Shown here: positions 1 through 14,832 of the stretch, one piece after another | How positions within the stretch are numbered: the stretch's first letter is position 1 | How the letters are laid out: each line of letters opens with the position of its first letter | Source of the DNA: a virus | Lineage: Duplodnaviria; Heunggongvirae; Uroviricota; Caudoviricetes | Virus record (IMG/VR): IMGVR_UViG_2703719369_000026 | Strand: one strand, 5' to 3' | Length of the DNA stretch: 14,832 bases | Notes under the pieces: model-generated | Databases searched by the model: none | Seen by the model: only the letters and a program-made list of their open reading frames with translations | Told to the model about the DNA's origin: nothing | Translations under genes and position numbers: made by a program

Positions 1-1002
1 TTACCCTCTATTGTCAAAAGGGTTCAATTCAACAGCAGCCTCTAAATGACCTGGAGCAAAATGCGCATAACGCATAGTCATTTTTATATCGCTATGCCCC
101 AGTATTTTTTGCAACACAAGAATATTTCCACCCCGCATCATAAAATGACTGGCAAACGTGTGACGTAGCACATGAGTTAATTGCCCATCAGGAAGCTCGA
201 TCTTCGCTCTCTTAATTGCAGCGTCAAAAGCCTCATAACATGGTGAAAATAGCGCTCCTCGTTTTTTAGGAAGCATAGCTTGCAATTGAGGTGAAATCGG
301 TACAGTGCGGTTCTTCTTTCCTTTAGTTTTAACAAATGTGATTCGACCGGGCAGTACTTGAGATTGCTTTAATCCTTCTGCTTCACTCCACCGAGCACCA
401 GTCGCAAGCCCAATACGGACAACAACCCCCAAATCTTTATTCCGTGACTCATCACACGCAATCAGAAGGCGTTCAATCTCATCTACATACAGAAACGCCA
501 GTTCCTTTTCTTCCTCACGAAACTTGCGAATACCAGTCAGGGGGTTTTCACCAGACCACTCCCCAAGGCGCTTCAGTTCGGCAAAAACAGCATGTAGATA
601 TGACTGCTCGCGATTAACGGTTGCTTCACTAAGTTTTTTCTTCCCCTTGGGATTCCATTCTCCTGATAGCCTTCTTTCCCGATAAGTAGCAAACATATTT
701 TTGTCAAACTGAGAAGCAAATGGATCTCCCAGCCTGGAACAAATCGCCTCAAGTTTGACTTTGCGCTCTGCACCAGAGGACAAGGTTTTACCGTACATCT
801 CAAACCAACGAGCAATCAACTCAGAAAGACGAGGACCAGAACCATCTTGAAACTCGTCTCCAACTCTACTATTCATTAAACGGCGCTCATAAGAGAGCGC
901 CTCACTTTTTGTCGCAAACTGTTTACGAATGCGTTTTCCCGATGCCCCGTAGGGATAACATTCACAAAGCCATTTACCTGATGGAATCTTACGAACCGAC
1001 AT
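1..1002 (-). CDS. int: Tyrosine-type site-specific integrase (phage integrase family)
   Basis: Complete 333-aa ORF with the stop at window positions 1-3. The C-terminal catalytic region carries the tyrosine-recombinase signature (HVLRHTFASH ... LGHSDIKMTMRYAHF, i.e. the R/H/R/Y residues). Its ATG lies 5 nt downstream of the preceding gene's stop on the same strand, so it is probably co-transcribed. Confidence 0.9.
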   Translation of the reverse strand: MSVRKIPSGKWLCECYPYGASGKRIRKQFATKSEALSYERRLMNSRVGDEFQDGSGPRLSELIARWFEMYGKTLSSGAERKVKLEAICSRLGDPFASQFDKNMFATYRERRLSGEWNPKGKKKLSEATVNREQSYLHAVFAELKRLGEWSGENPLTGIRKFREEEKELAFLYVDEIERLLIACDESRNKDLGVVVRIGLATGARWSEAEGLKQSQVLPGRITFVKTKGKKNRTVPISPQLQAMLPKKRGALFSPCYEAFDAAIKRAKIELPDGQLTHVLRHTFASHFMMRGGNILVLQKILGHSDIKMTMRYAHFAPGHLEAAVELNPFDNRG

Positions 1003-1007
1003 TTTAG

Positions 1008-1355
1008 TTACTTATCACATAAATCAAATGCAGCCTTAGTGACATCCCCCAGACTCTTTTTTAACCCTGGGGCGGCATCATTATCTAGCCAAAATGGATT
1101 ATTGTTATCTAACGGTAACGCACCAAATGTTTTACCTTTTATTCGAGCCAAACCTGTAAGTGCATATAACTTATTATCGTCAAAATTCATCACATAAGGA
1201 TTACCATCAAGACACTGTAATTGAACCTCATCAGTATTAAATGGCCATACCCCATTGAAACTCTCACGTTCAATAGTTTTAAAAGGCATTGCGACGGCGG
1301 AAAAAGAAAACATAGATAAAAAAGTAACTAATAGTTGAACCTTTTTTACTTTCAT
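1008..1355 (-). CDS. Small secreted/periplasmic protein, possibly DUF2511/YebY-like
   Basis: 115 aa with a typical N-terminal signal peptide (MKVKKVQLLVTFLSMFSFSAVA) and two cysteines (QCLDG ... DLCDK) that could form a disulfide. GAGGT ribosome-binding site about 9 nt upstream. The family assignment is from memory of the YebY pattern and is not verified. Confidence 0.55.
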   Translation of the reverse strand: MKVKKVQLLVTFLSMFSFSAVAMPFKTIERESFNGVWPFNTDEVQLQCLDGNPYVMNFDDNKLYALTGLARIKGKTFGALPLDNNNPFWLDNDAAPGLKKSLGDVTKAAFDLCDK

Positions 1356-1384
1356 ATCATTACCTCAATTTAGCTCAAGTAAGA

Positions 1385-2035
1385 TTACAAATTAAAAAAC
1401 GCCCTAGAAATGACACCGCCTACCAAAACCCCTACGCAGATAAAGAATATTATTTCTTTTGGATAAAGTCGGATTAATTCTGAAGCACGAAGTCGGACTT
1501 CTGGTAAGGTCGAACTCTCTATGTGGCTTGATGCCGATTGTTGCTCTAACCACGACAATGCAGACTGTAACTGAGAACGAGTAAGATCGTTTAAACGTCC
1601 TGTACCGAAATTGATATGGCAATACCGCAGAAGTTTTTGTCGAAGTCCACAGTCTTCACTGTTACGTAGTAATAAACTTACAAGAGCCTTACAGGCATCA
1701 TGATCTTTACATCGCTCAAGCATTGCATGCAGAAAACTCTCCGCTGTTTTATATTGATTTACTGTCATATCATCAATACCAGCTACACCAATCTCCGCAT
1801 GTACTTTTTGCCAAATAATAAACGCTTCAGTATTGCTAGCTTCTGCAATAGCAGCAACCAAGCTATTTAGCTCCTTACGCTGAGCCTTAAGCAAAGGGCG
1901 ATCGTCATCATCATTATTCGAAGGGATTGCGATATTGACGGTATGAGAACCATCATATCGCTCTATCTGAATATTCTTTTCGTGAAAATCACGCCCAGCA
2001 ACGCGATTGTTTGAACCGTTTGAGTTGACGGCCAT
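1385..2035 (-). CDS. Hypothetical tail-anchored membrane protein (single C-terminal TM helix)
   Basis: 216 aa. The soluble N-terminal part includes a poly-Asp stretch (NNDDDDR), and the extreme C-terminus is about 20 hydrophobic residues (IIFFICVGVLVGGVISRAFF). Strong GGGAGGTG ribosome-binding site immediately upstream. The N-terminus repeats a motif found at the C-terminus of the upstream HTH protein. Confidence 0.6.
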   Translation of the reverse strand: MAVNSNGSNNRVAGRDFHEKNIQIERYDGSHTVNIAIPSNNDDDDRPLLKAQRKELNSLVAAIAEASNTEAFIIWQKVHAEIGVAGIDDMTVNQYKTAESFLHAMLERCKDHDACKALVSLLLRNSEDCGLRQKLLRYCHINFGTGRLNDLTRSQLQSALSWLEQQSASSHIESSTLPEVRLRASELIRLYPKEIIFFICVGVLVGGVISRAFFNL

Positions 2036-2050
2036 GTCACCTCCCTACTA

Positions 2051-2455
2051 TCACCTACCCTTAGTTTCGTTATAGTCACGACCAGCGATACGGTTATTAC
2101 CACCAGAAATATTTAACTCACGTCCTGATGGCTGAGTTTCCTTTTCACTGATCGCACCTTTTAAAGCCCCAATCACCGCGTTTTTCACATCTAACGAAGC
2201 TGCTCGAAAGCGAGTAATCAATTCCTGCTCATCATCGTTATAAGTTTCAGGTGAGTGAATTCCCAACACAACATACTGAACATCAAGGCCAAAACGAGAC
2301 AGCGCTGCCAAATACGCAGCATCAGGAAAGCTATCTCCTTTCTCATATCTAAGCTGAGTTAGCTTTTTGACTCCACCAATGTCGCTCATGGCAACTTGAC
2401 TAAGTCCCAATCTTTCCCTTTCCTCACGCAACCGCCGACCAATATCATTTTTCAT
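2051..2455 (-). CDS. XRE-family (Cro/CI-type) helix-turn-helix transcriptional regulator, candidate immunity repressor
   Basis: 134 aa. The N-terminal 65 residues fit the HTH_XRE pattern (IGRRLREERERLGLSQVAMSDIGGVKKLTQLRYEKG). It is first in the leftward operon and transcribed divergently from the rightward early genes, matching the position of P2 C or 186 cI. Confidence 0.8.
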   Translation of the reverse strand: MKNDIGRRLREERERLGLSQVAMSDIGGVKKLTQLRYEKGDSFPDAAYLAALSRFGLDVQYVVLGIHSPETYNDDEQELITRFRAASLDVKNAVIGALKGAISEKETQPSGRELNISGGNNRIAGRDYNETKGR

Positions 2456-2464
2456 ACAAAAACC

Positions 2465-2488
2465 TTGACAGGTATCTTTTTTGATACC
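2465..2488. promoter_or_regulatory. Candidate operator/promoter: TTGACA hexamer followed by a perfect inverted repeat GGTATC-TTTTTT-GATACC
   Basis: Read directly from the sequence: TTGACA at 2465-2470, GGTATC at 2471-2476, a T6 spacer, GATACC at 2483-2488. It lies in the 75-bp divergent region between the XRE repressor gene and the rightward genes. The -10 element and strand assignment are not resolved. Confidence 0.4.
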
Positions 2489-2530
2489 AAAATGATTTCA
2501 CGAGCTATTAGATGATCACAATATACCACT

Positions 2531-2737
2531 ATGAAACAAGTTCTTCACGATACCAGATCACGCATTCCGCGTAACACCGCCACAGGTCCAAGACTGGCAC
2601 TTCGGCTGTCCCTCGAGGAGCGAGCCGTCATTGATGAAATGGCAGCTAAAGAACAACGCTCATCCTCTAACATGGCGCGCATGATCTCCCTTCGCGGCCT
2701 AGAGCTAACCCAGAAAGAACAAAACAAATCTTCCTGA
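2531..2737 (+). CDS. Putative ribbon-helix-helix DNA-binding protein
   Basis: 68 aa with an RHH-like beta-strand plus two helices (RLALRLSLEERAVIDEMAAKEQRSSSNMARMI). No clear Shine-Dalgarno sequence, so it may be leaderless or weakly translated. Confidence 0.4.
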   Translation: MKQVLHDTRSRIPRNTATGPRLALRLSLEERAVIDEMAAKEQRSSSNMARMISLRGLELTQKEQNKSS

Positions 2738-2753
2738 TCAGGAGGCTAGTGGG

Positions 2754-2957
2754 ATGTCAGGTATAACCATCAATATCAATGTGAATGCCCCCTATGTATC
2801 CCTGCAGAAATATGCAGAGATAACAGGTATCCCTCTTAATACATGCAAAAAGATGTTGGCTGACGGTCGAATTATTATCCGCCCCAAACGCGCCAAAATG
2901 GAAAAGCCTGAAGTAAACCTTGTGGCGATGTTAAAAGACGCTTTGGCTAACAGCTAA
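2754..2957 (+). CDS. Putative Cox/Apl/Xis-like small HTH protein (excisionase or early regulator)
   Basis: 67 aa. AGGAGG ribosome-binding site 8 nt upstream. The motif YVSLQKYAEITGIPLNTCKKMLADGRI resembles the excisionase-type HTH. Its position, first clear rightward gene opposite the repressor, matches cox/apl. Confidence 0.5.
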   Translation: MSGITININVNAPYVSLQKYAEITGIPLNTCKKMLADGRIIIRPKRAKMEKPEVNLVAMLKDALANS

Positions 2958-2978
2958 AACAATGAACAGAGCACCATC

Positions 2979-3329
2979 ATGAAAAAAAACGCTAATAATC
3001 CATACTCCAAATTTCGTAATGGCGTAGAACGCCATGTACACCACGTCGCTACCAGTGCATCACGTAGTAACAGTCGCTATAACCTGAACGAGACGCATGC
3101 AACACCGGATGGCCACGCTGTAAAACAAATCGGCGAACATGCCTGGCTGATTGAGAAAGCTGGAATCGTGGTCCACAAATGCCCACGCAATCCGTTTACC
3201 GGGAACCGCATTTTTGCATTGAACTGCGGCGACAATCACTTCGGGCAGGATTTCACATTATACGAAGCACTTCGCACGGTTGATCGTCTGCTTCGCGGGC
3301 AAAGTTTTATTAAACAGGCTGATTTATAA
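2979..3329 (+). CDS. Hypothetical early-region protein
   Basis: 116-aa ORF in the rightward gene chain; no recognisable domain. Confidence 0.45.
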   Translation: MKKNANNPYSKFRNGVERHVHHVATSASRSNSRYNLNETHATPDGHAVKQIGEHAWLIEKAGIVVHKCPRNPFTGNRIFALNCGDNHFGQDFTLYEALRTVDRLLRGQSFIKQADL

Positions 3330-3339
3330 CAGGTGCTTT

Positions 3340-3618
3340 ATGACCAAAGAGCATGCACAAGGTGTATTTATCCGTTTTATTGATTTTCGCGGTGAACTGT
3401 TATTACGCGCATCAGCCATTGACGGAATTGTTCCATCCGAAAAAAACGCAGCTACTTACGTTTATCTGAACGGTACGCGCCTGACTGTGGAGCTTCCGTA
3501 CCAGACCGTACGAGAAATCATTAGCGAAGCTGAAAAGGCTCGTCAGGTTAATGGCGATGAACCCTATATCGAAATTATTTGTATGGATTCAGAAGCTGAA
3601 ATTCAGAAAGCAGATTAA
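3340..3618 (+). CDS. Hypothetical protein
   Basis: 92 aa starting at the ATG at 3340, which has an AGGTG ribosome-binding site. The longer 3280 start in the ORF track would overlap the previous gene by about 50 nt. Confidence 0.5.
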   Translation: MTKEHAQGVFIRFIDFRGELLLRASAIDGIVPSEKNAATYVYLNGTRLTVELPYQTVREIISEAEKARQVNGDEPYIEIICMDSEAEIQKAD

Positions 3619-3629
3619 AGGGCGTTGCG

Positions 3630-3872
3630 ATGGGCAAAGAATATAAAACTCTCATTAACAAAGCACCTGAACGATTTTATTTTCGCTTAAGTGCATCAGG
3701 CGCTCATGCTGAACGTGCAGCCCGTGACTCATTGACCAGGGCAATCCGGAGTTTGTATGACGTTGCTTTTTACGCTGATGATCTGGATGCACTTAACGAA
3801 CTTTCCGAGCTGATCTGTGCCGCAGAATGCGGGGAACACATTGAACCATATAAGCTGGGGAATATCGCATGA
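3630..3872 (+). CDS. Hypothetical protein
   Basis: 80-aa ORF. Its stop overlaps the next start (ATGA at 3869-3872). Confidence 0.5.
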   Translation: MGKEYKTLINKAPERFYFRLSASGAHAERAARDSLTRAIRSLYDVAFYADDLDALNELSELICAAECGEHIEPYKLGNIA

Positions 3873-3982
3873 GTATATTTATCTCATGGCTTGTTCTGAT
3901 TATTTCGGTGGCCTGCGCCATTGGGATTATGCGAATTATTCATTCAGTAAAAAAGATTGAACGCTTTTTCACTGACAAATAA
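3869..3982 (+). CDS. Putative 37-aa single-TM membrane peptide
   Basis: Not in the ORF track because it is under 60 aa. Translated by hand as MSIFISWLVLIISVACAIGIMRIIHSVKKIERFFTDK: a hydrophobic helix followed by a basic tail. Its start is coupled to the upstream stop (ATGA). Confidence 0.35.
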   Translation: MSIFISWLVLIISVACAIGIMRIIHSVKKIERFFTDK

Positions 3983-4074
3983 CAGCTTAAACAGAACACC
4001 AGATTAAACCCGAAAACCTGAAAACTATCCGCATTCGCGGAGGTATTCGCACACGTAAATAACGGAGATATAAA

Positions 4075-4491
4075 ATGAACGCAAAAGAAAAAAATATTAT
4101 CAATACATTAAAAATAGTGTCAGCAGAGCAAGACAAGCTGTCCAGGGCAGCCCAGAAAGATAATCAACATATGGCAGCGCTTTACGCACTGACCATCGCA
4201 ATAGCCACCCCTGAAGCAGCCAAAGTTATTGAGGAACAGAGCAAAGAAATCGACACTCTTAAAACACAGTCAACAGTTGCAGCCATGAATCCGTCCAGCA
4301 TTGGACGCTGCATTTATATTCTTGGTTCAGCAATGATGCTGCAATACACCATTATTGCCGAACTGCACGGCAAATACCTGATAACGCCTTACCACACAAA
4401 AGAGTCAGAGCTTCTGACAAATCTCCGCCTGATAGAACGCTCTCAAGCTGTATTCATTGATGACGCGCAACGTGCCGTATTTAACGCATAG
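4075..4491 (+). CDS. Hypothetical protein
   Basis: 138 aa with a GGAG ribosome-binding site; no recognisable domain. Confidence 0.5.
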   Translation: MNAKEKNIINTLKIVSAEQDKLSRAAQKDNQHMAALYALTIAIATPEAAKVIEEQSKEIDTLKTQSTVAAMNPSSIGRCIYILGSAMMLQYTIIAELHGKYLITPYHTKESELLTNLRLIERSQAVFIDDAQRAVFNA

Positions 4492-4514
4492 GGTTACTGG
4501 ACAAAGGGGGCGCA

Positions 4515-4718
4515 ATGGCAATTAAGCATTTTCCCGTCGTTCGCTTTACCTCCAGAGGGCGCGAATACGAGGTCGACGAACGCCTGATTACCACTATCGA
4601 CAAACATCGTTCGGAAAAGGATGCACACCACATCTACCTCACTGACGGCACTTACTTCTGCGCCACCAACGTGGCGCGAGTAAATCTTATCCGACAGGTA
4701 CAGGAGCCACGCAGATGA
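4515..4718 (+). CDS. Hypothetical small protein
   Basis: 67 aa with a strong AAAGGGGG ribosome-binding site. First gene of a three-gene translationally coupled chain. Confidence 0.5.
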   Translation: MAIKHFPVVRFTSRGREYEVDERLITTIDKHRSEKDAHHIYLTDGTYFCATNVARVNLIRQVQEPRR

Positions 4719-4981
4719 CCATTCTGGACTACATCGCTACTCATCCGGGGTGTAGCGGCGGAGAGATCGCCGCAGCACTGAATACCCCAACCACAGCCAT
4801 TAATGCTGAGTTACGCCGACTTTGGCGCGGCGGCTTAGTCATCAGAACAAACCGCAGCACAGGTGGTCGCGCTCGCAAAACAGGAGGCCAGGCTTCTTAC
4901 CACGTAAACCCGATGCCGTTCGGGTGTAGCAATCCACTTACTCACATGTTTAACCAGCTACTGAAGGAAGCCAGAGCATGA
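4715..4981 (+). CDS. Putative winged-helix DNA-binding protein
   Basis: 88 aa. AGGAG ribosome-binding site and ATGA overlap with the upstream gene. The N-terminal segment (DYIATHPGCSGGEIAAALNTPTTAINAELRRLWRGGLV) resembles a wHTH. Confidence 0.5.
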   Translation: MTILDYIATHPGCSGGEIAAALNTPTTAINAELRRLWRGGLVIRTNRSTGGRARKTGGQASYHVNPMPFGCSNPLTHMFNQLLKEARA

Positions 4982-5277
4982 GCACCATCAACCACCAGAA
5001 GCTACGCGAACTGGCATTTGCCCTGCAACGAATGGCAACGCCTCAAAAATTACTGGCATTTCGCGCAATGCTCTCGCCGTCTGCTGTGCTGGCACTGCTG
5101 GATCAGCTGGAGCACGCCAGAACCACGGCTCCTGCCATTCGCCTCACGCTCCATCATGAAATCGCTGATTTCTGCGCAACGCTGGGGGCACCTGGCGAAC
5201 CGGAAACGCCGGAAGCAATGCAGCAAGAGCTGCTGCAACGCATCGATAACGTTTTTGATTTTTTTCTGAACCAGTAA
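4978..5277 (+). CDS. Hypothetical protein
   Basis: 99-aa, helix-rich ORF with an ATGA overlap to the upstream gene. Confidence 0.5.
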   Translation: MSTINHQKLRELAFALQRMATPQKLLAFRAMLSPSAVLALLDQLEHARTTAPAIRLTLHHEIADFCATLGAPGEPETPEAMQQELLQRIDNVFDFFLNQ

Positions 5278-5399
5278 GAAACCAGAACATGCACACACAA
5301 AAAAACCGCTTGCCATGCCGCAATCGGTCAGGTTACATTTCCGCTGCACCTCATAAAACGGGTGCCGGGATTCTCAACCCGATACAGAGCAAAGCGCAT

Positions 5400-5420
5400 A
5401 ACCGCGCTAGCGGTTTTTTT
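5400..5420 (+). terminator. Candidate intrinsic terminator (hairpin plus T-run)
   Basis: AACCGC-GCTA-GCGGTT stem-loop at 5400-5415 followed by TTTTTTT through 5420. It lies about 125 nt downstream of the 4978-5277 gene. Confidence 0.45.
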
Positions 5421-5599
5421 GTGCGTACTGTATTGCCACGTCTTTTTCGCGTCAGAATTATGGCGGGGCGTACGGGGCCGACTTCGGTCGGGCCGGATTC
5501 TTTGCTCTCCGGTGTTGAGAACCCTGTACGTCTCGCCACCCCGAGATTCTCAACTCTGGATGGTGAGTTATTTCTATCACCGAGCAAAGAGGCCACACC

Positions 5600-5830
5600 A
5601 TGGCAGACCGCAAACAGCACCGCGCTATCGCGGAGCGTCGTCACATCCAGACTGAAATCAACCGCAGACTTTCCCGCGCATCACGCGTCGCGCAAATCAT
5701 GCACATCAATATGCTGCATGAGCGCAGCCACGCACTATCAAACATTTATTCCGCCTCTGTTTTCAGCTATCTGGCGGATGATCTGCACGAGTTTCAACAG
5801 CTCATCCAGCAGCAAAACAAACTCCATTAA
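5600..5830 (+). CDS. Hypothetical small basic protein
   Basis: 76 aa with an AAAGAGG ribosome-binding site 7 nt upstream. It is preferred over the overlapping 205-aa ORF at 5289..5906, which crosses the hairpin structures. Confidence 0.4.
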   Translation: MADRKQHRAIAERRHIQTEINRRLSRASRVAQIMHINMLHERSHALSNIYSASVFSYLADDLHEFQQLIQQQNKLH

Positions 5831-5902
5831 TTCCTGTTCCGGGCCTTTCCTGCACCTTGCGGCGGGAGGCCTTCGCACATCTGTAACAAGAGGATTGCCG
5901 CA

Positions 5903-6268
5903 ATGATTCTCGCCAACGACTTTCTTGAATACCTGCTCAACACAGAACGTGATCTTGCCGCTCGCGTGCGTGATCGTTATGACATGTACCTGAAATCCCT
6001 GCCTGTACCGCAGCTCGCTGACGGAAAGATTGTTATTGATGGTCGCTACATGATTGACAGCCACGAGGGAAATTACAGGCTTTACCGCATTGAAGGTGGC
6101 ACCCCGTCCGTTATTGGCATTTACCAGCGCCCATCCTCTGCAATCGTCGATGTGATTGCCGACAGCATCCGCATCACACATCGCCATGCCGACACAGAAG
6201 ACACCGTGCTGGAAATTCAGCGGCTGGCTACAGCCTGCCGCGACACCCTGAATGGCATGACGAAGTAA
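5903..6268 (+). CDS. Hypothetical protein immediately upstream of the replication initiator
   Basis: 121 aa with an AGAGGA ribosome-binding site. It sits where P2 carries gene B, but no similarity to B was recognised. Confidence 0.5.
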   Translation: MILANDFLEYLLNTERDLAARVRDRYDMYLKSLPVPQLADGKIVIDGRYMIDSHEGNYRLYRIEGGTPSVIGIYQRPSSAIVDVIADSIRITHRHADTEDTVLEIQRLATACRDTLNGMTK

Positions 6269-6274
6269 ATCACT

Positions 6275-9097
6275 ATGACGGCAGAGTACATCAGGGACTG
6301 GCAACAACCGCGCCACGCAGTGGGGCGTGAAGGAACGGGGATCCCCGCTCCTGAATCCGCGCTTTCCTCCTGGCTGGATGCCTACCGGGTAGAGAACGAG
6401 CGCCGCCAGGAAATGGCTGATGCGGCGTTCTCCGCAACGCCGCTGGGCAACCTGATTAATAAAAGCCTGGACGCACAGGAAAAACAGGACAAAACCATCA
6501 CACTGGCAGGAGACGCCAGAAAACAGGCACGCGGTGCGGTGGATGAAGCCATGGCCTCGCTGCGCCTGCTGCCGTCCTATCTGCGCGATCCGCTTATTCG
6601 CCACCTCTCCTTCCTGCGCAAAAAACAGGAAGCCGATCGTCAGAAAGGCAAAAAGAGCTGGCAGGCTGAACGCTACGCGCGCGGAAACCTGCGCAAAATA
6701 TTCGAACGTCTGGAGCGCACCGATCACCGCTGGCTGACACAGGGTTATCGCTCCCTTGCCGGACGCGAACGCCTGGACGATTTGCTTTACCTGCCGCAGC
6801 TCAACAAACACCAGATACAGACGCTGGCCACCATGACGGCGGCGATGTTCAGCAGCACCTTCGAAAAACTCTGCGATGGCTTTGGCGCGACCGATGGCGA
6901 ACTGACCATGGATGTAACGCTGAAGGCGTATCAGATGCTGGCCCGCATGGCGTTACACCTGCACGCCATGCCTCCACATTATGACGCACTGACAACAGAC
7001 AAAGACCGGAGGAACGAACCGGACACGGAGCTGCTGCCGGGCGCAATCCTTCGCCTGACCTGTGCGGAATGGTGGAAACGCAAACTGTGGCTGTTACGTT
7101 GCGAGTGGAGAGAAGAACAACTCCGCGCCGCCTGTCTGGTTTCCAGAAAAACATCGCCCTATCTGAGCCAGGACGCGTTAAGCGAGTTTCGCGCACAGCG
7201 CGAGAAAACACGCGATTTCCTGAAAAGTTTCATGCTGGAAAACGAAGACGGGTTCACGATTGATCTCGAGACAGTGTATTACGCGGGAGTAAGTAACCCG
7301 GTTCACCGTAAGGCAGAAATGATGGCCACCATGAAGGGGCTGGAACTTCTGGCCGAAGCCCGTGGCGACAAAGCGGTGTTTCTGACTGTCACCTGCCCGT
7401 CAAAATACCACGCTACAACAGAGAACGGTCATCCGAATCCCAAATGGAACGGGGCCACCATGCGCGACTCCAGCGATTACCTGGTTAACACGTTTTTTGC
7501 GGCGGTCCGCAAGAAACTGAACCGCGACGGCCTGCGCTGGTATGGCATCCGCACGGTGGAGCCTCACCATGACGGCACCGTGCACTGGCATATGATGGTC
7601 TTTGCTCATCCGGAAGAAATCGACACCATTGTGTCCCACACCCGCGATATTGCCATTCAGGAAGATCGTCACGAGCTGGGCGATGATATTACTCCGCGCT
7701 TTAAGGCGGAGTATGTCGACGGCTCAAAAGGCACGCCAACCAGCTACATCGCCACCTACATCGGAAAAAACCTGGACAGCCGCGCCGTGGATGGCATCGA
7801 CCCGAAAACAGGCAAACCACGCGTTGACCACGAAACCGGAAAATCAATGACCGAGAGCGTGGAACGCGCCATTGGCTGGGCGCGCCTTCACCGGGTCCGC
7901 CAGTTCCAGTTCTTTGGCATCCCCTCCCGTCAGGTGTGGCGTGAACTGCGTCGCCTTGCCAGCCAGATGGCACGCAACCCGGAAGGCCCGCAACGGCTGA
8001 AGGATGACGCAATGGATGCGGTTCTTGCTGCCGCTGATGCCGGATGTTTTACCACCTACATTGAGAAACAGGGAGGCGTACTTGTTCCACGCAAGGACTA
8101 CCTGATTCGCACCGCCTACGACCTCGCAGATGAGCTGAACGATTACGGCGAACAGAGCGTACAGATTTACGGGATCTGGTCACCACTCATCGGGGAATCC
8201 TCCCGTGTGTGCACGCACCCGGATAACTGGAAGCTGGTAAGACGTAAACCGGGAGTAGAAGACAGCGCCCGCGAAAATGGTTTTGACCTTCAGGGCGGCC
8301 CTGCCGCCCCTTGGACTCGTGGCAATAACTGTCCCCGTGTACAGGAAACGGACAACAACGGGACAGAACAGCCGGAAGAACGGCCAGCACCGTGGCCGCA
8401 GCTTCCTGACGGCGTTGACGTGAACGAATGGATGCGCTCACTGAAACGGCACGAACGCCGGGCGCTGATGCGTTCGCTTCGTGACAAACAGGCAAAAAAC
8501 AGCAGTGATGAAATGCAGAGCTGGACACAGAGCCGCAAACAGCAGCGGCCTTTGCCTGATAACCACGAATTACTCGCTAAAGAATGGCGGGAGTCTGCTG
8601 AATCTCTCGGCCTGCATATCGGTGAACAACAGATGCAGCACCTGTTACGGGGCGGCAGTCTGTACGTTGACGGCAGCATCATTGCACCGCAGGGATTTGA
8701 AATTGTACGCAAACCGGATACCCGCCCGGACAGCCGAATCACGCAGCTCTGGCAGCGCCTGAGCCGTAATCATGGCGTAAGCAGCACGGAGATCCGCCAT
8801 AACCCGGTCGCCAGCTATCTGGCACAGCTGGGGGCATCAGACCCTGAAGCCGCCGCACGCCTGGCATCCACACTTCAGCAGGACCAGAACACCATGAAAA
8901 CACCCGTTACCGTGCTTTCTGACATGCTGCGCGCCATCCGCGACGCAGAGCACGCACAGAGAATCAGTGAAACCACTGAACGCGCCAGCCGCAAAGCAGA
9001 CCTGCTGCGGGGTGGCCTGACCAGTGGAAACAAAAAACAGACAGAAACGGGACTCACAAATCCCGTAAATGAGCAAAAAACGCGCCGCGATATATGA
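6275..9097 (+). CDS. Rolling-circle replication initiator/endonuclease, phiX174/P2 gpA superfamily
   Basis: 940 aa. HUH motif VHWHMMVF encoded at about 7580-7603, and a paired-tyrosine active site SYIATYIGK (YxxxY) with the tyrosine codons at 7745-7747 and 7757-7759. It is about 180 aa longer at the C-terminus than the roughly 760-aa P2 A protein. Confidence 0.88.
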   Translation: MTAEYIRDWQQPRHAVGREGTGIPAPESALSSWLDAYRVENERRQEMADAAFSATPLGNLINKSLDAQEKQDKTITLAGDARKQARGAVDEAMASLRLLPSYLRDPLIRHLSFLRKKQEADRQKGKKSWQAERYARGNLRKIFERLERTDHRWLTQGYRSLAGRERLDDLLYLPQLNKHQIQTLATMTAAMFSSTFEKLCDGFGATDGELTMDVTLKAYQMLARMALHLHAMPPHYDALTTDKDRRNEPDTELLPGAILRLTCAEWWKRKLWLLRCEWREEQLRAACLVSRKTSPYLSQDALSEFRAQREKTRDFLKSFMLENEDGFTIDLETVYYAGVSNPVHRKAEMMATMKGLELLAEARGDKAVFLTVTCPSKYHATTENGHPNPKWNGATMRDSSDYLVNTFFAAVRKKLNRDGLRWYGIRTVEPHHDGTVHWHMMVFAHPEEIDTIVSHTRDIAIQEDRHELGDDITPRFKAEYVDGSKGTPTSYIATYIGKNLDSRAVDGIDPKTGKPRVDHETGKSMTESVERAIGWARLHRVRQFQFFGIPSRQVWRELRRLASQMARNPEGPQRLKDDAMDAVLAAADAGCFTTYIEKQGGVLVPRKDYLIRTAYDLADELNDYGEQSVQIYGIWSPLIGESSRVCTHPDNWKLVRRKPGVEDSARENGFDLQGGPAAPWTRGNNCPRVQETDNNGTEQPEERPAPWPQLPDGVDVNEWMRSLKRHERRALMRSLRDKQAKNSSDEMQSWTQSRKQQRPLPDNHELLAKEWRESAESLGLHIGEQQMQHLLRGGSLYVDGSIIAPQGFEIVRKPDTRPDSRITQLWQRLSRNHGVSSTEIRHNPVASYLAQLGASDPEAAARLASTLQQDQNTMKTPVTVLSDMLRAIRDAEHAQRISETTERASRKADLLRGGLTSGNKKQTETGLTNPVNEQKTRRDI

Positions 9098-9173
9098 AGC
9101 GCGCACAAAACAGGCAAAAGCGGGATTTAAAAATCCTGTAACCGATTAATTAATCAACATAAGGAAAAGCGAC

Positions 9174-10133
9174 ATGAAAATTTGTATCGACGACGGCTCC
9201 ACCAACATCAAGCTGGCATGGACTGAGAACGGCGAACGCCGCAACGCCATCAGCCCGAACAGCTTCAAGTCGGAATGGTCTGCGCCATTCGGTGGCACGC
9301 AGCCCGCGAACTACATGCTTGATGGCGTGCGCTATGGTTTTGATCCGGTCAGCGATCGCTTTGTCCAGACGACCGACACGCAATACCAGTACAGCGATGT
9401 GAATGTAATTGCCATTCATCACGCGCTGGTCAAATCAGGCATCACACCACAGGAAGTGGATGTGGTTGTCACCCTGCCACTGAGCGAGTATTTCGATACA
9501 AACGCACAGCCGGACATGGCCAACATCAACCGCAAAAAAGCGAACGTCATGCGCCCGGTGGAGTACCAGAACGGCGAAGCATTCACTATCCGTAACGTAC
9601 GGGTTATGCCTGAATCCATTCCTGCTGGCTTTAAGGCACTGGCTGACATGAGTCCGTTTGAATCCCTGCTGATTGTGGATTTGGGCGGAACCACGCTGGA
9701 TGTGGCAAAGGTTCAGGGGCAACTGGCAGGTATCAGCCAGGTGTTTTGCGATCCACACGTAGGCGTTTCTCTGATGGCCGATGCCGTACTGTCGGTGATG
9801 GCCACTAACGGTATGCGCACCAGTCACCACATCGCCAATACCATTATCGAACATCGCCATGATGAAGCCTGGCTGCGCCAGCACATCCACAATGACGCGC
9901 ATTACGCCAGCCTGATGGCGGTTATTCGTGAAAAGGAAGAAACACTGAAACAACGCGTGATCCGCGCGCTGGCGGTTTTTTCGGGTTACGGGCGGGTGAT
10001 GGTTGTCGGTGGCGGGGCGGAGATTGTGGCAACCGCTATCCGCGAAGCCTGCGGAGTTAATGCGACTTTCATCGCGGACGGGGTGCCACAGTTTGCTCTG
10101 GTTAATGGGTTGTACGCAATGAACAAGGAGTAA
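9174..10133 (+). CDS. parM: ParM/StbA actin-like segregation ATPase (type II partition)
   Basis: 319 aa, alignable by eye along its full length to R1 ParM. Actin-fold motifs are present: IDDGSTNIKL (phosphate-1), VDLGGTTLD (phosphate-2) and VVGGGAE. AAGGA ribosome-binding site. Confidence 0.92.
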   Translation: MKICIDDGSTNIKLAWTENGERRNAISPNSFKSEWSAPFGGTQPANYMLDGVRYGFDPVSDRFVQTTDTQYQYSDVNVIAIHHALVKSGITPQEVDVVVTLPLSEYFDTNAQPDMANINRKKANVMRPVEYQNGEAFTIRNVRVMPESIPAGFKALADMSPFESLLIVDLGGTTLDVAKVQGQLAGISQVFCDPHVGVSLMADAVLSVMATNGMRTSHHIANTIIEHRHDEAWLRQHIHNDAHYASLMAVIREKEETLKQRVIRALAVFSGYGRVMVVGGGAEIVATAIREACGVNATFIADGVPQFALVNGLYAMNKE

Positions 10134-10137
10134 ACCA

Positions 10138-10452
10138 ATGACGACACCAACCAGACGGATAAGTTTCTATCTGAAGCCCGCCGCCGTCAAGAGTGAACAG
10201 GAGGCGTGCAATTACCTCGATAGCCTGCCAGCCTCCGAACGCAGCCGCGCGCAACGCGCGGCCTTTCTGGCTGGGCTAGCACTCATAAAGCGCAACCCAG
10301 CATTTGCCTACTGGATGGCCGAATGGCCAGAGGACAACCTCCCCTTCAATACCGTTAGCATCAAGGAAACATACCAGGCTAATCAGCCTAGCGGAGTTGA
10401 ATGCAATTTTTATAAAATAAAAAAGAATATTCAGACCTTATTCCCAGAATAA
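10138..10452 (+). CDS. parR: ParR/StbB centromere-binding adaptor
   Basis: 104 aa starting 4 nt after the parM stop. The N-terminal RHH region (ISFYLKPAAV ... LDSLPASERSRAQRAAFLAGLAL) matches the R1 ParR pattern. Confidence 0.85.
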   Translation: MTTPTRRISFYLKPAAVKSEQEACNYLDSLPASERSRAQRAAFLAGLALIKRNPAFAYWMAEWPEDNLPFNTVSIKETYQANQPSGVECNFYKIKKNIQTLFPE

Positions 10453-10471
10453 TCTGATAATTGTATGTGAA

Positions 10472-10926
<455 letters not shown>

Positions 10927-10979
10927 TAAAGTTATGTTCCTGACGTATGTATTCGTCCCGCAGGAATCAACCAACTGAT

Positions 10980-11369
10980 TTATCTGAATTTATCATGCCC
11001 CTCAACTCTGATTTTATTCATCTTGTTTACCGAATCGGGTATATCTGATAACTGTCCCGATAAGACTTTTTGTTTCGCCAGCATAATCTCTTTTTCAAGC
11101 TTTTGAAGTTCTTTTATATAGTCATTCTTCCCTTCTTCATCAGCCGGTGAAATGCTCTCAGGAAGACGCTTCATTGACTCATCTACAGCATCATCCATTC
11201 TGTCAAGAGCTTCAAGAAGCTCCTTTTTATCCATTGATGACTGAAGTACACTCATATTCCTTGCAAGAACTTGCATGCTTTCATCAAGTTCTTCTGCCAC
11301 TGTAATCCCCCCACACAAAAAATATAATGCCATACCACAGCTGATTATAACTTTATTGCTTTTCTGCAT
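10980..11369 (-). CDS. cybC: Cytochrome b562 family protein (periplasmic, four-helix-bundle haem protein)
   Basis: 129 aa with a signal peptide. A Met near the mature N-terminus (AEELDESMQVL) and a C-terminal His (EGHDKFR) parallel the Met and His haem ligands of E. coli cytochrome b562. AAGGAG ribosome-binding site. Lies 43 nt downstream of the catalase-peroxidase gene. Confidence 0.75.
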   Translation of the reverse strand: MQKSNKVIISCGMALYFLCGGITVAEELDESMQVLARNMSVLQSSMDKKELLEALDRMDDAVDESMKRLPESISPADEEGKNDYIKELQKLEKEIMLAKQKVLSGQLSDIPDSVNKMNKIRVEGHDKFR

Positions 11370-11381
11370 AATTTCTCCTTC

Positions 11382-11404
11382 ATGAGGGAGGTGCCCTCCC
11401 TCAT
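11382..11404 (-). other. Intercistronic stem-loop between the catalase-peroxidase and cytochrome b562 genes
   Basis: Perfect 9-10 bp inverted repeat (A)TGAGGGAGG-tgc-CCTCCCTCA(T). It is not followed by a U-run on the coding (minus) strand, so it is unlikely to be an efficient intrinsic terminator. Confidence 0.5.
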
Positions 11405-11412
11405 CAGTTTTA

Positions 11413-13638
<2,226 letters not shown>

Positions 13639-13799
13639 TTAAGGGAAATTCGCATGTTGTATACAAAAGTCAACTTTATTGATGCAACAGGATATACCTA
13701 TTGCTGGGATAGATACTACAGACAAAAAATACTAAGGGGTTCCAAGCCGCAACTGACGATGCCGTTGAGTTCTGCGCAGACCTGAATATTCCCTTCTTT

Positions 13800-13985
13800 G
13801 TGGATGTCAGAAACAAAAAGCTGGTCTTCTGGTTTGTACGTGTTGATGACGAAGGGTATCCTGAAATAGCCCGCTGCACGGAGCGGGAGTTTGCGACCAT
13901 TCTTGCCGGTATCAGCGCCGGCGGCATGTACTGCCCGGAGTGTGGCACGGTTCACTGGCCGGACGGAGTTCCCCCGCCCTTCTGA
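13800..13985 (+). CDS. Hypothetical small ORF, possibly an IS91-family accessory ORF remnant
   Basis: 61 aa from a GTG start. The open frame extends upstream to 13713 without an ATG. Its stop overlaps the ATG of the IS91-like transposase (TGATG). Confidence 0.3.
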   Translation: MDVRNKKLVFWFVRVDDEGYPEIARCTEREFATILAGISAGGMYCPECGTVHWPDGVPPPF

Positions 13986-14420
13986 TGCTTCCCCGTTTTG
14001 CCGACATTTTTCAGCAGGGAAACCGCTGGCTTAACTGGCTGGAGAAACAACCGGAAGGTTCAGTGCGTCCGGTAGTCATTGAGTCTGTGACAAAAATCAT
14101 GGCCTGCGGGACCACGCTGATGGGGTACACACAGTGGTGCTGTTCATCTCCGGACTGCAGCCACATAAAAAAGGTCTGCTTCCGGTGTAAAAGTCGCTCC
14201 TGCCCGCACTGCGGAGTGAAGGCTGGCGCACAGTGGATACAGTATCTGCTGAGTCTGGTTCCCGACTGTCCGTGGCAGCATATTGTGTTCACACTTCCCT
14301 GCCAGTACTGGTCCCTGGTGTTCCACAACCGGTGGTTACTGGCAGAGATGAGCCGCATTGCTGCGGATGTGATACAGGAAATCTGCCGCCAGGCAGATGT
14401 GCGACTACGAACTCGAACCA
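13985..14420 (+). pseudogene. IS91-family (rolling-circle HUH-Y2) transposase, N-terminal fragment only
   Basis: N-terminal zinc-binding region typical of IS91 TnpA (VRPVVIESVTKIMACGT ... CSHIKKVCFRCKSRSCPHCG). The frame then gives way to IS3-family orfB sequence near 14420, so the catalytic HUH/Y2 domain is absent. Confidence 0.7.
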
Positions 14421-14424
14421 CAAT

Positions 14425-14832
14425 CTGCCAGTTGCGCCAAATCTGCTGAACCAGACGTTCGCTCCTGCAGCACCAAATCAGGTCTGGGTGGCGGACCTGA
14501 CGTATGTTGCCACACAGGAGGGATGGTTGTACCTCGCTGGCATCAAAGATGTTTATACGTGCGAAATTGTCGGCTACGCCATGGGAGAGCGCATGACAAA
14601 AGAGCTGACAGGTAAAGCCCTGTTTATGGCGCTCAGGAGCCAGCGCCCACCTGCCGGGCTAATCCACCACTCTGATCGAGGTTCACAGTACTGCGCATAC
14701 GATTACCGGGTCATACAGGAGCAGTTTGGTCTGAAAACATCAATGTCGCGTAAAGGTAACTGTTACGACAACGCTCCGATGGAAAGCTTCTGGGGAACGC
14801 TGAAAAATGAGAGCCTGAGCCACTATCGTTTT
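14425..14832 (+). pseudogene. IS3-family transposase orfB internal fragment, continuing beyond the window
   Basis: Hand translation in frame 1 gives NQVWVADLTYVATQEGWLYLAGIKDVY ... LIHHSDRGSQYCAYDY ... CYDNAPMESFWGTLKNE, a DDE integrase core. There is no upstream orfA or inverted repeat. The sequence differs from the IS629-like copy at 10484-10926. Confidence 0.8.

Follow-up and report, generated by a model that had tools for sequence, protein, structure and literature searches.

How does an actin-type partition system of the plasmid kind come to lie directly behind the integrase and replication genes of a P2-like phage? The question arose from a 14,832-nucleotide stretch of virus DNA (IMG/VR record IMGVR_UViG_2703719369_000026; the whole stretch is termed the window), for which the preliminary description had proposed either an element that both integrates and is kept as an episome (a phage-plasmid, satellite or integrative plasmid) or a large plasmid with a captured prophage early region. 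Positions 1–10484 belong to a defective P2-like prophage of E. coli O157:H7, Sp13/CP-933T, and make up its early (left) arm; we place this prophage among the P88-like phages (genus Xuanwuvirus of the Peduoviridae). The explanation as a whole, i.e., the Sp13 left arm, a parMR pair present across its lineage and a segregation role for that pair, we consider quite likely to be correct.

By blastn, positions 1–10695 were 100% identical to the chromosome of E. coli O157:H7 EC4115, where the Sp13/CP-933T integrase gene occupies 2499422–2500423 (100% identity), and the sizes of the first genes (1002/348/651/405) are those of Sakai ECs2617–2620. Sp13 (Sakai) and CP-933T (EDL933, O-island 76) are one and the same element as the window prophage, having in common with it this identity, the gene sizes and the chromosomal site yecA/leuZ; the insertion is at the 3' end of tRNA-Leu (leuZ), beside yecA. 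An att site or tRNA beyond position 1, which it had been suggested to look for, was found: in reference chromosomes with 100% identity, a 121-bp att duplication that takes in the 3' half of tRNA-Leu(UAA) borders Sp13 on both sides, and attL lies ~107–227 bp outside window position 1. That O157 strains are 100% identical here reflects clonal descent and is no sign of selection on Sp13 itself. Sp13 was reported to be P2-like and without most morphogenesis genes, yet to excise, replicate and respond to mitomycin (PMC2669165); that description notes the P4 epsilon-like gene and makes no mention of partition genes. The window prophage does not differ in sequence from published Sp13, and adds to it an apparently artificial join to pO157 DNA. 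From the integrase through the replication gene, the arm carries the following features.

1–1002, minus strand: tyrosine integrase, 333 aa (Pfam Int_N, E 5e-32; Phage_integrase, E 2.5e-22), equivalent to Sakai ECs2617
1008–1355, minus strand: DUF2511 cargo protein (Pfam DUF2511)
1385–2035, minus strand: 216-aa cargo protein between int and the repressor, function not assigned
2051–2455, minus strand: helix-turn-helix immunity repressor in the P2 C position (PHROG transcriptional repressor families, P2 map; Pfam HTH_31 at 24.1 bits against a curated cut-off of 27 bits, HTH_3 and HTH_19 likewise sub-threshold)
2531–2737, plus strand: Arc-like repressor at the start of the early operon (PHROG 3431, E 4e-27)
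2754–2957, plus strand: Cox-like excisionase/repressor, also at the early operon start (PHROG 575, E 1e-27)
2979–5277, plus strand: DUF4761, orf92, DUF4754, orf138, orf67, MarR-like wHTH and orf99 (Pfam and PHROG)
5346–5420, plus strand: isrK-like small RNA (Rfam RF01394, 63 bits, gathering 50)
5456–5543, plus strand: C4-type antisense RNA (Rfam RF01695, 78.5 bits, gathering 45)
5600–5830, plus strand: P4 epsilon-like derepression (antirepressor) protein (Pfam Derepression, 31.9 bits, cut-off 27)
6275–9097, plus strand: gpA, an HUH-type nicking initiator for P2-type rolling-circle replication, 940 aa (Pfam Phage_GPA, E 2.4e-131)
8296–8336, plus strand: candidate ori inside gene A, predicted by homology, with the nick expected near 8313

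The two cargo genes at 1008–2035 (matching PHROG 2950 and PHROG 5825) are low in GC (0.38–0.40), are both missing from relatives L004 and L005, and gave no PADLOC match. Early-operon genes in 2979–5277 had dN/dS of 0.05–0.4 against relatives; the epsilon-like frame had 0.18–0.34, and the 205-aa ORF that overlaps it ~1. The module had been called P2-like, and rightly, as the gene order int-C|cox...A is that of the P2 map and gpA is homologous to P2 gpA (30% identity over 747 aa, E 2e-79). The HxH metal motif of gpA is intact (H437-W-H439), the paired catalytic tyrosines Y491/Y495 (Y-x-x-x-Y) align with P2 Y450/Y454, and dN/dS against relatives was 0.11–0.15. The candidate ori, located within gene A as in P2, aligns with the P2 stretch in which the nick is annotated (NC_001895 position 29892), the two having CCT(C/T)GGA(G/C)TC...CAATAACTGT in common. 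P2 differs in its shorter gpA (761 aa versus 940 aa) and in that A is followed by orf91-tin-old, partition genes being absent. It is also not SOS-inducible, in contrast to mitomycin-inducible Sp13 (PMC2669165). At the corresponding place, Sp13 has:

9031–9141, plus strand: candidate centromere parC, two 38-nt direct repeats with 79% identity (repeat search)
9174–10133, plus strand: ParM, actin-like segregation ATPase, 319 aa (Pfam StbA_N, E 1.8e-82; ParM C-terminal domain, E 3.5e-69)
10138–10452, plus strand: ParR, predicted centromere-binding adaptor, 104 aa (Pfam Plasmid_stab_B, E 7.7e-29)

Sp13 ParM aligns end to end with solved structures of plasmid R1 ParM (E 7e-93), and its phosphate-1 (DDGSTNIK), phosphate-2 (DLGGTTLD) and adenosine (GGGAE) motifs are intact. 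Integrase, rolling-circle initiator and ParMR are thus all present as first claimed, intact and, judged by Pfam matches and motifs, far beyond chance. Purifying selection on parM was strong (dN/dS 0.03–0.17 against relatives), and parR gave 0.14–0.28. Across relatives, ParR keeps an N-terminal R..FYL.P strand and a C-terminal N..xLF tail around a hypervariable linker, and falls into two allelic classes (~72% nucleotide identity) beside a nearly invariant parM; the classes show no difference in the DNA-reading strand or in the candidate sites. One parC repeat (9031–9068) is within the 3' end of A and the other (9104–9141) is intergenic; each carries a CGGG-N10-CC(C/T)G palindrome, and the copies are 73 bp apart. 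The repeats are kept in all close relatives, and prophages of Plesiomonas and Hafnia have equivalent paired palindromes 72–74 bp apart upstream of parM. The short palindrome motif by itself was no more frequent in the window than expected by chance. A simple scan of the plus strand between A and parM found no promoter-like or terminator-like site, which fits co-transcription of parMR with replication gene A. The likeness to R1 ParMRC extends to the full-length ParM alignment, the ATPase motifs, the ParR Pfam family and the order centromere-parM-parR. It differs in the centromere, where R1 has an array of ~ten 11-bp iterons and the candidate parC, lacking any such array of the kind found upstream of a plasmid-type parM, has two sites only; in that the scan detected no separate promoter for Sp13 parMR; and in the DNA served, a theta plasmid there versus an integrating rolling-circle phage here.

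The preliminary description saw no phage structural genes in 1–10452, and there are none in the window. They are absent because of an IS-associated deletion together with a scaffold gap that leads into pO157 katP DNA, and the right part of the window consists of:

10485–10924, minus strand: fragment of an IS3-family (IS629-type) transposase, cutting the prophage short (blastn to IS copies of the chromosome and pO157)
10925–14832, no strand assigned: pO157-type DNA outside the prophage, matching pO157 of strain 319 at 100% identity
10980–11369, minus strand: cytochrome b562 in the pO157-type part (Pfam)
11413–13623, minus strand: katP in the pO157-type part (Pfam)
13940–14449, plus strand: IS91 Zn-finger fragment in the pO157-type part (Pfam)
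14382–14832, plus strand: IS3-family orfB fragment in the pO157-type part (Pfam and six-frame translation of the window end)

The only run of N in the window (44 N, 10696–10739) lies inside the IS fragment and stands for 383 bp; the stretch 1–10452 is truly contiguous. An ALIL pseudoknot (Rfam) is at 10751–10867 within the same fragment. In the reference chromosome the tail genes come after the IS; the IS629-type element and adjacent deletion took out everything from just past parR to the tail-fibre genes. The IS is truncated at the chromosome-specific point in its left junction and at the pO157-specific one in its right junction, and the prophage and pO157 DNA were most likely linked by scaffolding across the repeated IS.

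Positions 3027–10484 have 93–96% nucleotide identity to phages 520873, P88, phiSM and vB_EcoM-569R5, in which the order is int-C|cox..A-parM-parR-cargo-portal-terminase-capsid. All four are complete 34–37 kb phages with the portal, terminase, capsid, lysis and tail block that Sp13 lost, and some P88-like relatives have other integrases, att sites and ParR allele than Sp13. P88 is mitomycin-inducible, both P88 and phiSM yield infectious phage, and phiSM forms plaques; the two are functional temperate phages which lysogenise by integration (phiSM at an attB). Sp13 is a deletion derivative of this lineage of complete temperate myoviruses. ParM of the Xuanwuvirus relatives is 95–99% identical to Sp13 ParM, and complete P2-like prophages from Plesiomonas, Hafnia, Serratia and Enterobacter (ParM 54–62% identical) keep the gpA-parMR linkage, with parM directly after gpA in Plesiomonas and Serratia and one or two ORFs between them in Hafnia and Enterobacter. 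ParM in plasmid records split sharply by identity (6 records at 95% or above, 4994 below 60%); plasmid and ICE ParMs are at most 52% identical to that of Sp13 (plasmids ~46–52%), and two homologues of at most 50% identity, whose context was examined, lay in ICE-like and F-plasmid-like settings. We conclude that parMR is a conserved, selectively kept pair after gene A across a branch of complete integrating P2-like phages, and that parM-parR on Sp13 is not a plasmid graft onto that element.

Other readings of the locus were weighed against this one. If the link from 1–10452 to katP were real, pO157 or a cointegrate would have captured the prophage early region. Positions 10740–14832 are indeed 100% identical to pO157, the IS629-type fragment has the same orientation on both sides, such that IS-mediated recombination could fuse the two parts, and a true precedent exists in IncC plasmid pC-Ec2-KPC with its IS26-bounded, truncated P88-like prophage including A-parMR. 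We regard capture as improbable, and the earlier proposal of it as unsupported, since the katP DNA is joined only through the 44 N in mid-repeat, each IS junction belongs to a different replicon, and 80% or more of the window was covered at one place in 0 of 5426 complete genomes and in no PLSDB plasmid record; the presence of yecA, tyrP and ftnA on a 438-kb "plasmid" that matches at 100% marks it as a chromosome fragment. There is similarly little prospect that P88-like elements including Sp13 are low-copy episomes stably kept by gpA and ParMR and may integrate instead. This would accord with the Sp13 circles already present in uninduced cells, and with the 91-kb genome of D6 (which we take to be a P1-like phage-plasmid), the only other phage with a ParM homologue among 50,697 records, that homologue being annotated as a StbA-type plasmid stability/partition protein. 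It would accord also with a circular 34,461-bp PLSDB entry, pZ1323PEC0009-2, which is a P88-like genome in full, int, cox, A, parMR and every structural gene included; the integrase allele of this entry, however, is chromosomal in 308 genomes and plasmid-borne in none, and the simplest reading of the entry is that assembly caught a phage that had excised and was replicating. The module was present in 1304 of the 5426 complete E. coli genomes, with 1442 of its 1444 places chromosomal and 2 on plasmids; the element is flanked by att duplications, phiSM lysogens form via integration at an attB, and none of the ORFs gave a match to a theta-type plasmid replicon or a copy-control gene (Pfam/PHROG). 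The designation as phage-plasmid, satellite or integrative plasmid was rejected: the lineage is one of complete temperate phages, and in complete P88-like phages parMR is always between gene A and the portal gene. Actin-type ParM/ParR is a standard part of the P88-like lineage and no sign of a plasmid or phage-plasmid.

ParMR might instead be passenger cargo at the variable P2 locus after A, with a lysogenic-conversion or exclusion function, or a decaying remnant, which we judge unlikely. The pair sits where P2 has orf91, the start of the tin/old region; genes just 3' of it in relatives are variable and defence-like (HicAB, KAP NTPase, different hypothetical proteins); and two ParR classes beside a near-invariant parM would be diversification typical of incompatibility determinants. 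(The example function in this case is partition incompatibility against plasmids or rival phages, rather than service to the element's own DNA.) Unlike cargo, however, parMR was in every lineage member examined, and its place after gpA is held down to 54% ParM identity; decay is excluded by the dN/dS of parM; parMR matched no PADLOC defence model; the ParR classes are alike where they would read DNA; and ParM is so far from any plasmid ParM, and ParR yet more distant, that cross-reaction with plasmid centromeres is unlikely.

Sp13 as an element is ordinary. The advice to check for an extrachromosomal form was answered by published work in which Sp13 circles were detected without induction, and mitomycin C raised them ~30-fold, amplified the DNA and induced the early region (Asadulghani et al. 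2009, PMC2669165). Of the proposed integrating and episomal element, the integration (att duplication with the leuZ 3' half) and the replicating circle therefore stand. The closest functional analogue to Sp13 parMR is srpMRC, a ParMRC-like system of SXT/R391 ICEs. These elements likewise integrate, a rolling-circle relaxase replicates their circle once excised, and srpMRC stabilises it, lowering the loss of ICE R391 (PMC4489591). The carrier there is conjugative and not a phage, the function was demonstrated there, and srpM/srpR are distantly related to R1 ParMR (PMC4489591), whereas Sp13 ParM is a close R1-type homologue. AlpAC of the Corynebacterium glutamicum prophage CGP3 also pairs an actin-like protein with a DNA-binding adaptor on an integrated prophage, is induced early after excision and is needed for efficient replication of circular CGP3 DNA (PMC4446434); its actin-like family is unrelated in sequence, and the host (Gram-positive) and phage type differ. 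No experiments on ParMR in any P2-like phage turned up in a full-text literature search.

By analogy with these systems, the most likely role of ParMR would be the segregation or positioning of excised, gpA-replicated circles. Lytic growth of the P2 type ends in lysis, and therefore offers no obvious use for a segregation machine. The early operon is off under repression, and stable lysogens may thus lack ParMR, unless the simple scan overlooked a promoter for parMR. We give an evenly balanced chance to the following scheme. After excision or infection, gpA would nick the ori within gene A to produce monomeric circles; ParR would bind the two palindromic sites immediately upstream of parM, and ParM filaments would push sister circles apart. 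A copy may in this way be retained in both daughter cells ahead of (re)integration, or the replicating DNA may be kept well placed in the cell. If this is true, the element would be lost less often after spontaneous excision, and more lysogens or phage DNA would result.

Megablast resolved the window into a mosaic of two sources. Positions 1-10695 matched chromosomal sequence of numerous E. coli O157:H7 strains at 100% identity (e.g., EC4115 from 2499422), and positions 10740-14832, holding cytochrome b562, katP and IS fragments, were 100% identical to pO157. A run of 44 Ns at 10696-10739, which stands for 383 bp found in both references, lies inside an IS3-family (IS629-type) fragment (10485-10924), and an ALIL pseudoknot (Rfam) supports an IS3-family element at the gap. 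The IS is truncated at the phage/IS junction (10484/10485) at a point specific to the chromosome, and the IS/unique junction at 10924/10925 is pO157-specific. The IS fragment could belong to a genuine IS-mediated chromosome-pO157 cointegrate, a reading that we hold very unlikely; among the complete E. coli genomes none had a place covering 80% of the window and none contained the chromosome-pO157 join. The window is most likely a scaffold joined over a repeated IS, and positions 1-10452 lie entirely in the chromosomal part whichever reading of the join holds. The preliminary description had offered, as one alternative, a large plasmid that captured a prophage early region; for this window that alternative falls on the IS-repeat/44-N join and the chromosomal flank. 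To the right of katP we observed two transposase remnants, the zinc-finger part of an IS91-family enzyme (13940-14449) and, running off the window end, a fragment of an IS3-family orfB (integrase core; 14382-14832); with IS remnants on both sides, katP is bracketed by them.

The combination of an integrase, a P2-like early region with the rolling-circle initiator gpA, and ParMR on 1-10452, as previously proposed, was borne out by the ORF listing and family searches, and the following features were assigned:

1-1002, minus strand: tyrosine integrase (Pfam Int_N, E 5e-32; Phage_integrase, E 2.5e-22)
1008-2035: two low-GC (0.38-0.40) genes in the gap between int and repressor, for a DUF2511 protein and a 216-aa PHROG 5825 protein
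2051-2455, minus strand: HTH repressor (family searches)
2531-2737, plus strand: Arc-like protein, 68-aa ORF (PHROG 3431, E 4e-27)
2754-2957, plus strand: Cox-like excisionase/repressor (family searches)
5346-5420: isrK-like sRNA (Rfam)
5456-5543: C4-type antisense RNA (Rfam)
5600-5830: epsilon-like derepression gene, directly 3' of the two sRNA genes
6275-9097, plus strand: gpA, 940 aa (Phage_GPA, E 2.4e-131)
9174-10133, plus strand: ParM (StbA_N, E 1.8e-82; ParM C-terminal domain, E 3.5e-69)
10138-10452, plus strand: ParR (Plasmid_stab_B, E 7.7e-29)

The lysogeny switch is divergent, with the HTH repressor on the minus strand and the Arc-like and Cox-like genes on the plus strand, and a series of small early genes lies between it and gpA; this is the int-C/cox...A synteny of a P2-like temperate phage, with a gpA-type HUH initiator. 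The gpA protein is 30% identical to P2 gpA across 747 residues and retains the HxH metal site and the catalytic tyrosines Y491/Y495 (aligned to P2 Y450/Y454), and DNA similar to the annotated P2 nick site aligned in the window at about 8300-8334. RefSeq places a 45-aa hypothetical gene at 2545-2682 on the minus strand, overlapping the Arc-like ORF; because of the PHROG 3431 match, the real gene is probably the plus-strand one. The gene pair at 1008-2035 is found in phage 520873, is missing from other relatives, and looks like moron cargo; the PHROG 5825 protein also gave a weak match to a membrane protein, and neither gene matched a defence model. The ORF listing and family searches found no portal, terminase, capsid, lysis or tail genes in the window, nor did the window contain tRNA genes.

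The stretch 5289-5906, which covers both sRNA genes and the epsilon-like gene, carries no RefSeq annotation. In some phage records a 205-aa ORF is drawn across it, and this ORF is doubtful because its dN/dS is about 1. The arrangement looks like the P4 cI-epsilon or P1 c4-ant immunity cassette, set within a P2-like phage, and may be linked to the unexplained mitomycin inducibility of Sp13. A LexA box as the cause of that inducibility was considered and rejected; matches to CTGT-N8-ACAG occurred at chance level, with none near the cassette.

Neither the element nor its annotation is new: it is a textbook cryptic prophage of O157:H7 belonging to a known phage genus. Gene sizes of 1002/348/651/405 bp correspond to Sakai ECs2617-2620, within the 21,120-bp prophage Sp13 (PMC7430833), which a published comparison equates with CP-933T of EDL933 (PMC3338595). 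In the 100%-identical EC4115 chromosome the segment is integrated between yecA and the leuZ-cysT-glyW tRNA cluster and is flanked by a 121-bp direct repeat with one mismatch, consisting of the terminator region plus the 3' ~55 nt of tRNA-Leu(UAA), the classic sign of integration into a tRNA 3' end. Both att copies fall outside the window, one 107-227 bp left of position 1 and the other abutting leuZ at the far end of the prophage. Beyond parR the EC4115 prophage continues with a truncated IS, a tail-fibre-assembly gene, an acetyltransferase moron, and tail sheath, tube and tape-measure genes; the tape-measure gene is frameshifted and a gpD fragment is cut by IS30. Of the structural and lysis set, just a partial tail block is left after the IS. 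The right half of the prophage is hidden in the window by the IS-associated deletion and the assembly gap. The element is a defective derivative of a P2-like phage, in line with the published description of Sp13 as P2-like with most morphogenetic genes gone (Asadulghani et al. 2009, PMC2669165). In that work Sp13 circles were detectable without induction; mitomycin C raised them about 30-fold, amplified the DNA and induced early genes; Sp13 DNA was partly packaged, and transfer to K-12 was not seen. The P4 epsilon-like gene was remarked on there, and partition genes were nowhere mentioned (PMC2669165). Because intact P88-like genomes themselves do not conserve the P2 cos 19-mer, it is uninformative on an Sp13 packaging site. 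Published and computable answers thus exist to the check that the preliminary description had proposed for att sites, a tRNA and an extrachromosomal form, namely the 121-bp repeat, leuZ and the Sp13 circles.

The ParM protein matched R1 ParM structures over its full length (E 7e-93), and its phosphate-1 (DDGSTNIK), phosphate-2 (DLGGTTLD) and adenosine (GGGAE) motifs are intact, as befits an actin-fold ATPase. The ParR gene lies directly downstream, where the adaptor of a type II (ParMRC) partition system would be predicted, and its product gave a weak match to the pB171 StbB structure 2jd3 (E 0.012). Its R..FYL.P, R..A..AG.AL and C-terminal N...F motifs do not vary among homologues from phages, ICEs and plasmids, and among relatives the N-terminal strand (RRISFYLKP) and C-terminal tail (NI(Q/R)xLFPE) are conserved; the predicted layout is the expected one, in which a flexible linker joins a DNA-binding (ribbon-helix-helix) head to a ParM-binding tail. 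In pairwise comparisons with six relatives, dN/dS was 0.03-0.17 for parM, 0.11-0.15 for gpA and 0.14-0.28 for parR, and parM is better conserved than any other gene of the region. Among the comparison loci L003 and L005-L008, ParR (10138-10452 in the window) exists as two classes of allele, set apart mainly by a hypervariable, unalignable linker, with only about 72% DNA identity over the first 63% of the gene; the adjoining parM genes are 95-98% identical. The classes did not co-vary with the candidate sites described below, the sites and the DNA-reading strand being identical across classes.

Upstream of parM are two 38-nt direct repeats, at 9031-9068 (the 3' end of A) and 9104-9141 (intergenic), each containing a CGGG-N10-CC(C/T)G palindrome and lying 73 bp apart. 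They are kept in all close relatives, and the Plesiomonas and Hafnia prophages carry like palindrome pairs, spaced 72-74 bp, in the corresponding position upstream of parM. In a type II system, parC is expected as direct repeats in an array that lies upstream of parM and extends over the parM promoter. The plasmid-type parM locus L016 has at least eight 11-bp iterons in a classic array, and upstream of the window's parM no such array was found. The short motif CGGG-N10-CCCG was rejected as a stand-alone centromere motif, since its 8 matches in the window versus 4.4 expected were not significant; weight for a parC comes only from the longer repeat, where it lies, and the conservation of its spacing. 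Neither a sigma-70-like promoter nor a plus-strand terminator was found between A and parM, which suggests that parMR is co-transcribed with the replication gene A. With no iteron array, no enrichment of the short motif and no promoter, we list the two-site repeat region as a parC candidate only. Compared with R1 ParMRC, a reduced, two-site candidate centromere would be the main structural difference.

Intact relatives with 93-96% nucleotide identity (among them 520873, vB_EcoM-569R5, P88, phiSM and P884B11) are all Peduoviridae and mostly Xuanwuvirus, and have the gene order int-C/cox...A-parM-parR-variable cargo-portal-terminase-scaffold-capsid-lysis-tail. Both P88 and phiSM function as temperate phages; phiSM makes plaques and lysogenises K-12 at an attB, in a report that mentions the partition gene nowhere but under "fitness" in a table (PMC6456863). 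Among 50,697 phage records, ParM homologues were confined to the P88-like group (14 records) and the 91-kb phage D6 (48% identity). We take D6 to be a P1-like phage-plasmid. Using a protein search for intermediate ParMs and contig look-ups for their contexts, we found ParM downstream of gpA in otherwise complete P2-like prophages of Plesiomonas shigelloides (62%), Hafnia (62%), Serratia (58%) and Enterobacter ludwigii (54%); one or two extra ORFs lie between gpA and ParM in two of the four, and ParMR is followed by variable cargo (HicAB, KAP NTPase) and then portal/terminase/capsid. Homologues at 49-50% identity, from Dickeya and Mangrovibacter, had ICE-like (TraG/TraU) and integrated F-like plasmid contexts. 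A neighbour-joining tree of 107 ParM homologues grouped the window ParM with the four prophage copies of verified context in a single 16-member clade that excludes R1 ParM; the tree is rough, and strict monophyly of prophage ParMs is not claimed because two short-contig ParMs of 54-57% identity also fell outside. The gpA-parMR association is old and specific, and is no recent plasmid graft. Scanning a genome collection with ParM gave only three close loci, in E. albertii, Salmonella and a record labelled 'Vagococcus sp.' The last (NZ_JBQPOM010000071.1, 'Vagococcus sp. WN89Y', a Gram-positive genus) has a 97% identical ParM with P88-like early genes present, and its label probably reflects contamination or a mislabelled assembly.

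The preliminary description had read the combination as that of a phage-plasmid, satellite or integrative plasmid. The satellite reading fails, as replication is by gpA and no family match to the P4-like primase-helicase alpha, sid, delta or psu was found in the window; only the epsilon-like derepression gene and the C4/cI-type RNA resemble P4. The phage-plasmid reading fails on replicon distribution, on the presence of int and att, and on the lack of a plasmid replicon: the block of A 3' end, parM and parR occurs in 1304 of 5426 complete E. coli genomes (24%, including ST131 and O157) at 1442 chromosomal places versus 2 on plasmids, and no ORF of 1-10452 matched Rep/RepA/Rep_3-type families, gpA being the sole initiator. 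Extrachromosomal maintenance of the P1, N15, SSU5 or D6 type was not found for the element. Plasmid records with a ParM homologue (at least 5000) included six with at least 95% identity, all others being below 60% (maximum about 52%). One of the six is a mislabelled chromosome fragment with yecA-tyrP-ftnA (NZ_CP114132.1, pNJS001-2, 438 kb, a PLSDB 'plasmid'); its yecR-ftnA-yecH-tyrP-yecA genes are followed by Sp13 at 100% identity, and it is O157-type chromosomal DNA under a plasmid label. Another, on an IncC conjugative plasmid that bears KPC (NZ_MK439959.1, pC-Ec2-KPC, 14001-34646), is a truncated P88-like prophage bounded by IS26, without int and repressor and with gpA, parMR, portal, terminase, capsid, lysis and baseplate genes, a genuine capture of a P88-like phage by a plasmid. 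A third, from PLSDB, is a circular, complete P88-like genome of 34,461 bp with int and attP intact (NZ_CP148288.1, pZ1323PEC0009-2). The integrase allele of this record sits in the chromosome of 308 genomes; either the assembler caught a phage in its excised, replicating form, or the record shows a rare episomal state. True plasmid-prophage maintenance of the element is in our judgement highly improbable. That ParMR acts as cargo or as an exclusion function is an unlikely reading; a defence role for ParMR and the small ORFs was separately rejected, PADLOC models giving 0 matches among the 10 proteins. Of the two outcomes that had been named as refuting the combination, namely int and A left as remnants in an ordinary conjugative backbone, or a ParMR without function, neither was encountered. 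The more ordinary account, that of a defective prophage already described, from an established phage genus, replaces the earlier one.

This prophage integrates, excises, circularises and replicates, and to judge from its coding sequences both its rolling-circle initiator and its ParM/ParR pair, which is under purifying selection, are intact. The products of P2-type replication are monomeric circles. If the early operon were turned on, by infection or derepression, gpA would make such circles, ParR would load onto the paired sites, and ParM filaments would part the copies. The pay-off might be that fewer segregants lose the element once it has excised spontaneously, that lysogeny aborts less often before integration, or that replication is better organised in space. 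We give this family of segregation or positioning mechanisms, argued by analogy, an even chance of being right. It is reasonable because of two precedents with experimental support: srpMRC lowers the loss of the excised, relaxase-replicated ICE R391 (PMC4489591), and AlpAC of prophage CGP3 is induced early and needed for efficient circular phage DNA replication (PMC4446434). In the searched literature we found no functional study of ParM or ParMRC in P2-like phages, Peduoviridae, Xuanwuvirus, P88 or phage-plasmids, and no stability or prophage-loss assay for this ParMR. More tentatively, gpA-parMR could be a distinct, phage-adapted type II partition lineage of one Peduoviridae branch, with a minimal two-site centromere and coupled to rolling-circle replication, making the phages of that branch, the defective Sp13 included, facultative episomes.

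The combination of integrase, rolling-circle replication and ParMR seen here is no new kind of mobile element, and this negative result has its own value. What is left is a modest question, raised by a plasmid-type segregation machine kept by purifying selection close behind a replication gene: the purpose of an R1-type actin segregation system in common integrating P2-like phages has apparently never been asked. If the phages of this branch are facultative episomes, excised or newly injected circles would be actively segregated, with less prophage loss and less abortive lysogeny, and this would partly account for the presence of the prophage family in about a quarter of E. coli genomes. If the excised circle is stabilised, the principle drawn from the SXT/R391 ICEs, that integrated elements need plasmid-like maintenance, would extend to tailed phages, and would help to account for lasting prophages that are defective yet still excise.

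Follow-up and report, generated by a model that had tools for sequence, protein, structure and literature searches.

A matching, co-varying terminal peptide in the immunity repressor and the tail-anchored Flk_N-family protein of P2-like prophage lysogeny operons

Prophages of the P2-like and Mu-like types abound in Enterobacterales and, to our knowledge, lysogeny control in prophage types that are not SOS-inducible is poorly understood. In SinR/SinI and other mimicry-based anti-repressor systems, the antagonist is encoded beside the repressor, copies the segment through which the repressor interacts, and uses it to form a heteromer.

Three further groups of described systems bear on the locus analysed here. 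Flk is a cytoplasmic, C-terminally membrane-anchored inhibitor of late substrate export (PMC13344023). In amyloid-signalling pairs, a motif of 15-26 residues is located at the C-terminus of one product and at the N-terminus of the adjacent product (10.1101/2020.01.06.895854), and Bab/Agp (BASS11) is an abortive-infection system in E. coli prophage defence islands (10.1101/2024.11.07.622273). For the DUF2511 protein YebY a Cys48-Cys113 disulfide is reported; apart from YebY, the only DUF2511 relative to have been characterised is MlbQ, which serves in self-resistance to a lantibiotic (PMC8689200).

The window, which is the whole stretch of 14,832 nucleotides analysed (IMG/VR record IMGVR_UViG_2703719369_000026), has 98% identity to Escherichia phage 520873 (Peduoviridae, Xuanwuvirus). 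The locus is a P2-like prophage remnant of E. coli O157:H7, with yecA next to int in O157 chromosomes; among 5426 complete E. coli genomes, 599 have it. The region considered below is the lysogeny operon of this P2-like prophage and consists of a repressor, a tail-anchored Flk_N protein, variable cargo and an integrase; it is not a housekeeping stretch. Its features, together with those of the divergent switch, are as follows.

1-1002, minus strand: tyrosine integrase (int), final gene of the leftward operon (Pfam Int_N and Phage_integrase)
1008-1355, minus strand: 115-aa YebY/DUF2511 periplasmic protein, cargo in a variable slot (Pfam DUF2511)
1290-1355, minus strand: predicted signal peptide of the 115-aa protein, residues ~1-22
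1385-2035, minus strand: 216-aa tail-anchored Flk_N-family protein (ORF; PF27202 Flk_N, NCBIfam Flk, PHROG 5825)
1394-1453, minus strand: C-terminal transmembrane anchor of the 216-aa protein, residues 195-214 (hydrophobicity maximum; modelled helix)
1520-1900, minus strand: helical Flk_N domain, residues 46-172
1976-2026, minus strand: head motif of the 216-aa protein, NSNGSNNRVAGRDFHEK, residues 4-20, matching the repressor tail
2051-2455, minus strand: XRE-family immunity repressor, 134 aa (ORF; Pfam HTH_31/HTH_3; PHROG repressor families)
2066-2113, minus strand: repressor tail motif, NISGGNNRIAGRDYNE (residues 115-130), after which comes a basic end, TKGR
2456-2530, no strand: divergent switch region with candidate operators (repeats, from sequence patterns)
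2465-2493, plus strand: promoter-like site (sequence pattern)
2471-2488, in the switch region: candidate operator GGTATC-N6-GATACC (repeat pattern)
2483 and 2549: additional GATACCA copies, candidate operators (repeat pattern)
2523: ATACCA half-site, candidate operator (repeat pattern)
2531-2737, plus strand: Arc-like rightward early gene (PHROG 3431, E 4e-27)
2754-2957, plus strand: Cox-like excisionase/repressor, rightward early gene (PHROG 575, E 1e-27)

This arrangement is that of a P2-type immunity and integration region, with a leftward repressor-int transcript opposite a rightward Cox-type operon that is followed by the gpA replication gene; the Arc-like and Cox-like genes carry identical annotation in phage 520873. 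An earlier note on this DNA had described two extra genes, tightly spaced and on one leftward transcript, between the immunity repressor and int of a P2-type early region. The four ORFs are borne out on the minus strand at exactly the coordinates given, with intergenic gaps of 15, 29 and 5 nt from the repressor through the 216-aa and 115-aa genes to int, and the Arc-like and Cox-like genes diverge from them. No terminator-like site was found between the four leftward genes, which are apparently co-transcribed. The 216-aa gene (GGGAGGTGAC-ATG) and the 115-aa gene (TTGAGGTAATGAT-ATG) do have the strong ribosome-binding sites described in the same note, but an obvious Shine-Dalgarno sequence was not found at the int and repressor starts. 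Likewise, the AT-richness attributed to the stretch as a whole is clear only in the 115-aa gene, whose GC content of 0.353 is the operon minimum, the 216-aa gene, the repressor gene and int having values of 0.412, 0.440 and 0.446, respectively.

In the AlphaFold2 model, the repressor comprises an HTH domain (residues 1-64), two helices (74-105) and a disordered tail (103-134), and the tail motif is located where pLDDT is below 50. The motif is kept at the repressor C-terminus across related loci, in which a conserved C-terminal part is joined to differing HTH domains. A PADLOC search with the repressor gave weak HTH-type matches and nothing else.

The 216-aa protein, which the earlier note could place in no family, belongs to the Flk_N family: PF27202 is precomputed for near-identical and related proteins, PHROG 5825 is matched over the full length (E 8e-103), and residues 37-166 match positions 20-149 of the 339 positions of the NCBIfam Flk model NF007987 (58.2 bits, E 8e-16), a score far below the equivalog cut-off of 353 bits. 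A profile search with this family also retrieves Flk-length proteins. The prophage tail-anchored subfamily is defined here by a length of ~185-230 aa, an N-terminal head motif, a single Flk_N domain and a C-terminal transmembrane segment; the 216-aa protein has all of these features and, directly upstream, an XRE repressor with a matching tail. Its head (NSNGSNNRVAGRDFHE) is disordered in the AlphaFold2 model (pLDDT 35-45). The tail anchor that had been proposed for it stands: the only hydrophobic stretch is at the extreme C-terminus (residues 195-213, mean Kyte-Doolittle 2.36), a helix is modelled at 192-214, and a hydrophobic C-terminal segment is present in 14 of 14 aligned homologues, with G202 invariant and G206 in at least 90%.

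The Flk_N unit shows weak matches to PHROGs of the anti-repressor Ant, shares its fold with the peptide- or protein-binding C-terminal domain of Red-beta and with lambda Orf and, on our reading, is fused to a putative Rha-like N-terminal sequence in one protein (P0229). The only matches from a fold search of BFVD were weak ones (E 0.008 or higher), to proteins of the ORF6C, RecT C-terminus and Bro-N types, and no sequence relatives with a solved structure were found for the 216-aa protein. In the GenBank phage collection the gene occurs only in the prophage-derived phage 520873, with weak matches in three Ralstonia phages; a locus scan with P0150 as query gave no loci.

The main finding concerns the two termini that face each other across the first intergenic gap. 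In the window, the repressor tail and the head of its partner are identical at 10 of 16 residues (29 of 48 nt) and are the sole two copies of the motif. At 6 of the 10 identical residues the codons differ, so the match does not come from recent gene conversion; these differences and the persistence of the match over deep divergence exclude recent duplication as well as gene conversion. Fusion of the two products by read-through or frameshifting was also considered and rejected: the two ORFs of the window share a reading frame, yet TGA TAG TAG stands between them, and the gaps elsewhere (8, 11 and -4 nt) are out of frame.

Across the loci collected, the tail-head score exceeds the 99th percentile given by shuffles of the pair's own tail in 104 of 112 unique pairs (median z 9.9), although, since the loci are phylogenetically related, independence rests on a handful of motif classes and not on 104 pairs. 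Of the 8 unmatched pairs, 6 have their repressor and partner genes separated by an inserted gene or a frameshift, and in the other 2 (L209 and L210) a tail-less repressor stands beside an N-terminally extended Flk_N protein. The tail scores 60.7 on average against the head; against the N-termini of the int and cargo products the values are 17.0 and 15.8, respectively. Low-complexity composition is excluded as the cause by these controls and by the shuffled-tail null (18 ± 4, as against 33-79 for cognate pairs). For class A heads, scores are 37-79 with tails of their own class and only 12-29 with tails of class B or C, and the reverse comparison behaves likewise; in 20000 trials no permuted pairing equalled the observed score. 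Tail and head co-vary over several unrelated motif classes (at least five).

The match was also used predictively. When new loci were picked solely for an unusual repressor tail, the next gene encoded a matching head in all three newly collected loci, and two of the three partners were not Flk_N proteins, one being a 151-aa multi-TM protein and the other a 122-aa protein with a Zn-ribbon and a TM segment. In locus L131, the tail (AGHTFNE) is closer to the head of the adjoining Zn-ribbon/TM protein (AGHTYNE) than to that of the Flk_N protein encoded farther downstream (AGRDFQE).

All intact P2-like loci examined, which come from E. coli, Klebsiella, Erwinia, Enterobacter, Hafnia, Mixta, Rosenbergiella, Izhakiella and Arsenophonus, have the repressor gene first and the Flk_N gene next, and the pair occurs also in Mu-like transposable prophages, in loci with an rve transposase, Mu gp27 and DUF2730. 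The ORF upstream of the partner is XRE-like in 104 of 113 unique cases, and all partner types found are membrane proteins. Because tail and head are versions of the same co-varying peptide, the 216-aa protein is tied to the repressor and not to the 115-aa protein. By these comparisons, the conserved functional unit is the repressor plus a membrane protein and not a trio of genes. The shared peptide suggests a so far undescribed link between the lysogeny switch and the cell membrane.

The reading preferred here, to which we assign a probability of roughly 0.45, is that tail and head pair directly, with the partner tethering the repressor to the membrane or titrating it there. The disordered tail of ~20 residues and the cytoplasmic, disordered head, being nearly alike in sequence, would bind strand against strand, and the partner would thereby retain a fraction of the repressor pool, or titrate it, on the inner face of the membrane. 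Such membrane capture might tune or gate the lysis-lysogeny switch, the partner acting as a membrane-anchored anti-repressor or co-factor that mimics the repressor's own terminal peptide. Tail-head binding, sequestration of the repressor at the membrane and the direction in which the switch would be shifted are our inferences. Literature searches on membrane-anchored anti-repressors and on Flk in prophages returned nothing relevant. Several points speak against direct pairing. An anti-repressor made from the repressor's own transcript is regulatorily odd unless it is controlled by a signal. Within class A, fine-grained co-variation is absent, a tail with NRVAGRD being paired, for example, with a head with NRAAGRD in L071 and L075. 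Matching and co-varying peptides would also be expected if both ends bound one and the same third party, for instance a protease adaptor or an anti-repressor of a phage or satellite.

An amyloid-type signalling function in exclusion or abortive infection, with the matched peptides serving as a templating motif like that of BASS11, is a possible but unlikely explanation. The repressor, or its DNA-bound oligomeric state, could conceivably be the trigger and the partner a membrane-damaging effector; alternatively, and with similar reserve, the partner might nucleate irreversible inactivation of the repressor. The published pairs have the same architecture of a 15-26-residue motif at a C-terminus and then at the adjacent N-terminus, and the motif shared here is likewise at least 15 residues long and so placed. 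Class C motifs (TFHGAVGQAVAGNITNKSGVTFNVG versus QDFHGGVGQVAEGDINNYGININL) are G/N/Q-rich with alternating hydrophobic residues, every partner type is a membrane protein, and defence-like cargo sometimes lies behind the pair, as in L026, where the cargo matches the PADLOC TIR-TM model (E 4e-103). Against this, the pair consists of an XRE HTH repressor and a Flk_N protein, neither of which is an NLR/STAND-type sensor or a Bell/HeLo-type effector. At ~17 residues the class A motif is short, and its core contains R, R, D and E; head and tail are low-confidence coil lacking beta structure in the AlphaFold2 monomer models, and the pair has no PADLOC matches.

In a related version, which is similarly unlikely, the terminal peptide would be a templating switch (cross-beta, prion-like) that wires the immunity repressor to the membrane, assembled partner heads capturing and converting repressor tails or the reverse. 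If this were true, P2-like and Mu-like prophages would have an SOS-independent, membrane-triggered commitment to induction, or a repressor-triggered membrane effector for exclusion, and amyloid-type signalling, so far described in NLR/effector pairs, would include the switch at the core of lysogeny in common prophages of enterobacteria.

It is rather improbable that the shared peptide is a tag and its decoy, in which tail and head, without binding each other, would be targets of one third factor (a protease, an adaptor, or an anti-repressor of the phage, a satellite or a competitor) and the membrane protein would be a sink protecting the repressor or competing with it. As a mimic has to track the sequence that it imitates, such a decoy explains the co-variation equally well. 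The same prophage encodes a 76-aa P4-epsilon-like "derepression" protein (5600-5830), near whose gene no LexA box was found beyond chance level, and the joining of one repressor C-terminal part to various HTH domains fits a common docking surface. However, no candidate third factor accompanies the pair in both P2-like and Mu-like contexts, five or more motif classes would be unneeded for a host factor, and the tail in L131 matches its nearest head rather than every head.

The earlier note had read the three genes from the repressor onward as an exclusion or defence module in which a membrane and a periplasmic protein cooperate, by comparison with lambda cI-rexAB, and had named the absence of the trio as a conserved unit among the results that would speak against this. 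The gene-neighbourhood survey largely refutes the trio, which is now very improbable: in 58 unique P2-like loci the slot before int is empty or holds one of at least eight unrelated gene families, the third gene thus being absent or swapped for seven other families, and the trio is absent as a conserved unit. Co-transcription with the repressor does recall cI-rexAB, the DUF2511 gene recurs in this operon (22 of the 58 loci, in several genera) and, in Erwinia, in a second position, and a DUF2511 relative confers lantibiotic self-resistance (PMC8689200). However, that second position in Erwinia is on the opposite side of the Flk_N gene, which, with the variable slot, speaks against a fixed membrane-periplasmic pair; the DUF2511 gene is compositionally distinct, and the conserved linkage of the Flk_N protein is to the repressor and not to DUF2511. 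Neither RexA/RexB nor the PADLOC defence models show homology to the 216-aa protein, and no PADLOC family matched the 115-aa protein. The amyloid-type explanation is the nearest surviving form of the rex-like idea, and a defence or exclusion function of the repressor-partner pair is possible.

The 115-aa protein matches Pfam DUF2511 (PF10709; 28.4 bits against a curated cut-off of 21) and the YebY structure (PDB 7n0j; E 0.0027). Secretion, as had been proposed, agrees with its signal-peptide-like N-terminus (LLVTFLSMFSFSAVA), and its two cysteines, Cys48 and Cys113, are numbered as in the YebY disulfide. The gene has a dN/dS of 0.05-0.14, and the 216-aa gene has a dN of 0.25-0.3 with saturated dS, or a dN/dS of 0.31; both partner and cargo gene are under purifying selection. 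On the preferred reading, the DUF2511 gene is independently acquired lysogenic-conversion cargo, which corrects the original picture by placing it outside any fixed module.

That the prophage protein works like chromosomal Flk at the type III export gate of the flagellum, altering flagellar assembly or FlgM secretion in lysogens and giving, for example, resistance to flagellotropic phages, is highly improbable: it shares the Flk_N domain and the C-terminal anchor with Flk, an export inhibitor (PMC13344023), but the score is 58 bits against a cut-off of 353, the NCBIfam Flk model matches it in one stretch (Flk positions 20-149 of 339) whereas Flk-length relatives (~320-430 aa) match the family profile in two, such relatives (P0166, P0170 and P0171) have no head motif, membrane proteins other than Flk_N occupy the same position with the same head, and the match to the repressor tail is left unexplained.

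A conserved, membrane-anchored partner with a copy of the repressor tail would add a new point at which lysogeny, immunity or induction is controlled. The search rule that the tail of one gene product equals the head of the next has already found other partner families, and the precise cargo slot beside int can be mined for lysogenic-conversion and defence genes.

Compared with Flk (RflH, "Fluke") of Salmonella and E. coli, the 216-aa protein likewise has a helical Flk_N domain and a cytoplasmic body on a single C-terminal anchor; Flk is ~333 aa long, whereas the window protein is shorter, encoded by a prophage directly behind the repressor, and equipped with an N-terminal head motif. Like YebY (E. 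coli yobA-yebZ-yebY) and MlbQ, the 115-aa protein combines DUF2511 with a signal peptide and two conserved cysteines, but unlike that of YebY its gene lies in a prophage lysogeny operon without CopC/CopD partners. The hotspots of accessory and defence genes in P2-like phages are similarly variable slots with interchangeable cargo beside int; the slot described here is precisely bounded, from the Flk_N gene to int, and most of its cargo has no recognised defence system or assigned function.

With the BASS1-10 and BASS11 pairs, the repressor-partner pair shares the adjacency of the genes, a motif common to a C-terminus and an N-terminus, an occurrence that is in some cases in prophages, and the membrane targeting of one partner. 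The BASS partners are an NLR/TPR sensor and a Bell-type effector, whereas here they are an XRE repressor and small membrane proteins, and the tail and head motifs are unrelated to those published BASS signatures with which they were compared. In SinR/SinI-type pairs the copied segment is a folded helical hook, in contrast to the disordered terminal peptide found here, and the partner here is membrane-anchored and co-transcribed downstream. As in lambda cI-rexA-rexB, accessory genes including one for a membrane protein are located on the repressor transcript of the lysogen; sequence kinship is absent, and the link is instead a peptide shared by the repressor and the membrane protein.

The repressor, a 216-aa protein, a 115-aa protein and int are encoded head to tail on the same strand, with gaps of 15, 29 and 5 nt, and no terminator-like site was found between these four ORFs in the window sequence.

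ORFs of the lysogeny operon
2051-2455, minus strand: XRE repressor, 134 aa
1385-2035, minus strand: 216-aa protein
1008-1355, minus strand: 115-aa protein
1-1002, minus strand: tyrosine integrase (int)

The ORF positions and gaps found in the window agree with the earlier note in coordinates, spacing and topology. The AT-richness that it saw in this stretch is clear in the 115-aa gene alone (GC 0.353; 216-aa gene, 0.412; repressor, 0.440; int, 0.446). The switch region upstream of the repressor is 75 nt long with GGTATC/GATACC repeats, and beyond it Arc-like and Cox-like genes diverge from the operon. The Arc-like ORF (68 aa; 2531-2737, plus strand) matches PHROG 3431 (E 4e-27) and is also annotated in Escherichia phage 520873; in RefSeq O157 it is uncalled and a 45-aa ORF is called there on the opposite strand.

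E. coli O157:H7 chromosomes, in which int adjoins yecA, carry bases 1-2800 at 100% identity, and phage 520873 (P2-like Xuanwuvirus) carries them at 98%; the locus has a match in 599 of 5426 complete E. coli genomes. Bases 1-10450 are chromosomal P2-like prophage, and 10486-14832 matches plasmid pO157 at 100% identity in its katP region, with IS91/IS600 pieces. The junction lies near 10470-10930, in an IS3-family fragment with a masked stretch of Ns. What the window shows is probably an assembly chimera or a masked IS copy rather than genes that are neighbours in nature. A ParM-type segregation ATPase and a partition/stability protein behind the gpA-like gene hint at a plasmid-like maintenance option for an integrated P2-like prophage.

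Other features of the window
6275-9097: gpA-like replication endonuclease
9174-10452, plus strand: ParM-type ATPase (319 aa) and partition/stability protein (104 aa)
10980-11369: cytochrome b562-like, in the pO157-identical stretch
11413-13623: KatP, in the pO157-identical stretch

The earlier note overlooked that the C-terminal end of the repressor (tail; ...NISGGNNRIAGRDYNETKGR) matches the N-terminal start of the 216-aa protein (head; MAVNSNGSNNRVAGRDFHEKNIQ...). Ten of 16 aligned residues are identical, six of these ten differ in codon, and the window holds only these two copies of the motif, both in AlphaFold2-disordered regions. Among 112 unique repressor/partner pairs, the tail/head score exceeds the 99th percentile of the pair's own shuffled tails in 104 (median z 9.9). 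Six of the eight non-matching pairs have an intervening gene or a frameshift; in the other two (loci L209 and L210), a tailless repressor stands beside an N-terminally extended Flk_N protein.

Mean scores of the match and its controls
Repressor tail vs Flk_N head: 60.7
Repressor tail vs int N-terminus: 17.0
Repressor tail vs cargo N-terminus: 15.8
Flk_N C-terminus vs cargo N-terminus: 17.7

The 216-aa protein, previously left without a known family, belongs to PF27202 Flk_N. It matches the NCBIfam Flk model (flagellar regulator) over residues 37-166 (E 8e-16; 58 bits, far under the equivalog cut-off of 353 bits) and PHROG 5825 end to end. In an AlphaFold2 model built from a 14-sequence alignment, residues 1-45, including the head, are disordered (pLDDT 35-45), residues 46-172 form a confident helical domain (pLDDT 85-91) and residues 192-214 form a terminal helix. 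Because this helix is the sole strongly hydrophobic segment, the protein is predicted to be tail-anchored with a cytoplasmic body, as described for Flk (PMC13344023). Weak PHROG matches to anti-repressor Ant families, taken together with a family member (P0229) that by eye appears to have a Rha-like N-terminal sequence followed by one Flk_N unit, suggest that Flk_N is a small module through which phage regulatory proteins bind proteins or peptides. Of the 1.84 billion representatives in the library searched, just 134 match at E < 0.001; they divide into tail-anchored forms of ~190-230 aa and Flk-length forms of ~320-430 aa with two matched stretches. The gene is under purifying selection (dN 0.25-0.3 with saturated dS, or dN/dS 0.31) and is nearly missing from isolated-phage records. 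In the deposited record of phage 520873 (locus L001), the DUF2511 and Flk_N stretch at 2039-3081 is without annotation; the Flk_N match, broken into three tblastn pieces, and int, annotated as two fragments, suggest frameshifts or sequencing errors.

The 115-aa protein is YebY/DUF2511 (Pfam 28.4 vs cut-off 21; PDB 7n0j, E 0.0027) with a signal-peptide-like N-terminus, and its cysteines 48 and 113 are numbered as in the YebY disulfide (PMC8689200). Its gene is under purifying selection (dN/dS 0.05-0.14). Neighbourhoods were surveyed for homologues in E. coli, Klebsiella and Erwinia, then in Rosenbergiella, Mixta, Izhakiella, Enterobacter, Hafnia, Symbiopectobacterium and Arsenophonus, and in ~80 IMG/VR P2-like contigs. 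The order repressor, Flk_N protein, variable gene, int is found in all; in Erwinia, the DUF2511 gene lies between the repressor and Flk_N genes and another gene fills the slot.

Cargo of the slot before int
DUF2511: 22 of 58 unique loci
BRCT plus WYL-like protein: 288-295 aa
Acidic DUF8087 protein: 81-108 aa
PDC-S48-like protein: 291-298 aa
Secreted or membrane proteins: 202-244 aa
Tail-anchored coiled-coil proteins
Zn-ribbon proteins
137-aa protein: single case

Across the 58 unique loci, the slot is empty or holds one of at least eight unrelated families, so that the trio proposed earlier does not stand as a unit; the conserved unit is the repressor/Flk_N pair. BRCT/WYL-like cargo, the commonest outside E. 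coli (L003, 5647-6513, and relatives in Klebsiella and Enterobacter P2-like prophages), carries a BRCT domain at the N-terminus (Pfam E 5e-05) and is weakly WYL-like in the middle.

Distant tail-anchored Flk_N proteins also follow XRE repressors in Mu-like transposable prophages, whose loci carry rve transposase, a Ner-like gene, Mu gp27, DUF2730 and holin/SLT genes. The pair thus appears to predate the P2 context. A cargo slot behind the pair exists there too: L026, a Mu-like contig, encodes a 290-aa TIR protein (4490-5362; full-length PADLOC TIR-TM match, E 4e-103) two genes downstream of the pair, behind a 123-aa ORF, and L022 has an NA37/NdpA nucleoid-associated protein at that position. 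In Mu-like loci the motif takes forms other than that of the window (class A), altered jointly on repressor and partner.

Motif classes in Mu-like loci
Class B: tail GQQFNGPVGTVTTGDVVN, head QQQFHGAVEQVAAGDIKN
Class C: tail TFHGAVGQAVAGNITNKSGVTFNVG (or TFKEVGQYIHGSVNQSGLTLNVGG), head QDFHGGVGQVAEGDINNYGININL

Scoring cluster representatives in a 16 x 16 matrix gave 37-79 for class A heads with class A tails but 12-29 for the same heads with tails of class B or C, and likewise the other way round; the observed sum was attained in 0 of 20000 permuted pairings. Closely similar HTH domains have differing tails or none, and one tail is common to different HTH types.

As a forward test, three unusual-tailed repressors were chosen from a repressor homology search and their loci then fetched. 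The next gene carried a matching head in all three.

Loci of the forward test
L213, Gilliamella: tail QVFNSKVSGQVSAENIYN; 151-aa multi-TM protein, 3412-3867, head QNFYGQVDQVAANNIYN
L215, Gilliamella: tail GEGQIAGGNIY; Flk_N protein, head AEQIAGRDIY
L217: tail NVGTNHGQVVEGGLVNH; 122-aa Zn-ribbon plus TM protein, 3521-3889, head DVDSNFGQIAETIENH

In L131, three successive proteins bear the motif, and the tail HRVAGHTFNE is closer to the head of the adjacent 154-aa Zn-ribbon plus TM protein (3026-3490; NRVAGHTYNE) than to the Flk_N head (NRVAGRDFQE). The small membrane partners in L131, L217 and L213 are unrelated to Flk_N, have no significant Pfam or PADLOC family, and share the head with the upstream repressor's tail. 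The forward test and L131 lead to the rule that the repressor's tail recurs as the head of the following protein, which is membrane-anchored; Flk_N is the commonest such partner, though others occur.

Direct homotypic pairing of tail and head would be the simplest account of matching, co-varying, disordered ends on co-expressed proteins. Since the trait common to all partners is a membrane anchor with the head cytoplasmic, the partner would likely tether or titrate the repressor at the membrane, and may be a membrane-anchored anti-repressor or co-factor acting by mimicry. Support for the pair is purely comparative and, as the loci are related to one another, its independent part consists of the distinct motif classes and the forward test.

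Amyloid-type signalling would explain part of the data, since published bacterial amyloid-signalling motif pairs (BASS) and the abortive-infection system Bab/Agp of E. coli have this gene architecture, but the partner domains are of other kinds and the motif of class A is short, with charged residues. Tail and head might instead both serve as a tag or decoy for some third factor, which also covers some of the observations. The prophage encodes a P4-epsilon-like derepression protein (76 aa; 5600-5830, plus strand; PF25738), and P4 epsilon is an anti-repressor of P2 C; however, no third gene is common to the pair in both P2-like and Mu-like phages. No LexA-box-like site was found beside the derepression gene. 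Flk-like action on flagellar export would likewise account for some of the data, but leaves the link to the repressor and the non-Flk_N partners without explanation. Least supported is a rex-like module of three genes, as the earlier note proposed.

The XRE, Flk_N, DUF2511 and int families are already known, as is a variable region near int in P2-like phages, and yebY homologues beside phage repressor genes were noted earlier (PMC8689200). In the literature searched, no account of the tail/head match and no reported function for prophage Flk_N proteins was found. On comparative grounds, the repressor/partner pair is rated as a putative variant of anti-repressor/sequestration or of matched-motif signalling: it is like BASS pairs and Bab/Agp in gene architecture, and unlike them in partner domains.

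What the first reader, a model, noticed from the sequence alone, without database searches (positions are those of the whole stretch)
1979..2107. Conserved peptide motif repeated across the gene junction
The last residues of the repressor (SGGNNRIAGRDYNE, encoded 2066-2107) and the first residues of the downstream membrane protein (NGSNNRVAGRDFHE, encoded 1979-2020) share the core NNR[IV]AGRD[YF]xE. The two DNA copies are only about 64% identical, with differences concentrated at synonymous positions. That pattern suggests the peptide is under selection in both proteins, for example a shared docking or protease-recognition tag, rather than a recent slip duplication.
Basis: seen in the sequence. 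Interest (0 to 1): 0.6.

Follow-up and report, generated by a model that had tools for sequence, protein, structure and literature searches.

The report
Repressor and membrane partner share tag
A prophage repressor ends with the same roughly 20-residue peptide that begins the membrane protein encoded right after it, and this matched pair recurs with lineage-specific variants across many phages, which suggests the peptide couples the lysogeny switch to membrane proteins in a way not described before.

Summary
The repressor's residues 113-132 (window 2060-2119, minus strand) and residues 2-21 of the next protein (1973-2032) share [IV]N[VS][ST]G..NR[VI]AGRD[FY].E. No shuffle out of 20,000 reached the observed score, and the family profiles align with P = 3e-14.

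The motif is conserved in all 120 listed homologues of the membrane protein and in the enterobacterial repressor homologues.

The pattern also generalises. In P2-like and Mu-like prophages of many Proteobacteria, related XRE repressors carry different G/N/Q/V-rich tails. The next gene, or in one case a nearby convergent gene, starts with the matching variant. Cognate pairs score 42.9 on average against 24.9 for non-cognate pairs (permutation p < 1e-5).

Synonymous sites are randomised (87 same-codon pairs against 77 expected), so gene conversion does not maintain the match.

The motif-bearing partners are unrelated proteins, nearly all membrane-anchored. Both motif copies lie in termini that AlphaFold2 leaves unstructured.

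Best reading: a cognate, homotypic beta-strand docking tag that links the prophage repressor to membrane proteins expressed in the lysogen. Its genomic and compositional signature is that of amyloid signalling motif pairs (HET-s/NWD2, BASS, Bab/Agp), but the partner domains are new. Physical pairing, amyloid formation and the direction of signalling are inferred, not shown.

The parts
2051..2455 (-). Prophage immunity repressor, 134 aa: XRE-type HTH (residues 5-65), two helices (74-106), disordered linker, then the C-terminal motif.
   Evidence: HTH_31/HTH_3 and phrog_8 matches. Divergent from Arc-like and Cox-like genes and close to the integrase. AF2 gives pLDDT above 90 for residues 11-60 and about 50 for 101-134.
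2060..2119 (-). Repressor copy of the shared motif, ELNISGGNNRIAGRDYNETK (residues 113-132). The family consensus is sINVSGxGNRvAGRDYnEnKK, ending in a basic tail.
   Evidence: Column conservation of G, R, A-G-R-D and E is at least 0.97 over 39 distinct tails.
2036..2050 (-). Junction between the two genes: after the repressor's own TGA stop come two more in-frame stops (TAG TAG) and the Shine-Dalgarno sequence GGGAGGTG for the downstream gene.
   Evidence: Sequence read directly. Translating across the junction is rejected because of three stops.
1385..2035 (-). Downstream partner ('effector'), 216 aa: N-terminal motif region, Flk_N-type helical domain, C-terminal tail anchor.
   Evidence: phrog_5825 E 8.5e-103. 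Precomputed Pfam family PF27202 = Flk_N. NF007987 (Flk) E 8e-16, far below its equivalog cut-off.
1973..2032 (-). Effector copy of the shared motif, AVNSNGSNNRVAGRDFHEKN (residues 2-21).
   Evidence: G7, N10, R11, D16 and E19 are invariant in 41 aligned homologues.
1919..2035 (-). Whole conserved N-terminal segment (residues 1-39), including a second conserved stretch, NIQIERYDGSHTVNIAIPS. AlphaFold2 predicts it unstructured in the monomer.
   Evidence: Invariant I24, D28, T32, N34 and P38. pLDDT 40-52. Similarity of the second stretch to the motif is weak (P 0.003).
1508..1903 (-). Cytoplasmic helical domain (residues 45-176, Flk_N). It begins with the conserved stretch RPLlkAQRkeLNsLV.
1391..1462 (-). 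C-terminal transmembrane anchor (residues 192-215), which places the N-terminal motif in the cytoplasm.
   Evidence: AF2 helix 192-215. Homologues show a hydrophobic C-terminal segment.
1008..1355 (-). DUF2511 protein with a signal-peptide-like N-terminus, in the same orientation between the effector and the integrase. Context only: it carries no motif.
   Evidence: Pfam DUF2511, phrog_2950. No match to the repressor tail.
1..1002 (-). P2-type tyrosine integrase (context).
   Evidence: Int_N and Phage_integrase. RefSeq annotation.
2531..2737 (+). Arc-like small regulator, divergent from the repressor (lytic side of the switch; context).
   Evidence: phrog_3431 E 4e-27. Conserved at this position in related prophages.
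2754..2957 (+). Cox-like excisionase/repressor (context).
   Evidence: phrog_575 E 1e-27. 61-75% identical copies in related prophages.

Best explanation
The two peptides are cognate copies of one terminal docking motif about 20 residues long. It is rich in G, N, Q and V and is unstructured on its own. One copy closes the prophage's XRE repressor, followed by a short Lys/Arg tail. The other opens the inner-membrane protein encoded next to it and faces the cytoplasm. I propose that the two copies bind each other by beta-strand (cross-beta or beta-arch) pairing, so the state of the lysogeny repressor is physically coupled to one or two membrane proteins made from the same lysogenic operon. Shown here: the match, its conservation, its lineage-specific co-variation, the absence of gene conversion, its attachment to unrelated partner proteins, and its position in prophage immunity modules. 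Inferred: that the copies bind each other, and that binding is by beta-sheet co-assembly. The most likely logic is that the repressor is the constant sensing or regulating component, the variable membrane proteins are the outputs (exclusion, abortive infection or lysis-related), and pairing holds or triggers them according to the repressor's state. This direction of signalling is a guess. I put it at about 55:45 against the reverse, given that pairing occurs.
For: 1. The match is significant at pair level and at family level.

2. Both copies are conserved, although both lie in termini that AF2 leaves unstructured while the adjacent domains are confident.

3. Among 80 genome loci of repressor relatives, about 34 have a G-rich tail. 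In 26 of those, the N-terminus of the adjacent gene carries the same variant. In 22 of 29 loci tested, it is the best match among all 30-109 ORF N-termini within 4 kb. Viral contigs add further pairs.

4. There are about ten distinct motif types, each shared by the two partners of a locus:
- enterics: NRxAGRD[FY]xE in both;
- Pseudomonas: QQFNGPVGSVxxGDVVN / QQFxxxVxQVAAGDIxN;
- Jeongeupia: YGNAQIGQASAGDIVN / FGGAQIDQAAAGDINN;
- Pectobacterium: QIFNGDISGQFAGNQIIN / QEFNGTAQGQFSSRDIIN;
- Ralstonia: GGSNNVQIGSV / GNGNVQIGKV.
Cognate pairs average 42.9 against 24.9 for non-cognate pairs, permutation p < 1e-5.

5. Synonymous sites are randomised: 87 of 181 identical-residue codon pairs use the same codon, against 77 expected.

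6. The motif follows the repressor, not the partner's body.
- The same motif type occurs on unrelated bodies: Flk_N with a tail anchor, a zinc ribbon with two TM segments, and a 2-3 TM protein.
- The same Flk_N body carries different motif types in different lineages.

7. In Klebsiella the HTH domain is different, but the helix, tail and effector are kept.

8. In a Ralstonia phage the match persists although the two genes are convergent.

9. One locus has two consecutive motif-bearing partners (L045).

10. The modules sit in the immunity regions of P2-like and BcepMu-like prophages. The repressor-integrase interval is a known defence hotspot in P2-related phages (PMC9122126).

11. There is a precedent for proteins co-transcribed with a repressor binding that repressor: lambda RexA binds CI (bioRxiv 10.1101/2021.04.19.439022).
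Against: No physical interaction was tested, and multimer modelling was not possible with the tools. AF2 monomer models show no beta structure in either copy. Six tail-bearing repressors had no detectable partner within 4 kb (L022, L024, L028, L040, L046, L080). Two pairs match only when a gap is allowed (L004, L011). The window's variant is unusually charged (R, D, E) for a self-assembling beta motif. A phage-encoded third factor that reads both copies could also produce co-variation. No phenotype is known for any member.
Confidence: 0.62

Rival explanations
1. Reverse direction of signalling. The membrane protein is the sensor or anti-repressor. On a membrane, periplasmic or infection cue its N-terminal motifs cluster, capture the repressor tails and sequester or inactivate the repressor at the membrane, which induces the prophage.
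For: One partner class has a coiled coil, a single TM segment and a small conserved periplasmic Cys-containing domain (C.F.G..Y..GS...PD..C), which looks like a sensor (L010, L011, L014, L033, L132, L144, L148). The Flk_N domain resembles small peptide-binding helical bundles. Lambda RexA binds CI and promotes the lytic transition.
Against: Many partners are minimal 2-TM proteins or bare tail-anchored proteins with no obvious sensing part. Such variable membrane proteins are usually outputs in phage-defence systems (statement in PMC9122126). Because the two genes are co-transcribed, constitutive 1:1 sequestration would defeat repression, so the pairing would have to be conditional.
Confidence: 0.28
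2. The two copies do not bind each other. Both are read by a common third factor, such as a host protease or adaptor (degron), a chaperone, or a phage-encoded antirepressor.
For: Terminal, disordered, conserved peptides are typical degrons. The repressor copy is followed by a basic C-terminal tail in nearly all variants. From general knowledge, the C-terminal tail of the Mu repressor controls its degradation by ClpXP. The prophage encodes a 76-aa protein that RefSeq names 'derepression protein' (window 5600-5830).
Against: The motif differs sharply between phages of the same or closely related hosts: two types in Gilliamella, several in Pseudomonas, and NRxAGRD against QIFNGD... within Enterobacterales. 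Yet it always matches within a locus. A conserved host factor cannot explain that. No third copy of the motif was found in the window or in the 3-4 kb flanks, apart from a second membrane partner in L045. The 'derepression protein' carries no motif.
Confidence: 0.1
3. No function. The repeat is a remnant of a slip duplication, or is homogenised by gene conversion, or is a DNA/RNA-level element such as a recombination linker or an mRNA structure.
For: The repeats are direct, only 87 nt apart, in the same frame and at a gene junction.
Against: DNA identity is 59-64%, and third codon positions are at random expectation in 20 loci. Conservation is at the peptide level across genera. The motif occurs on unrelated partner genes and in a convergent gene arrangement. 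Direct repeats cannot base-pair with each other.
Confidence: 0.02

Closest known systems
Amyloid signalling motif pairs: fungal HET-S/NWD2 (HRAM), PP/RHIM-like motifs, bacterial BASS1-10 (Bell-domain protein with NLR), and E. coli Bab/Agp (BASS11)
   Same: A motif of about 20-25 residues shared by the C-terminus of one protein and the N-terminus of the protein encoded by the adjacent collinear gene, with a tiny or negative intergenic distance. Many sequence families that match within pairs. The same composition bias: G, N, Q, V and I enriched, K, P and L depleted. The motif is attached to interchangeable partner domains. One partner targets the membrane. Occurrence in prophages. Some variants have a RHIM-like VQIG/VQVG core.
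   Different: Neither partner domain is one described for these systems. The constant partner is a 130-aa XRE repressor, not an NLR/STAND or TPR sensor. The membrane partners are tail-anchored or 1-2 TM proteins, not Bell/HeLo-type domains. The motif sits N-terminal on the membrane protein and C-terminal on the soluble one. No Pfam RHIM or other motif model matches. Amyloid formation is untested. The hosts are unicellular Proteobacteria. The papers read do not mention HTH proteins, repressors or immunity regions.
Lambda cI-rexA-rexB operon
   Same: Genes transcribed with the prophage repressor in the lysogen. One product is an inner-membrane protein. RexA binds CI and modulates the switch, and the pair also excludes other phages.
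   Different: No sequence relationship and no shared terminal motif. RexA is a soluble DNA-binding protein that contacts CI through folded domains.
Type II toxin-antitoxin pairs with an XRE-type antitoxin (HigA, MqsA and similar)
   Same: A small HTH protein encoded next to a potentially harmful partner. A disordered terminal region of the HTH protein would contact the partner.
   Different: The HTH protein here occupies the prophage repressor position. The partners match no toxin family. To my knowledge, recognition through a peptide present in both partners is not a feature of these systems.
Flk (flagellar biosynthesis regulator of Salmonella and E. coli)
   Same: The Flk_N helical domain and the C-terminal tail anchor.
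   Different: 58 bits against an equivalog cut-off of 353. The protein is 216 aa and the Flk profile is 339 positions long. The gene is in a prophage. The N-terminal motif lies outside the region that matches the Flk model (match covers residues 37-166).

Membership tests
Amyloid signalling motif (ASM) pairs (HET-s/HRAM, PP/RHIM, BASS1-11) | [quoted passage not shown] | tested here: met
   Window pair. 26 of about 34 tail-bearing genome loci, plus viral contigs. Intergenic distances are mostly -4 to +30 nt.
Amyloid signalling motif (ASM) pairs (HET-s/HRAM, PP/RHIM, BASS1-11) | Composition and beta-arch character: G, N, Q, V and I enriched; K, P and L depleted; predicted beta propensity | tested here: inconclusive
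   The composition bias is met: G 1.4-2.6x, N 2.4-2.7x, Q 2.1-2.3x, V 1.5-1.8x; K, P and L 0.1-0.5x (compared). AF2 monomer models give no strands. ArchCandy was not available. The window's variant is rich in R, D and E.
Amyloid signalling motif (ASM) pairs (HET-s/HRAM, PP/RHIM, BASS1-11) | One partner is an oligomerising receptor (NLR/STAND, or a TPR sensor as in Agp) | tested here: not met
   The constant partner is a 134-aa XRE HTH protein with no NTPase or repeat domain.
Amyloid signalling motif (ASM) pairs (HET-s/HRAM, PP/RHIM, BASS1-11) | The other partner carries a membrane-targeting cell-death domain (HeLo, Hell, Bell or Babybell) or another immune effector domain | tested here: not met
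   [not shown]
Amyloid signalling motif (ASM) pairs (HET-s/HRAM, PP/RHIM, BASS1-11) | Sequence match to a described motif family (for example Pfam RHIM) | tested here: not met
   Nine motif segments scanned against Pfam at E up to 10 gave no motif-family hit. By eye, some variants have a VQIG/VQVG core.
Amyloid signalling motif (ASM) pairs (HET-s/HRAM, PP/RHIM, BASS1-11) | The peptides form amyloid fibrils and one copy templates the other (prion-like conversion) | not testable with these tools
   This needs ThT or Congo red binding, EM or ssNMR on peptides, and GFP-fusion foci, as done for BASS11.
Temperate-phage immunity repressor (XRE/CI-type) | An HTH DNA-binding domain, a gene divergent from the early lytic regulators, and a location in the immunity region of a prophage | tested here: met
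   HTH_31, HTH_3 and phrog_8. Divergent Arc-like and Cox-like genes, with the integrase 1 kb away. The equivalent position next to the transposase genes in Mu-like prophages. Repressor activity itself was not tested.
Flk (NF007987 equivalog) | A full-length match above the curated cut-off (353 bits) | tested here: not met
   58.2 bits, covering residues 37-166 only. The protein shares the Flk_N domain (PF27202) and the tail anchor.
Type II toxin-antitoxin (XRE antitoxin with toxin) | The partner belongs to a toxin family, and the HTH protein is dedicated to autoregulating the pair | tested here: not met
   No toxin family match. The HTH gene is placed as the prophage repressor.

The most novel reading that the evidence does not exclude
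The matched peptides are true amyloid or prion-like signalling motifs. Conversion of one copy would template the other, giving an all-or-none switch that links inactivation or assembly of a prophage repressor to a membrane effector, or the reverse. That would extend amyloid signalling from NLR-type immune receptors to the lysogeny switch of a large family of P2-like and Mu-like prophages in common Proteobacteria, including E. coli O157:H7, Klebsiella, Salmonella, Yersinia and Pseudomonas. The motif types would act as specificity codes that keep co-resident prophages from cross-talking.
Probability: 0.3. Interest if true: 0.9.

Novelty: new variant of a known kind. Interest (0 to 1): 0.72.

Why it matters
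If the pairing is real, a large and common family of prophage repressors is physically wired to membrane proteins through a short exchangeable code. The family has 4,378 clusters at 50% identity with E <= 1e-10, and in a strict screen about 45% of the best-scoring single-domain representatives carry such tails. This would be a new layer in the lysogeny decision or in prophage-encoded exclusion and abortive infection. It would explain why conserved 'disordered' tails persist on these repressors. It would also give a simple genomic rule for finding functional partners: a tail that matches the N-terminus of the next gene. It may be a new, experimentally easy case of amyloid-type signalling in E. 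coli. The system is directly testable with peptides, proline substitutions and motif swaps in an O157:H7 prophage.

Tried and rejected
Only monomers were modelled.
- Pfam scans of motif segments at E up to 10 found no RHIM or other motif family.
- PADLOC has no hit for any partner protein, and only weak HTH-level hits for the repressor.
- A search for an internal pseudo-repeat in the effector N-terminal region (residues 22-40 against 2-21, as in HET-s) gave only P 0.003 with a poor alignment. I do not claim it.
- Charge complementarity after the motif, which would argue for parallel in-register pairing, is only modest: the repressor tail averages +1.8 and the effector -0.5.
- No LexA box lies near the 'derepression protein' gene.
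- tblastn against deposited phage genomes found only 5 records.
- Literature searches for Flk with prophage repressors, for amyloid with prophage repressors, and for the P2 immunity region found no description of this pairing.
- Gene conversion, a recombination linker and an RNA structure were considered and rejected on the synonymous-site data and the repeat orientation.
Full report
**Where the window comes from.** Bases 1 to about 10,470 are 100% identical to a P2-like prophage inserted next to yecA in many E. coli O157:H7 chromosomes. On the minus strand lie four genes:
- the integrase (1-1002);
- a DUF2511 protein (1008-1355);
- a 216-aa protein (1385-2035);
- a 134-aa XRE-type HTH protein (2051-2455).

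On the plus strand, divergent from the HTH gene, lie an Arc-like gene (2531-2737), a Cox-like gene (2754-2957) and the early genes. By position and domain content, the HTH protein is the prophage immunity repressor. I call the 216-aa protein the 'effector', without implying a proven role. It has three parts:
- an N-terminal segment of about 39 residues;
- a helical Flk_N domain (PF27202; residues 45-176, pLDDT 80-93);
- a C-terminal transmembrane helix (192-215).

It is therefore a tail-anchored protein with its N-terminus in the cytoplasm.

**The observation.**
- The similarity extends to 17 aligned residues in the pair.
- It extends to 20 columns when the two families are compared as profiles (hhalign 98.2%, P = 2.7e-14).
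- None of 20,000 shuffles of the repressor tail reaches the observed score of 62.
- No other ORF N-terminus in the window scores above 28.

**Conservation.**
- All 120 listed effector homologues (59-98% identical; E. coli, Klebsiella, Enterobacter, Serratia, Erwinia and others) begin with M-x-V-N-S-x-G-x-x-N-R-x-[AS]-G-R-D-[FY]-x-E-[NK]-x-[IV]-Q-I.
- G7, N10, R11, D16 and E19 are invariant in a 41-sequence alignment.
- The enterobacterial repressor homologues end with [IV]-N-V-[ST]-G-x-G-[NQH]-R-[VIA]-A-G-R-D-[YF]-[NH]-E-x-K-K.
- AlphaFold2 leaves both segments unstructured (pLDDT 40-52), while the neighbouring domains are confident with the same alignments.

These are therefore conserved, intrinsically disordered termini.

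**The pattern generalises.** More distant repressor relatives do not have the NRxAGRD tail. They have other G/N/Q/V-rich tails followed by a Lys/Arg-rich end. I fetched 80 genome loci and 80 viral-contig loci of repressor relatives and compared each repressor tail with the N-terminus of the next gene. The next gene starts with the same variant as the tail:

| Host | Repressor tail | Partner N-terminus |
|---|---|---|
| Pseudomonas | QQFNGPVGSVATGDVVN | QQFHERVDQVAAGDIKN |
| Jeongeupia | YGNAQIGQASAGDIVN | FGGAQIDQAAAGDINN |
| Pectobacterium | QIFNGDISGQFAGNQIIN | QEFNGTAQGQFSSRDIIN |
| Gilliamella | EGQIAGGNIY | AEQIAGRDIY |
| Aeromonas | LNFNGPVGTAFSGD | LNFHAPVEYAAGGD |
| Comamonas | GSVQVGYAGGNV | GNLQVGIAHGDV |

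- In a 21 x 21 matrix of tails against N-termini, cognate pairs average 42.9 and non-cognate pairs 24.9. No permutation out of 100,000 reaches the cognate sum.
- In 22 of 29 tail-bearing loci tested, the adjacent gene is the best match among all 30-109 ORF N-termini within 4 kb.
- Overall, 26 of about 34 tail-bearing genome loci show a clear partner. Two more match only if a one-residue gap is allowed.
- Loci whose repressor relative has no such tail show no match; most of these are chromosomal Pseudomonas genes followed by a response regulator.

**Not gene conversion.** Across 20 loci, 181 aligned positions have the same residue in both copies. 87 of them use the same codon, against 77 expected from local codon usage. 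In the window the figures are 4 of 10 against 4.4 expected. The copies are old at the DNA level, and their matching is kept at the protein level.

**Modularity.** The motif-bearing partners are not one family. They include:
- Flk_N with a tail anchor (window, Klebsiella, Yersinia, Hafnia, Gilliamella, Pseudomonas, Bordetella, Pectobacterium, Ralstonia);
- a coiled coil, one TM segment and a small periplasmic Cys-containing domain (Aeromonas, Jeongeupia, Burkholderia and others);
- small 2-3 TM proteins, one of them with a zinc ribbon;
- a few soluble proteins.

The NRxAGRD type occurs on three unrelated bodies, and the Flk_N body carries at least five motif types. In each case the type is the one on the local repressor. 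Three further observations point the same way:
- A Klebsiella prophage has a different HTH domain but the same C-terminal helix, tail and effector.
- One Cellvibrio locus has two consecutive partners with the motif (L045).
- In a Ralstonia P2-like phage, the repressor tail (GGSNNVQIGSV) and the Flk_N protein (GNGNVQIGKV) match although the two genes are convergent.

So the matching does not depend on translational coupling or on the gene junction itself.

**Context.** The modules lie in the immunity regions of two prophage types:
- P2-like prophages, with integrase, Cox-like and Arc-like genes;
- transposable Mu/BcepMu-like prophages, with an rve-type transposase, a winged-helix regulator and a Holin_2-3 holin.

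An exhaustive profile search finds 4,378 clusters (50% identity) of repressor relatives at E <= 1e-10. Of the best-scoring single-domain representatives listed, 49 passed a strict screen for G/N/Q-rich tails with a basic end. Others carry similar tails that the screen missed.

**Interpretation.** Four facts point to two copies of a motif that must remain compatible with each other, which means a cognate docking tag:
- the peptide is conserved but disordered;
- it is always terminal: it starts 0-3 residues from the partner's N-terminus in most loci and ends 2-10 residues from the repressor's C-terminus;
- it is present on both products of one module;
- it co-varies without DNA homogenisation and is exchangeable between partner bodies.

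A tag read by a conserved host factor is unlikely, because phages of the same host genus use different types. A phage-encoded third reader cannot be excluded.

The genomic signature is the one used to define amyloid signalling motifs: the C-terminus of the upstream product matches the N-terminus of the downstream product, the genes are collinear and often overlap by 4 nt, and many motif families match within pairs (Dyrka et al., bioRxiv 10.1101/2020.01.06.895854). The composition bias is also the same. Some variants contain a RHIM-like VQIG/VQVG core. Amyloid signalling has been demonstrated in an E. coli prophage-borne abortive-infection pair, Bab/Agp (bioRxiv 10.1101/2024.11.07.622273).

Membership in that class is not established:
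- the partner domains differ (an XRE repressor in place of an NLR or TPR sensor; tail-anchored or TM proteins in place of Bell/HeLo domains);
- no known motif model matches;
- fibril formation is untested;
- the window's variant is unusually charged.

The papers I read on these systems do not mention HTH proteins, repressors or immunity modules. My other literature searches found no description of this pairing.

**Function.** The repressor-integrase interval is a known hotspot for defence genes in P2-related phages (PMC9122126). In lambda, the products co-transcribed with cI include a CI-binding protein and a membrane protein that affect both the switch and exclusion. I therefore propose that the motif couples the repressor's state to the membrane protein or proteins.

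**Verdict.** The feature is a new variant of the 'matching terminal motif in neighbouring genes' kind, with new partners and a new biological setting. It is readily testable.

Noticed in passing
window 10,470-14,832: The window is a composite. Bases 1 to about 10,470 are the chromosomal P2-like prophage. Then comes an IS3-family fragment containing a run of N (the ORF at 10472-10822 translates with X's). From about 10,485 onward the sequence is 100% identical to the katP region of plasmid pO157: katP at 11413-13623 on the minus strand, a cytochrome b562-like ORF at 10980-11369, and IS91. This is probably a scaffolding join at an IS copy.
   Followed up: partly
window 2531-2737 (+) against 2545-2682 (-): RefSeq annotates a 45-aa hypothetical protein on the minus strand here. 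The plus-strand 68-aa ORF matches the Arc-like repressor family phrog_3431 over its full length (E 4e-27) and is conserved at this position in related prophages. The deposited annotation probably calls the wrong strand.
   Followed up: partly
window 9174-10452 (+): The P2-like prophage carries plasmid-type segregation genes, ParM (319 aa) and a ParR-like protein (104 aa), directly after the 940-aa replication endonuclease gene (6275-9097). This suggests a possible plasmid-like maintenance phase.
   Followed up: no
window 5600-5830 (+): A 76-aa ORF that RefSeq names 'derepression protein' (an antirepressor-like name). It carries no copy of the motif, no LexA box lies nearby, and it has no NCBIfam hit. 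Its relation to the tailed repressor is unknown.
   Followed up: partly
window 2036-2053 (-): The repressor and effector genes are in the same reading frame and are separated by three consecutive stop codons (TGA TAG TAG). In many other loci the two genes overlap by 4 nt (ATGA).
   Followed up: partly
L045 4411-4845 and 4861-5628 (Cellvibrio MAG): Two consecutive genes downstream of the repressor both start with the repressor's tail motif (HFHQPVGVVAGRD and QEFNGNVGQVAGGN). This is one repressor with two motif-bearing partners.
   Followed up: partly
L162 2399-2977 (+) and about 3258-3710 (-) (Ralstonia phage YO077_2): The motif pair has a RHIM-like core (NNVQIG in both proteins) and the two genes are convergent. 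A small zinc-ribbon membrane ORF lies directly downstream of the repressor and overlaps the 3' end of the Flk_N gene. The Flk_N protein here has no predicted TM segment.
   Followed up: partly
L163 2099-2491 (Klebsiella prophage): The repressor has a different HTH region (another immunity specificity) fused to the same C-terminal helix and INVSGQGNRVAGRDYNENKK tail, followed by the same effector. A recombination point therefore lies between the HTH domain and the tail module.
   Followed up: no
L010, L011, L014, L033, L132, L144, L148 (downstream genes): A recurrent partner architecture: N-terminal motif, long coiled coil, one TM segment and a conserved periplasmic segment of about 45 residues, C-x-F-x-G-x-x-Y-x-x-G-S-[IV]-...-[AP]-D-x-x-C. 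It has no Pfam match.
   Followed up: no
[not shown]
   Followed up: no

Follow-up and report, generated by a model that had tools for sequence, protein, structure and literature searches.

The perfect inverted repeat GGTATC-T6-GATACC, found between the repressor gene and the rightward early genes of prophage Sp13/CP-933T, is very probably the single operator of the prophage's immunity repressor, lying in the spacer of the rightward early promoter (Pe) with the predicted repressor promoter (Pc) facing Pe. Computation established the architecture of this region, its conservation, the symmetric covariation of the two arms, a link between the arms and the recognition helix of the repressor, and an exchange of cassettes between related prophages. 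Palindromic operators placed in promoter spacers are textbook biology; less usual are the clean relation between helix and half-site and the cassette exchange.

The window, that is, the whole stretch of 14,832 nucleotides that was analysed, was placed by sequence identity. Positions 1900-3400 were 100% identical to many E. coli O157:H7 chromosomes, adjoining yecA and tyrP, and 95.5% identical to Escherichia phage 520873 (Peduoviridae, Xuanwuvirus). These matches identify the window as prophage Sp13/CP-933T of E. coli O157:H7, a P2-like remnant of the Xuanwuvirus type (Peduoviridae); in a published prophage catalogue the element is named Sp13 in strain Sakai and is described as P2-like (PMC2669165). 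In EDL933 (CP008957), the repressor gene corresponds to EDL933_RS14115, and the genome coordinate equals the window coordinate plus 2,687,589. The genes relevant to the switch were arranged as follows:

1-1002, minus strand, integrase
1008-1355, minus strand, DUF2511 protein
1385-2035, minus strand, Flk_N-like 216-aa protein
2051-2455, minus strand, predicted immunity repressor, a 134-aa HTH protein
2531-2737, plus strand, first early gene, a 68-aa Arc-like ribbon-helix-helix protein (phrog_3431, 4e-27)
2754-2957, plus strand, second early gene, a 67-aa Cox-like excisionase/repressor (phrog_575, 1e-27)
5600-5830, epsilon-like 'derepression protein'
6275-9097, gpA-like replication endonuclease

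The Cox-like gene was followed by DUF4761, DUF4754, and further small ORFs. The Arc-like gene was conserved among relatives; it is annotated in phage 520873 and carries no annotation in the RefSeq O157 genomes.

The switch region itself (acaaaaaccTTGACAGGTATCTTTTTTGATACCAAAATgatttcacgagctattagatgatcacaatataccact, 2456-2530) extends between two start codons, the repressor ATG (complement of 2453-2455) at its left edge and the rightward ATG (2531) at its right. It contained the following elements, the last of which reaches into the Arc-like gene:

2465-2470, plus strand, -35 hexamer TTGACA of Pe (promoter scan, conservation)
2471-2488, no strand assigned, predicted 18-bp operator (sequence, conserved position, symmetric covariation, arms that track the recognition helix)
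2488-2493, plus strand, -10 hexamer CAAAAT of Pe (sigma-70 scan, hexamers at the same offset in relatives)
2499-2501, plus strand, predicted Pe transcription start (A at 2500) in the trinucleotide CAC, 7 nt after the -10
2520-2528, minus strand, extended -10 TGGTATATT of the predicted leftward repressor promoter Pc (invariant block)
2514-2533, no strand assigned, conserved block GATCACAATATACCACTATG (alignment), including the predicted Pc -10 and the arc-like start codon

Within the predicted operator, the left arm GGTATC (2471-2476) and the right arm GATACC (2483-2488) were perfectly complementary and enclosed the centre TTTTTT (2477-2482). The first-pass annotation had described this perfect palindrome next to a TTGACA, the 75-bp region between the repressor gene and the rightward genes, and a neighbouring gene for a 134-aa HTH protein, and each of these was recovered exactly at the positions given above. 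It had also let the palindrome overlap the -35, which needs correcting: GGTATC abuts TTGACA, and the overlap is with the -10, the first base of CAAAAT (2488) being the last C of the palindrome. The sigma-70 scan paired TTGACA with CAAAAT across a 17-bp spacer with 10 of 12 consensus matches, and the palindrome fills that spacer entirely. At the offset of the -10, relatives carried CATAAT, CACAAT, CAGAAT, or CAAAAT, and an alignment of eight enterobacterial relatives showed CTTGAC to be invariant; read on the opposite strand, the -35 gives GTCAAGG, whose AAGG is likely the Shine-Dalgarno sequence of the repressor gene. The trinucleotide CAC at the predicted Pe start was present in five of the eight aligned relatives, the loci L085, L083, and L087 having tac or aac.

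Taken alone, a palindrome of this kind is not rare in 75 bp, so the weight of the evidence comes from comparison. By arithmetic, some 6+N+6 palindrome is expected in 75 bp with a chance of about 1.4% at one fixed spacing, which rises to about 15% if spacings of 0-10 are allowed, and the promoter scan found promoter-like sites no more often than in shuffled sequence (1 in total vs 1.9 expected). Both figures would fit a functionless palindrome that happens to lie beside a chance promoter-like match. This reading was contradicted, and effectively refuted, by the comparative data, in which place, size, and symmetry of the palindrome were conserved over dozens of diverged loci and changes in the arms remained symmetric, so that we give it next to no credence. 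No perfect copy of the site occurred in 200 shuffles of the window, and the expected number of sites with up to two mismatches is 0.24 per window.

The comparison was built from a homologue search with the repressor, which returned more than 200 homologues, and covered 80 loci with one genome per species, together with loci of individual proteins, all oriented like the window. A recurrent layout was observed, consisting of TTGAC(A/T/G), a 6-nt arm, 6 A/T-rich nt, the complementary arm, and (C)A-AAT. It was found in Kosakonia, Buttiauxella, Hafnia, Yersinia, Klebsiella, Erwinia, Salmonella, and Pectobacterium, and also in Gilliamella, Aeromonas, Pasteurellaceae, Bordetella, Halomonas, Cellvibrio, Jeongeupia, and several Pseudomonas, a range that extends from Enterobacterales to Pseudomonas, Aeromonas, Pasteurellaceae, and Burkholderiales. 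A Pseudomonas subgroup with the helix VEPNAQGKYES lacked the TTGAC-palindrome layout and was left out of the statistics. TTGAC was located at most 60 nt from the repressor start codon in 35 of 43 distinct upstream regions. When these regions were anchored on TTGAC alone, the next 18 nt had at least five of six complementary arm positions in 31 of the 35, with perfect arms in 22; by comparison, 49 of 725 TTGAC sites of the same loci reached at least five of six, a control set that includes the operators and was not deduplicated.

Arm positions 1-3 were mostly GGT/ACC, and positions 4-6 varied in both arms jointly. The arm pairs encountered were GGTATC/GATACC, GGTATT/AATACC, GGTATA/TATACC, GGTACG/CGTACC, GGTAAC/GTTACC, GTTATC/GATAAC, GGTTCA/TGAACC, GTTCAA/TTGAAC, GGTGTG/CACACC, and AGTGCG/CGCACT. 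In register, 162 of 174 cells were complementary, a count inflated by site selection and drawn from loci that are not phylogenetically independent; sliding the partner arm by 1-3 nt lowered it to 30-50 of 174.

The variation in the arms followed the repressor. In the homologue alignment, the HTH was for the most part conserved and varied mainly in the recognition helix, and the mean distance between half-sites was 0.54 when residues 30-34 were identical vs 2.70 when they differed, values uncorrected for shared ancestry. None of 5000 label permutations gave as good a link between helix and arms, with phylogeny ignored in this test. An apparent rule emerged for residue 32, in which L goes with GGTAT-, Q with GGTAC-, W with GGTGTG, K with GG(T/G)AAC, T with (G)GTTCA(A), and R with AGTGC-. 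Five operator predictions from this rule were recorded before the loci were fetched. Four proved testable, the fifth protein being an internal member of a tandem array without a switch of its own, and all four were correct: helix IRKQTQLK was accompanied by GGTACA-T6-CGTACC, VRKQTQLK by GGTACG-T6-CGTACC, VKKLTQLN by GGTATA-AATAAT-TATACC, and VKKLAQLR, in Klebsiella aerogenes, by GGTATC-TTTTTT-GATACC, which is identical to the site of the window at 18 of 18 positions next to a repressor that is 65% identical.

Two E. coli prophages provided a naturally occurring swap. Between L083 and L085, most of the C-terminal half of the repressor was 97-100% identical (93-100% over all of that half) and the arc-like and cox-like genes were 93-100% identical, with just 53-70% identity over the HTH-coding segment, the operator, and Pe. 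L083 combines the helix IRKQTQLK with the operator GGTACG-T6-CGTACC, and L085 combines VKKLTQLR with GATATC-ATTTTT-GATACC. From this pattern of identities, the difference between the two reads as an exchanged cassette of HTH-coding segment, operator, and promoter, which indicates that the site travels with the DNA-binding domain of the repressor and not with the early proteins.

The same pair bears on the proposal that an early protein, Arc-like or Cox-like, binds the palindrome in place of the HTH repressor, as an autoregulator of the early operon. The genes for these two proteins, each a predicted DNA binder, follow shortly after the palindrome; Arc-type proteins bind short symmetric sites, and Cox of P2 autoregulates its early operon. 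However, with virtually identical arc-like and cox-like genes, L083 and L085 have different operator arms, which changed along with the repressor helix. Furthermore, in Gilliamella, Pseudomonas, Aeromonas, and Pasteurellaceae, promoter-embedded palindromes occurred at loci where a gene other than arc-like comes first on the right, and what remained constant together with the arc-like and cox-like genes was the block at 2514-2533 rather than the palindrome. We consider early-protein binding at the palindrome very improbable. The covariation, the helix-arm link, and the four successful predictions give strong comparative support to the first-pass annotation in naming the 134-aa HTH repressor as the protein that would bind the palindrome directly; its further proposal that the palindrome determines immunity specificity is likewise strongly supported, in that the arms follow the helix and not the arc-like or cox-like genes.

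The repressor was modelled with AlphaFold on 33 homologues. The N-terminal part was predicted to contain helices at residues 4-16, 20-27, 31-39, 46-53, and 59-64 (pLDDT about 90, and above 90 over residues 11-60), with residues 31-39 (KLTQLRYEK) as the predicted recognition helix. Two further helices were modelled at 74-85 and 88-106, and the tail (105-134) was of low confidence or disordered, yet contained the conserved motif GNR(I/V)AGRDYNE. Pfam scores remained below the gathering thresholds (HTH_31, 24.1 vs 27; HTH_19, 19.3 vs 30.2; HTH_3, 19.1 vs 23). When the 33-homologue profile was compared with the PDB, the best sequence match was the N-terminal domain of P22 C2 (E = 7e-6), followed by C.Csp231I (E = 1.8e-5), which aligned over residues 7-83 including a C-terminal helix. 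The best compact fold match was the C2-operator complex 3jxb, with a target TM-score of 0.81 and 1.6 A over 63 residues. By sequence profile and AlphaFold fold match, the protein has the five-helix HTH of the XRE/Cro-CI type. No S24 peptidase domain was found in the repressor by Pfam, PHROGs, or NCBIfam searches, in agreement with the published description of the Sp13 repressor as devoid of a peptidase motif (PMC2669165). Our literature search returned nothing specific and no experimental work on this repressor class or on Xuanwuvirus switches, and no binding, footprint, or transcription-start data for the repressor or a close homologue; as far as that search found, the repressor family had previously been without experimental study.

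We infer that the repressor binds as a dimer, with one recognition helix placed on each 6-bp arm; the A/T-rich centre is probably not contacted. Since the site fills the 17-bp spacer between TTGACA and CAAAAT, bound repressor would exclude RNA polymerase from Pe, and from the position of the palindrome inside this spacer its first-order role would be the repression of Pe. With Pe off, the arc-like, cox-like, and replication genes should remain silent, and the lysogen would be immune against phages with the same arms.

The location of the repressor promoter was deduced from what the left side of the interval lacks. A repressor promoter back to back with Pe, or a leaderless one of the PRM type, was tried and rejected, as the minus-strand hexamers (CAAGGT, AAGGTT, etc.) are not -10-like. 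TTGACA lies 10 bp from the repressor ATG, and this gap, with no usable -10 before the ATG, places Pc to the right of Pe and facing it. The repressor is probably transcribed from the conserved extended -10 TGGTATATT, which would face Pe as in P2 and 186. The block to which this element belongs, GATCACAATATA(C/T)CA(C/T)TATG, was invariant in eight enterobacterial relatives regardless of operator type and reads TG(G/A)TATATT on the minus strand, that is, an extended -10; it showed no covariation with either the operator or the helix of the repressor. The block (2514-2533) might possibly also be a site for the arc-like or cox-like protein, or aid translation of the arc-like gene, and its invariance may have several overlapping causes. 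In most loci of the arc-like type, TGnTATATT was positioned 31-32 nt from the operator; in one exception (L092), the best Pc candidate of the scan was CATAGT at 40 nt. A scan of the loci beyond the enterobacterial arc-like subgroup revealed no evident Pc-like extended -10.

With these elements, transcription from Pc would start near 2513 on the minus strand and transcription from Pe near 2500 on the plus strand, about 13 bp apart, and the two promoters would stand face to face with overlapping polymerase footprints. In EDL933, these predicted starts correspond to 2,690,102 (minus strand) and 2,690,089 (plus strand), respectively. Face-to-face promoters are described for the P2 and 186 switches in three papers (PMC1904263, PMC3448106, PMC5001618). 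The predicted geometry modifies one point of the first-pass annotation, which had seen the arrangement of an autoregulated operator: the genes are indeed divergent, but with the predicted Pc start the palindrome would occupy roughly +26 to +43 of the leader in the repressor transcript instead of a place in the repressor promoter. With Pe shut off, repressor synthesis would also be freed from interference, and autoregulation, if any, would act indirectly through this relief or as a roadblock in the leader.

A leader that contains the repeat also raises the idea of a role independent of protein recognition, in which the repeat would form an RNA hairpin in the repressor mRNA, or a DNA cruciform, and in this way influence stability, translation, or termination. 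A leader that began near 2513 on the minus strand would include the repeat, its minimum-energy fold contains the repeat, and the compensatory changes that keep the arms complementary are what an RNA hairpin would produce too. Against this, the fold of the leader (-9.8 kcal/mol, z = -1.67) was not significant, 15 of 200 shuffled sequences folding as well, and where the arms mismatch, neither strand showed a consistent G-U pattern. A hairpin needs neither the outer GG..CC nor the exact register with -35 and -10, both of which were conserved, and the arms correlated with the amino acids of the recognition helix, with the predictions from the helix rule holding. We therefore assign the hairpin or cruciform a very low probability and retain the palindrome as a protein-bound operator.

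Further repressor sites were sought in the window. The palindrome was the only site with at most one mismatch in the whole window, and no second operator was found. One match with two mismatches, GGTATCCCTCTTAATACA (2826-2843), lies in the cox-like gene, one such site being observed where 0.48 are expected by chance. It encodes the conserved motif TGIP(L/F)(N/D)T of that gene and was rejected as a conserved operator, as L085 does not retain it with an operator of the class found in the window and L083 has it unchanged with an operator of another class; weak repressor binding there may occur in Sp13 itself. Across loci, extra sites matching a locus's own operator were weakly enriched (0.41 per locus vs 0.16 in the cross-control), and a few distant relatives may have a second operator. 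No conserved operator site was found flanking the palindrome. Two half-sites, TATACC (2522-2527) and GATACC (2549-2554), were also discarded: they persist in relatives with operators of the GGTAC- or GGTGTG type, so they are accounted for by the Pc -10 block and by arc-like codons for His-Asp-Thr, respectively, and not by repressor recognition.

By analogy with characterised systems, the Sp13 switch appears as a standard arrangement of HTH dimer and palindromic operator set within a convergent switch of the P2/186 style. With P22 C2 and 434 cI it shares the five-helix HTH fold (predicted here), a dyad-symmetric operator that overlaps the repressed promoter, a similar operator size, and an A/T-rich centre that is probably uncontacted; the dimensions of the P22 operator are close to those of the 18-bp site. 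Unlike P22 C2, 434 cI, and lambda CI, the Sp13 repressor has no S24 peptidase/RecA-cleavage domain and ends in two helices and a disordered tail, and without that domain it is not an SOS-cleavable repressor of the lambda type. The switch also differs from the lambda type in having one operator rather than a cooperative OR1-3/OL1-3 array, and in promoters that are predicted to face each other rather than stand back to back. Stable lysogenic switches do not usually rely on one operator that lacks cooperative neighbours.

Sp13 resembles P2 in belonging to Peduoviridae and in the gene order integrase, repressor, switch, cox-like gene, and replication genes, with the difference that an extra Arc-like gene precedes cox. 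According to one study, P2 C binds two non-palindromic direct repeats that flank the Pe -10 (PMC2995052), whereas the Sp13 site is a perfect inverted repeat between -35 and -10. The Sp13 repressor does not belong to the P2 C family: no specific sequence relationship to the 99-aa P2 C was found, P2 C was absent from the PDB sequence matches of the repressor, and its structure (2xcj) appeared just at rank 48 by fold, as a generic HTH match. The lytic and lysogenic promoters of 186 face each other, as is predicted for Sp13, and accounts of that phage describe 186 CI acting on inverted repeats at the lytic promoter, with repression of pR relieving interference with the lysogenic promoter (PMC3675496, PMC5001618). 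One of these describes a 14-mer wheel built from the 192-aa 186 CI, which occupies several sites at pR and further sites that flank it (PMC3675496); the Sp13 repressor, in contrast, has 134 aa, is unrelated, and has one predicted site with no conserved flanking site. Structures of 186 CI were not among the PDB sequence or fold matches of the repressor, and Sp13 differs from 186 further in having no cII-like gene.

The C proteins of restriction-modification systems (C.Csp231I, C.BclI, C.AhdI) are comparable as small XRE-type HTH dimers that use palindromic boxes inside a promoter. They sit upstream of their own and the endonuclease genes and both activate and repress that promoter, whereas the Sp13 site lies in the promoter of the opposing operon, in a prophage immunity region; no restriction-modification gene was found among the neighbouring genes of the repressor. 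CTXphi RstR and Qin DicA are similar in that they are phage or prophage repressors encoded divergently from the genes they control. The NCBIfam matches to both over the HTH region were weak (RstR, 26 bits with a cut-off of 80; DicA, 24.5 bits with a cut-off of 101), and scores so far below the cut-offs place the repressor in neither family.

A broader reading that joins several of these observations is possible, but we regard it as rather doubtful as a whole. It would combine orthogonal repressor-operator pairs on one scaffold, re-specification through the helix, mobile and stackable cassettes, and an Sp13 switch opened by the epsilon-like protein. In this proposal, at least 15 natural orthogonal pairs would share the scaffold of -35, 6+6+6 operator, and -10; the identity of half-site bases 4-6 would be reset by a few helix residues, chiefly that at position 32; and the HTH-coding segment and the operator would move as a recombination cassette of about 150-180 bp. 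The Salmonella prophage L094 carries four tandem paralogous repressors, and stacked cassettes of this kind might confer immunity to several heteroimmune relatives at once. An antirepressor resembling P4 epsilon, and not RecA cleavage, would open the single-operator switch of Sp13, with a candidate antisense RNA of the C4 type (5456-5543) holding down translation of the antirepressor. No LexA box was found near the epsilon-like gene or in the switch region. If true, the antirepressor route would explain the published inducibility of Sp13 by mitomycin C: in O157 Sakai, Sp13 was induced by this agent although its repressor has no peptidase motif (PMC2669165).

The predicted repressor-operator pair would supply the missing first component for explaining this induction. 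The analysis yields a testable operator and promoter map for what may be a third type of lysis-lysogeny switch in P2-like phages, besides those of P2 C and 186 CI, and a helix-to-half-site table that could be used for designing orthogonal repressor-promoter pairs. A 2011 survey of P2-like regulatory regions was unable to assign repressors to several members with other switch types, phiE202, phi52237, and RSA1 among them (PMC3448106); distant homologues of the Sp13 repressor were present in these three phages and in the Mu-like phages BcepMu, B3, and KS10.

Positions 2351-2499, compared with L085, an E. coli prophage locus, showed 77-90% identity within the cassette, but only 27-80% in the flanks. 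When L083, also an E. coli prophage locus, was aligned with L085, the opposite pattern of cassette and flank identity was observed. As judged from these alignments, the N-terminal part of the repressor gene, which encodes the HTH, behaves as one exchangeable cassette together with the predicted operator and the predicted rightward early promoter Pe. Features at the start and the end of the repressor gene are as follows.

within 2463-2470, plus strand: predicted Pe -35 hexamer, TTGACA
within 2463-2470, minus strand: GTCAAGG, with Shine-Dalgarno-like AAGG for the repressor gene
2051-2140, minus strand: C-terminal tail of the repressor (residues about 105-134), predicted disordered (pLDDT <50)

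Both strands use these bases at 2463-2470. AAGG, located 9 nt 5' of the ATG, is the sole Shine-Dalgarno-like element for the repressor gene, and CTTGAC was unchanged in eight relatives. At the other end of the protein, the tail motif (I/V)SG..(N/H)R(I/V)AGRDY(N/H)E was kept across Enterobacterales homologues despite the predicted disorder; an antirepressor or a protease could dock on the tail.

In the Salmonella enterica locus L094 (AAZMUC010000003.1, 568-2171), the lysogenic operon contains four tandem paralogous repressor genes, whose products share their C-terminal part and differ in their recognition helices (STKTWG, KKWTQI, AFRTYC, and SREAWG). The junction TAATTAAAAAACGAAAGGAGGCGA(A/G)GTG was found between genes 1 and 2 and again between genes 2 and 3, whereas the third junction (genes 3 and 4) was unlike it. 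Only gene 1 has a switch region, TTGACA-TAGGAA-TTTTTC-TTCCCT. The helix of gene 2 is that of the Salmonella repressor at L087, where the operator is GGTGTG-T6-CACACC. The tandem repressors may represent stacked immunities against heteroimmune relatives.

The repressor gene is followed by a neighbor with similarity to Flk.

1385-2035, minus strand: 216-aa protein with a Flk_N-like N-terminal region (PF27202 in relatives)

This protein matched NCBIfam Flk at 8e-16, under the cut-off. Among the relatives listed with called genes, the Flk_N-like gene lies directly after the repressor gene in most, and this position makes expression of its product in the lysogen probable; in L094 and in L095, another homologous locus, the gene is missing or not adjacent to the repressor gene.

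To the right of the switch, two ORF calls overlap on opposite strands.

2531-2737, plus strand: Arc-like ORF, left out of RefSeq O157:H7 genome annotations
2545-2682, minus strand: 45-aa ORF WP_001673482.1, called by RefSeq in O157:H7 genomes

We favor the Arc-like ORF as the predicted gene, based on its PHROG match (4e-27), its presence in the annotation of Escherichia phage 520873 (Peduoviridae), and the conservation of its protein sequence in Salmonella and in other relatives.

Within 5346-5830 on the plus strand, two gathering-level Rfam matches lie immediately 5' of an epsilon-like gene.

5346-5420, plus strand: isrK match (63 bits)
5456-5543, plus strand: C4 antisense RNA match (78.5 bits)
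5600-5830, plus strand: gene for a 76-aa P4 epsilon-like "derepression protein"

The C4-like RNA contains the segments CTTTGCTCT (5500-5508) and GTTGAGAACCC (5514-5524), each with complementarity to two target sets: 5368-5378 with 5386-5394, and 5547-5560 with 5582-5590, the latter spanning the epsilon-like gene's ribosome-binding region. At the sequence level, this arrangement looks like the P1 immI-type control of an antirepressor by antisense RNA. No LexA box was found near the C4-like RNA and epsilon-like gene. Prophage Sp13 is induced by mitomycin-C (PMC2669165), and the putative antisense control may have a bearing on this induction.

A further Rfam match is the frameshift signal that an insertion sequence of the IS3 family carries.

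10751-10867, minus strand: ALIL pseudoknot, RF01497 (120 bits)

The match indicates that an IS element is located within prophage Sp13, in keeping with Sp13 having been described as a degraded P2-like element (PMC2669165).

Follow-up and report, generated by a model that had tools for sequence, protein, structure and literature searches.

Gene content of the locus

The window, a stretch of 14,832 nucleotides from an IMG/VR virus record (IMGVR_UViG_2703719369_000026), carries a chain of small genes on the plus strand, which ends in an open reading frame (ORF) of 37 codons with the product MSIFISWLVLIISVACAIGIMRIIHSVKKIERFFTDK. The genes and elements of this region are listed below, with positions counted from the first nucleotide of the window.

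2465 to 2493, plus strand: Pe-like early promoter TTGACA-17-CAAAAT from a consensus scan (10/12 matches; a consensus match only)
2531 to 2737, plus strand: Arc-like (ribbon-helix-helix) gene, 68 aa, with which the early operon begins (full-length match to phrog_3431 "Arc-like repressor", E 4.3e-27)
2754 to 2957, plus strand: Cox-like excisionase/repressor gene (phrog_575, E 1.2e-27; "DNA-binding protein" in RefSeq)
2979 to 3329, plus strand: DUF4761 gene, 116 aa (PF15958, E 2.1e-64; phrog_2492; pN/pS 0.16)
3340 to 3618, plus strand: phrog_3800 gene, 92 aa (phrog_3800, E 7e-59; pN/pS 0.24)
3630 to 3872, plus strand: DUF4754 gene, 80 aa (PF15946, E 4.5e-53; pN/pS 0.035)
3857 to 3862, plus strand: purine-rich, SD-like GGGGAA within the coding region of DUF4754, at a distance of 6 nt from the ATG of the next gene (read from the sequence)
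3869 to 3982, plus strand: gene of a single-pass membrane peptide, 37 aa, WP_000021655.1 (ATGA overlap, frame conservation, pN/pS)
3983 to 4055, plus strand: A/C-rich, G-poor spacer, the most variable part of the cassette in the alignments (pi 0.137)
4028 to 4041, no strand assigned: hairpin TCCGC-N4-GCGGA with a 5-bp stem, found in every lineage, with loops that vary freely
4075 to 4491, plus strand: phrog_9338 gene, 138 aa, variable cargo delimiting the conserved cassette on its downstream side (found in the window and in phage 569R5)

By its close DNA and protein similarity to P88-type phages and its integrase-repressor-Cox-...-gpA layout, the window is identified as a P88-like prophage (Xuanwuvirus, Peduoviridae, P2 family). 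Escherichia phage P88 and its relatives are the closest phage records, and P884B11 and 503458, which are classified as Xuanwuvirus, are among the best matches. Since P88-type phages are the nearest records, the chain can be assigned to the early lytic operon of a prophage of the P2 family. The early location proposed in a preliminary description of this DNA was supported: the chain lies 3′ of the Pe-like promoter and of the Arc-like and Cox-like genes, opposite to the repressor and integrase genes, and 5′ of gpA. The Pe-like promoter points away from the repressor gene (2051-2455, minus strand), and as in P2-type switches, it is situated between the divergent repressor and Arc-like/Cox-like genes. 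The Arc-like gene is not annotated in RefSeq, where a 45-aa ORF on the opposite strand is called instead.

The 2-kb region around the ORF starting at 3869 is 100% identical to many chromosomes of E. coli O157:H7. In strain TR01, the prophage adjoins yecA and carries on the minus strand, in this order, the integrase gene, a DUF2511 gene, a hypothetical gene, and the repressor gene. The plus strand comprises the small genes, a gene for a "derepression protein", the genes for the replication endonuclease gpA and ParM, an IS3 remnant, and the tail genes. With this IS3 remnant and a frameshifted tape-measure gene, the O157 prophage is degraded, and the 37-codon ORF is still intact.

The three genes upstream of the peptide gene are separated by gaps of 10 and 11 nt. 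The true ATG of the phrog_3800 gene is at 3340 and is preceded by AGGTG at a distance of 4 nt; AAGGG is found a few bases 5′ of the ATG of the DUF4754 gene. Inspection of the coordinates on the sequence verified that three head-to-tail genes are followed by the 37-codon ORF in an ATGA overlap, in which the ATG of the peptide gene (3869-3871) overlaps the TGA of the DUF4754 gene (3870-3872). The three upstream genes had been described as ORFans, a term that had to be dropped, as they are members of the families DUF4761, phrog_3800, and DUF4754 (E-values given overall as 1e-53 or better). AF2 modelled DUF4754 as a generic bundle of three helices (pLDDT 78.6), for which Foldseek returned no match in the PDB at E ≤ 0.001. 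Also, sequence searches of the PDB with DUF4761, phrog_3800, and DUF4754 gave nothing below E 0.1. Since DUF4754 has no informative fold match, a functional anchor is lacking for DUF4754 and the peptide as a module. The label "DNA modification methyltransferase" given to DUF4754 in P88 was rejected, because it is backed by nothing beyond a 9-bit PADLOC hit. Within the searchable library, a literature search found no papers on DUF4754, DUF4761, the accession numbers, or the peptide sequence, and the literature on P88, Xuanwuvirus, and P2-like early operons found there yielded nothing about these genes.

Downstream of the peptide gene, homology between the phages stops at about 4055, i.e., about 15 nt past the hairpin and before the variable cargo slot. 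In P88 and Chuche, a 67-aa gene follows directly, without the 138-aa cargo gene. The hairpin is located 45 nt past the stop codon of the peptide gene and leads straight into GGAGG (4039-4043). Among 16 distinct variants of the hairpin, 98.8% of the cells are paired, including one compensatory change from a C-G to a T-A pair, and three wobble variants pair on the plus strand only. On the plus strand, the hairpin is not followed by a T-run; the minus strand has a T-run, and a terminator-like site from 4041 to 4028 was scored there. A minus-strand promoter-like site from 4123 to 4096 was obtained by consensus scan. Rfam returned no family at E ≤ 1 and no sRNA for positions 3600-4200. The hairpin could be an mRNA end or stabilizer, a boundary element, or a terminator of antisense transcription.

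Annotation and conservation of the peptide gene

In the preliminary description, the small ORF was regarded as unannotated. This does not hold, as RefSeq lists WP_000021655.1, a hypothetical protein, for the window's own sequence, and in a sample of 30 E. coli genomes covering the range of identities, it has the ORF annotated in each of them. Other labels are "Prophage membrane protein" in UniRef, "membrane protein" for AIZ95115.1 of P88, and (putative) membrane protein in phage vB_EcoM-569R5. In the RefSeq, UniRef, and P88 entries, the 37-aa product is identical or 92-95% identical and is encoded at the same place after DUF4754; the P88 and P884B11 versions fall in the 92-95% range. The more general statement that ORFs of this size are missed by annotation is valid for some relatives, though not for the ORF of the window itself: a homologue of 50-53 aa in Salmonella was left uncalled by gene callers, and in the RefSeq phage NC_049344 the DUF4754 gene alone is listed under the match. 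The peptide is already in the databases as a hypothetical protein, yet within no described family.

The analysis of conservation was based on 80 loci from IMG/VR together with two genomes of species representatives and four phage records. The ATGA junction and the open frame were kept in 86 of 87 loci anchored on DUF4754, so that the search for conservation proposed earlier had a positive outcome. Only phage 503458 deviates, and its record contains several indels; a 54%-identical "homologue" from this record was discarded as uninformative. Residues 1-33 are nearly constant, and the final four vary (FTDK, FTGE, FTEE, FSDE). A 1-nt deletion in a T5 run leads to a 45-aa variant in 7 of 74 distinct haplotypes, and in phage Chuche there is a stop at codon 31 of the peptide gene. 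Judged from these variants, the last four residues are dispensable.

The pooled pN/pS value is 0.23 in the frame of the peptide, compared to 1.88 and 0.87 for the two alternative frames. At the first, second, and third codon positions, the nucleotide diversity is 0.037, 0.035, and 0.092, respectively, the value at the third position being about 2.6 times those at positions 1 and 2; over the whole ORF it is 0.055, compared to 0.137 in the downstream spacer. The ORF was found in 1320 of 5426 complete E. coli genomes (24%). These values indicate frame-specific purifying selection on a widespread gene. On the basis of sequence comparison, we therefore regard the 37-codon ORF as a true gene, which belongs to the early lytic operon and encodes a protein. 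A scan of the GTDB species representatives yielded two loci only, one in E. albertii and one on a contig labelled Vagococcus. The latter is 96% identical and may be a contamination.

The alternative that the ORF is fortuitous and not translated, its conservation coming from an RNA or DNA element or from hitch-hiking with DUF4754, is hardly credible. It could draw on the fact that hydrophobic ORFs arise by chance, as detailed below, and on the conserved hairpin nearby. However, the purifying selection is specific for the frame, the frame survives down to 32-68% amino-acid identity with many synonymous changes, and the hairpin is located outside of the ORF.

When 1.84 billion representative proteins were scanned in full with HMMER for more distant relatives, only nine hits were obtained, among them 41-aa forms at 64% and 57% identity. 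Altogether, the 41-aa homologues are 54-68% identical to the peptide of the window. Every relative starts at an ATGA overlap with a DUF4754-type gene of exactly 80 aa (contexts L089-L105). The partner DUF4754 genes are 25-51% identical across the diverged lineages (25-39% outside Salmonella) and show zero indels. In the Salmonella lineage (L101, L102), the ORF with the transmembrane (TM) segment has 50-53 aa and the same overlap; here, DUF4754 is 51% and the peptide 32-38% identical. The pair persists without the intervening phrog_3800 gene (L089, L093, L098), which is absent from its window position in the lineages with 41-aa peptides, and in one lineage (L103) even without DUF4761 altogether. 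Also, all lineages have a purine-rich SD-like run (GAGGTGG, GAGGAG, AGGAGG, or GGGAA) located 6-9 nt upstream of the start, which is kept although the DUF4754 C-termini encoded there differ (LGNIA, TEVAA, IEELA, IQEEA). DUF4754 and the peptide gene thus appear as a fixed two-gene unit in every lineage found. From the overlap alone, we infer that translation of the peptide is coupled to that of DUF4754. In one case (L090), a DUF4754 of the window type (81% identical) is paired with a peptide of the 41-aa type, whose usual neighbor is a DUF4754 of 39% identity. This mixed pairing looks interchangeable, which argues against a tight co-adaptation of the two proteins. Database proteins of 103-128 aa that seemed to be DUF4754-peptide fusions were rejected as frameshifted or erroneous reads in other frames and are not natural fusions.

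Membrane segment, tail, and comparison with known families

The peptide has one TM helix, as had been noticed before, which comprises residues 3-21 (Kyte-Doolittle 19-mer mean 2.68; summed Hessa scale −2.9 kcal/mol) and contains neither charged nor strongly polar residues. Among the 146 window ORFs with a length of 25-70 aa, none is more hydrophobic. Two of these 146 reach a Kyte-Doolittle value of at least 2.5, and since the second one, with 2.53, is a chance ORF, hydrophobicity alone proves little. No charge is present N-terminal of the TM helix, and the tail (residues 22-37) has five K/R and two D/E residues. Therefore, insertion with the N-terminus outside and the C-terminus inside is predicted. 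The designation of the tail as basic is true for the window peptide with its five K/R against two D/E, but does not extend to the family: the commonest relatives end with FTGE or FTEE, and in the 41-aa forms the net charge of the tail, counted by hand on the homologue sequences, is only about +1. Because of this drop, "amphipathic" fits better than "basic". The hydrophobic moment of the tail (muH 0.64) is significant, as such a value was attained by 199 of 5000 shuffled sequences (4%). According to the alignments, the tail features that are kept are the amphipathic pattern and R22.

In an alignment of all forms, including those with 37, 41, and 50-53 aa, the residues M1, S6, W7, I20, and R22 are invariant. 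The DUF4754-linked peptides share a TM frame S-W ... I-x-R followed by the amphipathic tail. As judged by eye on the alignment, positions 13, 16/17, and 19 are always occupied by small residues (S/A, C/A, and G/A, respectively). This visual impression suggests that the small-residue face of the TM helix may be a helix-packing surface.

Searches with the peptide and three homologues against all Pfam-A and PHROG families at E ≤ 10 gave sub-threshold noise only (PET117, DUF6095, Nlp36, phrog_5620, phrog_5315). NCBIfam and PADLOC provided nothing meaningful for the peptide, and no PADLOC model matches. Its gene is best filed with the small single-pass membrane proteins of phage early operons.

In the preliminary description, the peptide was compared to Kil or Fil. 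The likeness to Fil of phage 186 is restricted to the position in the operon; there is no significant similarity to Fil and no match to a Pfam or PHROG model. In phage 186 (P2 family, Eganvirus), fil, which blocks division, and dhr, which depresses host replication, sit at the equivalent place. They are small, non-essential accessory genes, flanked by the switch genes (apl/cII) on one side and by the replication gene A on the other; here, the corresponding interval is that between Arc/Cox and gpA. The genes fil and dhr overlap each other and are followed by tR1, just as the overlapping DUF4754 and peptide genes are followed by TCCGC-N4-GCGGA. However, tR1 is an intrinsic terminator with a T-run, which the window hairpin lacks on the plus strand. 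Also, Fil (75 aa) and Dhr (66 aa) are not short peptides with an N-terminal TM helix, in contrast to the window peptide with its 37 aa. BLASTP gave no alignment of the peptide with 186 Fil at E ≤ 100. The best Smith-Waterman score with Fil was 29 over 10 residues, a value reached by 3.3-4.5% of the shuffled sequences. A homology to Fil deduced from the match of IxRIxHxVxK to the Fil C-terminus was rejected, as it failed both BLASTP and shuffling. The likeness to 186 Fil can thus be taken as a positional analogy only. For division inhibitors of the lambda Kil or Rac KilR type, no curated family model was matched (Pfam-A and PHROGs, E ≤ 10).

Type I toxins are peptides of about 30-50 aa with one TM helix and a charged C-terminal tail, whose antitoxins are antisense RNAs. 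The window peptide is likewise small and hydrophobic with a single TM helix; it differs in that Rfam gave no antisense or overlapping sRNA and no toxin mRNA of its own is apparent, its gene overlapping that of DUF4754 in an operon. Given this operon context and the negative sRNA result, the locus does not appear to be a type I toxin locus. Holins differ by their location in the lysis cassette, together with endolysin and spanin genes, the peptide gene being in the early operon, and no PHROG or Pfam holin model was matched. TatA and TatE have the same layout as the peptide, a short TM helix with the N-terminus outside followed by an amphipathic helix, but their long C-terminal region is missing from the peptide. 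The 41-aa homologues gave weak hits to the NCBIfam TatA model, with E-values of 0.004 and 0.11; at 12.4 bits for the lower score and 16.9 bits for the higher one, they are far below its curated cut-off of 104 bits, and the 37-aa peptide had no hit with this model. The hits of the homologues are regarded as a compositional resemblance due to the shared layout and do not indicate membership.

Possible roles of DUF4754 and the peptide

Among the structural facts, the invariant ATGA overlap with DUF4754 weighs most, and it speaks for co-translation and a shared role. For this reason, we favor, as the most probable reading and at not quite even chances, that the two proteins form a module, the peptide positioning or retaining DUF4754 at the inner membrane, or both acting on a joint membrane target, early in the lytic cycle. 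In such a scheme, release of Pe from the repressor at induction or infection would lead to expression of DUF4754 and the peptide. Ribosomes finishing DUF4754 would reinitiate on the peptide gene, so that both proteins would be made together. The peptide would insert into the inner membrane with the N-terminus outside and the C-terminus inside, thereby bringing W7 to the periplasmic and R22 to the cytoplasmic interface, and residues 22-35 would form an amphipathic helix on the inner leaflet. The small-residue face of the TM helix (positions 13, 16/17, and 19) might pack against another helix. The soluble three-helix protein DUF4754 would then be brought to or held at the inner membrane by the peptide, or both would act on an inner-membrane target of the host. 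The role of the module, early in the lytic cycle, would be an accessory and non-structural one.

It is conceivable, though distinctly less probable, that the peptide alone takes part in host takeover, a role already suggested in the preliminary description, by blocking an inner-membrane machine of the host (divisome, transporter, or respiratory component) via its TM helix, as other small single-pass inhibitors do, and that the link to DUF4754 is a matter of expression only. Conservation in most lineages is higher for the peptide (54-68%) than for DUF4754 (25-39%), and the types of both occur in mixed combinations (L090), which fits a constraint by a conserved host target rather than by DUF4754. 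The conserved small-residue face, the invariant residues S6, W7, and R22, and the operon position matching that of 186 fil/dhr between switch and replication genes also are in line with an inhibitor acting alone. However, such a free-standing inhibitor needs no invariant ATGA overlap with DUF4754, the trend is reversed in Salmonella (DUF4754 51%, peptide 32-38%), and neither similarity to Fil nor a Pfam or PHROG family was found. We consider it unlikely that the peptide, be it on its own or jointly with DUF4754, keeps the DNA of superinfecting phages from entering or otherwise shields the infected or induced cell. Its occurrence as a small inner-membrane protein in prophages of 24% of the complete E. 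coli genomes and the intact ORF even in the degraded O157 prophage would agree with exclusion or protection. But the gene is part of a repressor-controlled early operon and not of a lysogenic-conversion slot, the only candidate for an own promoter is a weak consensus match at 3655-3683, and no PADLOC model matches. Even less probable is a membrane-damaging toxin similar to type I toxins or holins, which would depolarize or permeabilize the membrane. Size and hydrophobicity are within the range of type I toxins, and the promoter-like (4123 to 4096) and terminator-like (4041 to 4028) sites on the minus strand are located just downstream. These elements do not overlap the ORF, though, and the promoter-like site lies in the variable cargo that is absent from P88. 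Furthermore, the gene is embedded in the operon and translationally overlapped, without a separate toxin mRNA, Rfam finds no sRNA at the locus, the gene is outside of a lysis cassette, and charged or strongly polar residues are missing from the TM helix.

As a class, the small membrane proteins of phages have been little studied, and the peptide described here is unusually common and clearly under selection. Its gene can be regarded as a well-supported accessory gene that is real, common, and selected, and its strict overlap with DUF4754 offers a clean two-gene unit for testing. If the two proteins form a host-targeting module, two of the early genes of P2-family phages that are uncharacterised would be assigned a function, and a new handle on a host process at the inner membrane could be revealed. 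A more far-reaching version, which we regard as doubtful, is that DUF4754, the peptide, and the hairpin constitute an undescribed, obligately coupled module of the Peduoviridae, directed early in the lytic cycle against a conserved inner-membrane machine of the host such as the divisome. In function, it would then correspond to 186 Fil/Dhr, and roughly one in four complete E. coli genomes would carry it. Beyond E. coli, the peptide family extends to prophages of Salmonella, Citrobacter, and E. albertii.

Annotation and variants of the peptide gene family

In the preliminary description, the 37-aa membrane peptide was treated as a gene missed by annotation. The gene of the window that is mis-annotated is probably not this peptide gene, but an Arc-like ORF located further upstream:
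2531-2737, + strand, Arc-like 68-aa ORF (phrog_3431, E 4e-27, full length)
In RefSeq, this plus-strand ORF carries no annotation, and a 45-aa hypothetical protein (WP_001673482.1) is called at 2545-2682 on the minus strand instead. Within the peptide family, a genuinely unannotated member is found in Salmonella enterica, where two relative loci (L101 1740-1892 and L102 686-847) contain a divergent transmembrane ORF of 50-53 aa which starts in an ATGA overlap with the gene for the 80-aa DUF4754 protein and is not reported by gene callers.

Loss of one nucleotide from the stretch CGCTTTTTC (window 3960-3968) recurs across several haplotype backgrounds (L005, L038, L039, L064, L079, L080, and L082). 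It replaces the last four residues of the peptide by a 12-residue tail, giving 45 aa in total. The extreme C-terminus of the peptide thus appears to be dispensable. In the DUF4754 gene preceding it, codon 13 (window 3666-3668) encodes Pro in the O157 copy (NKAPERF) and Leu in the other aligned homologues. The residue falls in the first predicted helix, and Pro at this site may be a damaging change; the prophage itself is already degraded.

Unusual settings of the cassette were observed in two of the compared loci. In one genome (L090 1-1795, minus strand), a Mu-type transposase gene (HTH_Tnp_Mu_1, Mu-transpos_C) adjoins the DUF4761/DUF4754/peptide/gpA region in place of a tyrosine integrase; here, a DUF4754 of the window type is paired with a peptide of the 41-aa type. 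In a contig labelled Vagococcus sp. WN89Y, a Gram-positive genus, the cassette (L002) is 96% identical to E. coli sequence, and its presence there is likely due to contamination or mis-binning.

Hairpin and variable cargo behind the peptide gene

The following features lie downstream of the peptide gene:
4028-4043, hairpin TCCGC-N4-GCGGA followed by GG
4075-4491, 138-aa gene (phrog_9338), variable cargo
4096-4123, - strand, promoter-like site CTGACA-16-GATAAT (consensus match, 10/12)
The hairpin is kept in all lineages with variable loops and is located at the edge of a variable cargo slot. Its stem shows a single compensatory pair, as well as three wobble variants which pair on the plus strand only; despite the latter, a T-run is present on the minus strand only. 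The 138-aa gene has a counterpart in phage 569R5, while the related phages P88 and Chuche carry a 67-aa gene directly after the spacer. The promoter-like site lies within the 138-aa gene and faces the hairpin, a terminator-like site at 4041-4028. As a consensus match only, this putative promoter could give rise to a short antisense RNA across the start of the 138-aa gene.

RNA elements and further features downstream

Two Rfam matches are located directly 5′ of a gene annotated as derepression protein:
5346-5420, + strand, isrK Hfq-binding RNA (63 bits, E 9e-12)
5456-5543, + strand, C4 antisense RNA (78.5 bits, E 3e-14)
5600-5830, + strand, 'derepression protein' gene
A strong terminator-like hairpin (5400-5415) lies inside the 3′ part of the isrK match. 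The three elements together look like a P1/P7-style c4/IsrK-antirepressor arrangement within a P2-family prophage.

The prophage is interrupted by the remnant of an IS3-family transposase, whose frameshift signal is the ALIL pseudoknot:
10696-10739, masked (N) run of 44 bases, adjoining the pseudoknot
10751-10867, - strand, ALIL pseudoknot (120 bits)
Furthermore, a ParM-like segregation ATPase gene and partition/stability genes (9174-10452) are present 3′ of the replication endonuclease gene gpA in this integrated P2-family prophage.

Follow-up and report, generated by a model that had tools for sequence, protein, structure and literature searches.

What do four small genes packed between positions 4075 and 5277 of a tailed-phage sequence contribute to the phage, and do they form an operon of their own? 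The stretch of DNA analysed (hereafter the window, 14,832 nucleotides, IMG/VR record IMGVR_UViG_2703719369_000026) is matched by O157:H7 chromosomes at 100% identity, and the P2-type prophage that RefSeq places at the identical locus runs on into portal, terminase and capsid genes. The nearest phages are P88, Shae_phiSM and other members of Xuanwuvirus. Judged from these sequence matches, the window is a P88-like prophage (Xuanwuvirus, P2 family) lying at yecA in Escherichia coli O157:H7. The locus is identical to one found in hundreds of sequenced O157:H7 genomes and is also present in described phages (P88, Shae_phiSM).

The initial annotation had described four small genes on one strand, the last three of them joined by ATGA start/stop overlaps, and the layout of the open reading frames confirms this description:

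4075-4491, + strand: 138-aa gene (open reading frame; phrog_9338), cargo of variable slot 1
4515-4718, + strand: 67-aa gene (open reading frame; phrog_3459)
4715-4981, + strand: 88-aa gene (open reading frame; MarR_2/HTH_24 match)
4978-5277, + strand: 99-aa gene (open reading frame; phrog_4144)

The overlaps lie at 4715-4718 and 4978-4981, while a 23-nt gap without overlap separates the 138-aa from the 67-aa gene. A Shine-Dalgarno-like motif is present at every start (GGAG, GGGGG, AGGAG, AAGGAA). RefSeq annotates the same four coding sequences at the identical locus, intact orthologues are found at 50-99% amino-acid identity, and pairwise dN/dS values across the four genes range from 0.05 to 0.72, with 0.05-0.33 wherever the window copy of the 67-, 88- or 99-aa gene is one of the pair. 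All four genes are under purifying selection. Taken together, the RefSeq annotation, the intact orthologues and the dN/dS values mark the four reading frames as real genes rather than chance occurrences.

Nor are they ORFans, as had been supposed, since each belongs to a PHROG family and has hundreds of homologues; searches with the proteins of the block returned 64, 84 and 57 homologous clusters and 14 to 64 phage records. The four families are nevertheless restricted to P88-like phages of Escherichia and Citrobacter. Among 5426 complete E. coli genomes, 1335 (about 25%) carry the triad of 67-, 88- and 99-aa genes and 831 the 138-aa gene, so that a function, once assigned, would annotate many genomes. 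Remote-homology and fold searches leave the earlier statement that no function could be assigned essentially intact. Across Pfam, NCBIfam, PHROGs and PADLOC the sole functional labels for the four proteins are a generic winged helix-turn-helix (wHTH) and a sub-threshold Ead/Ea22 signal, and comparison with solved structures, by single sequence and by profile, gave generic wHTH matches only, for the 88-aa protein. The interval 4075-5277 contains neither Rfam families nor tRNAs, and no tandem repeat of note. The genes were already catalogued as conserved hypotheticals, and there is little new biology and no sign of an unusual mechanism in them. On balance we favour, with some reserve, the reading that they are an early-operon stretch of a P88-like prophage encoding dispensable early regulators or modulators.

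The four genes do not behave alike. All genes of the early region are co-directional, in the order promoter-like site at about 2465, Arc-like, Cox-like, DUF4761, 92-aa gene, DUF4754, 37-aa membrane peptide, slot 1, 67-aa, 88-aa winged-helix, 99-aa Ea22-like, slot 2, IsrK, C4, epsilon-like, 121-aa gene, gene A and ParM. Within this order the triad keeps both its synteny and its ATGA overlaps across differing integration sites and immunity types, and every locus examined has it in physical linkage with gene A. A step in G+C content at about position 4500 separates the triad (0.54-0.56, the same as the A/ParM module) from the genes to its left. The three ATGA-coupled genes form a conserved core block of P88-like phages and are not cargo. 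Of the four genes, the 138-aa gene alone behaves as cargo: it has a G+C content below that of the genes to its right and fills a swappable slot, slot 1, as one of at least two unrelated alternatives. It is absent from P88 and from phage 520873, and in loci L009-L011 a 105-aa gene stands in its place; this was considered as a possible relative of the 138-aa protein, but the sequences are unrelated.

The 138-aa protein consists of an N-terminal helical hairpin and a conserved C-terminal domain. In its AlphaFold2 (AF2) model residues 1-64 reach a pLDDT of about 90 and the C-terminal part lies below 50; the Rop-like hairpins retrieved by Foldseek were uninformative. Overall dN/dS is about 0.4, and the N-terminal half is more divergent (0.41-0.67) than the C-terminal half (0.18-0.35), although no value above 1 indicative of positive selection on the N-terminus was obtained. 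In some alleles the linker is lengthened by expanded repeats.

Such a gene raises the question of whether at least one of the proteins, most plausibly this one, inhibits a host or prophage defence, or some other host process, early in infection. The initial annotation had pointed out that P2/186-like elements carry regulators and anti-host genes at this position, and that much is borne out: P2-like phages have a documented, if minor, hotspot for accessory or defence cargo between int and gpA (PMC13586616), and fil and dhr of phage 186 are equivalently placed. The swappable slot with its unrelated alternatives, the divergent N-terminal half and the linker expansions would all suit an anti-defence or host-takeover gene. 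For the anti-defence role itself, however, we found nothing in support. There is no match in PADLOC, Pfam or NCBIfam, which is absence of evidence only, the PADLOC defence models yielding nothing beyond weak wHTH noise (E 0.009-0.02) with the four proteins; dN/dS in the 138-aa gene nowhere exceeds 1; anti-defence models of DefenseFinder found almost nothing in 1511 P2-like prophages (PMC13586616); and the 67-, 88- and 99-aa genes are conserved core rather than cargo. We therefore regard an anti-defence function as unlikely and retain the interpretation as early regulators or modulators.

The 67-aa gene always lies directly upstream of the winged-helix gene. AF2 models its product as a five-strand small β-barrel (pLDDT 86.8), a topology shared with Sac7d/Sso7d, Tudor and SH3-like small barrels. 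The best matches in the PDB have a TM-score of about 0.48 (rmsd 2.4 Å over 48 columns) and come without sequence similarity, so that the resemblance is one of fold class only; all Foldseek E-values for the model are at least 0.19 against the PDB and at least 0.016 against BFVD. The family is very narrow, with 17 matches in an exhaustive HMMER search of 1.84 billion representatives, which revealed neither a wider family nor a natural fusion. A 1016-aa repeat protein shares a short motif only and was judged a spurious relative. phrog_19053 hinted that the 67-aa and wHTH proteins occur fused ('Rosetta-stone'), but no confirmation was obtained, and the longer relatives of the wHTH protein are artefacts of frameshift or read-through.

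The designation of one product as a winged-helix protein is upheld by the 88-aa gene, whose product matches Pfam MarR_2 (PF12802, 31.5 bits against a cut-off of 27) and HTH_24 (PF13412, 22.7 bits against 21.9); the MarR model proper remains sub-threshold (PF01047, 17.9 against 24.6). Profile searches of the PDB find the wHTH domains of MarR, IclR, ArsR, FeoC, PafC and CapS, and the best PDB match, the CapS domain 9Z71 (E 1.8e-4), reflects the domain only. The wHTH core thus resembles that of MarR-family regulators, but canonical MarR proteins, at about 140-150 aa, have N- and C-terminal dimerisation helices that are missing here. The Pfam match already spans residues 2-53, leaving no room for an N-terminal helix; relatives are all 79-88 aa long, and the C-terminus bears a conserved motif of its own, PFGCxNPLTxMFNQLLKEAR. 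By profile, then, the 88-aa protein is a stand-alone winged helix of MarR type. Lambdoid phages encoding Stx1 contain a homologue 44% identical to it, and there the wHTH and Ead-like genes are again near neighbours in the early-left region, with a single gene between them. A 193-aa gene adjoining the wHTH gene in those phages is unrelated to the 67-aa and 138-aa proteins.

The 99-aa protein resembles lambda Ea22 over its N-terminal 45-50 residues (BLASTP, 45% over 47 residues, E 8e-6) and the Ead-like protein of Stx1 phages (49% over 70 residues, E 5e-17). Against the Pfam Ead/Ea22-like family (PF13935) it scores 20.2 bits, below the cut-off of 27, with residues 25-50 alone aligned. The middle of Ea22 is a long coiled coil and its C-terminal domain is dimeric (PMC10834534); its role is pro-lysogenic (PMC7093339, PMC10834534). 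In contrast to the 182-aa Ea22, the 99-aa protein shows no similarity beyond residue 50 or so and possesses neither the coiled coil nor the C-terminal domain. The two genes are alike in being early, dispensable-region genes of temperate phages. In phage 520873 the 67-aa and wHTH genes are kept while the 99-aa gene and the epsilon gene are absent.

Whether the block constitutes an operon can be considered from the signals around it. The best promoter match faces the cI-like repressor gene:

2465..2493, + strand: sigma-70-like promoter match, TTGACA-17-CAAAAT, 10/12 consensus

Its position is analogous to those of P2 Pe and 186 pR, which makes it a candidate early promoter (Pe) from which the whole rightward operon, and the four genes with it, would be transcribed. 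Consensus scans found no promoter-like site on the + strand from 3683 to 5310 and no terminator-like site on that strand from 3300 to 5393, the first being the IsrK terminator at 5400-5415. These promoter and terminator calls come from consensus scans in which promoter-like matches number no more than expected by chance. Since they place no internal + strand signal within the block, the four genes are a segment of a longer rightward early (lytic) operon extending from the Cox-like gene to the replication gene A. Of the 'compact early operon' first proposed, then, what stands is a compact set of early genes with translational coupling in a P2/186-type prophage, whereas the consensus scans gave the block no promoter or terminator of its own. 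The candidate terminator downstream fared similarly. It is real, with a stem AACCGCGCTAGCGGTT at 5400-5415 followed by a T-run, but it belongs to the small RNA IsrK and is not a dedicated operon terminator. The following features succeed the block:

5310-5339, + strand: isrK promoter-like site (consensus scan)
5346..5420, + strand: IsrK small RNA gene (Rfam RF01394, 63 bits against a cut-off of 50; full-length, including the terminator hairpin)
5400-5415 and T-run, + strand: IsrK intrinsic terminator, stem as above
5456..5543, + strand: C4-type antisense RNA (RF01695, 78.5 bits against a cut-off of 45)
5600..5830, + strand: 76-aa P4-epsilon-like 'derepression' (antirepressor-type) gene (PF25738, 31.9 bits against a cut-off of 27)

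Two boxes within IsrK, ATTCTCAAC at 5370 and GAGCAAAG at 5387, make up one copy of the C4 target, and the loops of C4 are complementary to both, the complements lying at 5500-5507 and 5512-5520. A second C4 target comprises a box at 5546 and the Shine-Dalgarno region GAGCAAAGAGG, from 5582, of the 76-aa gene. Loops and targets covary in P88 and Shae, and the a1/b1 boxes differ also in L009 and L012. The 76-aa protein is 32% identical to P4 epsilon (E 6e-9). IsrK is accordingly predicted from these matches to open an IsrK-C4-antirepressor (P4 epsilon-like) module. With C4 loops set against upstream and downstream boxes, and with an epsilon-like gene, the module resembles P1 immI (c4-icd-ant), P4 CI RNA-epsilon and Gifsy-1 IsrK-orf45-AnrP. 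Unlike these, it sits inside an early operon of P2 type, immediately ahead of gene A.

The four genes immediately adjoin this module, and the conserved isrK promoter region begins 15 nt past the stop of the 99-aa gene. Their products might consequently be dedicated regulators of the module, with the winged-helix protein, for instance, controlling the isrK promoter. We consider this very improbable: 520873 has the 67-aa and wHTH genes without the 99-aa and epsilon genes, 0.5-1 kb of cargo intervenes in P88 and Shae, lambdoid IsrK/C4 modules work without the four genes (PMC4825925), and no repeated operator-like motif for the wHTH protein was found.

The module in the window has one element beyond those of its lambdoid copies, an upstream arm complementary to the IsrK terminator:

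5293..5313, + strand: 21-nt arm of an inverted repeat; 90% complementarity to 5406-5426, which comprises the IsrK terminator's 3' half and T-run

The arm starts 15 nt after the 99-aa stop. Six P88-like loci conserve it; lambdoid phages have no such arm ahead of isrK. We tentatively propose it as a candidate anti-terminator acting on RNA that reads in from the four genes, in which case the hairpin after the genes would be a promoter-selective gate and not the end of an operon. In transcripts of the early operon the arm would pair with the terminator's 3' half and U-run and so suppress termination, and transcription would continue across C4, the epsilon-like gene and gene A, while transcripts from the isrK promoter, which lack the arm, would terminate as short IsrK. 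If such a gate is real, the four-gene segment is the physical carrier of an anti-terminator coupling an early operon of P2 type to an RNA immunity module of P1/P4 type. In any case the early unit would not simply end at the IsrK terminator, which transcripts must pass if they are to reach gene A.

In position and orientation within the early operon the four genes correspond to P2 orf80-83 and to 186 gp31-34/orf84, which are likewise small, tightly packed and often overlapping, and the 186 ORFs at the equivalent positions are annotated 'not essential'. Yet phmmer --max comparisons of the four proteins with early ORFs of P2 and 186 (orf78-83, B, fil, dhr, gp31-34) gave E-values of at least 0.3 throughout, so that 'non-essential' is argued here from position. 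A faint signal of DUF5405 (P2 Orf83) is seen in the gene at 5903-6268, upstream of A. P2 and 186 lack both the IsrK/C4/epsilon module and ParM, which the P88-like group has. Under the reading that we favour, the four genes would be transcribed from the early promoter upon infection or derepression, and the ATGA-coupled triad would yield roughly matched amounts of a β-barrel, a DNA-binding winged-helix and an Ea22-like protein. These products would modulate, dispensably, the lysis-lysogeny decision or host physiology, in parallel with the lambda exo-xis genes, ea22 among them, and with the small non-essential ORFs that precede gene A in P2/186, and would be neither essential replication proteins nor a recognisable anti-defence system.

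The G+C content and linkage that the triad shares with the replication module would also fit a replication-accessory role, in which the triad aids the gene A protein at the origin or recruits host replication proteins, replacing gene B of P2. The winged helix is a common origin-binding fold, and a comparison covering 12 proteins of the early region (Arc-like to 121-aa gene) detected no homologue of P2 B. But 186, in which the small ORFs ahead of A carry a non-essential annotation, has no P2-B homologue either, lambdoid Stx1 phages, whose replication system is different, have wHTH and Ead-like genes as well, and variable cargo and the IsrK/C4/epsilon module separate the triad from gene A. A replication-accessory function seems improbable on these grounds, and the interpretation as early regulators or modulators is preferred to it. 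For annotation, what is gained is the membership of the four genes in the P88-like early operon, the distinction between a core triad and a swappable 138-aa cargo, the assignment of the terminator to IsrK, and the presence of an RNA-based (C4) immunity/antirepressor module between the four genes and gene A.

Immediately ahead of the block lies a further conserved element:

3983..4074, + strand: 92-nt spacer after the 37-aa membrane-peptide gene, conserved, with GAAAAC repeats and a 5-bp hairpin at 4028-4041

A minus-strand promoter-like match at 4123-4096, together with a hairpin at 4041-4028, suggested an antisense small RNA against the start of the 138-aa gene. This was rejected, as loci lacking the 138-aa gene keep the hairpin and the promoter-like matches occur only at chance number. 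The spacer is kept in six phages regardless of which gene follows, the cargo of slot 1 being inserted directly 3' of it. It also contains a period-8 repeat (4006-4025), and its hairpin shows a compensatory change, TCCGC/GCGGA against TCCGT/ACGGA.

The block consists of four plus-strand genes, seen both in the list of ORFs and in the raw sequence:

4075-4491, plus strand: 138-aa gene
4515-4718, plus strand: 67-aa gene
4715-4981, plus strand: 88-aa gene
4978-5277, plus strand: 99-aa gene

The raw sequence shows ATGA start/stop overlaps at 4715 and 4978, a 23-nt gap between the 138- and 67-aa genes and a Shine-Dalgarno motif at each of the four starts, bearing out the initial annotation, which had the 67-, 88- and 99-aa genes (here the triad) joined by ATGA overlaps. 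All four are genuine protein-coding genes: the RefSeq CDSs at an identical Escherichia coli O157:H7 chromosomal locus are the same four genes, intact orthologues are found at 50-99% amino-acid identity, and pairwise dN/dS is 0.05-0.72 over the four genes (about 0.4 for the 138-aa gene). It is well supported that they are early-operon genes of a P88-like prophage, comprising a conserved, translationally coupled triad and one swappable cargo gene. They are ordinary, previously catalogued conserved hypothetical early genes.

Positions 1 to about 10450 of the window match, at 100% identity, a P2-family prophage that O157:H7 chromosomes carry next to yecA. As annotated there, the minus-strand genes are integrase, DUF2511, a 216-aa gene and a cI-like repressor, followed by rightward genes, replication endonuclease A, ParM and portal/terminase/capsid. 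Among isolated phages, the closest belong to genus Xuanwuvirus (Peduoviridae) and include P88 and Shae_phiSM. Since the right end (about 10485 to 14832) instead matches the katP/IS region of plasmid pO157 with 100% identity, and the junction runs through an IS fragment with a run of N (ALIL pseudoknot, 10751-10867), the window is probably a scaffold join rather than a real chromosomal junction; in a complete genome the prophage runs on into two cargo genes, portal and terminase. The join has no effect on the four-gene finding.

Directly 3' of replication gene A, at 9174-10452, are ParM (StbA) and a Plasmid_stab_B protein, a plasmid-type partition pair in an integrating P2-family phage. At the other end, the cI-like repressor has a C-terminal tail (LNISGGNNRIAGRDYNE) that the product of the next gene repeats at its N-terminus (VNSNGSNNRVAGRDFHE; pairwise comparison, E 3e-5; 2069-2119 and 1982-2032, minus strand), possibly a remnant of a gene junction that was split or duplicated. 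The product of this next gene has 216 aa, similarity of a Flk-like kind (NCBIfam, E 8e-16) and a hydrophobic C-terminus.

Among twelve related loci compared, gene order is constant around two variable positions. DUF4761, a gene of about 92 aa, DUF4754, a 37-aa membrane peptide, a conserved 92-nt spacer and slot 1 are followed by the 67-aa gene, the winged-helix (wHTH, 88-aa) gene, the Ea22-like (99-aa) gene, slot 2, the IsrK/C4/epsilon module and gene A. The slot 1 insertion point is immediately past the spacer.

Contents of slots 1 and 2 (L009-L014, further related loci)
Slot 1, 138-aa gene: window, Shae_phiSM, L012-L014
Slot 1, 105-aa helical protein unrelated to the 138-aa protein: L009-L011
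Slot 1, empty: P88, phage 520873
Slot 2, none: window
Slot 2, small membrane protein and SPFH/Band-7 protein: P88 (L002:3884-4914)
Slot 2, 183-aa HTH_11/Myb-like protein: Shae_phiSM (L003:4647-5198), L009-L011 (in L009, L009:6551-7102)

The triad is matched in 1335 of 5426 complete E. coli genomes (at least 80% coverage in 1051) and the 138-aa gene in 831, about half of which show only its conserved 3' third at the DNA level. A sharp step in G+C near 4500, from 0.44 in the 138-aa gene to 0.54-0.56 in the triad, which resembles gene A, suggests a mosaic junction between modules. More widely, G+C is 0.41-0.47 from the immunity region up to and including the 138-aa gene, and from the 67-aa gene through gene A it is 0.54-0.59. 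The spacer itself (3983-4074) carries GAAAAC repeats with a period of 8, and positions 4028-4041 can form a hairpin of 5 bp whose pairing other phages keep through a compensatory change (TCCGC/GCGGA versus TCCGT/ACGGA). The spacer has no plus-strand T-run and could serve for processing, as a nut-like element or for binding a protein.

The 138-aa protein (phrog_9338) matches nothing in Pfam, NCBIfam or PADLOC, and its homologues, at 44-99% identity, come only from Escherichia and one Citrobacter phage. Their alignment has a variable N-terminal half, a conserved C-terminal domain and a linker in which some alleles have repeat expansions. In the AF2 model residues 1-64 form a confident helical hairpin (pLDDT about 90) and the C-terminal part is unreliable; Foldseek and PDB profile searches gave no specific match. 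The 67-aa protein (phrog_3459) forms a very narrow family, with 17 matches in an exhaustive HMMER search of 1.84 billion representatives; its gene is confined to Xuanwuvirus phages and always adjoins the wHTH gene. It is confidently modelled as a small five-strand beta-barrel (AF2, pLDDT 86.8) for which every Foldseek match had an E-value of at least 0.19 (PDB) or 0.016 (BFVD); in shape it comes closest to Sac7d/Sso7d and Tudor-like barrels (TM about 0.48).

The winged-helix protein of the initial annotation is confirmed as the 88-aa product, whose MarR_2 and HTH_24 core exceeds the Pfam cut-offs. Its family comprises stand-alone wHTH proteins of 79-88 aa with an invariant C-terminal motif, lacking the dimerisation helices of MarR, and a PDB profile search returned only generic wHTH domains. 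The N-terminal 45-50 residues of the 99-aa protein (phrog_4144) match lambda Ea22 (E 8e-6) and Ead-like proteins of Stx1 phages (E 5e-17), scoring under the cut-off of the Ead/Ea22 Pfam model; the protein has neither Ea22's coiled coil nor its C-terminal domain. The wHTH and Ead-like genes are also near neighbours, with one gene between, in Stx1 lambdoid phages, where they occupy the early-left region; they therefore move between temperate coliphages as a small module. None of the four proteins resembles P2 or 186 early ORFs. The remote homology and structure searches proposed earlier yielded a generic wHTH and a partial Ea22 likeness, and assigned no function.

We favour a reading in which the triad would encode dispensable early regulators or modulators, since one of its products is a DNA-binding winged helix and another is Ea22-like, it occupies the position of small P2/186 ORFs (annotated as non-essential in 186) and it has lambdoid relatives in the exo-xis-type region, where the genes modulate the choice between lysis and lysogeny (PMC7093339, PMC10834534). 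A rival would make the triad replication-accessory proteins. The anti-host or anti-defence role suggested earlier, or host takeover, is most credible for the 138-aa cargo. Among 1511 P2-like prophages the int-to-gpA interval is a minor defence-gene hotspot, with 8% of systems, and known anti-defence genes are nearly missing (PMC13586616). Overall, what the initial annotation observed is confirmed and its interpretation is only partly supported.

Its 'compact early operon' is not supported as a separate unit. All genes from about 2531 to 10452 share one direction, and consensus scans found no plus-strand promoter-like site from 3683 to 5310 and no plus-strand terminator-like site from 3300 to 5393, so that the four genes are best read as an internal part of a single long early operon. 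The top promoter match (2465-2493) faces the repressor gene, in the same position as P2 Pe and 186 pR. RefSeq places a 45-aa minus-strand ORF at 2545-2682, overlapping a plus-strand 68-aa ORF (2531-2737) annotated in the phage 520873 record as an Arc-like repressor, the first gene past the early promoter; the plus-strand reading fits the operon better.

The downstream candidate terminator does exist, as a hairpin (5400-5415) with a T-run, and belongs to the gene for an IsrK sRNA (5346-5420; Rfam 63 bits, cut-off 50). Next come a C4 antisense RNA (5456-5543; 78.5 bits, cut-off 45) and a gene for a 76-aa protein that falls in Pfam's 'Derepression' family and shares 32% identity with P4 epsilon. 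The loops of C4 show complementarity to a pair of boxes, ATTCTCAAC and GAGCAAAG, each present in two copies:

5370 and 5387: first copy, within IsrK
5546 and 5582: second copy, before the epsilon-like gene, covering its Shine-Dalgarno region

The boxes of P88 and Shae_phiSM differ from these, with changes matched in IsrK, C4 and target, and L009 and L012 have still other a1/b1 boxes; this implies several hetero-immune alleles. The module is of an already known kind, with the same logic as P1 immI, P4 CI/epsilon and Gifsy-1 IsrK-orf45-AnrP (PMC4825925). Here a P1-immI/P4-type RNA immunity module (5346-5830) sits within a P2-type early operon, directly 5' of replication gene A. That the four genes regulate this module is a weakened alternative, since phage 520873 has the 67-aa and wHTH genes without it.

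A 21-nt arm (5293-5313) lies 5' of the isrK promoter, beginning 15 nt past the 99-aa gene stop, and has 90% complementarity to 5406-5426, where the IsrK terminator has its 3' half and T-run. In the predicted fold with the arm, a long-range helix replaces the terminator (-52.9 kcal/mol, z -5.1); without it, the terminator forms. The arm is kept 5' of isrK in six P88-like loci, regardless of the preceding gene; four lambdoid isrK loci, in which no longer operon encloses the module, lack it. The two pairing arms are invariant across the loci compared and so offer no covariation signal. Complementarity, predicted folds and distribution suggest that the arm may be a promoter-selective anti-terminator letting early transcripts reach gene A.

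Pfam 'Phage_ASH' matches a 205-aa plus-frame ORF (5289-5906; 18.6 bits) overlapping the isrK and C4 RNA genes, and also the old P4 'cI ORF' (L008:8168-8584; 59.7 bits), which overlaps the P4 CI RNA. In L011 and L013 gene callers choose the Phage_ASH frame instead of the epsilon-like gene, and the family may largely be RNA genes translated.

Follow-up and report, generated by a model that had tools for sequence, protein, structure and literature searches.

The C4 antisense RNA of phages such as P1 is excised from a longer transcript as a stable RNA of ~77 nt, RNase P making the 5′ cut. Models of its action differ between phages: translation is blocked in P1, and transcription is terminated in P4 and N15. 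The published P4 mechanism is RNA-dependent premature termination, and the P4 site seqA takes part in C4-dependent termination, acting for repression. Upstream sites do not play one role in all systems, being repressive in P4 and activating in Salmonella Gifsy-1. The Gifsy-1 small RNA IsrK activates, in trans, the translation of a read-through mRNA and is required for prophage induction (PMC4825925). Hfq binding and in-trans activation of downstream ORFs have been shown for Gifsy-1 only (PMC4825925). For P4 and lambdoid prophages, the literature describes an "IsrK-C4 immunity system" (PMC3632133).

We analyzed a phage-derived stretch of 14,832 nucleotides (hereafter the window), in which a first-pass annotation had described positions 5278–5599 as a structured gap upstream of the replication genes. 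We assign this gap, with a probability of about 0.82, to the IsrK-C4 RNA "immunity" modules of the phage P1 immI/phage P4 type. It is no new kind of system but a further example of a known one. What had been a vague "structured gap" becomes a precise and testable regulatory circuit in a P2-like prophage of Escherichia coli O157:H7.

Locus and prophage context

The window is a P2-like prophage of E. coli O157:H7, of the Sp13 type, and the module lies in its early region (Table 1). Annotation of IsrK or C4 is absent from the public records inspected; among those listed, the exception is the Stx2-converting phage F004, which carries a "C4 antisense RNA" feature. A spurious minus-strand ORF covers the RNAs in the P88 record, a 205-aa ORF does so in 569R5, and antirepressor ORFs are over-extended in several Stx phage records. 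The tandem of IsrK (or c4-a1b1) followed by C4 occurs in P88, 569R5, Shae_phiSM, six Stx/lambdoid phages, ST64B, N15, P4 and P1. A tRNA-like gene was also searched for, and none was found.

The prophage sequence in the window ends after the partition genes, at an IS fragment, and Sp13 of O157 Sakai is missing most morphogenetic genes (PMC2669165), as would be expected if the module were an inactive relic in a defective prophage, recognizable in sequence but no longer regulating. However, Sp13 excises and replicates and is induced ~30-fold by mitomycin C (PMC2669165). The region is matched at ≥99% identity in 341 E. coli records, and among the matches listed all those at 100% are O157:H7 or O157-type. 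All six recognition sites described below are intact and mutually complementary, and the epsilon-like, orf121 and gpA ORFs are intact as well. We therefore consider a relic very improbable. Asadulghani et al. tentatively credit the epsilon gene with the inducibility of the prophage, whose repressor is without a cleavage motif (PMC2669165).

Table 1. Positions of the IsrK-C4 module, its recognition sites and the genes downstream of it in the window.
Feature	Position	Strand	Remarks
IsrK-C4 module	5278–5599		early region of P2-like prophage
Promoter-like site	5310–5339	+	TTGCCA-18-TACATT; just 5′ of the IsrK Rfam match (5346)
IsrK-type small RNA	5346–5420	+	Rfam RF01394, 63 bits (gathering score 50), model 1–77 of 77
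a1 site UUCUCAAC	5371–5378	+	complementary to C4 a′; first copy of the repeat noted earlier
b1 site AGAGCAAAG	5386–5394	+	complementary to C4 b′ loop; 9 nt, 100% complementary inverted repeat
C4 antisense RNA	5456–5543	+	Rfam RF01695, 78.5 bits (gathering score 45), model 1–87 of 87
Candidate leader frame	5460–5906	+	AUG inside conserved AAUUAUGG at C4 5′ end
b′ site UCUUUGCUCU	5499–5508	+	loop of C4 hairpin 3; complementary to b1 and b2
a′ site GUUGAGAA	5514–5521	+	unpaired C4 linker; middle, inverted copy of the repeat noted earlier
a2 site UUCUCAAC	5547–5554	+	in mRNA, starts 4 nt past C4 match; third copy of the repeat noted earlier
b2 site GAGCAAAGA	5582–5590	+	overlaps Shine-Dalgarno AAAGAGG (5586–5592) of epsilon-like ORF
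Epsilon-like derepression gene (76 aa)	5600–5830	+	Pfam PF25738 "Derepression", E = 1.1e-7, 31.9 bits (cut-off 27)
orf121	5903–6268	+	downstream, same strand
Replication gene A	6275–9097	+	PF05840, E = 2.4e-131

An IsrK-type RNA and a C4 antisense RNA in tandem

The terminator-like hairpin at 5400–5420 is confirmed, with a stem at 5400–5415 and a T-run to 5420, and the suggestion of a small RNA gene ending there is supported by the IsrK family match and the promoter-like site upstream. The IsrK structure comprises hairpin 1 (5346–5365) and hairpin 2 (5366–5381), which carries a1 in its loop, and b1 lies in a single-stranded spacer. The fold of 5346–5420 is more stable than shuffled sequence (z = −2.7), and its helices show compensatory changes at 6 of 15 pairs across 13 phages. 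A match to the c4-a1b1 family (RF03163) at 5333–5385 stays below threshold (15.9 bits vs 46.7; P1 scores 51). Judged by its sequence, the upstream element is a carrier of a1 and b1 like c4-a1b1 but belongs to the IsrK family.

A −35/−10-like pair is found at the same place in the P88-like, lambdoid, N15, P4 and P1 loci, and the P1 record labels the equivalent promoter P1c4. The promoter-like and terminator-like sites stand at the positions expected for IsrK and recur, by sequence, in relatives; we infer from them a transcription start near 5346 and the efficiency of the terminator. An A7 tract (5299–5305) closely precedes the −35 hexamer and may act as an UP element. A second promoter-like site, TTGCCA-17-AATTAT at 5433–5461, is probably spurious, because its −10 coincides with the conserved C4 leader, and conservation does not extend to its −35, which reads TCGCCA in P88 and Shae_phiSM.

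A 21-nt inverted repeat also links the IsrK terminator with the region upstream of the IsrK-type RNA: its right arm (5406–5426) covers the U-tract and 3′ half of the terminator, and its left arm (5293–5313) marks the left border of the block conserved among P88-like phages. The repeat is restricted to the P88-like group, and a fold of 5286–5428 that includes its helix reaches −52.9 kcal/mol (z = −5.0). An antiterminator role, letting upstream transcripts pass the IsrK terminator, is doubtful, because the repeat has this narrow distribution, the terminator is not altered to compensate in variants that carry A5 for A7, and the A-tract may simply belong to the promoter as an UP element. The left arm could also be read as a terminator of leftward transcription, but its stability does not exceed that of shuffles (z = 0.05). 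SOS or repressor control of the IsrK promoter found no support. No LexA-like box with ≤1 mismatch was found in 5200–5650, and this region has no k-mers of ≥8 nt in common with the immunity switch region. By eye, TACTGTAT at ~5426–5433 is a perfect LexA half-site, but its partner is missing and it is not conserved in Shae_phiSM.

The C4 RNA that follows is probably ~79 nt long when mature (~5462–5540), by analogy with the 77-nt P1 C4, whose mature ends are given in the P1 record. Its helix 1 pairs 5461–5477 with 5522–5538, and hairpin 3 occupies 5492–5513. The UUCG hairpin that had been picked out from the letters is present at 5478–5491, as part of this larger fold. The minimum-free-energy fold equals the Rfam consensus (−47.6 kcal/mol; z = −4.9 vs shuffled sequence). 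Covariation, proposed earlier as a check on the hairpins, bears the structure out: across 14 phages pairing holds in 97.4% of the cells and compensatory changes are seen at 16 of 28 pairs, a level reached by 0 of 500 shuffles and not approached by slid controls. Both ends lie in conserved context, AAUUAU/GG on the 5′ side and CCACC on the 3′ side.

Predicted local duplexes of the window's C4 core amount to −32.6 kcal/mol with its own mRNA and −32.5 kcal/mol with its own IsrK, against −16 to −26 kcal/mol with non-cognate targets. These energies of exposed segments were used in place of full-length cofolding, for which the net gains (−0.2 and −1.4 kcal/mol) are near zero because loop-loop "kissing" contacts cannot be modelled.

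Recognition sites covary across related phages

The repeat reported by the first-pass annotation, GATTCTCAAC, is indeed present at 5369–5378 and 5545–5554 and as a near reverse complement at 5514–5523. These are the only matches with ≤1 mismatch in the whole window, and together they span 186 nt. The count of the 10-mer alone is not significant (3 vs 1.02 expected; 16/200 shuffles reach 3). Its non-randomness follows from the tight clustering, a second triad, the stable folds and three-way covariation in related phages. The second triad, which had gone unnoticed, has the same layout (b1/b′/b2, GAGCAAAG/CUUUGCUC), with (A)GAGCAAAG at 5386–5394 and 5582–5590 and its complement CTTTGCTCT at 5499–5508. 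The b-type 8-mer GAGCAAAG occurs five times in the window, where 0.72 are expected and 0/200 shuffles reach 5. The repeat first noticed is the a1/a′/a2 recognition triad as in P1 immI, and within the window a′ (5514–5521) can pair with a2 (5547–5554) and b′ (5499–5507) with b2 (5582–5590).

We compared the sites in two sets, 14 reference phages and 53 unique epsilon-linked modules from P88-like relatives, and all six hold their positions in both. Among the 14 phages, the first nucleotide of a1 is IsrK position 26 or 27, b1 lies at IsrK position 40–42 wherever a b1 match of ≥7 nt was found, a2 begins 1–8 nt past C4 and b2 30–39 nt past C4. The site sequences themselves vary from phage to phage, each set being complementary to its own C4, so the sites change together and complementarity is kept. 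Variable columns in four P88-like phages are concentrated in the six sites (46/72 inside vs 21/282 outside; 22-fold, Fisher p = 3.6e-23). The 53 modules combine 6 a-types and 13 b-types in 19 combinations, and contiguous complementarity of ≥7 nt is retained in 98% (a1), 100% (a2), 91% (b1) and 87% (b2) of them. Across 93 unique C4 loci from many proteobacteria, a complement of ≥8 nt to the C4 loop lies downstream in 52% and upstream in 43% when each loop is compared with its own locus, against ~2% when compared with other loci.

The earlier reading of these repeats as regulatory recognition sites is upheld, with C4 pairing to RNA in place of a protein binding to DNA. The protein version took the repeats for an array of operators, bound by a regulator encoded nearby and controlling the promoter of the replication operon. 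Three-way covariation alone would leave room for it, since a DNA site present in direct and inverted copies would covary just as well, and candidate helix-turn-helix proteins are encoded close by (a MarR-like 88-aa protein at 4715–4981 and the 134-aa prophage repressor at 2051–2455). The placement of the copies, however, is that of an antisense RNA and its targets. The middle copies map precisely to the loop and linker left unpaired in an RNA with covarying helices, and the outer ones lie within IsrK, in a loop or single strand, and over the ribosome-binding site, as annotated for the RNA targets in P1. Moreover, the window and 569R5 have no a or b site in common, although their neighboring proteins are 95–100% identical (97–100% for MarR88, orf67b, epsilon, orf121 and gpA), and the motif is absent from the immunity switch region and from the rest of the window. 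In the lambdoid b-type L151 and its relatives, a hand alignment shows a single difference between the b′ loop and b2, a G-U wobble, which fits RNA pairing and not DNA identity. Mismatches beside the pairing seeds (165 G-U, 132 A-C) do not discriminate between RNA pairing and DNA repeats, since conserved context dominates at those positions. Homologous sites in P1/P7, P4 and N15 have been shown to be RNA targets. In Gifsy-1, compensatory mutations support RNA-RNA pairing (PMC4825925). We regard an operator array as extremely improbable.

The epsilon-like gene and a leader reading frame

The first ORF past b2 encodes a homologue of P4 epsilon (BLASTP, 32% identity over 50 aa, E = 6e-9), for which the RefSeq label is "derepression protein". 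The 76-aa product is a putative antirepressor, and by analogy with the known loci its gene is most likely the first under C4 control. The proposal that the gap controls the replication operon therefore needs amending. The first regulated gene would be this P4-epsilon-like derepression gene and not a replication gene. Control reaching further remains in keeping with the arrangement downstream: orf121 and gene A lie on the same strand, no plus-strand terminator-like site was found in the scanned interval 5497–6000, and a conserved open frame joins the C4 region to orf121 through an ATGA overlap.

This candidate leader frame, open for ~148 codons from the AUG at 5460, crosses a2 and b2, runs through the epsilon-like gene in the +1 frame and overlaps the orf121 start (5903). 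Across epsilon, the +1 frame stays open in all 44 distinct genes (null expectation 0.08–0.32); with 2–5 independent lineages and few risky codon contexts, this is only suggestive of selection for an open frame.

The P4 immunity factor was itself formerly called the cI protein and was shown to be RNA. For the present gap, a protein-coding reading would make the 205-codon ORF 5289–5906, or the part of it from the AUG at 5460, an "Ash family" product and the RNA features incidental. All four P88-like phages keep the ORF open, and stop codons in the variable islands are rare in this frame (3/102, vs 45/102 and 59/102 in the other frames). The same frame scores 46–84 bits with Pfam Phage_ASH (PF10554) in P4, Stx2a_1447, ST64B and ASU11, but the match in the window is weak (18.6 bits, below the Pfam threshold of 26). 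At the islands the amino-acid sequence diverges radically while RNA complementarity persists, P88 lacks an ATG at the 5289 start position (its frame begins SFSQ), and stops interrupt this region in P1, N15 and VT2phi_272. The equivalent frame of Gifsy-1, orf45, is translated (PMC4825925), but its authors find that the nucleotide sequence is conserved and the amino-acid sequence is not (PMC4825925). Incidental RNA features in a coding gap are, on this balance, quite improbable. The likeliest reading of the leader frame is that the act of translating it matters, through coupling, and not the peptide, which adds to the IsrK-C4 model without replacing it.

A bolder proposal, which we hold to be doubtful when all its parts are taken together, is a two-output IsrK-C4 module in P88/Sp13-type prophages, with a site barcode and cross-talk to Stx prophages. 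One output may be the epsilon-type antirepressor, gated by C4 pairing at the ribosome-binding site; the other may be the replication genes, reached via the leader frame ending on orf121 before gpA. If this were true, the independently reassorting a and b sites (6 × 13 types seen) would form a combinatorial RNA "barcode" of heteroimmunity, and cross-talk with the IsrK/C4 of a co-resident Stx prophage could explain the mitomycin C inducibility of Sp13 without an SOS-sensitive repressor.

Proposed switch

We propose that a sigma-70-type promoter (5310–5339) would drive transcription through the IsrK-C4 module and that most transcripts would end at the intrinsic terminator, releasing an IsrK-type sRNA of ~75 nt that displays a1 in a loop and b1 in a single strand. 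Read-through transcripts would carry C4 and, directly past it, a2 and b2 as copies of a1 and b1, with b2 over the epsilon ribosome-binding site. The steps that follow are modelled on the P1, P4, N15 and Gifsy-1 literature. C4 would probably be excised as in P1, and its a′ linker and b′ loop would pair with a2 and b2, in cis or in trans, blocking epsilon translation. Polarity would probably lower the expression of orf121 and gene A too, and the prophage would be kept quiet. IsrK, bearing the same two sites, would compete for C4 as an anti-antisense RNA, so that a rise of IsrK relative to C4 would turn the operon on. The 8–9-nt a and b sequences would act as the specificity determinants, and because they differ in otherwise near-identical phages, such phages would be heteroimmune at this switch.

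The module is a likely control element for the epsilon-like gene, the tentatively proposed cause of prophage inducibility (PMC2669165). Its naturally reassorted recognition sites are a ready resource for studies of two-site RNA-RNA specificity.

Comparison with known systems

The immI region of P1/P7 resembles the window in the full series of promoter, a1, b1, terminator-like hairpin, C4 (with a′ and b′), a2, b2 on the ribosome-binding site and first ORF. The P1 record annotates promoter, a1, b1, c4, a2, b2 and icd in the window's order and at similar spacing, including a "target site a2" and a b2 located 10 nt upstream of icd. Further likenesses to immI (c4, icd, ant1/ant2) are the C4 fold, with its conserved 3′ CCACC, and an antirepressor function as cargo. 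In contrast, all four recognition sequences differ from those of P1, the first gene of the window is P4-epsilon-like without similarity to Icd, and the upstream element scores as c4-a1b1 in P1 but as isrK here. As read from the sequence, the AUG frame through C4 is closed in P1 by a stop in the b′ loop, whereas that of the window stays open for 148 codons. Neither a C1-type operator nor any other repressor site was seen at the window promoter, unlike in P1.

P4 immunity (seqA, and the CI RNA with seqB and seqC) is close in family terms, as its seqA region scores as isrK and its CI RNA as C4. Both loci have an epsilon derepression gene followed by a replication gene downstream, and the epsilon proteins are homologous. 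The spacer between IsrK and C4 is 107 nt in P4 but 35 nt in the window. Another ORF follows CI in P4, with epsilon further downstream, whereas epsilon is the first ORF here; and P4 has the alpha primase where the window has a P2-type gpA.

Salmonella Gifsy-1 (IsrK, orf45 = STnc1160, anrP) shares with the window the IsrK family, the terminator read-through design, the antirepressor cargo and a leader ORF that runs from an AUG at the C4-like 5′ end to an AUGA overlap with a downstream gene. Its orf45 is 45 codons long and terminates at the antirepressor start codon. The frame in the window is longer (~148 codons): it passes through the antirepressor gene in the +1 frame and terminates at orf121, before gene A. 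Gifsy-1 is also lambdoid, and the phage of the window is P2-like.

The antirepressor locus of N15, the RNA of which is called CA RNA in the N15 literature, differs from the window in its b sites and downstream genes. It carries the same tandem of IsrK and C4 above Rfam thresholds, and its a′ (GUUGAGAA) and a-sites (UUCUCAAC) are identical to those of the window.

RNA module in the gap

The gap at 5278-5599, between a 99-aa ORF with weak Ead/Ea22 similarity (4978-5277) and a 76-aa ORF (5600-5830), holds an uncharacterised example of a well-known type of RNA immunity system. A whole-window Rfam scan at curated thresholds gave two full-length matches in the gap, isrK and C4 antisense RNA (Table). 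The c4-a1b1 model (RF03163) matched weakly and below threshold (15.9 bits), overlapping IsrK hairpins 1 and 2. Predicted folds of both RNAs were consistent with the Rfam models: IsrK comprises two hairpins and a terminator (z = -2.7), and C4 a 17-bp closing helix enclosing two hairpins, one of them the UUCG hairpin, plus an unpaired 8-nt linker (-47.6 kcal/mol, z = -4.9). Compensatory changes occurred at 16/28 pairs of C4, with 97.4% of cells paired and shuffled and slid controls falling far short, and at 6/15 pairs of IsrK.

Features of the RNA module and genes downstream in the window (a1/b1, upstream copies in IsrK; a'/b', antisense segments of C4; a2/b2, mRNA copies)
Feature	Position	Description
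Promoter-like site	5310-5339	TTGCCA-18-TACATT, just 5' of the IsrK match start (5346)
isrK (RF01394)	5346-5420	63 bits, threshold 50
a1	5371-5378	IsrK hairpin 2, loop
b1	5386-5394	IsrK, single-stranded segment
C4 antisense RNA (RF01695)	5456-5543	78.5 bits, threshold 45
b'	5499-5508	C4 hairpin 3, loop
a'	5514-5521	C4, unpaired linker
a2	5547-5554	mRNA, starting 4 nt past C4
b2	5582-5590	Overlaps Shine-Dalgarno AAAGAGG (5586-5592); start codon at 5600
epsilon-like ORF	5600-5830	76 aa
orf121	5903-6268	Downstream of epsilon
Replication gene A (gpA)	6275-9097	Followed by ParM/StbB-type partition genes

All features that the first-pass annotation had listed are present in the gap: the terminator-like hairpin at 5400-5415 followed by a T-run, the UUCG hairpin at 5478-5491, and GATTCTCAAC at 5369-5378 and 5545-5554 with its reverse complement, carrying one mismatch, at 5514-5523. 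The count of this 10-mer is not significant by itself (3 versus 1.0 expected; at least 3 in 16/200 shuffles). A second triad of the same geometry had been overlooked, with (A)GAGCAAAG at b1 and b2 and the complement CTTTGCTCT at b'; its 8-mer occurs 5 times in the window versus 0.72 expected, a count reached in no shuffle. Because the site order is that of phage P1, the motif noticed first is the a-triad.

A 21-nt inverted repeat (5293-5313 / 5406-5426, 15 nt perfect) has its arms at the left edge of the conserved module and in the IsrK terminator (3' half plus U-tract). In an upstream-started transcript, the predicted fold swaps this terminator for a long-range helix (z = -5.0). The repeat is limited to P88-like phages and lacks covariation support, and its A-tract may be no more than the UP element of a promoter.

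Reassortment of recognition sites

The gap is ~89% identical to P88-group P2-like phages (Xuanwuvirus) and ~70% to regions of Stx, ST64B, and N15 phages. Rfam detected the IsrK/C4 tandem in 13/13 fetched loci, including P4, where it sits between the ORF88 and epsilon genes, in the published seqA / CI RNA immunity region; in P1 the tandem consists of c4-a1b1 and C4. The sites keep their places across 14 phages, with a1 beginning at IsrK position 26 or 27, a2 beginning 1-8 nt past C4, b1 at IsrK position 40-42 (where a b1 match of at least 7 nt was found), and b2 30-39 nt past C4. The site sequences vary among these phages, each complementary to its own phage's C4, and off-diagonal complementarity appears where phages have a common type, such as the window and N15, both with GUUGAGAA as a'. 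In a gap-free alignment of four P88-like phages (373 columns), variable columns were concentrated in the six sites (46/72 inside versus 21/282 outside; 22-fold odds ratio, p = 3.6e-23).

The a and b sites reassort independently of each other. The 53 unique epsilon-linked modules from an IMG/VR scan showed 19 combinations of 6 a-types with 13 b-types, complementarity being retained, and 30 lambdoid modules showed 17 combinations of 9 a-types with 15 b-types. One locus (L138) looks like a recombinant, since its a1 is non-cognate (IsrK UUCUCAC versus a' UGUGGAA) beside cognate b1, a2, and b2. A family-wide sample comprised 93 unique C4 loci (Pseudomonas, Burkholderiales, Xanthomonadales, and others). 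A complement of the C4 loop of at least 8 nt was found on the downstream side in 52% of own loci and on the upstream side in 43%, compared with ~2% in other loci.

Operator sites for a DNA-binding protein encoded nearby would likewise produce covariation of direct and inverted DNA copies, and we therefore sought evidence that discriminates between protein binding and RNA pairing. The antisense copies fall in unpaired parts of an RNA fold that itself covaries, b2 occupies the ribosome-binding site, and the GATTCTCAAC triad accounts for the only matches in the 14.8-kb window, with none in the immunity switch region. Between the window and phage 569R5, proteins around the gap are 95-100% identical (MarR-like 99%, orf67b 100%, epsilon 97%, orf121 99%, gpA 98%), yet all recognition sites differ. 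For one common lambdoid b-type, the single position differing between loop and target forms a G-U wobble (hand alignment). Together these points make operator sites very improbable. Local duplex energies were better for cognate pairs: the C4 core of the window reached -32.6 kcal/mol with its own mRNA and -32.5 kcal/mol with its own IsrK, versus -16 to -26 kcal/mol with targets of other phages. The initial suggestion of a small RNA gene, a regulator-binding array, or both was partly right; the inverted copy is the antisense element rather than the second half of a palindromic operator.

Putative regulated genes and a candidate leader reading frame

The 76-aa ORF encodes a member of the Pfam Derepression family (E = 1e-7) that resembles P4 epsilon (32% identity over 50 aa, E = 6e-9) and has no similarity to P1 Icd. 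P4 epsilon binds the P2 repressor, leading to derepression of P2 (PMC2669165). On the + strand, a scan ending at 6000 found no terminator-like site from 5497 onward.

An AUG at 5460 lies within the conserved C4 5' end AAUUAUGG. Its counterpart in the Salmonella prophage Gifsy-1 is the first start codon of orf45, which is translated, overlaps the antirepressor gene at AUGA, and is required for antirepressor translation (PMC4825925). The corresponding + strand frame of the window (5460-5906) is open for 148 codons, passes a2 and b2, overlaps epsilon in its +1 frame, and terminates at 5903-5906 in an ATGA that includes the orf121 start; it is ~100 codons longer than orf45 and would be coupled to a different gene. 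The ATGA ending recurs in 44/53 unique relatives. Among 59 unique AUG-to-start regions, this frame is open in 56 and the other two in 16 and 5, and hypervariable recognition islands of relatives contain stops in 3/102 cases in this frame versus 45/102 and 59/102 in the others, a strong depletion. In 44/44 distinct epsilon genes the +1 frame stays open (8-32% expected), which is suggestive only, because these represent just 2-5 independent lineages.

Conceptual translations of the IsrK-C4 modules of P4, Stx2a_1447, ST64B, and ASU11 match the whole 107-residue profile of the Pfam 'Ash protein family' (PF10554) with 46-84 bits (threshold 26), so the Ash family seems to be the translated IsrK-C4 locus; the window (5334-5613) scores 18.6 bits, below threshold. 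The profile apparently describes a non-coding RNA locus or, at the very most, a leader peptide without conserved amino-acid sequence.

Public annotations also place protein ORFs, probably spurious, over the RNA module: a minus-strand hypothetical protein in P88 (5012-5200), a 205-aa hypothetical protein in 569R5 (5950-6567), and antirepressor or 'transcriptional regulator' ORFs extended upstream over IsrK and C4 in Stx2a_1447 (1141-2292) and ST64B (1647-2804). A 357-codon minus-strand ORF in the window (5738-6811) lies opposite the epsilon-like gene, orf121, and the 5' portion of gpA. It probably arises from the GC-rich nature of the coding sequence and illustrates the occurrence of long spurious ORFs in the region.

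Prophage context

Positions 1-10924 of the window are 100% identical to E. coli O157:H7 chromosomes, within a P2-like prophage adjoining yecA that we take, by description, to be Sp13 of strain Sakai. Sp13 carries a P4 epsilon-like gene and a repressor without a peptidase motif, and is 'remarkably' inducible by mitomycin C through a mechanism left unexplained (Asadulghani et al., PMC2669165). The module thereby has a tentative link to Sp13 inducibility, in addition to its combinatorial recognition sites and a possible translational link to replication genes.

The window is composite: 10900-14832 is 100% identical to pO157-type E. coli plasmids with katP (cytochrome b562 and katP). The join (near 10751-10924) lies in an IS3-family fragment with an ALIL frameshift pseudoknot (10751-10867, minus strand), and no complete E. 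coli genome contained at least 80% of the window in one place; the join stems either from assembly across an IS copy or from an IS-mediated cointegrate. The immunity region (1-2737) differs from its P88 and 569R5 counterparts, although the early region is otherwise closely related. There, a 134-aa HTH protein (2051-2455, minus) and a 216-aa protein (1385-2035, minus) replace short P2 C-type repressors, and tblastn found no match to this region among the P88, 569R5, and Shae_phiSM loci.

Proposed mechanism and comparison with known systems

Most transcripts from the IsrK promoter would stop at 5420, yielding IsrK, and read-through transcripts would carry C4 and the target sites. C4 may pair with a2 and b2, in cis or, once processed, in trans, which would block epsilon translation and, probably through polarity, orf121 and gpA expression. 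IsrK, with identical sites, would compete for C4. This model is pieced together from different systems (P1, P4, and Gifsy-1); translational block, termination, or IsrK activation may apply here, and the sign of the IsrK effect is inferred.

The P1 GenBank record lists promoter P1c4, a1, b1, c4 RNA, a2, b2, and icd, an order identical to that of the window, with nearly identical spacing; a1/b1 are annotated as putative C4 target sites and a2/b2 as target sites for repression of icd/ant translation. In line with this database annotation, P1 C4 acts by translational repression with polarity, as reportedly described by Citron and Schuster and by Biere et al. The P4 left operon parallels the window, with isrK and C4 matches followed by epsilon and replication gene alpha. 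The P4 mechanism is RNA-dependent termination, and in Gifsy-1 IsrK activates in trans and is needed in prophage induction (PMC4825925). An 'IsrK-C4 immunity system' was already named for P4-like and lambdoid prophages by Barquist et al. (PMC3632133), and an Rfam-based list for EDL933 contains isrK (twice) and C4 (PMC5331693). For P2-like phages, the literature yielded no account of the module, and the RNAs are not annotated in the P88, 569R5, and O157 RefSeq records; the element is therefore of a known kind, a new member with different cargo.

Follow-up and report, generated by a model that had tools for sequence, protein, structure and literature searches.

Gene A and its product

The window, by which we mean the whole stretch of 14,832 nt of DNA that was analysed, carries at 6275..9097 (+ strand) a single ORF of 940 aa running from ATG to stop, which is a real gene and is assigned here to gene A, encoding the replication endonuclease or rolling-circle initiator of P2-like phages. 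The domains, motifs and origin core described below lie on the same strand. The gene lies in an early operon of P2-like (Peduoviridae) type, within a genome collinear with that of P88 between the integrase and parR, its lineage is Xuanwuvirus, and P88 and its relatives match it at 97.3-97.6% nucleotide identity. Its product is 100% identical to an E. coli protein annotated as a replication endonuclease (WP_000123463.1), and the gene matches PHROG 91, 'nicking at origin of replication', with an E value of 1e-274. An antisense ORF at 5738-6811 (357 aa, GTG start) is most likely spurious, facing as it does a gene under strong purifying selection.

The protein has at its centre a Phage_GPA catalytic domain (aa 179-503, 6809..7783, dN/dS 0.15), which is covered by the full PF05840 profile (positions 1-321 of 321, E 2.4e-131) with a score of 438 bits against a curated cut-off of 31.4 bits. 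BLASTP aligns it with P2 A at 30% identity over ~750 aa (E 2e-79). Together with the Pfam match, this alignment bears out the first-pass annotation, made from the sequence alone, which had proposed a P2 A-type HUH rolling-circle initiator. The HUH metal-binding motif H437-W-H439 (7583..7591, in the context EPHHDGTVHWHMMVF) aligns to the HWH of P2 A, and the two-tyrosine active site Y491-I-A-T-Y495 (7745..7759) to its Y450/Y454. Both motifs are invariant across a family alignment of 33 sequences, in agreement with the earlier statement that they are intact. The gene A protein thus looks intact and, judging from its sequence, would probably be active, although the prophage arm that encodes it ends ~30 nt past parR at an IS3/katP junction.

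Upstream of the catalytic domain is a variable, helical N-terminal module (aa 1-178, 6275..6808), whose identity is only 51-54% in alleles that match at 93-98% in the core. The module evolves with a dN/dS of 0.40 and is predicted by AF2 to form helices from aa 30 on (pLDDT about 70-88). It includes an insertion relative to P2 A, at ~aa 20-76, that is also found in many other family members. Structure prediction is of modest confidence (pLDDT 63 for the whole model, and 69), and pLDDT falls below 50 across aa 589-706, a linker that includes the peptide encoded by the origin. In a Foldseek search with the whole model, of pLDDT 63, the top matches were all HUH nucleases (the AAV Rep OBD, Helitron, parvovirus NS1 and TnpA-REP), yet weak and short of significance (E 0.01-0.2, TM <= 0.43). 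A sequence profile search of the PDB with the protein returned 0 relatives.

The reading that we favour, to which we attach a probability of roughly 0.85, is that the ORF represents gene A of an E. coli prophage of the P2 family, P88-like in type, its product being a rolling-circle initiator of the HUH two-tyrosine class with an origin inside the gene's own coding sequence.

The origin core and the hairpin 5' of the nick motif

The first-pass annotation had expected a nick site within or beside the gene, had failed to pinpoint it by eye and had proposed alignment to the P2 and 186 A proteins and their origins as a check. Such an alignment located a conserved nick motif in an origin that spans 8293-8332, and the origin core itself (CCTTGGACTCGTGGCAATAACTGT, 8309..8332) is homologous to the annotated nick sites of both phages. 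In P2, the annotated site is NC_001895:29892 (CCTCG/GAGTCCTGTCAATAACTGT, the slash marking the nick), while the 186 site, NC_001317:28576, also aligns to 8309-8332, its annotation having been placed by similarity with P2. The core pattern GGA.T..TG.CAATAACTG is thus present within the coding sequence of gene A. By homology with P2, from which the nicked strand and cis-action are carried over as well, nicking is predicted to occur between G8313 and G8314, with an uncertainty of +/-1 nt because the P2 and 186 annotations are one nucleotide apart in register.

Conservation of synonymous positions is extreme at this site. Among 15 diverged lineages, third-codon-position identity in a 10-codon window reaches 0.95 at codons 677-686, against a gene mean of 0.39 (sd 0.093) and only about 0.6 at the catalytic motifs, while in 23 close alleles dS is 0.014 at the origin core vs ~0.22 in flanking segments. 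At the DNA level, blastn (with queries of 2823 bp and 191 bp) outlined a 43-bp island at 8297..8339 that is common to otherwise diverged P2-like phages and is the sole stretch of gene A matching the A genes of Fels-2, RE2010, Klebsiella and Yersinia phages (90.7% identity). The core occurs once in the window, where 0 matches are expected by chance, and no second origin copy or iterons were found there. Promoter and terminator signals in or near gene A did not rise above shuffle expectation. An inverted repeat (8329-8340/8355-8366) that was considered as a further origin element was rejected, since other lineages do not conserve it.

Could the island instead reflect an indispensable protein motif, APWTRGNNCP, with the real origin elsewhere, for example in an intergenic region? 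The peptide PWTRGNNC is indeed invariant in 33 proteins, and NNC is common even to P2 and 186. However, third codon positions are 95% identical here when those of the catalytic motifs are only ~60% identical, and dS shows a 15-fold collapse at the island. Moreover, the homologous P2 sequence is annotated as a mapped nick site, AF2 predicts the island peptide to be disordered, and the neighbouring hairpin covaries while the amino acids that it encodes change. A purely protein-level explanation is therefore extremely improbable.

This hairpin, GGGCGGC-cct-GCCGCCC, with a 7-bp stem and a 3-nt loop (8293..8309), stands directly 5' of the nick motif, is the sole perfect hairpin of at least 7 bp in gene A and forms the MFE structure. 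Across the family, a perfect stem of at least 5 bp is found at 75 of 88 distinct origins vs 6% of control windows, an enrichment of 12-fold (8-fold over GC-matched controls), with 16 different arm sequences and a spacing to the nick motif of 2-8 nt, usually 2-5 nt. About 13 of the 88 (~15%) have no clear hairpin. In a hand-chosen 3-nt-loop class of related sequences, the covariation score of the stem was 0.262 vs 0.115 in shuffles, a value that 0 of 500 shuffles reached, and slid-partner controls gave 0.04-0.14. Double-sided stem changes numbered 27, with 10.9 expected.

Part of the palindromy could stem from the Gly/Ala-rich linker encoded here, because GGC (Gly) and GCC (Ala) are mutually reverse complementary, and one might argue that the hairpin is not an origin element at all but a codon by-product, or a structure acting at the mRNA level such as a translational pause. 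The stem does consist mostly of GGC/GCC codons (encoding G-G-x-A-A), RNA would form the same palindrome equally well, and about 15% of family origins manage without it. We nevertheless consider this unlikely, for pairing is kept in sequences encoding peptides as different as GGPAA, GDPVA, SSAAA, GASGS and KDASAS, double-sided changes are in excess (27 against 10.9 expected), and the hairpin stays 2-8 nt from the nick motif at a 12-fold (or 8-fold) enrichment over controls.

The practical consequence is that homology can place the origin of gene A to the nucleotide (nick +/-1 nt), and that a hairpin before the nick motif covaries across the P2 gpA family. The P88/Fels-2-type core (TGGACTCGTGGCAATAACTG) is unlike the cores of P2 and 186 and is the commonest type sampled. 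Annotators and builders of P2-type mini-replicons may make use of the core type, the hairpin and the mosaic boundaries described below.

A mosaic C-terminal region at the parM/parR boundary

The protein exceeds P2 A by 179 aa, and the first-pass annotation had taken the extra ~180 residues for one C-terminal block, low in complexity, rich in Arg and Gln and without an obvious counterpart in P2 A. This description holds only in part. In BLASTP, aa 77-800 align to aa 42-740 (of 761) of P2 A, and from these extents it follows that the excess is divided among the N-terminal insertion, minor insertions within the protein and a C-terminal extension, ~125-140 aa long (from about aa 801/816 to 940). 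The absence of a P2 counterpart thus holds from about aa 801 on and fails for aa 687-800, which align with the P2 C-terminus. Nor is the tail of low complexity, its entropy being 3.96-4.00 bits vs 4.14 for the whole protein, with no 12-aa window below 2.2 bits, and its R+Q content is just mildly raised (17-18% vs 14.7%).

Two elements can be distinguished in the post-origin region. The first is a small conserved α/β domain (aa 760-815, 8552..8719) with an LG..LLRGG..G motif, which aligns with the C-terminus of P2 A and for which AF2 predicts two helices and a three-stranded sheet (pLDDT about 76-90). The second, missing from P2 and 186, is a lineage-specific helical extension (aa 816-912, 8720..9010), with predicted helices of pLDDT 50-79 and a dN/dS of ~0.3 (0.30) that denotes purifying selection. 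Residues 808-860 are common to a few other gpA lineages (L043 and P0268), and the rest of the extension is confined to P88-like gpA.

Domain prediction on the tail, proposed earlier as a check, found no domain or fold homology with Pfam or Foldseek: the post-origin region gave just a sub-threshold Death-domain match in Pfam (E 0.022), and the C-terminal model had no fold match in the PDB with E < 1. An exhaustive HMMER search of 1.84 billion representatives with the tail returned 16 matches, which were gpA proteins or fragments except for three repeat proteins. One of these, P0262 (2998 aa), was rejected as a spurious homologue, its cadherin repeats contributing summed weak matches and being β-sandwiches where the tail is predicted to be helical. 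The other two were P0270 and P0265. A word-indexed search with the tail found gpA fragments only, plus a 101-aa chimera (P0022).

Comparison of related loci showed that gene A is a mosaic. Two of them (L205 and L207) show 40-60% identity with the window as far as nt 8304 and 100% from nt 8305 on, while in another (L032) identity is 90-100% to about nt 8335 and then drops to about 45%. The origin core thus doubles as a junction at which modules of the gene have recombined. A second boundary lies near the end of the gene, where similarity breaks define the last ~25-28 codons (9011..9097) as physically part of a parM/parR cassette. In L024 and L026, which have no parMR, similarity ends at about 8990-9010, and in L206 identity is back to 96-100% from about 9030. 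This segment has a dN/dS of 0.64 with low dS, and its residues are predicted by AF2 to be disordered. The extra C-terminus is accordingly a lineage-specific, swappable add-on. Since the breaks between the modules of gene A coincide with the origin and with the edge of parMR, its C-terminal third is unfit for phylogeny or for inferring the specificity of the nuclease.

The cassette itself probably encodes a ParMRC type II partition system, to judge from its predicted products, an actin-like ParM (PF06406 and PF21523, E 1e-82 and 3e-69) and a small ParR/StbB-like adaptor (PF10784 Plasmid_stab_B, E 8e-29). A 38-nt repeat with the palindrome ACGGGA-N8-TCCCGT, conserved across loci, is found twice at its upstream edge. 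Copy 1 (9031..9068) lies within A codons 919-931, and copy 2 (9104..9141), 79% identical, lies between A and parM as a candidate parC or operator. Both are conserved although ParR alleles are just 50-70% identical.

This arrangement raises the idea that the extension couples the initiator to ParM/ParR, by tethering replicated copies or by regulating parMR, in a plasmid-like mode of maintenance. In accord with it, parM lies 77 nt downstream at every locus with the complete 140-aa tail, the final codons of gene A overlap one of the two palindromic repeats upstream of parM, and at one locus (L030) the stretch from ~nt 8750 through parM is 90-96% identical when the rest of gene A is 31-88%. Such coupling is difficult to reconcile, however, with the two loci that retain tail residues 801-912 in the absence of parMR (L024 and L026), or with L206, which has parMR, another tail and an extra ORF in between. 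Co-occurrence of tail and parM is explicable by linkage alone, the presence of an integrase makes chromosomal lysogeny the default, and the tail has no domain or fold homology in Pfam, in Foldseek against the PDB or in HMMER. We regard a functional link to partition as improbable.

The origin core might also be more than a passive island of homology. The initiator itself could join strands from the origins of different P2-like genomes in one cell by virtue of the cleave-and-rejoin chemistry of HUH enzymes, an idea that we rate as rather doubtful. If true, the nick site would be a preferred crossover, the downstream A module and cargo such as parMR would be swapped between lineages, and the covarying hairpin would be the recognition element enabling the swap.

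Proposed mechanism, state of the prophage and comparison with known systems

A working model can be borrowed from P2 gpA (Liu et al. 1993, 1994; Odegrip & Haggard-Ljungquist 2001, as cited in PMC3986222 and PMC5694545). By analogy, the gene A protein would nick one strand at TTG/GAC (8313/8314), become linked to the 5' end of the DNA via Y491 or Y495 and leave a free 3'-OH to prime unidirectional rolling-circle synthesis, with termination and re-initiation by the second tyrosine. It would also prefer its own encoding DNA, as P2 A is described to act preferentially in cis (Liu et al. 1993, as cited in PMC5694545). The hairpin may serve for recognition or extrusion and offer the nick motif in single-stranded form, an arrangement resembling the hairpin-then-nic order of relaxase origins. 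The origin-encoded peptide, AAPWTRGNNCP, would be a disordered linker with a sequence imposed by the DNA, and aa 688-940 an accessory module that can be swapped separately from the nuclease, the crossover falling in the origin core. This module would comprise, in order, the α/β domain shared with P2, the helical extension of the P88 lineage and ~25 codons reading into the upstream control region of parM/parR.

In the present host the prophage is apparently truncated, so that any activity of the protein there is possibly irrelevant. Phage-like sequence ends at ~10484 (~30 nt past parR), beyond which come an IS3 fragment and a katP segment that is 100% pO157-type, a junction found in no complete E. 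coli genome. A 100% identical gene A in NZ_CP114132.1 belongs to a deleted prophage remnant, in which an IS after parR is followed by tail genes and head genes are missing. The gene might therefore be an intact-looking relic within a prophage made defective by IS-mediated truncation after parR and incapable of a productive phage cycle here, a serious possibility to which we give somewhat less than even odds. The abrupt stop, the unmatched junction and the headless prophage with the identical copy all point that way. Nevertheless, the ORF retains its full length and 97% identity with the gene of the inducible phage P88, gene A alleles are under purifying selection, and a defective prophage could still undergo nicking and in situ replication. 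The junction, besides, could be an assembly join over an IS copy, an N-run being present at 10696-10739.

Whatever the fate of this copy, the biology of gene A is ordinary and already known, and the case matters mainly as a clean negative: a well-known P2-family initiator, already annotated, in thousands of E. coli genomes. Hairpin covariation and origin-centred mosaicism are modest additions.

The closest known system is P88, a viable phage that is syntenic with the present prophage (PMC5285337). Its gp16 (YP_009113059; Xuanwuvirus, Peduoviridae) is the same gene, of 940 aa and 97.3% nucleotide identity, with the same neighbours (a 121-aa ORF before it, parM/parR after it) and no difference in origin core or hairpin. 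The differences consist of a few percent divergence, a parR allele only about 53% identical and the prophage arm which, unlike P88, ends here at the IS3/katP junction.

P2 A shares with the gene A protein its Pfam family, HUH motif and Y450/Y454-type pair, and the two genes have in common an origin in the 3' third, a GG-A..T..TG.CAATAACTG core, a GC hairpin just upstream of it and the post-origin ERRAL and LG..LLRGG motifs. However, P2 A has 761 aa, is only 30% identical and has neither the N-terminal insertion nor aa 801-940. The cores differ at 4 of 21 positions (CGGAGTCCTGTC against TGGACTCGTGGC), the P2 hairpin stem is 5 bp rather than 7 bp, and P2 has no parMR downstream. The architecture of 186 is again the same, a 7-bp hairpin (AGGGCGC/GCGCCCT) preceding CGGAGTTCTGTCAATAACTGT by 3 nt, although the 186 A protein (694 aa, 34% identity) has a very short post-origin region and the hairpin a 4-nt loop.

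More remotely, the gene A protein of phiX174, a small ssDNA phage, is of the same mechanistic class, with an HUH motif, YxxxY-like tyrosines, a one-strand nick, a 5' covalent link and rolling-circle replication. In the phiX origin, too, AATAAC follows the nick at a distance of a few nucleotides on the 3' side, a parallel that serves as a lead only, and this origin is not known to have been described with an adjacent hairpin. The nic sites of TrwC/TraI-type relaxases have an inverted repeat directly 5' of the nick, and the HUH enzyme recognises the hairpin. There the likeness is one of layout only, conjugative relaxases belonging to another protein family and serving transfer rather than vegetative replication at sites of unrelated sequence.

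Identity, catalytic motifs and predicted fold

The single open reading frame at 6275-9097 (+; gene A, 940 codons) encodes a product, gpA, that covers the whole Pfam profile PF05840 (Phage_GPA) with aa 179-503 (E = 2.4e-131) and also matches PHROG 91, 'nicking at origin of replication'. Replication genes of Escherichia phage P88 and other Xuanwuvirus/Peduoviridae are 97.3-97.6% identical to it in DNA, the surrounding gene order is that of P88, a 100% identical copy in E. coli NJS001 is annotated 'replication endonuclease' (WP_000123463.1), and its protein clusters have up to 16,881 member sequences each. Gene A is a real, common and already-annotated gene, and its membership of the P2 family, as an ordinary initiator, is established. 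So is the integrity of its HUH and YxxxY motifs claimed in the first-pass annotation, since in an alignment with the A proteins of P2 (761 aa) and 186 (694 aa) H437-W-H439 falls on the P2 HWH and Y491/Y495 on P2 A Y450/Y454, and both motifs are invariant across a 33-sequence family alignment (39-97% identity). A 357-aa GTG-start ORF (5738-6811, -) lies antisense over both the 121-aa gene upstream and the 5' part of gene A, and is most likely spurious, in GC-rich coding DNA.

In a full-length AF2 model built on a 33-sequence alignment (mean pLDDT 63), aa 30-300 form a helical N-terminal region predicted with confidence, and the motifs sit in an alpha/beta core of moderate confidence. The linker at aa 589-706 is of low confidence; after it come a confident small domain of two helices and a three-stranded sheet (aa 760-815), helices from 820 to 916 (pLDDT 50-68) and a disordered end. 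The top Foldseek matches in the PDB were all HUH nucleases (AAV Rep68 OBD, Helitron, parvovirus NS1 and TnpA-REP), with E values of 0.012-0.2 that are not significant but compatible with a predicted HUH fold. A sequence-profile search of solved structures gave no match to the gene A product, and a separate model of aa 748-940 (pLDDT 69) had no PDB match with E < 1.

An origin constrained as DNA

In this family the nick site had been expected inside or next to the gene, and the alignment to P2/186 A proteins and origins suggested for locating it gives a homologous stretch within gene A, at 8293-8332 (GGGCGGCcctGCCGCCCcttGGACTCGTGGCAATAACTGT). The P2 record annotates its nick site inside gene A at 29892 (surroundings GCGGCatcGCCGCgcctcGGAGTCCTGTCAATAACTGT) and the 186 record at 28576 (AGGGCGCttctGCGCCCTctcGGAGTTCTGTCAATAACTGT). 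Because a nick between two G's reconciles both annotations, cleavage in the window is predicted between G8313 and G8314, with an uncertainty of +/-1 nt. The 24-nt core at 8309-8332 (TGGACTCGTGGCAATAACTG), homologous to the annotated sites, occurs once in the window and had no match in 200 shuffles. It is the commonest origin type in the sample; P2 (CGGAGTCCTGTC...) and 186 (CGGAGTTCTGTC...) have other types, and all 13 remaining lineages of a 15-lineage set share the window type (with single-base variants in loci L038 and L042) despite proteins only 40-87% identical to that of the window.

By four independent lines of sequence comparison, one being the uniqueness of the core given above, the constraint on this stretch acts on the DNA rather than the protein. 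In a codon alignment of the 15 lineages (<88% protein identity), mean pairwise third-position identity over 10-codon windows peaks at 0.95 in codons 677-686 (nt 8303-8332), compared with a gene-wide mean of 0.39 (sd 0.093) and only ~0.6 in the best catalytic-motif windows. Comparison of 23 close P88-like alleles gives a dS of 0.014 for codons 673-690 versus ~0.22 for the segments on either side. In diverged phages, blastn with a 191-bp origin-centred query and megablast with the whole gene found only a 43-62-bp island (8291/8297 to 8339/8352), 85-92% identical in A genes of Fels-2, RE2010, Klebsiella and Yersinia phages; on either side of it these genes were too diverged for alignment. The position of the putative origin is thus answered by homology and strong synonymous-site conservation. 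The encoded peptide lies inside the long stretch at aa 589-706 modelled at pLDDT < 50, which is probably disordered; this would fit a linker whose sequence is set by DNA.

Directly 5' of the core, 8293-8309 forms a hairpin with a perfect 7-bp stem and a 3-nt loop, the sole perfect hairpin of at least 7 bp in gene A and the MFE structure on both strands. An IMG/VR scan for GGANTNNTGNCAATAACTG found 120 loci which, with other loci, gave 97 distinct origin contexts. Of the 88 contexts with enough flanking sequence, 75 have a perfect stem (at least 5 bp, 3-6-nt loop) that stops 2-8 nt short of GGA, compared with 6.0% of control 31-mers from the same genes (11% when GC >= 0.65); about 15% of origins have no clear stem. 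Sixteen distinct 5' arm sequences occur (among them GCGCC, GCGGC, GGCCGC, GGCGGC, AGGGCGC, AGGACGC, GGGCGAC and AGCAGC). In an ungapped alignment of the 3-nt-loop class (chosen by hand) with nine hairpin-less origins, two-sided changes filled 27 cells against 10.9 expected, and the covariation score, in sequences that share descent, was 0.262 versus 0.115 in shuffles, attained by none of 500 (slid-partner controls, 0.04-0.14). Since a GCC (Ala) codon is the reverse complement of GGC (Gly), a Gly/Ala-rich linker could account for part of the palindromy. The hairpin is regarded as a selected DNA element because, across these sequences, pairing is kept although the encoded peptides vary widely (GGPAA, GDPVA, SSAAA, GASGS, KDASAS). 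Its covariation is a modest new observation.

Exchangeable modules and the C-terminal extension

Sequence comparisons show that gene A is assembled from exchangeable modules. In two related proteins, P0122 and P0123, identity to the window protein is 48-51% before the origin and 96-100% after it, and in others (P0054, P0070, P0086 and locus L032) it is 93-97% before and 22-55% after. At the DNA level, identity to the window in L205 and L207, which have 186/Fels-2-like early regions, steps up from 40-60% (as far as nt 8304) to 100% (nt 8305 through parM), and L032 falls from 90-100% up to ~nt 8335 to ~45% beyond, which places crossovers at both edges of the origin core. The simplest reading of this mosaic pattern is homologous recombination at the conserved island; strand transfer catalysed by the initiator itself is a more interesting but less probable alternative. 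This origin-centred mosaicism is likewise a modest new observation. The N-terminal 178 residues (6275-6808) swap independently (53-54% identity in P0043 and P0044 versus 93-98% in the core) and have a higher dN/dS (0.40).

The extra ~180 C-terminal residues of the first-pass annotation prove to be a composite. BLASTP pairs aa 77-800 of the window protein with aa 42-740 of P2 A at 30% identity (E = 2e-79), so that the 179-residue excess divides into an N-terminal insertion (~aa 20-76), small internal insertions and a true C-terminal extension of ~125-140 residues. The N-terminal insertion is common to many other family members, which makes P2 and 186 the short ones. The extension is thus real, but shorter and less unusual than had been described: it is not low-complexity (entropy 3.96-4.00 bits versus 4.14 overall, no 12-residue window below 2.2 bits) and hardly Arg/Gln-rich (R+Q 17-18% versus 14.7% in the whole protein). 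Nor is all of the tail without a P2 counterpart, since aa 687-800 correspond to the P2 C-terminus, with which they have in common a basic ERRAL..RLR helix and an LG..LLRGG..G motif; only beyond aa 800, where the aligned P2 match ends, does that description stand.

A few other gpA lineages (Klebsiella L043/P0143-type and P0268) also end in a counterpart of residues ~808-860 (DSRITQLWQRLSRNHGVSSTEIRHNPVASYL..DPEA), and residues ~861-940 were confined to P88-like proteins. When 1.84 billion representatives were searched exhaustively with HMMER, the tail had 16 matches, comprising three repeat proteins and otherwise gpA proteins or fragments of them; one of the repeat proteins, P0262, matches through its cadherin repeats and is regarded as spurious. 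In close alleles dN/dS is 0.09-0.15 in the core, 0.27 in aa 691-800, 0.30 in aa 801-912 and 0.64, with low dS, in the last 28 codons; by this segment-wise measure the extension up to ~aa 912 is a real, selected polypeptide, and over its last ~25-28 codons the gene seems to read through into DNA whose constraint has another cause. Outside the window, a 101-aa protein with a PF15958 annotation (P0022) ends in a 35-residue gpA tail fragment (RPDSRITQLWQRLSRNHGVSSTE, 80% identical) and is presumably a rearrangement product.

Prophage setting and predicted replication

Directly downstream of gene A, this integrase-bearing P2-like prophage has a partition cassette encoding ParM (9174-10133, +; PF06406 and PF21523) and a StbB/ParR-like protein (10138-10452, +; PF10784). 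ParM lies 77 nt downstream in all loci bearing the complete tail. Further breakpoints mark the left boundary of the parMR block: L024 and L026, which have no parMR, diverge at ~8990-9010, L206 rejoins at ~9030 and L030 at ~8750. In the relative L206, whose 876-aa gpA has another post-origin module, an extra 155-aa ORF (its nt 5128-5595) with no Pfam match lies between gene A and parM. Two 38-nt repeats, 79% identical and each with the palindrome ACGGGA-N8-TCCCGT, lie inside the last codons of gene A (9031-9068) and in the A-parM spacer (9104-9141); both are conserved across loci although ParR alleles diverge (parR only ~50-70% identical, parM 96-99%), and both are candidate parC or operator sequences. 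Upstream, the isrK Hfq-binding sRNA (5346-5420, +; Rfam, 63 bits) and C4 antisense RNA (5456-5543, +; 78.5 bits) stand back to back just upstream of, or overlapping, the 5600-5830 ORF ('derepression protein' in P88 and NJS001), an arrangement suggestive of an antirepressor module under antisense control, of the P1/P7 kind but here in a P2-like phage.

Phage-like sequence stops at ~10484, and the right third of the window (10485-14832) matches the katP region of pO157-type plasmids at 100% identity, with an IS3 fragment bearing an ALIL pseudoknot (10751-10867, -), cytochrome b562 (10980-11369, -) and katP (11413-13623, -); a 44-nt run of masked N (10696-10739) lies within the IS3 transposase remnant. 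The junction was absent from all 5,426 complete E. coli genomes searched. Window 1-10924 is 100% identical to part of the 438-kb 'plasmid pNJS001-2' of NJS001 (NZ_CP114132.1, L204) which, although labelled a plasmid, has the chromosomal genes araF, ftnA/B, tyrP and yecA flanking the prophage copy. There the prophage arm adjoins yecA, an IS follows parR, then tail genes, and the head genes are missing, so that the NJS001 prophage is a deleted remnant. The junction at ~10485 arose either by IS-mediated rearrangement, in which case a defective element may carry an intact initiator, or as an assembly join, possibly across an IS copy.

By analogy with P2 (Liu et al., 1993, 1994; Odegrip and Haggard-Ljungquist 2001, as cited in PMC3986222 and PMC5694545), gpA would make a single-strand nick at TTG|GAC and become linked to the 5' end by a phosphotyrosyl bond through Y491 or Y495, the 3'-OH would prime unidirectional rolling-circle synthesis, the second tyrosine would serve termination and re-initiation, and the initiator would act preferentially in cis. 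The post-origin region may be an accessory module dispensable for catalysis. The hairpin could aid extrusion of the nick motif and its presentation as single-stranded DNA, and in this layout of hairpin and nick motif the origin resembles relaxase nic sites.

Follow-up and report, generated by a model that had tools for sequence, protein, structure and literature searches.

The textbook account of how bacteria segregate DNA is ParMRC, whose centromeres have been described as arrays of iterons onto which a helical ParR scaffold is loaded; ribbon-helix-helix arrays usually keep a register of 10–11 bp, and parC of plasmid R1 consists of 5 + 5 direct 11-bp iterons. R1 parC lies directly upstream of parM and carries phased A-tracts (PMC2241845). 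The C. botulinum cParCMR system has a palindromic cparC to which ParR binding was seen by gel shift (PMC12270681), and AlpAC/alpS of the Corynebacterium prophage CGP3 combines an actin-like filament with a DNA adaptor that binds repeats beside its own operon (PMC4446434). Here we compare these sites with the par locus in a window of 14,832 nucleotides (the whole stretch of DNA analysed), a P88-like (Xuanwuvirus, P2-like) prophage remnant with the gene order gpA, parM, parR (Table 1).

Table 1. Features of the gpA–parMR region, in window coordinates
Feature	Position	Strand	Remarks
gpA replication endonuclease	6275..9097	+	3′ end carries repeat unit 1
Repeat unit 1	9031..9068	+	A-tracts CAAAAAACAGACAGAAA, then dyad ACGGGA-N8-TCCCGT at 9047-9066
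Spacer between units	9069..9103	+	gpA stop 9095-9097, GC-rich/ATATAT segment
Repeat unit 2	9104..9141	+	CACAAAACAGGCAAAAG, then dyad GCGGGA-TTTAAAAA-TCCTGT at 9120-9139
ATTAAT(T/C)AA box	9145..9157	+	conserved; includes TTAATTAA
AAGGA ribosome-binding site and parM ATG (9174)	9161..9176	+	
parM, actin-like partition ATPase	9174..10133	+	319 aa; Pfam and R1 ParM structure match
parR, ribbon-helix-helix adaptor	10138..10452	+	104 aa; Pfam PF10784, E=7.7e-29

The par cassette and its upstream repeat

The predicted product of parM is the ParM of a type II (ParMRC) cassette: it matches Pfam StbA_N (E=1.8e-82) and the ParM C-terminal domain (E=3.5e-69) and aligns over residues 2-316 with the R1 ParM structure 1mwk (E=7e-93). 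Directly 3′ of it lies the small ParR adaptor, with a predicted N-terminal ribbon-helix-helix and a putative C-terminal ParM-binding tail. ParR residues 6-58 align with pB171 ParR 2jd3 (E=0.012), and alignments show that both the N-terminal TRRISFYLKP strand and the C-terminal NIxxLFPE tail are conserved, the tail being kept in all variants and plasmid homologues. ParM is intact, and 97–100% conserved in the best 80 of 242 viral contigs encoding a relative, which together with the conserved ParM-binding tail argues for a working cassette. We found no literature on P88 parMR.

An earlier, sequence-only reading of this DNA had noted a 76-bp gap between gpA and parM, two palindromes, an inverted repeat and several A-rich tracts upstream of parM, all of which are there: the gap runs from the gpA stop (TGA) to the parM ATG, GGATTT-AA-AAATCC lies at 9123-9136, TTAATTAA at 9146-9153 and ACGGGA-N8-TCCCGT inside the 3′ end of gpA, and the A-rich tracts comprise CAAAAAAC at 9031 and 9075 and CACAAAAC at 9104. 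The palindromes do not stand alone but are halves of a bipartite direct repeat. Specifically, both inverted repeats belong to copies of one ~38-nt unit, 30/38 identical and 73 bp apart start-to-start, with GGATTT-AA-AAATCC nested within the dyad of unit 2. The TTAATTAA palindrome is not conserved as such, and the conserved element at its position is the ATTAAT(C/T)AA box, 10–13 bp past dyad 2 and ~15–20 bp ahead of the parM start. The site is thus still repeat-based, with two long dyad units as opposed to ten short iterons. Autocorrelation at lag 73 gave z=6.1, matched by 0/2000 shuffles, and a 38-mer repeat with 30 matches was reached in 0/500 shuffles; a pattern scan found no further occurrence of the dyad in the rest of the window. 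Unit 1 falls within the final 22 codons of gpA, and the candidate centromere therefore overlaps the replication gene, as had been suggested.

The absence of 10–11 bp iterons upstream of parM was borne out by four tests. Lag-11 autocorrelation of the region was not significant, and a matrix built from 20 R1-type iterons had no match of at least 6 bits in 9020-9150. Tandem Repeats Finder (TRF) detected nothing at the locus yet did detect an R1-type array in a control, although its sensitivity is limited, as it missed the iterons of one plasmid control. Neither TRF nor a crude 7-mer cluster scan revealed a conspicuous array in the window or the full P88 genome. We also considered R1-like iterons hidden in the CAAAAAC tracts, which by eye resemble the R1 core CCCAAAAAC, and rejected them on the empty matrix search and the flat lag-11 signal. 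The candidate centromere is accordingly atypical in having no R1-type iteron array, and the silence of the R1 matrix here indicates that R1 specificity is not transferable, a point against a centromere.

The phased A-tracts and intrinsic curvature expected of an R1-type parC are found in the window as an AA periodicity of 10.4 bp, reached by 2/1000 shuffles (5/1000 for P88 and 0/1000 for an R1-type parC control). Like R1/NR1 parC, the site (units at 9031-9141) lies directly upstream of parM, is rich in A-tracts phased at ~10.5 bp, and is bipartite, with two blocks, predicted in the window to bind protein, around a spacer. The cognate ParM and ParR are clear homologues of the window proteins, and the right half-sites, CCCGTAAAC here and CCCAAAAAC in Hafnia, look similar to the core of the R1 iteron. 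We count the parM-adjacent position and the phased A-tracts in favour of a centromere. In R1, however, each block consists of five direct repeats, whereas a block in the window is a single inverted dyad GGG-N10-CCC; the blocks are 73 bp apart in the window and ~94 bp centre to centre in R1; the R1 par promoter sits between the repeat blocks, whereas the window spacer has no strong promoter and contains the gpA stop; and R1 is a plasmid, whereas the par locus of the window belongs to a P2-like phage that integrates. A promoter scan of 9030-9173 called no sigma-70-like site, with the caveat that weak promoters may escape it; the ATTAAT box is possibly a weak -10 region. Inspection by eye found no Ogr-type TGT-N12-ACA site.

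Conservation of the dyads and their linkage to parM

Across 85 close relatives, one dyad, ACGGGA-N8-TCCCGT, is the consensus for copy 1 and copy 2 alike, and most E. coli relatives have it in both; the GGG/CCC cores are essentially invariant, with the exceptions of one ACAGGA variant and a CCT allele of dyad 2. Variation is mostly confined to the dyad loops, the outer arm positions and the spacer, whose variable-position fraction (0.43) tops the compared segments. The window itself carries the CCT allele, and this degeneracy of dyad 2 counts against a centromere. As a natural variant of the consensus ACGGGA-TTTCAGAA-TCCCGT the allele is common, occurring in ~17/85 relatives irrespective of ParR type, and we therefore rejected the idea that copy 2 had decayed in a dead prophage. 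Within E. coli phages, the copy-2 allele showed no co-variation with the two ParR types.

P2-like phages of Hafnia and Plesiomonas provided an independent test of the geometry, as pattern and spacing had been derived from E. coli. Their ParM is 62% identical, their flanks are unalignable and the tails of their upstream ORFs are unrelated, and they encode a ParR with the N-terminal TRR(I/V)SFYL motif of the window type. In both, two GGG-N10-CCC dyads lie 72–73 bp apart just before parM. A strict GGG-N10-CCC pair with a distance of 71–74 bp occurs once per locus, just 5′ of parM, in P88 (8731/8804), Hafnia (3873/3946) and Plesiomonas (3870/3942), and shuffled loci contained such a pair, at any position, in 5/2000 and 3/2000 trials. 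In a MAFFT alignment both dyads are gap-free, and columns without variation are concentrated in the dyads and in the ATTAAT box, including GGGA..AA.CCC of unit 1 in Hafnia and Plesiomonas, while the flanks cannot be aligned. The three ORF tails that carry unit 1 are unrelated to one another: two are gpA tails that differ from each other, and the Hafnia one ends a 167-aa ORF. Coding constraint therefore fails to account for the conservation, and it is parM that the element accompanies. The A-tract phasing is absent from the Hafnia and Plesiomonas loci, which counts against a centromere.

These comparisons bear on the idea that repeat and palindromes arose by chance, or are the neutral leftover of an old duplication. 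The region is A-rich, short palindromes are common, and the dyad pattern with 2 mismatches gave two matches in 10/200 window shuffles; but the shuffles never reproduced the repeat or its lag-73 signal, two further lineages whose sequence is otherwise unalignable share the geometry, and the divergence of Hafnia and Plesiomonas argues against recent transfer of the same DNA. We consider this explanation extremely improbable.

The comparison with parC regions of ParR homologues, which the sequence-only reading had named as a check, thus recovered the upstream dyad pair in three distant lineages, where it is the only conserved non-coding feature. A further suggestion, that the centromere lies elsewhere, fared less well. 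In the full P88 genome no extra close copy of the dyad and no iteron array was found, and we discarded a centromere downstream of parR, as phages whose ParM and ParR N-termini are nearly identical have unrelated sequence there. That comparative support amounts to only three independent lineages counts against a centromere; scans of viral, genome and metagenome sequences for more TRR-type lineages yielded nothing beyond E. coli-type relatives and NRK-type phages.

The kind of site goes with the kind of ParR. ParR lineages of the TRR(I/V)SFYL type carry the dyad pair, NRKISFYL phage lineages (the Serratia and Enterobacter loci L093 and L094, and the uncultured metagenome-derived contigs L099 and L102) carry a different ~66-bp palindrome, and plasmid homologues (L095-L097 and the R1-like L005/L006) carry classical 11-bp iterons flanking the promoter. 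The NRKISFYL P2-like cassettes share with the window the synteny of early/replication genes, parM, parR, morons and portal, an upstream element that is dyad-symmetric as opposed to iteron-type, and the left motif CAAAAACGGGA. They differ in the ParR strand (NRK in place of TRR) and in having a single long palindrome, GGGAACGAnAnAGAAAAAT followed after 22–26 bp by its inverted copy, where the window has two short dyads 73 bp apart.

This distribution also speaks to the identity of the bound protein. The dyad pair could serve another protein (a phage regulator, a gpA accessory or a host factor), or be a ParR operator with no centromere role, with ParMR acting elsewhere or partition lost. The overlap, in two lineages, with the tail of the replication gene, the absence of an obvious need for partition in P2-like phages, which integrate, and a site number that is very small for a centromere would all suit such a role. 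Against it, Hafnia and Enterobacter-type phages have no gpA upstream of parM, yet their par-proximal element is still parM-adjacent; NRK-type phages have gpA but not the dyad pair; and the conservation of ParM and of the ParR tail described above is not what lost partition would predict. The P2 nick site recognised by gpA is GCGCCTCGGAGTCCTGTCAA, inside gene A. A search at up to 3 mismatches found no match to it anywhere in the window; a homologue of the nick site lies at ~8296-8332, inside gpA. We therefore rejected a P2-type origin at 9030-9173, as the nick-site homologue is ~720 bp upstream, and the same distance weighs against the present alternative. Overall, we regard a non-centromeric protein site as rather unlikely.

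RNA-level readings of the dyads

If transcribed, the dyads might instead act as RNA hairpins in an early gpA-parMR transcript, either as a processing or stability element or through control of translation or attenuation between gpA and parM. Transcription probably reads through the region, as no promoter was called between the two genes; E. coli-type plus-strand sequences fold at -8.8 to -10.7 kcal/mol (z -2.3 to -3.3), and both arm changes of copy 2 (A to G, C to T) still pair as G-U on the plus strand. However, the Hafnia and Plesiomonas dyads keep just a 3–4 bp GGG/CCC stem with a 10-nt loop, their fifth pair (A-U) becomes A.A or U.U and the outer pair is C.A twice, and the fold energies of Hafnia copy 1 and Plesiomonas copy 2 are indistinguishable from shuffles. 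The P88 arm change TCCCGC also breaks a pair, and a search of Rfam matched no family. The conserved identity of the half-sites, their exact spacing and the 72–73 bp unit distance fit a protein-DNA geometry, which makes an RNA hairpin improbable in our view.

On the minus strand, the dyads could be intrinsic terminators (hairpin plus T-run) that halt antisense transcription from the moron region. A terminator-like call at 9066-9047 followed by TTCTGTCTGT (TTTTTG) and a copy 1 fold of -10.2 kcal/mol would agree with this, but copy 2 folds no better than shuffles on that strand (z=+0.6), and the 1.3 kb downstream are free of minus-strand genes. In Plesiomonas, the dyad of unit 1 is not preceded by an A-run, so that a minus-strand T-tail is missing. 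No intrinsic terminator was found on the plus strand, and the minus-strand signal is limited to copy 1 and unconserved, so we judge this very improbable.

A candidate two-dyad centromere

Having weighed these alternatives, we consider it reasonably likely that 9031-9141 is the parC equivalent of a phage-borne type II (ParMRC) system, a candidate centromere, and probably operator, whose architecture differs from that of R1 parC. That ParR binds this site, and that the site serves as a centromere and in autoregulation, we infer from a repeat that is significant, conserved in geometry between distant lineages, linked to parM and not to gpA, and found together with one ParR N-terminal type. Two further considerations count against this centromere: its inverted GGG/CCC half-sites are 13 bp apart centre-to-centre, and the number of ParR dimers that two dyads could load is far below that of every parC characterised so far.

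We speculate that the site would work as two ~40-bp units, in each of which an A-tract leader precedes a GGG-N10-CCC dyad (ACGGGA-N8-TCCCGT), and a distance of 73 bp, or seven helical turns, would place both units on the same DNA face. ParR dimers may contact the GGG/CCC half-sites through the N-terminal beta-ribbon (TRRISFYL), with one dimer-of-dimers per dyad, so that two loaded dyads and the bent spacer would form a compact complex whose C-terminal ParR tails (NIxxLFPE) could capture ParM filament ends. The ParM filament would then move or position the circular phage genome. Expression of par may also be dampened when dyad 2, beside the ATTAAT box, is occupied, though an operator role is weakened by the lack of a consensus sigma-70 promoter.

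Both non-plasmid systems offer partial parallels. As in the window, C. botulinum cparC consists of palindromic repeats, not direct iterons, on a non-plasmid replicon, a precedent that we count in favour of a dyad-type ParR site; it differs in having three palindromes, drawn after parR, and proteins unrelated in sequence (PMC12270681). AlpAC serves phage DNA transport and replication, not plasmid inheritance, and is thus a plausible functional analogue, although its adaptor gene comes first, its 24 repeats are short (TTAAnnG) and its filament is of another actin-like family; its function was tested experimentally (PMC4446434). By analogy, we tentatively raise the possibility, itself doubtful, that in P88-type P2-like phages, and in a wider set of Peduoviridae with parMR after gene A, a two-dyad minimal centromere couples the circular genome to ParM filaments, these phages either being low-copy plasmids as well or, AlpAC-like, using the filament to position replicating DNA after induction. 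Deposited P88-like genomes include 34.5-kb circles (NZ_CP148288.1).

Annotation of ‘parC’ by iterons will overlook such dyad sites, and a precise 110-bp fragment with six-base targets (the GGG/CCC triplets) is now defined for binding and stability assays. In a family of integrating phages that is common in E. coli, a conserved two-dyad site would put to the test the minimum number of ParR dimers per ParM filament end, as well as the role of an actin-like motor in a phage that normally resides in the chromosome. If the proposal is true, two ParR-bound dyads would suffice to cap a ParM filament, and the segrosome would be much smaller than any described.

A 38-nt direct repeat upstream of parM

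We confirmed each feature that the sequence-only reading had described upstream of parM, namely a 76-bp intergenic gap, the inverted repeat ACGGGA-N8-TCCCGT (9047-9066), the palindromes GGATTT-AA-AAATCC (9123-9136) and TTAATTAA (9146-9153), and CAAAA(A)AC tracts, and we were able to extend this observation, as both inverted repeats are copies of a single 38-nt direct repeat that had been overlooked. The two copies match at 30 of 38 positions, with their starts separated by 73 bp, which gives a lag-73 autocorrelation (z=6.1) reached in none of 2000 shuffles, and no 38-mer repeat with 30 matches arose in 500 shuffles. Outside these two units the window contains no further copy of the dyad. The absence of 10-11 bp iterons upstream of parM was upheld: base autocorrelation at lag 11 was not significant, 20 iterons from two R1-type plasmids, combined into a position matrix, gave no match of at least 6 bits in 9020-9150, and TRF, which recovered an R1-type array as positive control (period 11, consensus CCAAAAACAAC), detected no tandem repeat in this region. 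The phased A-tracts are likewise real, with an AA periodicity peak at 10.4 bp matched by 2 of 1000 shuffles (0 of 1000 for an R1-type parC control). Taken with the comparisons below, the element appears to be a two-dyad parC-like site of phage-borne ParMRC cassettes, and we think it fairly probable that this candidate site is the one ParR binds.

Features of the window and of the compared parMR loci
Feature	Locus	Position	Strand	Detail
Integrase	window	1-1002	minus	followed by repressor-like and early genes
gpA replication endonuclease	window	6275-9097		Phage_GPA, E=2e-131
Direct repeat copy 1	window	9031-9068		CAAAAAACAGACAGAAACGGGACTCACAAATCCCGTAA
Direct repeat copy 2	window	9104-9141		CACAAAACAGGCAAAAGCGGGATTTAAAAATCCTGTAA
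parM	window	9174-10133		directly before parR
ParR-family gene	window	10138-10452		PF10784, E=8e-29
Cytochrome b562	window	10980-11369	minus	beyond IS remnant
Catalase-peroxidase, 736 aa	window	11413-13623	minus	beyond IS remnant
GGG-N10-CCC pair	P88	8731 and 8804
GGG-N10-CCC pair	Hafnia	3873 and 3946
GGG-N10-CCC pair	Plesiomonas	3870 and 3942
NRKISFYL-type palindrome	L093	3870-3950		GGGAACGAnAnAGAAAAAT, 22-26 bp GC-rich centre, inverted copy
NRKISFYL-type palindrome	L094, L099, L102	upstream of parM		as in L093

The window matches a stretch of the 438-kb E. coli plasmid NZ_CP114132.1 at 100% identity and P88-like phages (Xuanwuvirus, Peduoviridae) at 96-98%. An IS629/IS3-family transposase remnant (minus strand, within 10453-10822, with a masked N run at 10697-10739) truncates the prophage 32 bp past the parR stop, and all phage late and structural genes are absent on that side; the layout of the two genes beyond it resembles that around katP on large virulence plasmids of E. 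coli. The early operon begins with a small Arc-like ribbon-helix-helix repressor gene (2531-2737; PHROG 3431, E=4e-27), whereas P88 has an annotated Cox-type regulator there, so the immunity/early region of the window is unlike that of P88.

Conservation in close and distant relatives

Among 85 loci with ParM at least 97% identical, the 160 bp upstream of parM fall into 52 haplotypes, with variable positions concentrated in the inter-unit spacer, dyad loops and outer arm positions, and with the GGG/CCC cores and A-tract leader essentially invariant. In these loci copy 2 is predominantly ACGGGA-TTTCAGAA-TCCCGT, that is, the dyad of copy 1; the window's GCGGGA-TTTAAAAA-TCCTGT is a common allele (~17 loci) that is not linked to ParR variant among close relatives, and we reject decay as its origin.

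The main sequence evidence for the putative site comes from the P2-like phages of Hafnia (L090) and Plesiomonas (L092), whose ParM is 62% identical to the window's and which retain the order early/replication genes, parM, parR, morons, portal. With dyad pattern and spacing fixed from E. coli and then sought in other loci, the P88, Hafnia and Plesiomonas loci each proved to contain a single strict GGG-N10-CCC pair with a spacing of 71-74 bp, always directly 5′ of parM; such a pair arose at any position in only 5/2000 and 3/2000 shuffled loci. MAFFT aligned both dyads with no gap between them, and the columns without variation are grouped at two GGGA..AA.CCC stretches and an ATTAAT box, the remainder being unalignable. 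Because the frames overlapping unit 1 encode unrelated protein tails (a 167-aa ORF in Hafnia and, in the other two, gpA C-termini that differ from each other), coding constraint cannot explain this conservation, and the element goes with parM, not with gpA.

A P2-type origin at the element was rejected, as the nick-site homologue lies ~720 bp upstream within gpA (~8296-8332; GGCCCTGCCGCCCCTTGGACTCGTGGCAATAACTGT vs GGCATCGCCGCGCCTCGGAGTCCTGTCAATAACTGT in P2, at the same aligned protein position), the annotated P2 site being within gene A. The dyads might instead act as RNA hairpins, with E. coli folds of -9 to -10.7 kcal/mol, but in Hafnia and Plesiomonas the stem is reduced to 3-4 bp with a 10-nt loop, beyond which pairing fails; conservation extends to the identity of the half-sites and their spacing, which argues against a hairpin, and no Rfam family matched. 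As minus-strand terminators only copy 1 would qualify, and the T-tail is not conserved. The suggestion that the centromere may lie elsewhere was not borne out, since the DNA 3′ of parR is wholly different among otherwise near-identical phages, and TRF and a 7-mer cluster scan showed no array elsewhere in the window or the complete P88 genome, a search of limited sensitivity because TRF missed one plasmid control. The earlier interpretation was partly right: an atypical site overlapping gpA stands, and a location elsewhere or a repeat-free region does not.

Pairing of ParR type with site type

Comparison with the parC regions of ParR homologues, which the sequence-only reading had proposed, showed that site type tracks ParR type. 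TRR(I/V)SFYL is the N-terminal ParR strand in all three lineages that have the dyad pair, and no additional TRR-type lineage emerged when viral, genome and metagenome collections were scanned. Four P2-like phage lineages with NRKISFYL ParR have one ~66-bp palindrome 5′ of parM and no dyad pair; this palindrome, which shares CAAAAACGGGA with the P88-type site, is a second non-iteron design among phage-borne ParMRC. Plasmid homologues (Pantoea, E. coli, Cronobacter) and R1-like plasmids carry classical ~11-bp iterons flanking a promoter on both sides. Such pairing, over few lineages, is the pattern predicted for a ParR-binding site. The Pantoea plasmid (L095) also has about ten 7-bp TTCATAC repeats (2097-2244) adjoining a ParA-family gene; these repeats presumably serve as centromere for an additional partition system, of type I.

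Across loci L001-L089 and the window, with ParM proteins 98-99% identical, ParR is strongly mosaic: there is no variation in residues 1-18 or in the C-terminal NIxxLFPE, residues 19-64 occur in two forms, and the hypervariable linker (about residues 65-95) exists in six or more versions unrelated to one another. This mosaicism may stem from recombination at the moron border or from avoidance of incompatibility.

Proposed mechanism and role of the cassette

From these sequence patterns we infer ParR binding and every functional step that would follow. ParR dimers would use their N-terminal beta-ribbon to occupy the GGG/CCC half-sites in both dyads. Separated by seven helical turns of bent DNA, the two dyads with bound ParR would form a compact segrosome, and ParR tails would capture the ends of ParM filaments. 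The R1 complex is likewise bipartite, with two separately loaded iteron blocks around an unbound spacer (PMC2241845), but here each block would be a single dyad; the clostridial chromosomal ParCMR system offers a precedent for palindromic ParR sites (PMC12270681). No consensus promoter was found upstream of parM, and transcription may be read-through from gene A or start beside dyad 2, where the ATTAAT box could act as a weak promoter.

We know of no obvious requirement for partition in an integrating phage, and found no literature on P88-type parMR. One deposited record (NZ_CP148288.1), entered as a circular, non-mobilizable plasmid of 34.5 kb, is a complete P88-like genome with integrase, Cox, gpA, parMR, hok/gef and the full set of structural genes; it may represent a prophage maintained as an episome, or else an excised circle that was assembled. 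The CGP3 prophage relies for phage DNA replication and transport on an actin-like filament, together with an adaptor that binds repeats close to its own operon (PMC4446434). The plasmid-deposited genome and the CGP3 system may be two leads on the role of the cassette.
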